Shown: piece after piece, positions 1 through 10,038 of the stretch
How positions within the stretch are numbered: the first letter of the stretch is position 1
How the letters are laid out: each line of letters starts with the position of its first letter
IMG/VR virus record: IMGVR_UViG_2711768004_000011
DNA: 10,038 nucleotides
Origin: a virus
Lineage: Duplodnaviria > Heunggongvirae > Uroviricota > Caudoviricetes
Direction: 5' to 3' (one strand)
Notes under the pieces: model-generated
What the model was told of the DNA's origin: nothing
What the model saw: only the letters and a program-made list of their open reading frames with translations
Databases searched by the model: none
Made by a program: the position numbers and the translations under genes

Positions 1-103
1 GGGACGGAAGTCGCTGTCGTTCTCAAAATCGGTGGAGCTGCATGACAAAGTCATCGGGCATTATCTGAACATAAAACACTATCAATAAGTTGGAGTCATT
101 ACC
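1..103 (+). mobile_element. IS1 right-end fragment (3' end of insB plus terminal inverted repeat); element continues past the left window edge
   Basis: Bases 1-103 match the 3' end of IS1 as I recall it. Frame 2 translates to ...GRKSLSFSKSVELHDKVIGHYLNIKHYQ with stop at 86-88 (InsB C-terminus). The terminal repeat ATCAATAAGTTGGAGTCATTACC ends at 103. Confidence 0.8.
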
Positions 104-235
104 AAACGGTTGAAATGTATGCCGCTACTTACGGGTCCTGTAATCCTCTGAATAAACCAGAGGGAAAAGATGATTTCGACAAAATTTACCGCTTCTTGGA
201 GGACCGCTATATCAAAAGCTTAGAGGACGCAGGGA

Positions 236-613
236 TCAAATCCCCAGTGAAGTCACCATTGTCCTGAGAACTTGCAGAACGTCATGATCATAACTTCCAT
301 CCAAACCGCGACGGCGAATTGCTTCTCGTATTACCGGAAGCAGTTCGCTGGAAATCTCGGTGCATATTTCACCTGATAATACGCTTGGCTCAAGTGAGAA
401 TATTGGTGAACTTACGGTCTTGGTCTCGACAGTTTCAGAGTCAGTGCCAACATTATAAAGCTCAACGAAAGCGGTCTTGATTTTCCGGGCCAGATCTTTT
501 GCTGGCTCGCTTGCAATATCTTTCCCGATTTCTCGCAGCACAGAATGCAATGTATGAGCTGCTGTTTTCTGTACATCAGACGGTAAATCTTTAAATTCCA
601 TCGTCAGCCTCAT
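236..613 (-). CDS. hypothetical small phage protein (early-left operon); likely true start at internal ATG (601) preceded by GAGG
   Basis: 125-aa ORF on the minus strand. The internal start MEFKDLPSDVQ... has GAGG 6 nt upstream. The ORF-track start at 613 overlaps the upstream gene's stop (TGATG). No family recognised from sequence alone. Confidence 0.5.
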   Translation of the reverse strand: MRLTMEFKDLPSDVQKTAAHTLHSVLREIGKDIASEPAKDLARKIKTAFVELYNVGTDSETVETKTVSSPIFSLEPSVLSGEICTEISSELLPVIREAIRRRGLDGSYDHDVLQVLRTMVTSLGI

Positions 614-819
614 CAGTCAGTGTTTCTGGCTAACCAGCAACGCGCGCCAGATTCGGTTTTAAACGTTTTGCTTTTGGTATACGTCATGGCGGTAAACGTT
701 CCATCCTGGTTAGGGAACACGCCGCACACCAGAGATTCGTTGTTGCCAAGATCGATAGTATCCATGCTGACCTCATTTCCCCTTAACGCCGGGGTGGCGG
801 AACAAAAAACCTGCTGCAT
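613..819 (-). CDS. hypothetical small phage protein; alternative start at 765 (MDTIDLG...) with GAGG-N5-ATG
   Basis: 68-aa minus-strand ORF lying between the operator-like region and the 125-aa gene. The internal ATG (plus-strand 763-765) has a good Shine-Dalgarno. Preferred over the antisense plus-strand ORF 620-832 because of the RBS and same-strand operon context. Confidence 0.4.
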   Translation of the reverse strand: MQQVFCSATPALRGNEVSMDTIDLGNNESLVCGVFPNQDGTFTAMTYTKSKTFKTESGARCWLARNTD

Positions 820-946
820 AGTTAAAGATTGAACCCTGCCGTCATGTTCTTACGCCTCGGGCTGGCTACTTAACCCCTGACCACTGTCTGGTAACTCGAA
901 GTATTGCCCTGCATTCTGTGGGGCGGGGTGGGTTGACGCCTGAAAC

Positions 947-989
947 AATAGCATCATTATTTTTTTTTGATGTAAATAGCATCGCTATT
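947..989. promoter_or_regulatory. operator-like palindromes (putative O_L): AATAGCATCATTATT (947-961) and AATAGCATCGCTATT (975-989)
   Basis: 975-989 is a perfect inverted repeat, AATAGC-ATC-GCTATT. It is nearly identical to the palindrome at 2086-2100 on the other side of the repressor operon. 947-961 shares the AATAGCATC half. Confidence 0.4.
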
Positions 990-1002
990 GTTTTTTGTTG
1001 GG

Positions 1003-1030
1003 GCAAGAAAAAACCACCCTAAGGTGGTTC
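1003..1030 (-). terminator. Rho-independent terminator candidate downstream of the repressor-antitoxin-toxin operon
   Basis: Stem ACCACC (1013-1018) pairs with GGTGGT (1023-1028) around a CTAA loop. On the minus strand the hairpin is followed by a T-run (plus-strand A-run 1006-1012), 16 nt past the parE stop. Confidence 0.5.
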
Positions 1031-1045
1031 TGTCGGCGGGAATAA

Positions 1046-1336
1046 TTAACTGTTTTTGCCTGGATACTGTCTTCGAGAATGCACAATATTTACTACTTCT
1101 ATGCTTGATGCTGTTACTCGGTAAAGGATGATGTAGTTAGGATGAGTTACAATTTCACGAAGACCAAGAACTCGCTCGCTTGGAGGATACAGGTAAGGAT
1201 GCTCTGTGAGCGGCAAAACGGATGTTTCAATTCGAATTTTCATTCTGCGTGCTGCCGCGGGATTTTCTTTAGCTATGTAGGCTACGATCTGGCGCAAATC
1301 ATCACGAGCAGATGGTAGCCATAAAACGGGTAACAT
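1046..1336 (-). CDS. parE: ParE/RelE-superfamily type II toxin (ParE2-like)
   Basis: 96-aa product MLPVLWLPSARDDLRQIVAYIAKENPAAARRM...HPNYIILYRV...VVNIVHSRRQYP has the characteristic ParE-family layout. Its start overlaps the stop of the upstream small ORF by 1 nt, the usual antitoxin-toxin arrangement. Confidence 0.8.
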   Translation of the reverse strand: MLPVLWLPSARDDLRQIVAYIAKENPAAARRMKIRIETSVLPLTEHPYLYPPSERVLGLREIVTHPNYIILYRVTASSIEVVNIVHSRRQYPGKNS

Positions 1337-1530
1337 TATTCACCTCTGTGAGTTGCAGCAGCAATTTGGGCAATAATTTGTTCCATTTCCGCCATTACCT
1401 CATCATGCGGAATCGCCGGGCGGGGATCCGCGAGGCTTGCTGCTACTTTGGCCCGCAGCCATTCGTTGTAACTATTTTCTTGCTCAACTGTCTCAAATTC
1501 TGAAACCATTGGGGAAAGGACTGTACTCAT
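1336..1530 (-). CDS. small antitoxin partner of ParE (PaaA2-like)
   Basis: 64-aa acidic ORF immediately upstream of and coupled to the ParE-like gene. A strong RBS (GAGGAG) sits 7 nt before the ATG. The sequence ...SPMVSEFETVEQENSYNEWLRAKVAASLADPRPAIPHDEV... resembles the PaaA2 antitoxin as I recall it. Confidence 0.65.
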   Translation of the reverse strand: MSTVLSPMVSEFETVEQENSYNEWLRAKVAASLADPRPAIPHDEVMAEMEQIIAQIAAATHRGE

Positions 1531-1549
1531 TTTACATATCTCCTCTGAT

Positions 1550-2080
1550 TTAGGCGCGACGGCCTTTTTGTGCAGCTAACCACCGCGCAACCGTACGATC
1601 CATTGATTCTTTTTTATCTTTCATCTCCTGAAGCATGTGTTCTTGATCTTCTTTCGGAAAAGCTCTGAACGTATGGATTAAATCTCGTTCCATCGGCTCT
1701 ACGGCAAACGGTAGTTCATCCTCTGTTTGTTCTGTGTCTGCTGGTAATGCGACTATGTTATCTTGCTGTGGTTCTCGACAATACATCCTTGCAATTTGCA
1801 GCAAATCTACCATGTCTGGCCTGATTGACTCAGGGGGAACTTTCAGTAAGCCAGCAAACTTTAGAACAGCCTCAAGGTTTAGTGGGGTTTGACCATTTAG
1901 GTAGTGACTTACCGCCCCTTGTGTTGAAAACCCCATAATTTCCGCCGCACGTTCCTGAGTCAATCCCAACTGAGATTTCTTTGCCATCCAGATTTCTTTC
2001 AGTCTTCTGGCGGCGTTGAGGTCGGTGTCTGACAATGATTTTCTTTTCATACATCCAATTCTAATAAGATTGCTAATCAC
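1550..2080 (-). CDS. CI-like HTH (XRE-family) repressor without S24 peptidase domain; PaaR2-like regulator
   Basis: 176-aa product with a classical HTH: LGLTQERAAEIMGFSTQGAVSHYLNGQTPLNLEAVLKFAGLL. It is divergent from the Cro-like gene and heads the antitoxin-toxin operon with a 19-nt gap. The C-terminal half shows no Ser/Lys peptidase motif. Confidence 0.7.
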   Translation of the reverse strand: MISNLIRIGCMKRKSLSDTDLNAARRLKEIWMAKKSQLGLTQERAAEIMGFSTQGAVSHYLNGQTPLNLEAVLKFAGLLKVPPESIRPDMVDLLQIARMYCREPQQDNIVALPADTEQTEDELPFAVEPMERDLIHTFRAFPKEDQEHMLQEMKDKKESMDRTVARWLAAQKGRRA

Positions 2081-2085
2081 TTTGA

Positions 2086-2125
2086 AATAGTATCACTATT
2101 TACTTTTAAAAATAACAGTGCTATT
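2086..2125. promoter_or_regulatory. divergent operator/promoter region (putative O_R): AATAGTATCACTATT (2086-2100) and AATAACAGTGCTATT (2111-2125)
   Basis: Palindrome AATAGT-ATC-ACTATT with AATAG/CTATT arms, and a second AATA...CTATT site 25 bp away. They sit in the 81-bp gap between the divergent repressor and Cro-like genes, and the motif matches 975-989. Confidence 0.45.
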
Positions 2126-2161
2126 AATTATGCATTGGTAACACATCACATAGGGCGGATT

Positions 2162-2425
2162 ATGAATCTTGGAGAATATTTGCATCATTTTCATATAACC
2201 CAGAGTTCATTTGCTGAGATTGTTGGCGCATCCCAAGGGATGGTCAGCCACGTTATAACGGGGCGTGCAAAACTTACAGGAGAAAAAATATTACGTTGGT
2301 GTGAAGCAACGGGATGGGTGGTGACCCCACATGAGATTGACAGTAAAACCTACCCCAACCCAACTGACGGCTTGCCTGCTGAGTTTCAGGCTAACACACA
2401 ACCATCGGCGGGGGTTGATTCATGA
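2162..2425 (+). CDS. Cro/YdaS-like HTH regulator (ORF-track start is TTG at 2135; ATG at 2162 more likely)
   Basis: Product MNLGEYLHHFHITQSSFAEIVGASQGMVSHVITGRAKLTGEKILRWCEATGWVVTPHEI... has an HTH pattern typical of Cro/YdaS-family proteins. It is divergent from the repressor and coupled to the next gene through an ATGA overlap. Confidence 0.65.
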   Translation: MNLGEYLHHFHITQSSFAEIVGASQGMVSHVITGRAKLTGEKILRWCEATGWVVTPHEIDSKTYPNPTDGLPAEFQANTQPSAGVDS

Positions 2426-2847
2426 AAATCAAGCATGAACACATCCGCATGGCGATGAAAGCCTGGGCGCATCCGGACGGTGAAAAAGTTCCGGCAGCTG
2501 AAATAACCAGGGTTTATTTCGAACTGGGAATGACGTTTCCGGTTCTGCATAACGACAGCAAGCACAACACGCTTTATCTCAACACCCAAAAGATTTTCCG
2601 TTGGCTGGATAAAGACACCCCTGACGCTGTTGAAAAAATTCAGGCGTTGTTACCTGCGATCGAAAGGGCAATGCCACCTCCGCTGGTGGCTCGAATGCGC
2701 AGCCACAGTTCAGCTTATTTTCGGGAACTGGTGGAGACGCATGAACGACTGGTGAGAGACGCTGATGATTTTGTCGCAGTGGCAATCGCCGGTTTCAATC
2801 AGATGAACCGTGGTGGCCCGGCAGGAAATGCTGTGGCAGTACATTGA
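2422..2847 (+). CDS. ydaT: YdaT-family protein (cII-position regulator; toxin YdaT-like domain)
   Basis: 141-aa product starts MKIKHEHI... and ends ...AVAVH, resembling Rac prophage YdaT as I recall it. Position after the cro-like gene matches the Rac ydaS-ydaT arrangement. Confidence 0.6.
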   Translation: MKIKHEHIRMAMKAWAHPDGEKVPAAEITRVYFELGMTFPVLHNDSKHNTLYLNTQKIFRWLDKDTPDAVEKIQALLPAIERAMPPPLVARMRSHSSAYFRELVETHERLVRDADDFVAVAIAGFNQMNRGGPAGNAVAVH

Positions 2848-2918
2848 CTGACAATAGCCATATCGAATCGCTCCCGGCAACTCGTGAGTAAAAAGATTCG
2901 GTATCAGAAGAGGTGAGT

Positions 2919-3983
2919 ATGGCTAACGCCTGGCTCAGATTATGGCATGACATGCCAAATGACCCTAAGTGGCGAACAATTGCCAGGGTGTCAGGGCAGC
3001 CAATTGCAACAGTGATGGCAGTGTATATCCACCTCCTGGTGAGCGCGTCACGAAATGTCACGCGAGGTCACATTGATGTCACGACAGAAGATTTGGCAAG
3101 TGCGCTCGACGTGACAGAAGAGGTAATTGATTCAATTTTGCAGACGATGCAGGGGCGGGTACTTGATGGTGATTTAATCACTGGATGGGAAAAACGCCAG
3201 GTGCTTAAAGAGGACAACGGCAATATTTCGCAAACCGCAAAATCTCCTGCAGAGCGCAAGAGGGCGCAGCGAGAGAGGGAAAGAAAGCGGGAACAAAATG
3301 GCGATTGTCACGGCGCGTCACGAAATGTCACGCACATGTCACGACGAGTCACGACAGATACAGATAAAGATACAGATAAAGAAGATCAAAACACTATGGT
3401 CCATGGCGTAAAAAACGCCACGAACCAGGCAGGGGATGTTCAGACCGTCAATCCTGGTCAGCCAGCAGGCTCGACACCGGAAGCCGATTCAGCGTATGCG
3501 CTGAAAGCCGATTCGGGCGCTGTGCAGCAGGTGATGACCGCAAGGCCGGAGCAATCACTCCAACTGCAGCAGCCTGAAGCCGATTCCGCCATTCAGCGGG
3601 AAGCCGATCGGGTAGCCCCGGAAAACACCGGGCAGCCTGTGGGACGAGTGGATTATCCGGATGTGTTCGAACAGGTCTGGCGGGAATACCCGTTGCGTGC
3701 CGGGGCAAACCCGAAGAAATCCGCATTCAGTGCCTGGAAGGCCAGATTGCGCGAGGGGGTGCCACCAGAGACCATGCTGGATGGTGTGAGGCGTTACGCG
3801 AGATACCTGGCGGCGACCGGGAAAGCGGGAACGGAATTTGTTCAGCGAGCGACGACGTTTTTTGGGCCGGACCGGAATTTTGAAAACCCCTGGTTGCTCC
3901 CGGTAAGCGGCACGAACAACCAGCGTTGTGTGAATCATATTTCTGAACCGGATACCGAAATTCCGCCGGGATTCAGGGGGTGA
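2919..3983 (+). CDS. phage replication initiator (lambda O-like functional analogue; Rac YdaU-position) with internal repeats
   Basis: ATG at 2919 is preceded by GAGG; the ORF-track start is GTG 2913. The gene sits directly upstream of the DnaC-like gene with a 6-nt gap. The coding sequence contains clustered GTCACG motifs and AAGCCGATTC repeats, as expected for an origin embedded in an initiator gene. Confidence 0.55.
   Translation: MANAWLRLWHDMPNDPKWRTIARVSGQPIATVMAVYIHLLVSASRNVTRGHIDVTTEDLASALDVTEEVIDSILQTMQGRVLDGDLITGWEKRQVLKEDNGNISQTAKSPAERKRAQRERERKREQNGDCHGASRNVTHMSRRVTTDTDKDTDKEDQNTMVHGVKNATNQAGDVQTVNPGQPAGSTPEADSAYALKADSGAVQQVMTARPEQSLQLQQPEADSAIQREADRVAPENTGQPVGRVDYPDVFEQVWREYPLRAGANPKKSAFSAWKARLREGVPPETMLDGVRRYARYLAATGKAGTEFVQRATTFFGPDRNFENPWLLPVSGTNNQRCVNHISEPDTEIPPGFRG
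3043..3083. repeat. iteron-like cluster 1: four GTCAC(G/A) motifs; the 21-bp GCGCGTCACGAAATGTCACGC is repeated exactly at 3313-3333
   Basis: GTCACG at 3047, 3057 and 3078, and GTCACA at 3067. The 21-mer at 3043-3063 is identical to 3313-3333. Confidence 0.5.
3307..3384. repeat. iteron-like cluster 2 (five GTCACG motifs, 3307-3353) followed by tandem CAGATAAAGA(T/A)(A/G) repeat (3361-3384)
   Basis: GTCACG at 3307, 3317, 3327, 3338 and 3348. An exact copy of the 21-mer from cluster 1 lies at 3313-3333. Tandem 12-mers follow at 3361-3372 and 3373-3384. Confidence 0.5.
3480..3610. repeat. four phased copies of (G)AAGCCGATTC (3481, 3505, 3577, 3601; the last is AAGCCGATCG)
   Basis: Copies are spaced 24, 72 and 24 bp apart (multiples of 24, in frame). 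They encode a repeated EADS/KADS peptide motif; they may be initiator-binding iterons or simply a protein linker repeat. Confidence 0.4.
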
Positions 3984-3989
3984 TGTGGC

Positions 3990-5071
3990 ATGAAAAACAT
4001 TGCGGCAGCCGGGGTTCTTGAACGTATTCACAGACTTGCACCACAGGGGGCGGTTCCACCGTACCGGACGGTGGAGGAGTGGCGGGNNNNNNNNNNNNNN
4101 NNNNNNNNNNNNNNNNNNNNNNNNNNNNNNNNNNNNNNNNNNNNNNNNNNNNNNNNNNNNNNNNNNNNNNNNNNNNNNNNNNNNNNNNNNNNNNNNNNNN
4201 NNNNNNNNNNNNNNNNNNNNNNNNNNNNNNNNNNNNNNNNNNNNNNNNNNNNNNNNNNNNNNNNNNNNNNNNNNNNNNNNNNNNNNNNNNNNNNNNNNNN
4301 NNNNNNNNNNNNNNNNNNNNNNNNNNNNNNNNNNNNNNNNNNNNNNNNNNNNNNNNNNNNNNNNNNNNNNNNNNNNNNNNNNNNNNNNNNNNNNNNNNNN
4401 NNNNNNNNNNNNNNNNNNNNNNNNNNNNNNNNNNNNNNNNNNNNNNNNNNNNNNNNNNNNNNNNNNNNNNNNNNNNNNNNNNNNNNNNNNNNNNNNNNNN
4501 NNNNNNNNNNNNNNNNNNNNNNNNNNNNNNNNNNNNNNNNNNNNNNNNNNNNNNNNNNNNNNNNNNNNNNNNNNNNNNNNNNNNNNNNCAGGCCAAATCC
4601 ATAGCTGACGAACTGATGACCGGGTGCACGAATTTTGTGTTCAGCGGTAAAACCGGCACCGGGAAAAATCACCTTGCAGCGGCGATGGGTAACCGGCTGA
4701 TGGCGAAGGGGCGCAGCGTGATTATCGTCACCGAGTCTGATGTCATGAGCGTGTTGCATGACAGCTACGACAACGGCAAATCCGGTGAAAAATTTTTACA
4801 GGAGCTTTGCGGGGTTGATTTGCTGGTCCTGGATGAAATAGGCATTCAGCGGGAGACGAAAAACGAGCAGGTGGTATTGCACCAGATAATTGATCGCCGG
4901 ACAGCATCACTGTGCAGTGTCGGGATGTTAACAAACCTGAATCATGCCGCAATGAGCACGCTTCTTGGTGAGAGGATTATGGACCGCATGACCATGAACG
5001 GTTGTCGGTGGGTGACGTTTAACTGGGATAGCTGGCGTTCAAATGTCAGCTTTCCGGGAGTTGTGAAGTAA
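3990..5071 (+). CDS. DnaC-like replicative helicase loader (lambda P analogue; Rac YdaV-like), interrupted by an assembly gap
   Basis: N-terminus MKNIAAAGVLERIHRL resembles E. coli DnaC (MKNVGDLMQRL...). The post-gap part carries Walker A GKTGTGKNHLAAAMG and Walker B LLVLDEIG. The C-terminus ...WVTFNWDSWRSNV matches the DnaC C-terminus as I recall it. The two parts are in different frames across the N-run. Confidence 0.8.
4087..4588. other. assembly gap (502 N)
   Basis: Uninterrupted run of N from 4087 to 4588. Confidence 0.99.
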
Positions 5072-5092
5072 TTTTTGTTGGAGGATGTTTTA

Positions 5093-5818
5093 ATGGAAAC
5101 TGTATTTGACGCACTGAAAGCACTGAAAAGAGCCTCTTCACATGTGGTGGCGTCCCGCCTTGGAATCAGCCGTGAAGATGCGGTCAACGAACTGTGGAAA
5201 CTGAAGCGCCGTGGTGAAGCGGATAACAAGGGTTCGATGTGGTGGCTGATTCAGGCTGGTGAAAGTGAACCAGTGTCACCGGTACCGAAAGTGACAGCGC
5301 AAATGCTGACTGAGGCGATTGAACAACATGGCCCACAAACGGCGGATGAGCTGGCACTGATGTTCGGGATTACCTCCCGCCGGGCGAATTCATCGCTGGC
5401 CATGGCAATCAGCAAAGGGCGTCTGATTCGCGTGAATCAGGGCGGTAAATTTCGGTACTGCATACCGGGCGCTGATTTACCGGCAGAGCCGAAAGCCGCA
5501 TCCATAGCGGAAACGGATGGTAAAGTCTTTCCTCAGCCAGCAGGTGTTGCGTTACCGGTACAGGAAGCTGCAACACAGGAAGAAATTAAAACAGAAACTG
5601 TGGCGGACATTGTGCAGTCGTTGCCATCGTTCACCGAAACGCAAGCGGATGACCTGGTTTTACCATCGCTGCATATGGCAAACCGCGAACTGCGTCGGGC
5701 GAAAAGTCATGTCCAGAAGTGGGAGCGTGTCTGCGCCGCGTTGCGGGAGCTGAACAAGCACCGGGATATTGTTCGACAGATTGTCGATTCCTCCGGTCGT
5801 ATTGTGTCGGAAAAGTGA
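5093..5818 (+). CDS. hypothetical phage protein with two winged-helix-like segments and a basic helical C-terminus
   Basis: ATG at 5093 has GGAGG 8 nt upstream; the ORF track begins at TTG 5075. 241 aa, placed immediately after the DnaC-like gene. No family recognised confidently. Confidence 0.5.
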
Positions 5819-5833
5819 TTGCCGGGGGCGCTT

Positions 5834-6256
5834 ATGGCAAAAGTATTTACACAGGAAGAGCGGGAAAAAATTAAGGGGCAGGTTGTTGAACTCGTACGCC
5901 AGAGTGGGCGCGAGACGTTACGACAACTGGAAGCTAAAACCGGGGCGACAAGATATTTAATAAGCGTTCTCGCCAGAGAGCTGGTTGCCAGTGGGGATGT
6001 ATACAACTCTGGCTACGGGTTATTCCCGTCTGAACAGGCTCGTAAGGACTGGCAAAACGCCCGCAAAAAACTCTCGAGGGCAAAGCTGAAGAAACCATCT
6101 GTGGTTGATCCGGACCTTATCTGGTCATTACCGGACGGAGAAATACGCCGCTACGACAGACATCAGAACATAATCTGTCGCGAGTGCCGGAAGAGTGAAG
6201 TTATGCAGCGTGTACCGGCTTTCTATCAGGGTGATTTTCAGGAGGCGGTACTGTGA
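5834..6256 (+). CDS. hypothetical phage protein (wHTH-like N-terminus, C-terminal CxxC)
   Basis: ATG at 5834 follows the previous stop by 15 nt; the ORF-track start is TTG 5819. Product MAKVFTQEEREKIKGQVVELVRQSGRETLRQLEAKTGATRYLISVLARELVASGDV... ICRECRKSEV. Confidence 0.5.
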   Translation: MAKVFTQEEREKIKGQVVELVRQSGRETLRQLEAKTGATRYLISVLARELVASGDVYNSGYGLFPSEQARKDWQNARKKLSRAKLKKPSVVDPDLIWSLPDGEIRRYDRHQNIICRECRKSEVMQRVPAFYQGDFQEAVL

Positions 6257-6313
6257 GTGAAATTAGCTATCAGGCTTCAATTACCGCTGGCATTCGCATC
6301 AAAGGAGAGGAGC

Positions 6314-6670
6314 ATGGAAATAAAACCAGAAGATGAGTTAAGCAATATTGTTTTATTTCCGGTAAAAGAGGATAACCCTCGTAATCAGGTTAATTTTCTT
6401 TATGAGCCATCGGAAAGACCATATTGCCATCACGCTTCTGTCCGGGTTGACGAAAAAGAGCGTCAGGTCCGCTGTAAAATTTGCGGTGCAGTTGTGGAGC
6501 CATTTGACTGGATGCTCTCTGTGGCGAAAAGAGAAACCAGACTGGCAGATGATGTAAGGCTCTTGCGCCAGGAGGAGCGGGAAAGGCGAAAAAATATAGA
6601 AAAGCTAATCCAGATTGAGCGTAATGCGAAAGCGCGGATACGCAGGGTGACAAAATATAGCCCCGAATAA
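6314..6670 (+). CDS. hypothetical small protein with putative zinc-ribbon (C-H-H...C-K-I-C) and a basic coiled C-terminus
   Basis: ATG at 6314 is preceded by a strong RBS (AAGGAGAGG); the ORF track begins at GTG 6257. Contains the motif PYCHHASVRVDEKERQVRCKICG. Confidence 0.5.
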   Translation: MEIKPEDELSNIVLFPVKEDNPRNQVNFLYEPSERPYCHHASVRVDEKERQVRCKICGAVVEPFDWMLSVAKRETRLADDVRLLRQEERERRKNIEKLIQIERNAKARIRRVTKYSPE

Positions 6671-6884
6671 TCAAGGTTATTTCTGGAAGTCAAGTCGTGA
6701 GTGATGAGGACTAACAAATACGGTGAACTCGATAAAGAGATTCAGGACGAACTGGAGGCCAGGAATGATTGACAAATCACCAAGTGAGTTCAGCTACAAA
6801 GATTTATTGTCATAACGGGTTATGAGATCGACTTGGTGCGTGATATTCTTCGGGCCAGTTTGCTATGCGCCACCATGAGATGTT

Positions 6885-8717
6885 ATGGCCCGCATGTTTG
6901 ATACATTAGGATTTTACATTATGAATGTGCAACATTTTGATTTTTTTACAGATAATGAGTTTTCTAATCTGGAAAGATATCAAACTTGTAAAGCCATGGC
7001 CAAAGGTTATGCGGGCAATTACAAAACCGGGCAGTCAAGGTTGATGCATGCCCGCTCATACTGCTTCAGCATCGTAGCTGCATATTGGGATACCCTTGCA
7101 AAAAAGCAAAAAAGCAGCATTAAAATGAGGGCAGTACCGCACACTGTTTACATAGAAGACATTCCATGTGATGCACGCGAGCTCGCTGAACGAACAGGTG
7201 AGCTTATTGCTCAATTTCCGGCGGAGGACGCTGGATATCTGATTGGGTCAATTTATACGGTAATGCTGCCATCCGCTTACCGTTCGGAATTGGGGGCTTA
7301 CTATACCCCCCCACCTTTGGTAGCGCGTCTCTTGGACCTGGCTGAAAAGTCTGGTGTTGATTTTTCTCATGCATCGGTTATTGATCCTGCGTGTGGTGGC
7401 GGTGCATTTTTGGCACCAGTAGCCATTCGAATGTTAAAAAAAGACAAGGGGTCTTCCCCTGAATGGATGTTGAGGAGAATCAGTCGTCGTTTAAAGGGGA
7501 TAGAGATCGATCCATTTGCGGCTTGGATGAGTTTGGTATTGCTCGAATCTGTACTAATGCCACTATGTGTAAAGGTAAAACGTAGATTGCCTGAAGATAC
7601 AATTATTGTTGCTGATGCGCTTCAGCAAGATAAATTTTCTGGTTATGATCTTGTGGTAGGGAATCCGCCTTACGGACGTGTCACTCTCGATATTAAAACG
7701 AGAGAAAAATATTCTCGTTCGTTATTTGGTCATGCAAATCTATATGGATTGTTCACCGACTTAGCTGTTCGCATGGTTAAAGAGAAAACAGGAGTTATTG
7801 CATTTCTTACGCCAACTTCTTTTCTTGGTGGGCAGTATTTCACCGCGCTGCGAACCCTTTTGACCGAAAAAACTACTCCGTATGCCCTTGATTTCGTCAC
7901 TGACAGGGATGGGGTCTTTGACGATGTTCTCCAGGAAACAATGTTGACAGCATTCAAGGCGGGAGAACATAAAGTTCGGGCCCAGGTATCCTCACTTGTC
8001 CCTAAGGGGTTGAACAAAGCAAAAATTGAGAAAATAGGTAATGTTGATATAGAAAAAGGTGGAGCAACGTGGCTTTTGCCACGCGTTAAAGATGATGCCT
8101 GTTTTCTTAATGTATTAAAACAGATGTCTACGCGTTTAGCTGATCTGGGATACTCAGTCTCTACAGGTCAGTTAGTCTGGAATCGATTTAAGTCGCAGTT
8201 GCGTACGACGAAAGGAAAAAATAGCTACCCATTAGTCTGGGCGGAATCAATAACTTCAGCTGGTTTTCGTTTTAGTGCAGACAGAAAAAATCATGTTCCC
8301 TATATCGATATAACCCCACAACAGGGTTTCCTTGTGACAAAATCTGAATGTGTGCTTGTTCAGCGGACAACATCGAAGGAACAGGACAGAAGGATTTTAG
8401 CGGCAATTTTACCTCAGGGATTTATAGATGAAACTGGTGGCGTAGTAGTTGAAAACCATATTAATATTGTATATTCAAACGGATTGTTCTCTGCGGTTCG
8501 CCCTGATGTTATTGATATGCTACTTAATTCGCATGTTGTCGATCGGGCGTTCAGGTGTATAAGCGGAAGTGTTGCTGTTTCGGCCTATGAATTGAATTCA
8601 ATCCCGTTGCCTTCTCTGGAGCAGGTGATGGAGATTCAATCGTTAATTGATGCTGGCGTCCACAGACGGATTATTGAGAGAACTATCGCTGGTTTCTATG
8701 GAGTGATGATTGCATGA
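6885..8717 (+). CDS. gamma-class N6-adenine (amino) DNA methyltransferase, TaqI/Eco57I-like, with C-terminal target-recognition region; start may be ATG 6921
   Basis: Motif X-like GAYYTPPPLVARLL (~7297-7335), motif I VIDPACGGGAFL (~7383-7412) and motif IV VVGNPPYGRV (~7656-7682) occur in gamma-class order. They align with M.TaqI (ETPPEVV / LEPACAHGPFL / LGNPPYG) as I recall it. GC content is markedly lower than in the phage replication genes. Confidence 0.85.
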   Translation: MARMFDTLGFYIMNVQHFDFFTDNEFSNLERYQTCKAMAKGYAGNYKTGQSRLMHARSYCFSIVAAYWDTLAKKQKSSIKMRAVPHTVYIEDIPCDARELAERTGELIAQFPAEDAGYLIGSIYTVMLPSAYRSELGAYYTPPPLVARLLDLAEKSGVDFSHASVIDPACGGGAFLAPVAIRMLKKDKGSSPEWMLRRISRRLKGIEIDPFAAWMSLVLLESVLMPLCVKVKRRLPEDTIIVADALQQDKFSGYDLVVGNPPYGRVTLDIKTREKYSRSLFGHANLYGLFTDLAVRMVKEKTGVIAFLTPTSFLGGQYFTALRTLLTEKTTPYALDFVTDRDGVFDDVLQETMLTAFKAGEHKVRAQVSSLVPKGLNKAKIEKIGNVDIEKGGATWLLPRVKDDACFLNVLKQMSTRLADLGYSVSTGQLVWNRFKSQLRTTKGKNSYPLVWAESITSAGFRFSADRKNHVPYIDITPQQGFLVTKSECVLVQRTTSKEQDRRILAAILPQGFIDETGGVVVENHINIVYSNGLFSAVRPDVIDMLLNSHVVDRAFRCISGSVAVSAYELNSIPLPSLEQVMEIQSLIDAGVHRRIIERTIAGFYGVMIA

Positions 8718-9796
8718 ATCTGCCTGTTGTTCCCCCATTGAATGTTATCCGGGAAAGATTACAATTAATTTTCCCTGAAGGGACTGAGAATCGTGGATAT
8801 TTAATTCGGGAAATAGCTGCAAAAACAATTTTTGTCATGTTTTATGCTGGTGCGGTTGAGGGGCTGGGGCGATGGATAAGGCCCAGCCAGGTTGTAAGTA
8901 TGGGAGATTCGCAGGCTGCTCTTACTGATGATGCGTCCAGAGAAAGCTGGGTAAAGATGACTTTCTCTAAACAAAAGATAAGGCCTGCTGATGCATGGTA
9001 TGCGGAAAATACGCGTGAGCCAATACGTGATGAAACTATAAAAAATGGCCTAATACCTTGCAATGCAATTGTTGAGCGTAAAGGTATACCCACCACATCC
9101 TCTCGTCCTCGTTACAGTTTGAATCGCTCTTTTGCAGCACTCTTTGATGCCGGGCTTGAAGGAGATTCGCTGCTGAGTGCAATAAGTTCCTGGCAAGAAA
9201 ATCATTTGAACAAAGCCGCTCTTGCTAGGTTGCGTTTATTGAAATCAGGGGCAGTGATTGCTGCTGATGCCGTAGTCGTCACTTTCCCAAATGGAGAGAA
9301 GAGAACTTTAGCTCCGGGCCCGTCAAGTACAATAGCTAAGGCCGTCATCGAAGTTTTTGCTCCTAATTTTCTTAAGAATCCAACTGTGCTCTGGTTGTCT
9401 GAATCCGGGAATAAAGTTGTTGCTCAGGATGATGTATTGGCAAAAGCATTGGGGCTGAATATTGATGCCTCAAAAGCACTTCCAGATATTATTTTGATTG
9501 ATTTGGGAGAGGACCGAACGGGTTCGGACATGCTTGTAGTTTTCACTGAAGTAGTTGCGACAGATGGGCCTATAAACAGGGAACGAAAAGTTACTCTCAC
9601 TCATTTGGCTATTGACGCTGGGTTCAGCGAGAAAAATCTTGCATTCCTTACGGCATTTATGGACAGAAGTGCTCTGCCTTTTAAAAAGGCAATACCAGAA
9701 TTGGCGTGGGGATCTTATGCATGGTTTGCTTCTGAACCGGAGCACTTAATTGATCTTCGGGATGGTTATCCGGTAAAGATCAGCCAGAGAAAATGA
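8714..9796 (+). CDS. partner of the methyltransferase: putative restriction endonuclease (possibly BsuBI/PstI-like); function not established
   Basis: 360-aa ORF whose ATG overlaps the MTase stop (ATGA at 8714-8717), with the same low-GC composition. A possible degenerate nuclease core lies at ALPDIILIDLGEDRTGSDMLVVFTEVVATDG. The family assignment is from weak recall, not a search. Confidence 0.5.
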   Translation: MNLPVVPPLNVIRERLQLIFPEGTENRGYLIREIAAKTIFVMFYAGAVEGLGRWIRPSQVVSMGDSQAALTDDASRESWVKMTFSKQKIRPADAWYAENTREPIRDETIKNGLIPCNAIVERKGIPTTSSRPRYSLNRSFAALFDAGLEGDSLLSAISSWQENHLNKAALARLRLLKSGAVIAADAVVVTFPNGEKRTLAPGPSSTIAKAVIEVFAPNFLKNPTVLWLSESGNKVVAQDDVLAKALGLNIDASKALPDIILIDLGEDRTGSDMLVVFTEVVATDGPINRERKVTLTHLAIDAGFSEKNLAFLTAFMDRSALPFKKAIPELAWGSYAWFASEPEHLIDLRDGYPVKISQRK

Positions 9797-9948
9797 CCAA
9801 AGTTTGATATCCGCCACGCCCTGAAGGATGGGGGTTTTACGGTGCACTGGATAAAAAATCGGTTTCATAGATTTGCCCACCGTGGTATACGCCTGCGATA
9901 AAAACTTTATTGTCATCAACGGCAAAAGCAATAATTGTTCTGTGGCGG

Positions 9949-10038
9949 GGTGATGCTGCCAACTTACTGATTTAGTGTATGATGGTGTTTTTGAGGTGCT
10001 CCAGTGGCTTCTGTTTCTATCAGCTGTCCCTCCTGTTC
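9949..10038 (+). mobile_element. IS1 left-end fragment (IRL and start of element); continues beyond the right window edge
   Basis: GGTGATGCTGCCAACTTACTGATTTAGTGTATGATGGTGTTTTTGAGGTGCTCCAGTGGCTTCTGTTTCTATCAGCTGTCCCTCCTGTTC matches the IS1 left terminus as I recall it. It is in the same orientation as the fragment at 1-103. Confidence 0.85.

Follow-up and report, generated by a model that had tools for sequence, protein, structure and literature searches.

What is known about the systems most closely related to this locus? The cryptic prophage CP-933P of E. coli O157:H7 carries an immunity switch and a paaR2-paaA2-parE2 operon that have been dissected experimentally (Jurenas et al. 2021, PMC8630535). 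EMSA, footprinting, and reporter experiments demonstrated PaaR2 operators at O_R and at O_L/P_L; PaaR2 and YdaS both footprint the CP-933P intergenic region; P_R, P_RM, and P_L are each repressed by PaaR2 and by YdaS; and P_RM is activated by low PaaR2 (PMC8630535). The same study reported that paaR2 and cI are leaderless, that PaaR2 is octameric, and that PaaA2 has no DNA-binding domain, regulation being provided by a third component (PMC8630535).

The DNA analyzed here, the whole 10,038-nucleotide stretch of a Caudoviricetes record (IMGVR_UViG_2711768004_000011; hereafter the window), has the gene order and orientation of the CP-933P switch. A leftward operon encodes an immunity repressor (1550..2050, minus strand; 166 aa), a PaaA2-family antitoxin (1336..1530, minus strand; 64 aa; Pfam PaaA2, E = 3e-23; PDB 3zbe PaaA2, E = 1.4e-23), and a ParE-family toxin (1046..1336, minus strand; 96 aa; Pfam ParE_toxin, E = 1.8e-17; 67% identity to CP-933P ParE2), the same regulator-antitoxin-toxin composition as in CP-933P. 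The divergent rightward operon contains a Cro-like helix-turn-helix gene (2162..2425, plus strand; 87 aa) and ydaT (2422..2847, plus strand; 141 aa). YdaT, a functional analogue of CII, matches PDB 3c4r (E = 4e-79), Pfam YdaT_toxin, and the YdaT of CP-933P (PDB 8bt1, E = 3e-70). As in CP-933P, the operon ending in ydaT is accompanied by a YdaT operator: TTGATTCATGAAAATCAA, at the cro/ydaT junction (2415..2432), is an exact match to the published motif TTGATT-N6-AATCAA (PMC9986795). Both loci also place O_R between divergent promoters and O_L/P_L beyond parE, and the same conserved leader lies to the left of O_L in both, the mosaic junction falling precisely at the edge of the operator. An Rfam search of the window returned no matches, and hence no known RNA element accounts for the region.

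The Rac (RacR/YdaS/YdaT) and Qin (DicA/DicC, ydfABC-dicB) regions of E. coli K-12, compared by annotation and from the cited papers, likewise have a YdaT-family gene after a cro-like gene; they differ from the window in their repressors and operator sequences and in having no toxin-antitoxin (TA) cargo beside the repressor. A further likeness is that, in an intact relative (locus L001), the early-left operon is annotated as the ydfA (DUF1391)/ydfB/ydfC/dicB type.

The repressor is modular, to judge from its domain matches, and joins a lambda-CI-type DNA-binding domain to a PaaR2-type C-terminal module. A lambda-CI-like five-helix N-terminal domain (residues 1-91) is followed by a disordered linker (residues 93-112) and a helical C-terminal domain common to PaaR2 (residues 123-166). 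Residues 2-81 match the lambda CI N-terminal domain (phmmer, PDB; E = 3e-9), a homology that includes the basic N-terminal arm, and the residues matching lambda E34 and D38 in the alignment are Glu and Glu. The top ten PDB matches of the AF2 N-terminal model are all lambda CI N-terminal domain structures at 33-40% identity, with target-normalized TM values of 0.84-0.93 for eight isolated N-terminal domain chains and 0.40 for two lambda-186 hybrid repressor chains. Pfam identifies only HTH_3 and HTH_31 in the repressor and no S24/LexA-like C-terminal domain, and RecA-stimulated self-cleavage is therefore not expected; in this respect the protein resembles PaaR2, which also lacks an S24 domain, and differs from lambda CI, in whose place of an S24/LexA-like domain it has a short helical module. 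AF2 models the C-terminal part as a disordered linker and two helices with moderate model confidence. Identity to the C-terminal domain of PaaR2 is 52% across the last 44 residues (E = 5e-15), and it is only over these residues, not over the whole length, that the two regulators align. A sequence-only reading of this DNA had given the repressor 176 aa, a length that we correct to 166 aa from the ATG at 2050 (MKRK start); this start is the one annotated in RefSeq for a locus of 99% identity, and it is also used by all homologues and by the lambda CI alignment, and the GTG at 2080 falls within the predicted P_RM -35.

What does such a repressor recognize? We propose that dyads of the consensus AATAGY-N3-RCTATT serve, very probably, as operators in the immunity switch of a lambdoid prophage, on the basis of their sequence, positions, and statistics, of domain homologies, and of comparative conservation. 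The consensus is matched exactly at 975-989 (AATAGCATCGCTATT) and at 2086-2100 (AATAGTATCACTATT), and one-arm-mismatch variants lie at 947-961 (AATAGCATCATTATT) and 2111-2125 (AATAACAGTGCTATT). Measured from start to start, the sites of the 947/975 pair are 28 bp apart and those of the 2086/2111 pair 25 bp, and 1111 bp separate the two clusters. A motif search of the window thus recovered the dyads that the sequence-only reading had described, at its coordinates, and agreed that the two exact sites are unlike only at two symmetric positions, 6 and 10. Some details need amending. The 15-bp "palindrome" has inverted arms but is strictly a 6-3-6 inverted repeat, its centre triplet ATC being non-palindromic; the variant sites at 25-28 bp are present, but the 28-bp spacing at O_L is not conserved (24-28 bp in relatives); and O_R has a third site, a weaker one at 2063-2077, that had been overlooked. 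Furthermore, among relatives position 6 varies as Y and position 10 as R, each independently of the other, and on this comparison the C/G versus T/A difference between the exact sites is not a constrained covariation.

Both clusters lie in AT-rich regions, where palindromes might arise by chance, and the two perfect sites are able to form hairpins of 6-7 bp, as a hairpin or terminator would. The observed site count was never reached in shuffled sequence, however. Allowing up to three mismatches to the whole 15-bp motif, the window holds 7 strand-hits against 0.72 expected, a number equaled in 0/200 dinucleotide shuffles; allowing one mismatch in the 12 arm positions, it holds 4 sites against 0.096 expected (0/2000 shuffles); and when the count is confined to the two intergenic regions, 0.006 sites are expected (0/20000 shuffles). 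The hairpins, at -3.2 and -3.3 kcal/mol for the perfect sites, are weak, and neither variant site folds, for which reasons we reject the hairpin/terminator reading. Conserved arms with a varying centre over 60 loci are likewise at odds with chance or hairpin formation. A methylase and endonuclease pair at 6885-9796 raises another reading, that the dyads are restriction-modification C-boxes, but we reject this one as well, because L001 and similar loci keep the motif without the restriction-modification genes. Taken as one class, chance palindromes, hairpins or terminators, and C-boxes are a scarcely credible account of the dyads.

The proposed operators sit on the predicted P_R, P_RM, and P_L much as those of lambda do. 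O_R1 (2111..2125; AATAAC-AGT-GCTATT, one arm mismatch) overlaps the -10 of a predicted rightward P_R (2099..2127, plus strand; -35 TTTACT at 2099-2104, 17-bp spacer, -10 TATTAA at 2122-2127), which was read from the sequence and lies below the threshold of a promoter consensus scan of the window. O_R2 (2086..2100; perfect AATAGT-ATC-ACTATT), with its centre 43 bp 5' of the repressor ATG, overlaps the P_R -35 and adjoins the -35 of a predicted P_RM (2058..2086, minus strand; -35 TTCAAA at 2086..2081, 17-bp spacer, -10 TAGAAT at 2063..2058) that was found by the consensus scan. The P_RM -10 ends 7 nt ahead of the ATG at 2050, a distance that implies a leaderless repressor mRNA in this window. 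The O_R3 candidate (2063..2077; AATAAG-ATT-GCTAAT, three arm mismatches) lies within predicted P_RM and, taken alone, is not significant by arm-mismatch statistics; at its position (-27/-26 from the repressor ATG), Citrobacter and Rouxiella-type relatives have sites with one mismatch.

On the left, O_L1 (947..961; AATAGC-ATC-ATTATT, one arm mismatch) and O_L2 (975..989; perfect AATAGC-ATC-GCTATT) overlap the -10 and the -35, respectively, of a predicted P_L (945..976, minus strand; -35 TTTACA at 976..971, -10 TATTGT at 950..945), which was read from the sequence together with an alignment of 26 unique O_L regions and is assigned on the model of PL933P (PMC8630535). The spacer of P_L measures 20 bp here and 17 bp in most relatives, and the O_L1 position is kept in 46/46 loci with a 166-aa repressor. 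Both P_R and P_L are weak matches to the promoter consensus, and repeat analysis shows the promoter-operator unit of P_R duplicated at O_L/P_L. Between O_L and parE, a terminator-like hairpin (1007..1034, minus strand; ACCACC-TTAG-GGTGGT and then a T-run) would stop transcription of the repressor-paaA-parE operon; the aligned O_L regions retain this hairpin, although the consensus scan of the window did not list it. Genes, predicted promoters, conservation, and the CP-933P precedent therefore all support the earlier description of O_L/O_R-like sites flanking the repressor-TA operon.

The comparative evidence comes from 60 loci (310 kb) with TQGAVSHY in the repressor. Every site that has no more than one mismatch (217/217) lies at -75, -50, or -27 relative to the repressor ATG or immediately after the end of the repressor operon, with none elsewhere in the 310 kb, and this placement holds over four architectures of the repressor, whether TA cargo is present or not. 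No variation occurs in the AATAG arms of the 20 unique O_R and 26 unique O_L sequences; the centre triplet and positions 6/10, by contrast, are variable. Every homologous immunity region that we examined has the motif at O_R and at O_L alike, and a search over the 60 loci for relatives that keep the repressor helix and have lost the motif found none. The motif also recurs, with its relative placement unchanged, in loci that have 153- and 156-aa repressors and no TA genes, O_L there following directly after the repressor gene.

These last loci bear on a further explanation, that the dyads are autoregulatory sites of a PaaA-ParE complex, in the manner of a classical type II TA operon. The operon that they flank does contain TA genes, but loci without TA genes keep the motif, the homologous TA genes of CP-933P come without it, and PaaA2 has no DNA-binding domain (PMC8630535). 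We consider autoregulation by PaaA-ParE a most improbable origin of the dyads and reject it.

Do both regulators read the proposed operators? Every motif-bearing locus also has a homologous Cro-like gene (44-85% identity). The conservation signal would consequently fit the Cro-like protein (2162-2425) alone or the repressor alone, and, because the two genes co-vary, the comparative data cannot tell which protein, or both, reads the sites. The recognition helices, however, are nearly identical (TQGAVSH in the repressor, SQGMVSH in the Cro-like protein), and the helix-turn-helix regions of the two proteins are similar (E = 5e-7). In lambdoid phages, CI and Cro as a rule share their operators, which also counts against a single reader. 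In CP-933P, the region protected by PaaR2 is protected by YdaS as well (PMC8630535). It is thus unlikely that the dyads serve one of the two proteins only.

How would shared operators work as a switch? We propose that each AATAG arm is contacted by one lambda-CI-type helix-turn-helix of a repressor dimer, with 10 bp from one arm centre to the other, and that the central triplet is not read. Repressor at O_R1 and O_R2 would cover the -10 and -35 of P_R and turn off the cro-like/ydaT operon. O_R2, at -43 of a leaderless P_RM, would occupy the position from which lambda CI and low-dose PaaR2 stimulate their own promoters, and the weak O_R3 inside P_RM could provide negative autoregulation at high repressor. 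Likewise, O_L1 and O_L2 would cover P_L, the putative promoter of an early-left operon of the ydfA type. The Cro-like protein, by virtue of its near-identical recognition helix, probably uses the same sites in another order of preference. Finally, the PaaR2-type C-terminal helices probably mediate dimerization and higher-order assembly, in which case adjacent dimers 25 bp apart could bind cooperatively and an O_L/O_R loop over 1.1 kb could form. The octameric state of PaaR2, whose C-terminal domain is homologous, gives indirect support for such cooperativity and looping (PMC8630535).

This arrangement is close to that of lambda, with multiple dyads between the predicted divergent repressor and cro promoters, a second cluster of the same motif at the predicted early-left promoter, and P_L and P_R promoter-operator units that are duplicates of each other. 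The tripartite O_R of the window has 25 and 23 bp between site centres, compared with 24 and 23 bp in lambda, and the O_R2 centre lies at about -43 from the predicted leaderless P_RM start, compared with about -42 in lambda. The differences are a 15-bp operator (a 6-3-6 dyad) whose half-site is not that of lambda, two O_L sites instead of three, an O_L-to-O_R distance of 1.1 kb rather than about 2.4 kb, and a TA pair as cargo in place of rexAB.

In comparison to CP-933P, neither the repressor N-terminal domain nor the Cro-like protein can be aligned to its counterpart, PaaR2 or YdaS, and the operators differ as well: the GTTTAGTAA / TTTAGT-N4-ACTAAA repeats of CP-933P are found in neither O_R nor O_L of the window, and AATAGY-N3-RCTATT is absent from the CP-933P locus. 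The window has three O_R and two O_L dyads, whereas CP-933P is reported to have four inverted repeats and three operators. Because DNA-binding domain, Cro, and operators are all unlike those of CP-933P, a different immunity specificity is predicted, and by these comparisons the window system appears to be a heteroimmune relative of the CP-933P switch, one in which both operator clusters have changed along with Cro and the N-terminal domain of the repressor while the TA cargo and YdaT stayed.

The immunity type is found in thousands of sequenced Shigella sonnei and E. coli assemblies, and also in Citrobacter, Yersinia, and Rouxiella prophages. In species-representative genomes, a single-protein query found no relative, and a query with the N-terminal domain alignment gave three useful loci (Citrobacter, Yersinia, and Rouxiella), the rest being generic helix-turn-helix proteins that we ignored. 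No sequenced phage has this immunity region, the best match covering 29%. Full-length matches occur in 72 E. coli genomes, none of them O157:H7; PaaR1 of the O157:H7 prophage CP-933M is for this reason probably not of the 166-aa type. A literal literature search with the four motif strings found no paper, and a search on paaR1/paaA1/parE1 found nothing on operators. Examined for covariation of helix and operator, more distant relatives (L077-L098; 56-57% N-terminal domain identity, altered recognition helix) have candidate dyads, among them AATAT-N5-ATATT and ATTAGT-N3-GCTAAT, that do not agree between O_R and O_L. What is gained is an operator consensus, AATAG-Y-N3-R-CTATT, and a predicted promoter map of use in annotating prophage switches and in studying TA genes embedded in immunity regions. 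Current understanding is unchallenged: the architecture is that of textbook lambda, and the closest system, CP-933P, was already dissected experimentally.

Finally, we note a T9 homopolymer (960..968) between O_L1 and O_L2, within the predicted P_L spacer. In near-identical S. sonnei and E. coli loci this run has 5, 6, 8, or 9 residues, and its length sets the P_L spacer at 16-20 bp and the O_L site spacing at 24-28 bp. Because the run varies in length, the 28-bp O_L spacing is not a conserved design feature, and the 24-28 bp range, as read from these loci, speaks against a strict helical phase as the basis of cooperative binding at O_L. There is a slim chance that the run is slippage-prone and acts as a phase-variable element within a prophage operator; if so, early-left expression of the ydfA/dicB type and repressor cooperativity at O_L would be heritably variable between lineages.

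What is the basis for the proposed O_L/O_R-like control in this lambdoid prophage immunity region? The leftward genes encode an HTH repressor (1550-2050), a PaaA2-family antitoxin (1336-1530) and a ParE toxin (1046-1336), with a terminator-like hairpin at 1007-1034 and a DUF1391/ydfA-type gene past the left sites; the rightward genes encode a Cro-like HTH protein (2162-2425) and YdaT (2422-2847), with replication genes next. The sequence-only reading had placed two perfect palindromes, O_L2 (975-989, AATAGCATCGCTATT) and O_R2 (2086-2100, AATAGTATCACTATT), and two variants, O_L1 (947-961, AATAGCATCATTATT) and O_R1 (2111-2125, AATAACAGTGCTATT), around the repressor operon, and all four are present with those sequences and coordinates. 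Its estimates of about 1.1 kb between the clusters and 25-28 bp within the pairs agree with the measured 1111 bp and start-to-start spacings of 28 bp (left pair) and 25 bp (right pair). All four sites are inverted repeats of 6-3-6 form (AATAGY-N3-RCTATT); the central ATC is itself non-palindromic, and the 10 bp between arm centres is the distance expected of an HTH dimer bound to one face of the helix. With up to three mismatches allowed, the pattern gives 7 strand-hits against 0.72 expected, a number reached in 0 of 200 shuffles. When the 12 arm positions alone are scored, 4 sites with at most one mismatch are found against 0.096 expected per window (0/2000 shuffles), and shuffling the two AT-rich intergenic regions alone gives an expectation of 0.006 (0/20000 shuffles). 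Besides these four, the 10-kb window contains no site with two or fewer arm mismatches. A hairpin role for the dyads was rejected: the perfect sites fold at just -3.2 and -3.3 kcal/mol, which is negligible, and the variants do not fold.

The comparison drew on 3 genomic and 80 viral-contig loci that encode relatives of the repressor N-terminal domain, plus L001 (an intact E. coli relative) and L002; the test set was the 60 loci (310 kb) whose repressor has the helix TQGAVSHY. Every site with at most one arm mismatch (217/217) lies at approximately -75, -50 or -27 relative to the repressor ATG, or immediately 3' of the repressor operon, and none occurs elsewhere in the 310 kb; loss of the motif with the genes conserved was looked for and not seen in these 60 loci. 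Placement is the same in four repressor architectures: the 166-aa type with TA cargo, the 240-aa type with a second HTH (Citrobacter), and the 153-aa (Rouxiella) and 156-aa (Yersinia) types, both of which are without TA genes and have the left sites directly after the repressor gene. In the 166-aa family, compared over 20 unique O_R and 26 unique O_L sequences, the arms AATAG and CTATT do not vary, the centre triplet is unconstrained, and position 6 (Y) and position 10 (R) vary independently of each other; therefore the symmetric C/G versus T/A difference between the perfect sites, which had been singled out earlier, does not reflect constrained covariation. The AATAG motif is not evident in viral contigs L077-L098, whose repressors are 56-57% identical in the N-terminal domain and have a changed recognition helix, such as ETQSTVSHY. 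Candidate dyads in these contigs differ, and they yielded no consistent operator.

The sites also overlap predicted promoters. O_R2 covers the -35 (TTTACT) and O_R1 the -10 (TATTAA) of a predicted rightward P_R. The minus-strand TTCAAA-17-TAGAAT (2086..2058), the predicted P_RM, stops 7 nt short of the repressor ATG (2050), which implies that the repressor mRNA would be leaderless, like those of cI and paaR2. O_R2, centred 43 bp upstream of the repressor start, adjoins the predicted P_RM -35, and we infer P_RM activation. A candidate third O_R dyad (2063-2077, AATAAGATTGCTAAT) has three arm mismatches, lies inside the predicted P_RM and is not significant alone; the equivalent position has one-mismatch sites in Citrobacter and Rouxiella-type loci. 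Centre-to-centre distances within O_R are 25 and 23 bp, nearly those of lambda O_R. Similarly, a predicted leftward P_L has its -35 (TTTACA) overlapped by O_L2 and its -10 (TATTGT) by O_L1, and the left and right promoter-operator units form a 26-nt direct repeat. Site statistics, conserved positions and promoter overlap thus support the proposed O_L/O_R-like operators.

A T9 homopolymer (960-968) lies between O_L1 and O_L2, inside the predicted P_L spacer. Across 15 near-identical loci this T-run measures 5, 6, 8 or 9 nt, giving O_L site spacings of 24-28 bp and predicted P_L spacers of 16-20 bp. The T9 run of this window makes its spacer 20 bp long, and its predicted P_L may therefore be weak. 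Binding to the paired sites may be cooperative, and the variable spacing argues against strict cooperativity at O_L. Either slippage or a homopolymer assembly error could explain the variation.

Which protein would read the dyads? The repressor, initially given as 176 aa, is 166 aa long from its ATG; RefSeq annotation of a 99% identical E. coli locus uses this start, all homologues begin with MKRK, and the alignment to lambda CI starts at residue 2. Residues 2-81 match the lambda CI N-terminal domain (E = 3e-9), basic N-terminal arm included. In the AlphaFold model, five confident helices (aa 8-91) are followed by a disordered linker (93-112) and then by two C-terminal helices. The ten PDB structures that match the model best are all of the lambda CI N-terminal domain, and their target-normalised TM-scores are 0.84-0.93 for 8 isolated-domain chains and 0.40 for 2 chains of a longer lambda-186 hybrid repressor. 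Residues 123-166 are 52% identical to the C-terminus of PaaR2 from CP-933P, a cryptic prophage of E. coli O157:H7 (E = 5e-15), and no S24 peptidase domain was found in the repressor, which is chimeric, joining a known lambda-CI-like module (N-terminal) to a known PaaR2-type one (C-terminal). The exact protein occurs in approximately 6000 assembly blocks, chromosomes among them (Shigella sonnei, per sources); 2 of 5426 complete E. coli genomes carry this version and about 70 more an 80% identical one. Proteins P0013-P0023 (240-255 aa) are tandem two-HTH repressors, in which the same lambda-like domain is followed by a second, different HTH resembling the 132-aa P0042 family and then by the PaaR2-type domain; the two-HTH loci examined (L004, L062-L065; 240 aa) keep AATAG dyads at -50 and -27 and also downstream of the gene.

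A homologous Cro-like gene is present in all motif-bearing loci, so the comparison cannot tell this protein from the repressor as reader. The two HTHs are related (E = 5e-7; helices SQGMVSH and TQGAVSH), which fits operators common to both proteins, the arrangement seen in lambda and CP-933P. Reading by the TA complex is unlikely, since PaaA2 has no DNA-binding domain (PMC8630535) and the motif is kept in loci without TA genes.

We located the CP-933P locus with the published paaR2 primers. In CP-933P, PaaR2, YdaS and YdaT are the CI, Cro and CII analogues (Jurenas et al. 2021, PMC8630535). PaaR2 and YdaS footprint a 97-bp intergenic region with the repeat consensus GTTTAGTAA, and both repress P_R, P_RM and P_L, the last lying beyond parE2 with similar operators; P_RM is stimulated by low PaaR2, the paaR2 mRNA is leaderless, and PaaR2 is octameric, without a RecA-cleavage motif (PMC8630535). 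The window keeps the TA genes (ParE is 67% identical), YdaT, its exact operator and the repressor C-terminal domain. However, its repressor N-terminal domain is not alignable with PaaR2, nor its Cro-like protein with YdaS; the CP-933P locus lacks the window motif, and no repeats of CP-933P type occur in the control regions of the window. Sequence left of O_L is common to both prophages up to ...GGGGTGGGTTG, and divergence begins exactly at the start of the operators. Differing N-terminal domain, Cro and operators, next to shared left sequence ending at the operator edge, mark this immunity region, as judged by sequence, as a heteroimmune relative of CP-933P. It is a new predicted immunity specificity within a well-understood kind of system, that of lambda-type O_L/O_R control in a PaaR2-type repressor-TA context; a motif search of the searchable library found no paper on the motif, and no sequenced phage with this immunity region was found. 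O_L-O_R looping would be plausible because the repressor shares its C-terminal domain with octameric PaaR2.

Many E. coli phages with unrelated cI genes carry the GC-rich segment immediately left of O_L (850-935) at 95-97% identity; it is also common to CP-933P, and the mosaic junction coincides exactly with the operator edge. This segment presumably forms the 5' leader of the early-left transcript, and Rfam gave no match to it. At the cro-like/ydaT junction, the place expected for a P_RE analogue, a YdaT operator (TTGATTCATGAAAATCAA, 2415-2432) matches the published TTGATT-N6-AATCAA exactly (PMC9986795). A run of N (masked or unassembled) occupies about 4085-4580 in the replication-gene region, and ORFs spanning it are artefacts. 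Window 1-105 resembles what we take to be an IS1 end, and in complete genomes with the same prophage (L099-L102) IS1 transposase genes directly adjoin the matching point; the early-left operon is therefore truncated, and the prophage is probably cryptic. Finally, we note that 6885-9796 encodes an Eco57I/N6-adenine methylase-like protein (610 aa) and, overlapping it, a BsuBI/PstI-family restriction endonuclease (360 aa), a pair that looks like restriction-modification cargo; L001 has no restriction-modification genes at that position.

Follow-up and report, generated by a model that had tools for sequence, protein, structure and literature searches.

A chimeric repressor with a lambda-CI-type DNA-binding domain in a PaaR-PaaA-ParE-type toxin-antitoxin locus of a degraded Shigella sonnei prophage

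The closest described systems to the locus analysed here are two PaaR-PaaA-ParE systems of E. coli O157:H7, i.e. paaR2-paaA2-parE2 of CP-933P/Sp12, which is also present in phage Evi, and a second system (EDL933/ATCC 43894, 1.25 Mb), which by elimination we take to be the CP-933M paaR1-paaA1-parE1 of Hallez et al. 2010. In CP-933P, the toxin-antitoxin (TA) pair is co-expressed with a CI-like repressor (Jurenas et al. mBio 2021, PMC8630535; also PMC9986795), and CI-like regulation, leaderless translation and bistability as well as ClpXP/ClpAP-dependent post-segregational killing and SOS induction have been described for the homologous system (PMC8630535; PMC4803016). That paaR2 is leaderless was shown experimentally, and no activation of ParE2 was seen in either transcriptional state of CP-933P (PMC8630535). 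Toxicity, neutralization by PaaA, the protease-labile antitoxin and post-segregational killing are known from the O157:H7 systems only (PMC8630535; PMC4803016). Classical parDE systems autoregulate, whereas in the PaaA-type system a separate repressor takes over this regulation (PMC8630535). The literature on PaaA2 together with Shigella yielded reviews only and no account of the locus described below.

The window, i.e. the whole stretch of 10,038 nucleotides that was analysed, represents what is left of a Qin/CP-933-like lambdoid prophage in Shigella sonnei, a degraded remnant of 9.8 kb that is bounded by IS1. On the minus strand, three ORFs for a regulator, an antitoxin and a toxin form a compact operon (Table 1), and we consider it very probable that they constitute a tripartite paaR-paaA-parE type II TA operon in the position of cI-rexA-rexB. 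A sequence-only reading of the window had described three genes on the same strand with 19-nt and 1-nt junctions, a terminator right after the toxin and a match to the three-component regulator-antitoxin-toxin architecture, and each of these elements was recovered, with the toxin, the antitoxin and the C-terminal domain of the regulator homologous to their counterparts. The 19-nt gap between the paaR stop codon (1552-1550) and the paaA ATG (1530) contains a GAGGAG Shine-Dalgarno sequence, and scanning of this gap revealed no terminator and no convincing promoter; the stop codon of paaA shares 1 nt with the start codon of parE (TAATG). The hairpin and T-run behind parE were absent from the list of a simple terminator scan, and folding was therefore used instead; the hairpin has a dG of -15.1 kcal/mol (z -3.0, equalled by 1 of 200 shuffles) and its stem is kept in relatives. 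The arrangement suggests that the three genes are co-transcribed.

Table 1. Coding and regulatory features of the locus, ordered by position; regulatory sites are predictions.
Feature	Position	Strand	Remarks
PL-like promoter TTTACA-N20-TATTGT	945-976	-	putative; read from the sequence
Putative OL operators AATAGCATCATTATT and AATAGCATCGCTATT	947-961 and 975-989		motif match
Intrinsic terminator-like hairpin and T-run	1007-1034	-	directly after parE stop; 9-bp stem
parE-type toxin gene, 96 aa	1046-1336	-	Pfam ParE_toxin PF05016, E 1.8e-17
paaA-type antitoxin gene, 64 aa	1336-1530	-	Pfam PaaA2 PF21217, E 3e-23
paaR-type repressor gene, 166 aa from ATG 2050 (most likely start)	1550-2050	-	HTH_3, E 9e-9
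Regulator N-terminal domain	residues 1-92		lambda-CI-type N-terminal domain
Regulator linker	residues 94-111		low confidence (pLDDT <50); next helix only from residue 119
Regulator C-terminal domain	residues 119-165		PaaR/DicA-type helical domain
PRM-like promoter TTCAAA-17-TAGAAT	2058-2086	-	consensus match only; predicted start ~2051/2050
Putative OR3 AATAAGATTGCTAAT	2063-2077		2 mismatches; between PRM -35 and -10
Putative OR2 AATAGTATCACTATT	2086-2100		abuts PRM -35; centre ~-43 from ATG/TSS
PR-like promoter TTTACT-17-TATTAA	2099-2127	+	would drive ydaS-ydaT; read from the sequence
Putative OR1 AATAACAGTGCTATT	2111-2125		overlaps PR -10
ydaS, Cro analogue, 87 aa from ATG 2162	2162-2425	+	HTH_3, E 5e-4
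YdaT operator OM TTGATTCATGAAAATCAA	2415-2432		exact TTGATT-N6-AATCAA; spans ydaS stop and ydaT start
ydaT, CII analogue, 141 aa	2422-2847	+	PDB 8bt1 (CP-933P YdaT), E 3e-70

The Pfam assignments of all three proteins are far above chance, and RefSeq already labels the genes as ParE-family toxin, RelB-family antitoxin and HTH protein. The toxin can be aligned over its full length with crystallised ParE2 (PDB 5cw7_B; 67% identity over 93 aa, E 7e-37) and shares 86% identity with the ParE encoded by the second O157:H7 system. The antitoxin scores 81.9 bits against PF21217 (cut-off 27 bits) and 94 bits against NCBIfam NF050103 (E 3e-27, cut-off 50), and is 77% identical both to the PaaA2 structure PDB 3zbe (E 1.4e-23) and to the antitoxin of the second system. 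Alignment to PaaR2, PaaA2 and ParE2, the check proposed along with the original description, matches the toxin, the antitoxin and the C-terminal domain of the regulator. The ParE fold (PF05016) is common to this toxin and to the classical parDE systems of RK2, Caulobacter and Vibrio; in contrast, the classical antitoxin is an RHH ParD, whereas Pfam and NCBIfam profiles found no HTH or RHH domain and no ParD family match in the antitoxin of the window.

These observations bear on the alternative that paaA-parE is a conventional, autoregulated two-gene TA system of the parDE type and the HTH gene merely an adjacent prophage repressor, i.e. that there is no third component. Repressors with the same C-terminal domain exist without a downstream TA pair (tandem-HTH forms; DicA), which shows that the TA pair was inserted downstream of a repressor gene that already existed, and PaaA-ParE complexes are reported to partly repress the promoter alone (PMC4803016). 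However, PaaA is without a DNA-binding domain, the gap that separates it from paaR offers a Shine-Dalgarno sequence and no convincing promoter, the TA pair is present in 72/72 E. coli genomes with the immunity type of the window, and the studied homologues need PaaR for full repression (PMC4803016). We therefore regard a two-gene system as improbable and favor the tripartite operon. A sigma-70-like site within paaR (TTGACT-17-AATTAT, 1963-1935) was considered as a promoter for the TA pair and dropped given that such sites occur at chance number.

The regulator ORF is open back to a GTG at 2080, and the sequence-only reading accordingly listed a repressor of 176 aa (1550-2080). This ORF exists but is only the longest possible one, and the protein most likely starts at ATG 2050 and has 166 aa: (i) the RefSeq homologues begin at this ATG, (ii) in an O145:H28 relative the GTG is changed to GGG and the ATG is not preceded by any other in-frame start, and (iii) the position of the predicted promoter fits this start. 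In a sequence search against the PDB, the regulator matches the lambda repressor (1lmb, E 2.5e-9), and Foldseek with an AF2 model gave a TMt of 0.81-0.93, an rmsd of 1.1-2.1 A and 39-40% identity to the N-terminal domain of lambda cI. The acidic residues E33 and E37 of the regulator align with E34 and D38 of lambda, which are positive-control residues. The same domain does not align with the PaaR1/PaaR2 heads, and the PaaR2 N-terminal structures 7nkv and 8c3l are absent among its sequence and fold matches. The last 44-64 residues, on the other hand, are 52% identical to PaaR2 (E 5e-15) and 56% identical to the second O157:H7 paralogue (E 6e-23); full-length homology to PaaR2 is ruled out because the C-terminal domain alone aligns. 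The PaaR2 sequence for this comparison was not surfaced by a word-indexed protein search and was obtained from phage Evi by tblastn, where it was recognised by its published N-terminus MQKKE. Because the solved PaaR structures cover the N-terminal domain of PaaR2 (7nkv, 8c3k, 8c3l) and no full-length structure exists, the C-terminal fold is not comparable with an experimental structure. In total, these data show that the regulator is a natural chimera of a lambda-CI-type DNA-binding domain and a PaaR/DicA-type C-terminal domain. This lambda-CI-type head is the sole unusual feature of the operon.

A third relative of the C-terminal domain is DicA of the K-12 Qin prophage, which shares with the window the chromosomal neighbourhood (ydfZ ... 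ydfA, dicB, ydfE) and the position of the repressor. The C-terminus of DicA resembles that of the regulator; its N-terminal domain differs, and the match to the DicA family NF007257 is confined to the C-terminal 57 residues of the regulator with a score (32 bits, E 8.8e-8) far below the family cut-off of 101. We know of no TA pair behind dicA in Qin.

The kinship with lambda extends beyond the repressor head, which includes a basic N-terminal arm in addition to the aligned acidic patch residues. Putatively, the window shares with cI-rexA-rexB the tripartite OR layout, the position of OR2 beside the PRM -35 and a leaderless-compatible start; likewise, two accessory genes, in the window presumably co-transcribed, follow the repressor, and behind them lie a terminator and OL/PL in this order. 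On the other hand, the operators have another sequence, a ParE TA pair stands in the window where lambda has RexAB, and the counterpart of lambda CII is the POU-type YdaT. Moreover, CI has a C-terminal S24 autocleavage/oligomerisation domain, whereas Pfam profiles detect no Peptidase_S24 domain in the regulator, which is complete at residue 166 and has a C-terminal domain of two helices in the model; RecA-mediated induction is therefore not expected.

The candidate operators share the motif AATAG-N5-CTATT, for which there are 4 sites with at most one mismatch compared to 0.26 expected (0/200 shuffles), all of them confined to the two lambda-equivalent positions OR and OL. The full set includes a third OR site with 2 mismatches and two OL sites only; the former, OR3, is weak on its own and nearly invariant in relatives. 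The operator centres in OR are 25 and 23 bp apart, similar to lambda, in which they are 24 and 23 bp apart and OR2 is at -42. In the O145 relative, the repressor of which is 80% identical, the operator half-sites are conserved and the spacers differ, and the motif was not found in PaaR1- and PaaR2-type loci, which have repeats of their own. These patterns suggest that the chimeric repressor is paired with these sites.

The promoters were assigned with more caution, as the consensus scan returned a site count in the region equal to the chance expectation. The PRM-like match ends 7-8 nt before ATG 2050, which has no Shine-Dalgarno sequence before it, and the predicted start would coincide with the A of the paaR ATG, giving a leaderless transcript as for cI and paaR2. 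PR was missed by the scan because its second hexamer lacks T at position 6; it is proposed on the basis of its parallel architecture with PL. Expansion of A6 to A9 has lengthened the spacer of PL to 20 nt in the window; in the E. coli relatives it measures 17 nt. A plus-strand promoter-like site (933-960), which overlaps OL and is directed into the 3' end of parE, was set aside as chance or as a by-product of the AT richness around the operators.

On the divergent strand, the ydaS ORF is open from TTG 2135 and its start was placed as in the RefSeq homologue. YdaS matches the phrog_35 transcriptional repressors (E 8e-17) and is 36% identical to the YdaS-like protein of the second O157:H7 system; no similarity was found to the YdaS of phage Evi, which is of the CP-933P type. 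YdaT matches PDB 3c4r (E 4e-79) and the CII-like activators of phrog_163, and the TTGATT-N6-AATCAA sequence of its operator has been defined by footprinting (PMC9986795). The regulator occupies the place of cI as previously proposed: it diverges from ydaS-ydaT and lies upstream of replication genes.

Comparison with the O157:H7 systems shows where this locus departs from its relatives. The second system has the same gene order and junction style, a PaaA that resembles the one in the window including the C-terminal helix, and the same flanks, i.e. ydfA (DUF1391) and ydaS/ydaT. Given the similarity of this helix, the toxin of the window would be predicted to be cross-neutralised by PaaA1 but not by PaaA2. 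DNA homology extends over 622-1677 and 2351-2845, whereas positions 1678-2350 of the window have no similarity to this system in DNA or protein; this divergent segment comprises the N-terminal domain of the regulator, the operators and most of ydaS. Features shared with CP-933P are a three-gene operon in place of cI, ydaS-ydaT in divergent orientation with a highly similar YdaT and an identical OM operator, a repressor without an S24 peptidase domain and, putatively, a leaderless-compatible PRM. However, the C-terminal third of PaaA2 differs from that of the antitoxin in the window, the sequence of the PaaR2 N-terminal domain (PDB 7nkv) bears no relation to that of the regulator head, and the CP-933P operators are GTTTAGT-type repeats. 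Because the N-terminal domains differ, the operator logic of CP-933P with its four 18-bp palindromes is not directly transferable to this locus. According to the sequence-only reading, the TA pair lies within the immunity region and its expression goes along with that of the CI-like repressor; this agrees with the published work on CP-933P and is, for the same reason, not a new insight.

Based on the homology with CP-933P, we suggest a model in which the 166-aa repressor would bind AATAG-N5-CTATT at OR (2063-2125) and OL (947-989) by means of its lambda-CI-type domain, oligomerise via the helical C-terminal domain common to PaaR1, PaaR2 and DicA, and shut PR and with it ydaS-ydaT and the replication genes. 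With regard to oligomerisation, PaaR2 is reported to be an octamer. A leaderless PRM transcript would carry the repressor, paaA and parE together. YdaS, as the Cro analogue, would compete at OR, and YdaT, as the CII analogue, may act on TTGATT-N6-AATCAA at the ydaS/ydaT junction and thereby feed the operon leftward by a second route. PaaA, which has no DNA-binding domain, would wrap and neutralise ParE. Because PaaA would be protease-labile, loss of the cassette would leave free ParE, a DNA-damaging and SOS-inducing toxin, that kills the segregant or recombinant and in that way stabilises the element. Addiction by the TA pair is plausible in this model.

Alternatively, the TA pair could be mainly anti-phage, acting in abortive infection or superinfection exclusion in place of lambda RexAB rather than in addiction. 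Many prophage TA systems defend against phage, and a type II restriction-modification system is retained next to the TA pair in the same remnant, suggesting retention for defence. Moreover, behind the repressor the TA pair takes exactly the place of rexA-rexB (PMC9986795). Against this, PADLOC has no match for the toxin, the antitoxin or the regulator, which also leaves the abortive-infection potential proposed from the sequence without support; in addition, we found no experimental report of phage defence by PaaA-ParE in the literature covered, and the demonstrated phenotype is post-segregational killing. We consider a mainly defensive role unlikely and favor addiction.

The proposed tie to lysogeny maintenance holds in part. 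The TA pair does lie behind a CI-like repressor, but coupling to a phage lifecycle is vestigial because the element is an IS1-bounded remnant and the 20 kb examined contain no structural or lysis genes. Given this state of the element and the 20-nt spacer of PL, some of the circuit may no longer work. Taken further, the same two observations, together with the pseudogenisation for which Shigella genomes are known, could suggest that the whole cassette is an inert relic with genes that are intact by descent, a non-functional circuit and a silent or attenuated toxin. We find this scarcely probable: none of the five ORFs for regulation and TA is disrupted; preservation extends to the operators, the YdaT site, the Shine-Dalgarno sequence and the terminator; proteins identical to ParE and PaaA are found in an E. 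coli strain; and synonymous change is in excess (36 synonymous versus 12 non-synonymous codon changes between parE and its O145 homologue). Moreover, an antitoxin is not easily lost by a cell in which the toxin is intact.

We conclude that the locus is a known type of system with a swapped immunity specificity. Given that the system type, its regulation and its prophage position are all published, the discovery value of the locus itself is small. Its allele is nevertheless convenient for dissecting PaaR-type oligomerisation and PRM activation, as it combines a chimeric repressor with readable lambda-like operators. The persistence of the TA cassette across heteroimmune exchanges bears on the published idea that the TA guards the immunity region against replacement. 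The locus also marks a stable IS1-bounded island of S. sonnei with two potentially addictive modules, and an index of public assemblies has this exact repressor protein in about 6000 blocks.

More tentatively, it is possible, if rather doubtful, that paaA-parE and the C-terminal domain of the regulator form a conserved unit next to which immunity cassettes, consisting of the repressor DNA-binding head, the operators and the cro analogue, are swapped through recombination at fixed breakpoints (~1677 and 2351 in the window) among at least three heteroimmune types, and that the TA pair and the type II restriction-modification system act as two addiction modules, which could explain the survival of the island in S. 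sonnei. If true, the allele in the window would link PaaR-type repressors directly to lambda CI by sequence, and the two modules could explain the persistence of the 9.8-kb fragment in essentially all sequenced S. sonnei isolates.

The regulator, antitoxin and toxin genes that had been proposed to form an operon on the minus strand were all recovered at the expected coordinates and with the expected junctions: the regulator stop codon and the antitoxin ATG are separated by 19 nt containing a GAGGAG Shine-Dalgarno motif, the antitoxin stop and toxin start have one base in common (TAATG), and a hairpin and T-run follow the toxin. The toxin matches Pfam ParE_toxin (E 1.8e-17) and, end to end, ParE2 of E. 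coli O157 (PDB 5cw7_B, E 7e-37, 67% identity), and the antitoxin matches Pfam PaaA2 (E 3e-23), NCBIfam NF050103 (E 3e-27) and PaaA2 (PDB 3zbe, E 1.4e-23, 77% identity), so that both are related to the proteins that the sequence-only reading had named. Family profile and PDB sequence searches detected no DNA-binding domain in the antitoxin.

Features of the operon and its divergent neighbours (window coordinates)
Feature	Position	Strand or location	Size	Evidence
Hairpin, GC-rich, then T-run	1007-1034	3' of toxin stop	9 bp	-15.1 kcal/mol, z -3.0 (folding)
Toxin ORF	1046-1336	-	96 aa	
Antitoxin ORF	1336-1530	-	64 aa	
Regulator ORF, longest form	1550-2080	-	176 aa	
ydaS, Cro-like HTH gene	2162-2425	divergent from regulator		phrog_35
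ydaT	2422-2847	divergent from regulator		PDB 8bt1 (CP-933P YdaT), E 3e-70
Replication genes: O-like initiator and DnaC/IstB-like loader		past ydaT		initiator phrog_3729

The regulator ORF stands as proposed, but its start most likely lies at ATG 2050, giving a protein of 166 aa. This ATG is used by the RefSeq homologues, and the only promoter-like site upstream of the regulator, TTCAAA-17-TAGAAT (2086-2058), ends 7-8 nt 5' of it. The start at GTG 2080 (176 aa) is disfavoured by both observations and by the homologous locus of E. coli O145:H28, in which this codon reads GGG and no other in-frame start lies 5' of the ATG.

The regulator matches HTH_3, the lambda repressor N-terminal domain (1lmb) aligns with its residues 12-91 (E 2.5e-9), and the DicA C-terminus matches residues 116-172 of the 176-aa form with a score below the DicA family cut-off. 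An AlphaFold2 model (19-sequence alignment, mean pLDDT 79) places five helices within residues 8-90 and a two-helix C-terminal domain at 119-165, joined by a disordered linker (94-111). In a Foldseek search of the PDB with this model the ten best matches are all structures of the lambda cI N-terminal domain (35-40% identity, rmsd 1.1-2.1 A; TMt 0.81-0.93 for isolated-domain entries), and the solved PaaR2 N-terminal domain (7nkv/8c3l) is absent from the matches listed. The suggested relationship to PaaR2 holds for the C-terminal 44 residues (52% identity to PaaR2 of phage Evi) but not for the N-terminal domains, which are unalignable. An S24 peptidase domain was not found in the regulator and RecA-dependent self-cleavage is therefore not expected; PaaR2 has likewise been noted to be without this domain (PMC8630535). 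Some regulators of 244-255 aa (proteins P0013, P0020 and relatives) carry the lambda-CI-type head of the window, then a PaaR1-like second HTH, then the common C-terminal domain. Such tandem-HTH repressors lie opposite ydaS/ydaT-like genes, and Rha/ASH and KilR genes rather than paaA-parE are found downstream (loci L005-L007, 4001-4768).

The PaaR2-type locus was obtained from phage Evi (LR597642), the regulator of which begins with MQKKE, the experimentally determined PaaR2 N-terminus (PMC8630535), and the antitoxin of which is, over the aligned stretch, identical to PaaA2 in the PDB except for one conservative K/R change. In the phage Evi record paaR2 and paaA2 are called and the ParE2-type toxin gene is not annotated (LR597642.1 24917-25192, corresponding to 4001-4276 of L004); the tripartite system is thus also present in a sequenced phage genome. 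E. coli ATCC 43894, an EDL933-derived genome, holds two paaA-parE loci, and that at 1.25 Mb (L003) is, by elimination, presumably the CP-933M paralogue mentioned in PMC8630535. Its ParE and PaaA are 86% and 77% identical to those of the window, and the last 64 residues of its 133-aa regulator are 56% identical. DNA homology between the window and L003 covers 622-1677 and 2351-2845 with none between; therefore, the exchanged cassette consists of the head of the repressor, the operators and the larger part of ydaS, and the regulator C-terminal domain, paaA, parE and ydaT are kept. Judged from this comparison, the apparent exchange is a classic lambdoid 'imm' swap.

Four copies of AATAG-N5-CTATT (at most one mismatch) are present in the 10-kb window, at 947, 975, 2086 and 2111, exactly at the lambda-equivalent OL and OR positions; 0.26 are expected by chance and none of 200 shuffles reached four. 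A third, weaker putative OR site lies at 2063-2077. From the sequence, the centre-to-centre distances of the putative OR sites are 25 and 23 bp. OR1 overlaps a PR-like TTTACT-17-TATTAA, OR2 abuts the PRM -35 with its centre at approximately -43 from the ATG, and OR3 falls within PRM, a spacing and promoter overlap that correspond to the lambda arrangement. Acidic residues of the regulator align with E34 and D38 of lambda, which are positive-control residues, and probably correspond to them. In the O145 relative, the repressor of which is 80% identical, the operator half-sites are kept and the central bases vary; the motif was not found in PaaR1- and PaaR2-type loci, which bear other repeats, including the GTTTAGT type reported for CP-933P (PMC8630535). 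This half-site conservation and absence from the other loci suggest that the sites are operators of the regulator. The YdaT operator defined by footprinting, TTGATT-N6-AATCAA (PMC9986795), occurs with zero mismatches at 2415-2432, spanning the ydaS/ydaT junction. Within paaR lie a sigma-70-like TTGACT-17-AATTAT (1935-1963, minus strand) and a perfect 12-nt inverted repeat (1823-1834/1954-1965, GATTGACTCAGG / CCTGAGTCAATC, arms 119 nt apart), either of which could be due to chance or serve paaA-parE as an internal promoter or as a regulatory element.

The spacer of the PL-like TTTACA...TATTGT (945-976, minus strand) is 20 nt in the window versus 17 nt in E. coli RMDEC465 and O145:H28 RM12761. 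The difference is a 3-bp homopolymer expansion (A6 to A9), with OL1-OL2 spacing going from 25 to 28 bp, and possibly inactivates PL in S. sonnei. Decay of the element, including this expansion, makes it possible that the cassette is an inert relic, but five ORFs are intact and the sites are preserved, which such a view does not readily explain. Relative to the O145 homologues, synonymous codon changes exceed non-synonymous ones in parE (36 versus 12) and paaR (56 versus 34), consistent with maintained function.

CP151357.1 matches the window at 100% identity and HE616528.1 at 99.9%; among named proteins, the closest relatives are those of Shigella sonnei. The element spans ~9.8 kb with IS1 ends at 1-109 and 9948-10038, in a ydfZ ... 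dicB/ydfE neighbourhood, the Qin position of E. coli K-12. No structural or lysis genes were found in the 20 kb examined, and therefore the element is a prophage remnant. The regulator sits at the cI-like location, as proposed, but lysogeny maintenance is vestigial in this IS1-bounded remnant. The position of the TA pair makes a RexAB-like anti-phage role attractive, but such a role finds support neither in PADLOC nor in the literature covered.

Four complete genomes (L008-L011) share the ~9.8-kb fragment at 99.9-100% identity; the IS1 termini recur in the neighbourhood, and on the flanks IS1, IS3-type and IS605-type elements have rearranged the dicB, Rha and ydfE segments in varying ways. A 125-aa conserved phage ORF (phrog_33007; 236-613, minus strand) follows ydfA near the inner edge of the left IS1, and a 137-aa one (6257-6670, plus strand) with a weak zinc-ribbon match directly precedes a complete type II restriction-modification pair (6885-9796, plus strand). 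The latter comprises a 610-aa Eco57I/N6_Mtase-type methyltransferase (PADLOC MTase_II, E 2e-300) and, in an overlapping gene, a 360-aa BsuBI/PstI-family endonuclease (REase_II, E 3e-128). This pair lies on the PR-side strand at 5 kb from the TA genes and is potentially a second module for addiction or defence. The N run at 4087-4588 (502 N) stands for only 167 nt in the otherwise identical CP151357.1; ORFs crossing it, such as 4079-5071 and 3990-4604, are spurious, and the true gene is that of the 248-aa DnaC/IstB-like loader. An index of public assemblies contains ~6000 blocks with precisely this regulator protein. In a set of 5426 complete E. coli genomes, 842 have a detectable paaA-parE pair and ~600 the PaaR2-type locus; the immunity type of the window is present in 72, all of which also have the TA pair.

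Whether the system is truly tripartite depends in part on how the term is defined: the same C-terminal domain is also found in regulators that have no TA genes, making the TA pair an insertion behind a prophage repressor, as already held by Jurenas et al. (PMC8630535). The interpretation as a three-component system like paaR2-paaA2-parE2 is correct, yet it rediscovers known biology, as operon architecture, prophage position and logic are already published. In the literature searched, we found no description of the window allele, with its lambda-CI-type head, PaaR/DicA-type tail and own operator set, or of such an allele in an IS1-bounded S. sonnei remnant with a BsuBI/PstI-type restriction-modification system. 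The window itself provides anatomy and homologies; each functional step for its allele we infer from the homologous CP-933P locus, which has been dissected by experiment (PMC8630535), and from the summary that PMC4803016 gives of Hallez et al. 2010. In this model, the repressor would bind OR and OL and repress both PR and PL; PRM, which it may activate when occupancy is low, would give a leaderless paaR-paaA-parE transcript; YdaS would compete at OR and YdaT would open a second, leftward promoter. PaaA would neutralise ParE and be degraded by ClpXP and ClpAP, and loss of the cassette would free ParE, leading to SOS induction and killing and, in that way, to addiction.

Follow-up and report, generated by a model that had tools for sequence, protein, structure and literature searches.

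A candidate replication origin with GTCACG iteron arrays inside the initiator gene of an Escherichia coli lambdoid prophage

The initiator gene and its neighbourhood

The window analysed here, a 10,038-nucleotide stretch of DNA from a virus of the Caudoviricetes, comes from a lambdoid prophage of E. coli, of which it represents the immunity and early-right region. Over positions 2800-3981 it shares 96-97.5% identity with seven phage records, among them those of the Escherichia phages Tritos, Evi and vB_EcoS-640R1. A cI/DicA-like repressor gene on the minus strand (1550-2080) is followed by genes for a cro-like HTH protein (2135-2425), a cII/YdaT-like protein (2422-2847) and, on the plus strand, a 354-aa initiator (2919-3983), delineated by its open reading frame and translation, and a DnaC/IstB-like AAA+ helicase loader (3990-5071). 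The loader gene is broken by a run of Ns (4087-4588); its segment 4589-5071 matches the Pfam family IstB_IS21 (E=5e-18), and the intact loader at the equivalent position in E. coli E2863 is a 248-aa “ATP-binding protein”. The same DnaC/IstB-like partner gene also lies 3′ of the initiator in the homologous loci L046-L048. This gene order is of the lambda type, with the repeat arrays described below lying inside the initiator ORF, and fits the reading of the element as an origin. An Rfam scan of the window returned no families, while promoter and terminator scans of the region remained at chance level (4 terminator-like matches versus 3.2 expected). Likewise, DnaA boxes (TTATNCACA, one mismatch allowed) are not enriched, with 7 found versus 8.4 expected and none in the element; hence, we do not propose a DnaA-dependent origin.

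The initiator shows an end-to-end match to phrog_3729, “replication initiation protein” (E=3e-250), and its relatives bear the NCBI name “phage replisome organizer”. It matches no Pfam family at E<=0.01, and relaxing the threshold to E<=5 brings up only sub-threshold matches to HTH_Crp_2, Phage_rep_org_N and PhyR_sigma2. The TIGR01714 model scores 15.4 bits against it (E=0.015; cut-off 49.8), aligned over 1-119 of 119, and PF09681 is found at E values of about 0.1 in 6 of 17 members, below its 23.3-bit cut-off. The N-terminal domain thus has no more than a weak relationship to DNA-binding or replisome-organizer domains already known. In the protein as a whole, a helical N-domain (residues ~1-128) is joined by a disordered linker (~129-243) to a C-domain, followed by a DnaT-like C-terminal tail. 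As the mean pLDDT of the AF2 model is 53, its coarse features alone are usable; a Foldseek search of the PDB with this model gave nothing at E<2, and its weak top matches, winged-helix regulators, were not taken as evidence. A sequence search of the PDB recovered DnaT C-terminal chains, matching the tail only. We rejected an identification with full-length DnaT (NF002770), since the similarity is confined to the last 24 residues (E=0.0016, 18 bits versus a cut-off of 201).

At least 80% of the initiator gene is present in 1647 of 5426 complete E. coli genomes. A search among plasmids for a natural minimal replicon consisting of the gene alone gave 11 matches, which are large plasmids, phage-like 51-kb circles or misfiled chromosomes; hence, it says nothing either way.

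Two GTCACG arrays and the adjoining A-rich tract

The hexamer GTCACG occurs 9 times in the window, with 3.3 copies expected, and every copy lies inside 3047-3353; by our own arithmetic, the chance that 9 sites placed at random in ~9.5 kb would all land within 307 bp is ~1e-11. The copies form two arrays on the plus strand. Array 1 (3047-3083) has GTCACG at 3047, 3057 and 3078 and a GTCACA variant at 3067, with spacings of 10, 10 and 11 bp, such that of the four units originally predicted here three are exact and the fourth is this variant. It is followed, 27 bp downstream, by a single inverted GTCACG on the minus strand (3110-3115). Array 2 (3307-3353) consists of the five exact units of the original prediction, at 3307, 3317, 3327, 3338 and 3348 (spacings 10, 10, 11 and 10 bp), and is separated from array 1 by ~255-260 bp. 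Such a 10/10/11-bp period amounts to one unit per helical turn. An exact 21-bp repeat (GCGCGTCACGAAATGTCACGC), 270 bp apart as had been noted before, is present at 3043-3063 and 3313-3333 and encodes ASRNVT both times. In terms of the protein, array 1 encodes a low-confidence inter-helix loop of the N-domain (residues ~44-55, of which 47-52 have a pLDDT below 50 in the AF2 model), and array 2 lies in the linker-coding part of the gene. Phage Tritos, at 97% identity, has a complete genome of 46 kb with 25 GTCACG sites, of which 9 fall in the ~300-bp array stretch; the remaining 16 are unclustered, with the nearest pair being 73 bp apart.

Directly 3′ of array 2 lies an A-rich, low-GC tract (ACAGATACAGATAAAGATACAGATAAAGAAGATCAAAACACTA, 3354-3396, plus strand; 28% GC, 58% A on the top strand), which includes the predicted tandem 12-mer, two copies of AGATACAGATAA at 3356-3379. 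The 40-nt window 3360-3399 has the lowest GC fraction (0.30) in the initiator gene. We consider this tract a candidate DNA-unwinding element. It is followed by an imperfect palindrome (TGGTCCATGGCGTAAAAAACGCCACGAACCA, 3397-3427, no strand assigned) with a 13-pair stem and a 5-nt loop, which as single-stranded DNA folds at -8.7 kcal/mol (z=-3.9).

Sampling one genome per species, we recovered 44 homologous loci from hosts such as Escherichia, Shigella, Serratia, Rahnella, Pantoea, Pseudomonas, Bordetella, Acidovorax, Chromobacterium, Aquitalea and Gilvimarinus, among others. GTCACG is the commonest hexamer in ~25 of 37 homologous genes and is nearly absent from 5-6 kb of flank. Both arrays occupy conserved gene offsets in ~25 of 37 homologues: array 1 at +128/138/148/159 and array 2, with 3-5 units, at ~+380 to +430. 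Inter-unit spacings below 40 bp in 22 homologous genes are 10 bp in 92 of 127 cases and 11 bp in 28. The inverted copy, at gene offset +191, recurs in 12 of the 25 other listed GTCACG-type genes. Insertions and deletions in array 1 are of whole units (L003 has gained 21 bp, i.e., 2 units), and the length of the encoded N-domain loop correspondingly varies by whole iteron units. In certain homologues the motif is switched in both arrays together, to GTAACG in L021, L024, L032, L034, L046 and L048 and to CGAACG in L029, L031 and L033. L028, L030, L035, L039 and L043 have one or zero copies of these three motifs. L026 clusters with the GTAACG-type L021 and L024, yet carries GTCACG. We found no N-domain residues that convincingly co-vary with the iteron type outside the iteron-encoded loop. 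Initiators with an N-domain that lacks evident sequence similarity show the same layout with another repeat, AAGGGGC, at +184/+195 and +439/+450, which may point to a general design rule rather than the quirk of one family.

A (GATAAA)n or (GATACA)n tract is situated 3′ of array 2 in homologues of all three iteron types, and is retained even in L028, L030 and L035 with at most one copy of these motifs. In 18 of 36 homologues, versus 18% of control windows, the 70 nt after the A-rich tract contain a perfect inverted repeat of at least 6 bp, which is thus missing from half of the homologues; the repeats of different homologues are mutually unrelated in sequence.

Several observations separate the GTCACG units from the peptides they encode. 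Owing to their 10/10/11-bp period, the units occupy all three codon phases. Across the first 110 residues of 19 homologous genes from Beta- and Gammaproteobacteria (72% mean and 61% minimum identity), the major allele at third codon positions has a frequency of 0.98 in the array 1 cores (n=8) versus 0.55 elsewhere (n=98; Mann-Whitney p=9e-6), a figure which, like all the conservation statistics given here, is inflated by shared ancestry. In a sample of 20 genes, slightly larger than the previous one, the iteron codons are almost fixed against modest background use in the same genes: GTC for Val in 20/20 (background 22%), ACG for Thr in 20/20 (25%), GCG for Ala in 18/20 (21%) and TCA for Ser in 19/20 (16%). 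The spacer codons between the cores are variable, with non-synonymous changes included. The original prediction had called for precisely such a check of synonymous sites in homologues and had named, as the outcome that would speak against it, identical peptides encoded by freely varying DNA; for the GTCACG arrays the opposite was found, with the core synonymous sites fixed and the spacers varying, which favours a DNA element. Thus, given the three codon phases, the fixed synonymous sites, the conserved positions and the co-switching motifs, the evidence favours reading the arrays as DNA-level elements that are conserved as DNA rather than as protein.

The initiator gene is also mosaic in E. 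coli: BLAST matches cover either gene positions 1-458 or 466/470-1065, placing the joint within the A-rich tract. Accordingly, the N-domain together with both arrays constitutes a single mosaic module with its breakpoint in this tract (query positions 458-470; window positions 3354-3396), which forms the joint between the N and C modules. Among the GTCACG-type loci, the upstream genes differ, encoding HTH_3, CII, PAPS-reductase-like, methylase or unknown proteins, and so do the downstream loaders, which are lambda P-like in L004, IstB-like in L014 and the window, and unknown elsewhere. The sole constant neighbour of the arrays in these loci is the initiator N-domain, encoded by the same DNA. 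We infer that this domain binds the GTCACG units.

A putative origin and its known counterparts

We propose, with a probability of roughly 0.8, that the region 3047-3427 is the theta-type replication origin of the prophage, located within the very gene that encodes its initiator. The candidate origin of the original prediction thereby gains support from the clustering of the units, their conservation at the DNA level, the adjoining A-rich tract and the gene context, and its function is read from these sequence features. In the mechanism we envisage, the N-terminal domain would occupy neighbouring GTCACG units along a single face of the helix, oligomerise over array 2 and probably bridge to array 1 ~260 bp away, giving an O-some-like complex, which on supercoiled DNA would destabilise the adjoining A-rich tract. 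The C-terminal domain and the DnaT-like tail would then recruit the helicase onto the melted strands, via either the neighbouring DnaC-like loader or host DnaC. The arrays lie in the coding sequence for a surface loop and for a disordered linker, two places at which the protein would tolerate residues dictated by the DNA.

On this evidence, the best reading of the element is as an analog of ori lambda in gene O and of the oriL of phage SPP1 in gene 38. Classical iterons are 17-22 bp long; those of lambda are ~19 bp with internal inverted symmetry and are present in four or more tandem copies, the AT-rich tract of ori lambda is followed by a palindrome, and the N-half of O and the iterons act as one specificity module. 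The prophage region resembles this arrangement in the order of iterons, AT-rich tract and palindrome, and in the joint inheritance of the N-half and the iterons as one module, seen here in the E. coli mosaicism. It further resembles ori lambda in that the putative origin lies in an initiator gene of the rightward early operon, 5′ of the helicase-loader gene, and between the portions coding for the predicted DNA-binding N-half and loader-binding C-half of the initiator. Ori lambda is found in the middle of gene O and comprises iterons and an AT-rich tract, and in Stx phages two extra iterons lengthen O by 13 aa (PMC7466680). Here too extra iterons lengthen the protein, with the 2 additional units of L003 adding 7 aa. 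In contrast to the ~19-bp iterons of lambda, the units of the prophage region are 6-bp cores that recur at 10-11 bp, have poorly conserved flanks and lack a dyad; they are arranged in two arrays ~260 bp apart, one of them within the N-domain codons, and the loader is DnaC/IstB-like rather than lambda P. Thus, the originally suggested parallel to the lambdoid placement of ori in gene O holds for the layout of an origin within an initiator gene, but does not extend to homology with O: we rejected the initiator as a lambda O homologue, as it has no match to PF04492 (Phage_rep_O).

The oriL of the Bacillus phage SPP1 is embedded in gene 38 and combines AB-box repeats, to which the organizer binds, with an adjacent AT-rich unwinding element, a 356-bp fragment being sufficient in vitro; the gene 38 protein, G38P, has no AAA+ domain, and the helicase-loader gene lies directly 3′ (PMC5737612). 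The prophage locus is comparable in having repeats and an adjoining AT-rich element inside an organizer gene followed by a loader gene, and in having an initiator without an AAA+ domain, here under the NCBI name “phage replisome organizer”. The two differ in their hosts, repeat sequences and loader family. No overall homology to G38P could be demonstrated: hhalign of alignment A1 against the SPP1 gene 38 protein gave a probability of 0.2% (E=0.31) over 54 C-domain columns. What sets the prophage region apart from both ori lambda and SPP1 oriL is the location of array 1 inside the N-domain codons, the 6-bp core recurring with each helical turn, and the presence of two arrays. Octamer repeats are known from the ori/crr of the satellite phage P4, and short repeats flank the AT-rich region of SaPI origins; the initiators in these cases belong to unrelated families of helicase or primase fusion proteins. 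With these systems ours would share short, 6-8 bp initiator-binding repeats in two separated cis clusters, but their clusters are not known to lie within the coding sequence of the DNA-binding domain itself.

In the open-access literature searched we found no description of this origin, and in database records the gene product is labelled just “phage replisome organizer” or “hypothetical protein”, with no origin annotated. The element would be of a known kind, differing in its one-per-turn 6-bp core and its two arrays. More tentatively, and with somewhat less than even odds, we suggest that it represents a widespread, bipartite class of proteobacterial prophage origins, wherein array 1, in the loop codons of the DNA-binding domain that would itself read these units, and array 2, ~255-260 bp downstream and beside a purine-rich unwinding tract and an inverted repeat, are both required in cis, for example with the ~260 bp of DNA looping or wrapping around an initiator oligomer.

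The location of the origin would offer a testable minimal replicon, explain the unusual peptides conserved in the initiator as well as its length polymorphism, and account for the mosaic joint in its gene. The iteron type could serve as a simple sequence marker of replication specificity and possible incompatibility among lambdoid prophages sharing a cell; indeed, if the bipartite class is real, GTCACG, GTAACG and CGAACG would define replication-incompatibility types of co-resident prophages. The combination of one-per-turn hexamers and two arrays would also add a new case of DNA opening by initiators without an AAA+ domain.

Alternative readings and the downstream repeats

The GTCACG arrays might instead be initiator-binding control sites, acting in titration, handcuffing, incompatibility or exclusion, with replication starting elsewhere and array 1 in particular being auxiliary or negative. 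The presence of two arrays ~260 bp apart, with array 2 alone abutting the A-rich tract, would be consistent with this, and bipartite or auxiliary iteron sets are indeed known from P4 ori/crr and from the control iterons of plasmids. In SPP1, oriR is a second site bound by G38P (PMC5737612, PMC3485210). We nevertheless regard a start site elsewhere as unlikely, because array 2 and the A-rich tract display the canonical layout of an origin core and are the most universally conserved part of the region, and the complete genome of Tritos has no other GTCACG cluster; moreover, control and origin roles are mutually compatible, and array 1 could have a regulatory role instead of belonging to the initiation site. 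As for the A-rich tract and the palindrome, one may ask if they are an antisense (leftward) intrinsic terminator or a mere recombination joint between modules rather than an unwinding element. A terminator-like structure is flagged by the scan on the minus strand (3427-3397), with the 13-pair stem leading into a T-rich run, and the T-rich complement of the tract follows the inverted repeat on that strand in every homologue that has one. However, the T-run is interrupted (TAGTGTTTTG), terminator-like matches in the region are at the chance level given above, and an antisense promoter downstream is not evident. A recombination joint is in keeping with the mosaic breakpoints at 458-470 of the gene and with three different N-domains being joined to this C-module at the same point, but the tract always adjoins the iterons, whatever their sequence, and we hold either substitute for an unwinding element to be very improbable.

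It is still less probable, to the point of being nearly discounted, that the repeats as a whole have no function as DNA and are by-products of protein segments that are repetitive or of low complexity (with peptides such as SRNVT and EADS). Such a view could draw on the 21-bp repeat giving ASRNVT twice, and on a further set of four AAGCCGAT copies on the plus strand at 3481-3608, which share a single frame, are spaced by multiples of 3 and lie in a segment modelled as disordered. These start at 3481, 3505, 3577 and 3601 and thus show the phasing in 24-bp multiples that had been predicted, with gaps of 24, 72 and 24 bp; 4 copies are found versus 0.32 expected, a number reached in none of 200 shuffles, and the fourth reads AAGCCGATCG rather than ending in TTC. 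For the GTCACG part, the protein by-product is refuted by the codon-phase and synonymous-site tests: the units stand in all three phases at a 10/11-bp period, their synonymous positions are fixed though intervening residues change, and their motif switches are concerted in both arrays. It is tenable for the AAGCCGAT part only, and even there Ala is always GCC and Asp always GAT in 10 of 10 copies from four genes.

The AAGCCGAT copies encode the linker peptides EADS, KADS, EADS and EADR, and are part of the C-module rather than the iteron module. Close E. coli variants differ by 8, 24 or 32 residues through in-frame deletions whose breakpoints lie at these copies, and relatives of the C-module have between 1 and 4 of them. 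Because they keep one frame, are spaced by multiples of 3, vary from 1 to 4 in number and are absent in the more distant C-domain relatives, they are probably a copy-number-variable protein linker outside the origin core. The repetitive protein linker originally raised as an alternative for all the repeats is hence the better fit for AAGCCGAT, but not for the GTCACG arrays. Given that its codons are invariant in four genes, a role as DNA is still conceivable for AAGCCGAT, but we consider it doubtful that these copies are a second class of origin sites and have set that idea aside. Homologues of 47-52% identity have two copies, 24 bp apart and with the same codons.

Mosaic initiator genes and recurrence of the bipartite layout

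A mosaic recombination joint can be placed at 3377-3400 in the initiator gene (2919-3983, plus strand), within the A-rich tract and the codons for “NTMVHG”, with the halves on either side combined differently among E. coli proteins. One and the same C-half, comprising the palindrome (3397-3427), the EADS linker repeats (3481-3608) and the C-domain, follows three or more distinct N-domains in these proteins: that of the window, a MRDYAKVSPRFWLG type (P0033) and a MARYRKVEVKTW type (P0114). Conversely, O157 strains carry the N-half of the window joined to C-halves of the “DnaT-like ssDNA-binding” type (PF17948).

The initiators of three loci from Citrobacter and Raoultella (L037, L040 and L042) likewise share the C-module of the window, and their N-domain (“MRDYATVAPQFWLG”) is without evident similarity to its counterpart. 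Their genes feature a repeat differing from that of the window, AAGGGGC, in two pairs (gene offsets +184/+195 and +439/+450), with a spacing of 11 bp within each pair and 255 bp between the pairs. The copies fall in different codon phases; on the plus strand L037 and L042 have none beyond these four, and L040 has a single extra copy, in its flank. Close behind the second pair come a (GATCAGGAACAG)n tract, rich in purines, and an inverted repeat. Thus, the bipartite layout recurs in another initiator family. A further case of repeats within a coding sequence is seen in SPP1 gene 38 (L052), where AACAATGAWAACAA occurs three times at 9-bp spacing (locus positions 596-627); these copies might correspond to the published AB boxes.

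Variation around the second array and the A-rich tract

Two homologues, from Pantoea (L043) and a Serratia MAG (L039), are missing array 2, the distal GTCACG iteron array (3307-3353 in the window). In its place their linker bears an inserted folded segment of ~100 amino acids (e.g., “YYVYFVVLRSNYDCYVGISSNPWARVNDLKKG”), which we take to resemble a GIY-YIG/T5orf172-type domain and which has the repeats TACGTAGTA and GTAGTACTACG at its borders.

In the A-rich tract of the window (3354-3396), the distal end carries a GATC (Dam) site (3385-3388; …AAAGATCTAAAAGATC…), and a GATC is found at the same end of the tract in L007, L015, L022, L026, L034, L047 and L048. This recurrence could either be a by-product of the DKDLK codons or mark a feature of the putative origin that responds to methylation or SeqA.

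The C-terminal tail and the helicase-loading step

The last ~16-24 residues of the initiator (...NHISEPDTEIPPGFRG; 3933-3983) match the very C-terminal end of DnaT, a primosomal protein of the host (E=0.0016 to NF002770 positions 156-179); the DnaT C-domain chains in PDB entries 6aep and 2ru8 end in ...SEPDNHIPPGFRG. This tail is kept in C-modules joined to differing N-domains. In the host, dnaC lies directly downstream of dnaT (PMC5778457), and in the window a dnaC-like gene lies directly downstream of the initiator gene. Together, the tail match and the parallel gene order suggest a short motif, common to the initiator and DnaT, through which each would engage the DnaC/DnaB loading step.

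The DnaC-like gene of the window (3990-5071) spans 1082 bp from start to stop, as against 747 bp in the closest complete genomes, with its frame shifted; therefore, the run of 502 N that it contains (4087-4588) either exceeds the replaced sequence by ~335 bp or hides an insertion. In the isolated phage Tritos (OV696610.1, 32105-33638; L001/L050), an initiator 97% identical to that of the window is followed by a gene for a 140-aa hypothetical protein instead of a DnaC-like loader, and there is no other annotated replication gene in its 46-kb genome. Judging from this gene content, the loading factors of the host can apparently suffice for initiators of this type.

The prophage early region also codes for a restriction-modification pair (6885-9796): a 610-aa N6-adenine methylase with Eco57I/N6_Mtase domains, whose gene overlaps that of a 360-aa endonuclease matching the BsuBI/PstI family.

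What the first reader, a model, noticed from the sequence alone, without database searches (positions are those of the whole stretch)
6885..9796. Low-GC methyltransferase plus overlapping 360-aa partner inserted in the prophage: candidate R-M or novel defence module
A gamma-class N6-adenine MTase (YYTPP, DPACGGGAFL, NPPYG) is translationally coupled (ATGA overlap) to a 360-aa protein. Both are much more AT-rich than the adjacent replication genes (about 25-40% GC in sampled stretches versus about 60%), arguing for horizontal acquisition as a cargo module. The partner has no HNH, GIY-YIG or clean PD-(D/E)xK signature I can verify by eye; a PD...E-V-V stretch near residues 265-295 could be a degenerate nuclease core. 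If it is not a known type II restriction endonuclease (BsuBI/PstI-like is my best guess), the pair would be a methylation-linked effector system of unknown mechanism.
Basis: partly seen in the sequence, partly recalled or inferred. Interest (0 to 1): 0.7.

Follow-up and report, generated by a model that had tools for sequence, protein, structure and literature searches.

The report
Ordinary PstI-family restriction-modification gene pair
The two overlapping genes are a conventional type II restriction-modification system, an adenine DNA methyltransferase plus a BsuBI/PstI-family restriction endonuclease, carried as cargo in a lambda-like prophage and already annotated as such in public E. coli genomes.

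Summary
The two ORFs are real: a 610-aa methyltransferase (6885-8717) and a 360-aa partner (8714-9796), joined by an ATGA overlap, with the three methyltransferase motifs in gamma-class order. The AT-richness is real but overstated: 43.6% GC against 51-55% for the replication genes, not 25-40% against 60%.

The partner is not an unknown effector. It matches both Pfam domains of the BsuBI/PstI restriction endonuclease family over its full length (E 1e-30 and 9e-45). It also matches a PADLOC type II REase model end to end (E 3e-128) and the SdaI crystal structure by sequence and by predicted fold.

The same pair, more than 99% identical, sits in lambdoid prophages of 2 of 5426 complete E. coli genomes. 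RefSeq annotates the endonuclease there as a BsuBI/PstI family type II restriction endonuclease. In 80 of 80 related loci across many phyla, a methyltransferase gene lies directly upstream on the same strand.

It is a distinct clade, only 26-27% identical to the CTGCAG-specific prophage system EcoGIII, so its recognition sequence is undetermined. Verdict: an ordinary, already known kind of system. Low interest.

The parts
6656..6884 (+). Left junction of the cargo and the untranslated region upstream of the methyltransferase gene. No controller (C) protein ORF and no convincing promoter were found.
   Evidence: Homology with an R-M-less prophage (L084) ends at 6655. Only ORFs of 32 aa or fewer lie here. 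The promoter scan found no site here, and its total count for the region was at chance level.
6885..8717 (+). Gamma-class N6-adenine DNA methyltransferase, 610 aa. The true start may be Met13 at 6921.
   Evidence: Pfam Eco57I E 1.7e-13 and N6_Mtase E 2.1e-9, both above cut-off. PADLOC MTase_II PDLC03338 matches residues 7-608 of a 604-position profile, E 1.8e-300. TaqI methyltransferase is the best PDB hit. Motifs lie at residues 139/167/260. It is 26% identical to the BsuBI/EcoGIII-type methyltransferase over residues 248-584. Homologue alignments start at residues 11-30.
8700..8717 (+). Translational coupling signal: GGAG (8700-8703), a 10-nt spacer, then ATGA, in which the endonuclease start codon overlaps the methyltransferase stop codon.
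   Evidence: Read directly from the sequence.
8714..9796 (+). BsuBI/PstI-family type II restriction endonuclease, 360 aa. It has an N-terminal winged-helix DNA-binding domain (about residues 10-172) and a C-terminal PD-(D/E)xK-variant catalytic domain (about residues 188-349, with D258 and E279).
   Evidence: Pfam PF17728 E 1.2e-30 and PF06616 E 9.3e-45. PADLOC REase_II PDLC03589 matches residues 3-351 of a 364-position profile, E 2.8e-128. SdaI 2ixs matches by sequence at E 1.8e-16 and by fold at E 3.6e-13, probability 1.00, as the only significant hit. All 109 columns that are invariant across 21 clade members are kept.
9797..9850 (+). Right junction of the cargo. It overlaps the stop codon and last few codons of the convergent ParE gene at 9837-9850.
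   Evidence: Homology with an R-M-less prophage (L086) begins at 9851. The stretch is identical to the same spacer in E. coli FDAARGOS_943.

Best explanation
This is an orthodox type II restriction-modification system with two separate enzymes, carried as a roughly 3.2-kb cargo module (about 6656-9850). It lies in the variable region between the replication genes and the DUF968/RusA/Q genes of a lambdoid E. coli-type prophage.

Shown here:
- Gene 1 is a gamma-class N6-adenine DNA methyltransferase.
- Gene 2 is a BsuBI/PstI-family endonuclease with the SdaI-type two-domain build: an N-terminal winged-helix recognition domain and a C-terminal PD-(D/E)xK-variant nuclease.
- The methyltransferase-then-endonuclease order is conserved in every related locus examined.

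Inferred from established knowledge of type II systems:
- The methyltransferase methylates an adenine on both strands of a short, probably palindromic site, which protects host and prophage DNA.
- The endonuclease cuts the same site when it is unmethylated, so incoming phage or plasmid DNA is destroyed.
- The methyltransferase-first order and the ATGA/GGAG coupling tie endonuclease synthesis to prior methyltransferase translation. This stands in for the controller protein that this system lacks.
- For the prophage the module gives superinfection exclusion. Through post-segregational killing, it may also stabilise the prophage.

The recognition sequence is not determined. All characterised family members known to me share a CTGCAG core (PstI, BsuBI, EcoGIII and YenI cut CTGCAG; SdaI and SbfI cut CCTGCAGG). 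That makes a CTGCAG-related site a reasonable prior, but no more.
For: Family assignment:
- Full-length matches to both Pfam domains of the family.
- End-to-end matches to type II-specific PADLOC models for both proteins.
- SdaI is the only significant PDB match, by sequence and by predicted fold.
- D258 and E279 align with SdaI D233 and E248 and are invariant in the clade.

Public annotation:
- RefSeq annotates copies more than 99% identical as "BsuBI/PstI family type II restriction endonuclease" and "HsdM family class I SAM-dependent methyltransferase" in two E. coli prophages.

Conserved pairing:
- 80 of 80 loci from 80 species have a methyltransferase directly upstream on the same strand.
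- 76 of these are orthologous, near-complete matches (one cut by a contig end).

Selection:
- There are 17 synonymous against 5 non-synonymous differences to the VL7S7 copy.

Precedent:
- The EcoGIII/BsuBI-type system of Stx2a prophages also has a methyltransferase gene followed by an endonuclease gene with a 4-nt overlap. It methylates CTGCAG and has an active endonuclease (PMC3893438).
Against: - No enzymatic or methylome data exist for this clade in anything I could search.
- No promoter could be identified, so expression in the lysogen is unproven.
- The position of SdaI K251 holds Ala in this clade (EVVA[T/S]DGP). However, the active EcoGIII-type enzyme also lacks Lys there (ESVTSHGP), so this does not argue for inactivity.
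- The structure model has only moderate confidence (pLDDT 67.7, TM 0.40-0.45 to SdaI).
Confidence: 0.92

Rival explanations
1. The module works mainly as a selfish addiction (post-segregational killing) cassette that stabilises the prophage, and phage defence is secondary. The biochemistry is the same; the selected function differs.
For: It sits in a cargo slot next to another addiction-type module, ParDE. A further ParE/PaaA2 toxin-antitoxin set lies beside the repressor. It is rare in E. coli, found in 2 of 5426 genomes, yet spread across many phyla. That pattern fits a mobile selfish element.
Against: Nothing here separates the two roles. Type II systems generally do both. No stability data exist.
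Confidence: 0.25
2. Only the methyltransferase is active. It would act as an epigenetic or anti-restriction methylase for the phage, and the endonuclease would be a decayed or inactive passenger.
For: Endonuclease genes of prophage BsuBI-type systems do decay. The ArgO145 copy is frameshifted. The canonical Lys of PD-(D/E)xK is not at the SdaI position.
Against: The ORF is intact and full length. It keeps all 109 columns that are invariant across 21 clade members from distant taxa. Its differences from a second E. coli copy are mostly synonymous: 6 synonymous against 2 non-synonymous. The missing Lys is shared with the active EcoGIII-type enzyme (PMC3893438).
Confidence: 0.06
3. A novel methylation-linked defence effector of unknown mechanism, or part of BREX or MADS.
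For: There are weak NCBIfam hits of the methyltransferase to the BREX PglX and MADS MAD2 models.
Against: Those hits are 17-37 bits against cut-offs of 400-900 bits, and they cover only the shared catalytic domain. The partner is a full-length BsuBI/PstI endonuclease. The module holds only two genes, and in related prophages the flanks are ordinary phage genes.
Confidence: 0.01

Closest known systems
EcoGIII / BsuBI / PstI type II R-M systems (CTGCAG), including the copy carried by Stx2a prophages of E. coli O104:H4, O145 and O103
   Same: - Same two protein families.
- Same methyltransferase-then-endonuclease order with a 4-nt overlap (L003 and L085).
- Also carried by lambdoid prophages of E. 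coli (PMC3893438).
- Same PD...E core, and no Lys at the position of SdaI K251.
   Different: - The endonuclease is only 26% identical over 75% of its length. The methyltransferase is 26% identical over its C-terminal 340 residues.
- The proteins fall in different PADLOC models: PDLC03589/03338 here, PDLC03420/03227 for EcoGIII.
- The methyltransferase here is about 120 aa longer at the N-terminus.
- The EcoGIII cassette sits directly after cI. This one sits after the replication genes.
- The specificity of this clade is unknown.
SdaI (CCTGCAGG), PDB 2ixs, the only solved structure of the family
   Same: Two-domain build, with a winged-helix recognition domain and a PD-(D/E)xK-variant nuclease domain. 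It is the only significant PDB match by sequence (E 1.8e-16) and by fold (E 3.6e-13). D258 and E279 align with D233 and E248.
   Different: Identity in the fold alignment is about 22%. SdaI has Lys at 251 (EAVKSKGP) where this clade has Ala (EVVATDGP). This protein has about 40 extra residues. The predicted domain arrangement differs (TM 0.40-0.45), which may only reflect the moderate quality of the model.
Fused BsuBI/PstI-type enzymes of about 840 aa (PADLOC PDLC03359; YenI of Yersinia enterocolitica is the example I recall, from memory)
   Same: Both window proteins match this single model. The methyltransferase matches at positions 28-257 and the endonuclease at positions 595-831.
   Different: Here the two activities are separate polypeptides with a stop codon between them. 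The matches are partial and weak (E 2e-27 and 2e-13).

Membership tests
BsuBI/PstI family type II restriction endonuclease | N-terminal BsuBI_PstI_RE_N winged-helix domain (Pfam PF17728) | tested here: met
   E 1.2e-30, 106.6 bits against a cut-off of 27. Residues 10-172 cover profile positions 2-136 of 140.
BsuBI/PstI family type II restriction endonuclease | C-terminal BsuBI_PstI_RE catalytic domain (Pfam PF06616) | tested here: met
   E 9.3e-45, 152.2 bits against a cut-off of 27. Residues 188-349 cover profile positions 2-152 of 154.
BsuBI/PstI family type II restriction endonuclease | Acidic active-site residues of the PD...E core. These are SdaI D233 and E248; their catalytic role is recalled from Tamulaitiene et al. 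2006 and was not read here. | tested here: met
   P257-D258 and E279 align with SdaI P232-D233 and E248. They are invariant in 21 clade members.
BsuBI/PstI family type II restriction endonuclease | Lys of the (D/E)xK element at the SdaI K251 position | tested here: not met
   This position is Ala282 in the window protein and in the whole clade. It is not family-wide, because the EcoGIII-type enzyme has Thr there and is reported active (PMC3893438). I therefore do not treat it as a defining feature of the family. R291 and K234 are conserved candidates for the basic residue.
BsuBI/PstI family type II restriction endonuclease | SdaI-like fold | tested here: met
   In the Foldseek search of the PDB, 2ixs_A scored E 3.6e-13, probability 1.00, over 358 aligned columns. 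The next hit had E 0.16. The model is of moderate quality, pLDDT 67.7.
BsuBI/PstI family type II restriction endonuclease | Cleavage within a CTGCAG-containing site | not testable with these tools
   No methylome or cleavage data were found. The only hint is that 3 of 80 loci pair this endonuclease clade with a methyltransferase that scores best on the PstI-type model.
Orthodox type II R-M system (separate methyltransferase and endonuclease) | An adjacent, co-oriented cognate methyltransferase gene, conserved with the endonuclease | tested here: met
   80 of 80 loci have a methyltransferase homologue directly upstream on the same strand. In the window the two genes overlap by ATGA.
Orthodox type II R-M system (separate methyltransferase and endonuclease) | Site-specific methylation that blocks cleavage at the same site | not testable with these tools
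   This needs a methylome or biochemistry.
Gamma-class N6-adenine DNA methyltransferase | Motif order X (TP), I (DPACGGG), IV (NPPY), followed by a C-terminal target-recognition region | tested here: met
   Motifs lie at residues 139, 167 and 260. Pfam N6_Mtase and Eco57I score above cut-off. The TaqI methyltransferase is the top PDB hit.
BREX PglX / MADS MAD2 methyltransferases | A score above the NCBIfam cut-off, and the multi-gene system context | tested here: not met
   Scores are 17-37 bits against cut-offs of 400-900 bits. No other BREX or MADS genes lie in the window or in the E. coli relatives.
Type IIG / fused RM enzyme | Methyltransferase and nuclease in one polypeptide | tested here: not met
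   There are two ORFs in different frames, separated by a TGA stop.

The most novel reading that the evidence does not exclude
This large, well-conserved but apparently uncharacterised clade of BsuBI/PstI-type systems corresponds to PADLOC models PDLC03589/PDLC03338. It may recognise a sequence different from the CTGCAG and CCTGCAGG sites of all characterised family members. If so, the window would encode a restriction enzyme of new specificity, and the methyltransferase's extra N-terminal region of about 120 aa could have a role of its own.
Probability: 0.4. Interest if true: 0.2.

Novelty: already known. Interest (0 to 1): 0.08.

Why it matters
It matters little beyond correct annotation. 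The result removes a candidate "novel defence system" from the list. It also documents a second, diverged lineage of PstI-family R-M cargo in E. coli lambdoid prophages, besides the EcoGIII cassette of Stx2a phages. That lineage is rare, present in 2 of 5426 complete genomes.

In practice, strains carrying it would have an extra m6A motif and an extra barrier to transformation and phage infection. The only open question of some value is the recognition sequence of this clade.

Tried and rejected
- **Near-identical DNA in the phage collection.** Only the IS1 end matched, so the module is not in any deposited phage genome.
- **NCBIfam for the endonuclease.** No model matched.
- **Literature on this clade's specificity.** I searched RefSeq protein accessions, the strain name, BsuBI with SMRT/motif, and CTGCAG with methylome. 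All of these led only to EcoGIII papers.
- **XphI lead.** A relative lies on a Xanthomonas phaseoli ATCC 49119 plasmid (L034), and I tested whether it might be XphI, a PstI isoschizomer I recalled. No paper supports this, so I dropped it.
- **Promoter and terminator scan of 6500-10038.** Promoter-like counts were at chance level and terminator-like counts only slightly above, with no usable promoter upstream of the methyltransferase gene.
- **Controller protein.** No ORF longer than 32 aa lies in the upstream spacer.
- **Rfam on the whole window.** No matches.
- **Repeat search around the module.** Only short, chance-level repeats, with no flanking target duplication or terminal repeats.
- **Palindrome-avoidance statistics on the 80 loci.** I considered this as a way to guess the recognition site but did not run it. 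It would cover about 1 Mb from 80 unrelated genomes with no control set, so it would not be interpretable.
- **Type IIG, BREX and MADS readings.** Rejected on score and context.
Full report
**1. What is in the sequence**

The window holds two co-oriented ORFs at exactly the stated coordinates: 6885-8717 (610 aa) and 8714-9796 (360 aa). The stop codon of the first and the start codon of the second share the tetranucleotide ATGA at 8714-8717. A GGAG lies 10 nt upstream of that ATG.

The first protein carries YYTPP, DPACGGGAFL and NPPYG at residues 139, 167 and 260. This is the motif order X-I-IV of gamma-class N6-adenine methyltransferases.

The composition claim is right in direction but too strong.
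- The pair is 43.6% GC, with GC3 of 36-37%.
- The upstream replication-region genes are 51-55% GC, with GC3 of 53-56%.
- Only single 100-nt windows reach 26% in the pair or 65% in the O-like gene.

**2. What the proteins are**

The 360-aa partner matches both Pfam domains of the BsuBI/PstI restriction endonuclease family, and the two matches together span the protein.
- PF17728 (winged-helix domain): E 1.2e-30, residues 10-172.
- PF06616 (catalytic domain): E 9.3e-45, residues 188-349.

Further evidence points the same way.
- It matches a PADLOC type II REase model end to end (PDLC03589, residues 3-351 of a 364-position profile, E 2.8e-128).
- Its only significant PDB relative by sequence is SdaI (2ixs, E 1.8e-16).
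- An AlphaFold model built on 21 homologues has mean pLDDT 67.7. In a Foldseek search of the PDB it again finds SdaI alone (E 3.6e-13, probability 1.00, 358 aligned columns). The next hit has E 0.16.

P257-D258 and E279 align with SdaI P232-D233 and E248. Both are invariant across 21 clade members from Enterobacterales to Burkholderiales, Xanthomonadales and beyond.

The position of SdaI K251 is Ala in this clade (EVVA[T/S]DGP). The EcoGIII-type enzyme has Thr there (ESVTSHGP) and is reported to be biochemically active (PMC3893438). The Lys is therefore not a family-wide feature, and its absence does not suggest inactivity.

The 610-aa protein scores above cut-off on Pfam Eco57I and N6_Mtase. 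It matches a PADLOC type II methyltransferase model over its whole length (PDLC03338, E 1.8e-300). Its closest solved relative is the TaqI methyltransferase. Its hits to the BREX and MADS methyltransferase models are 17-37 bits against cut-offs of 400-900 bits, and so reflect only the shared catalytic domain.

**3. Related sequences and context**

The module is 99.9% and 99.3% identical over 3.2 kb to DNA in two of 5426 complete E. coli genomes, FDAARGOS_943 and VL7S7. In both it lies in a lambdoid prophage integrated next to potC.
- Upstream are the replisome-organiser, DnaC-like and DUF977 genes.
- Downstream are a ParE/ParD pair, DUF968, RusA and Q.
- RefSeq names the genes "HsdM family class I SAM-dependent methyltransferase" and "BsuBI/PstI family type II restriction endonuclease".

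Comparison with prophages that lack the module places its borders after 6655 and before 9851. In those prophages the same slot holds other accessory genes: hokD, an HTH/ImmA pair, ead/Ea22, DUF551 and eaa. The neighbouring ParDE pair occurs in 328 genomes, the R-M in 2. The R-M is therefore a separate, rare cargo in a variable region.

Against the VL7S7 copy, the two genes differ by 17 synonymous and 5 non-synonymous codons.

Outside E. coli the endonuclease clade is large.
- At least 120 clusters have 62% identity or more.
- 277 of the species-representative genomes scanned encode a relative. They include Proteobacteria, Acidobacteria, Chloroflexi, Bacteroidetes and Firmicutes.
- In all 80 loci fetched, a methyltransferase homologue lies directly upstream on the same strand. 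In 76 it is the orthologous long form.
- In three loci (L025, L027, L051) it is a shorter methyltransferase that scores best on the PstI/BsuBI-type model.

**4. Mechanism**

Three things are shown: the family membership of both proteins, the conserved methyltransferase-then-endonuclease pairing, and the intact catalytic core.

The rest is inferred from what is established for type II systems.
- The methyltransferase methylates an adenine in a short site on host and prophage DNA.
- The endonuclease cuts unmethylated copies of that site on incoming DNA.
- The methyltransferase-first order with the GGAG/ATGA coupling delays endonuclease synthesis relative to the methyltransferase. There is no controller-protein ORF.
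- The prophage gains superinfection exclusion and possibly stabilisation by post-segregational killing.

I could not identify a promoter. Expression in the lysogen therefore remains an assumption.

**5. Comparison with what is known**

The nearest characterised systems are the CTGCAG-specific PstI/BsuBI/EcoGIII group and SdaI. EcoGIII is itself carried by Stx2a prophages of E. coli and has the same gene order and 4-nt overlap (PMC3893438).

Identity to that group is only 26% for the endonuclease and 26% for the methyltransferase. The two groups fall into separate PADLOC models. This is a different, already catalogued clade of the same family. Its recognition sequence is not known to me, and I could not find it in the literature.

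**6. Verdict**

Novelty: already known. Interest is low, about 0.08. The only open item is the specificity of this clade.

Noticed in passing
window 1046-2080 (- strand): A three-gene set resembles the PaaR2-PaaA2-ParE2 toxin-antitoxin system.
- HTH regulator: 1550-2080, 176 aa.
- PaaA2-type antitoxin: 1336-1530, Pfam PF21217, E 3e-23.
- ParE toxin: 1046-1336, PF05016, E 2e-17.

The regulator sits where a cI repressor would be, divergent from a cro-like gene at 2135-2425. The prophage's immunity repressor and a toxin-antitoxin operon therefore appear to be one unit.
   Followed up: partly
window 9837-10038: The last 36 codons of a second ParE/RelE toxin gene (9837-9948, - strand) are all that remains of it. 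An IS1 end (GGTGATGCTGCCAACTTACTGAT...) begins at 9949 and truncates the gene. The intact ParE-ParD pair is present at this position in E. coli FDAARGOS_943 and VL7S7.
   Followed up: yes
window 4087-4588: A run of 502 N masks most of the DnaC-like ATP-binding replication gene, so that gene cannot be assessed.
   Followed up: no
L025 4410-7071, L027 4407-7059, L051 767-3995: In 3 of 80 loci the same endonuclease clade (PADLOC PDLC03589, 53-60% identical to the window protein) is paired with a shorter methyltransferase of 511-537 aa. That methyltransferase scores best on the PstI/BsuBI-type model PDLC03227 (E 1e-97 to 1e-115). The L027 copy is 32% identical to the EcoGIII-type methyltransferase. 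This suggests methyltransferase exchange or an intermediate lineage, and it weakly hints at a CTGCAG-like site.
   Followed up: partly
window 6257-6670 (+): A 137-aa ORF lies just upstream of the cargo. It has a CxxC...CxxC-like stretch (CHHASVRVDEKERQVRCKICG) followed by a basic, probably coiled, tail. It is conserved in prophages with and without the R-M, and RefSeq annotates it only as hypothetical.
   Followed up: no
window 6885-6921: The methyltransferase start codon is uncertain. Alignments to homologues and to the PADLOC model begin at residues 7-30, and Met13 (ATG at 6921) is preceded by AGGA. The N-terminal region of about 100-120 aa is poorly conserved, absent from the PstI-type methyltransferase, and matches no Pfam domain.
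   Followed up: partly
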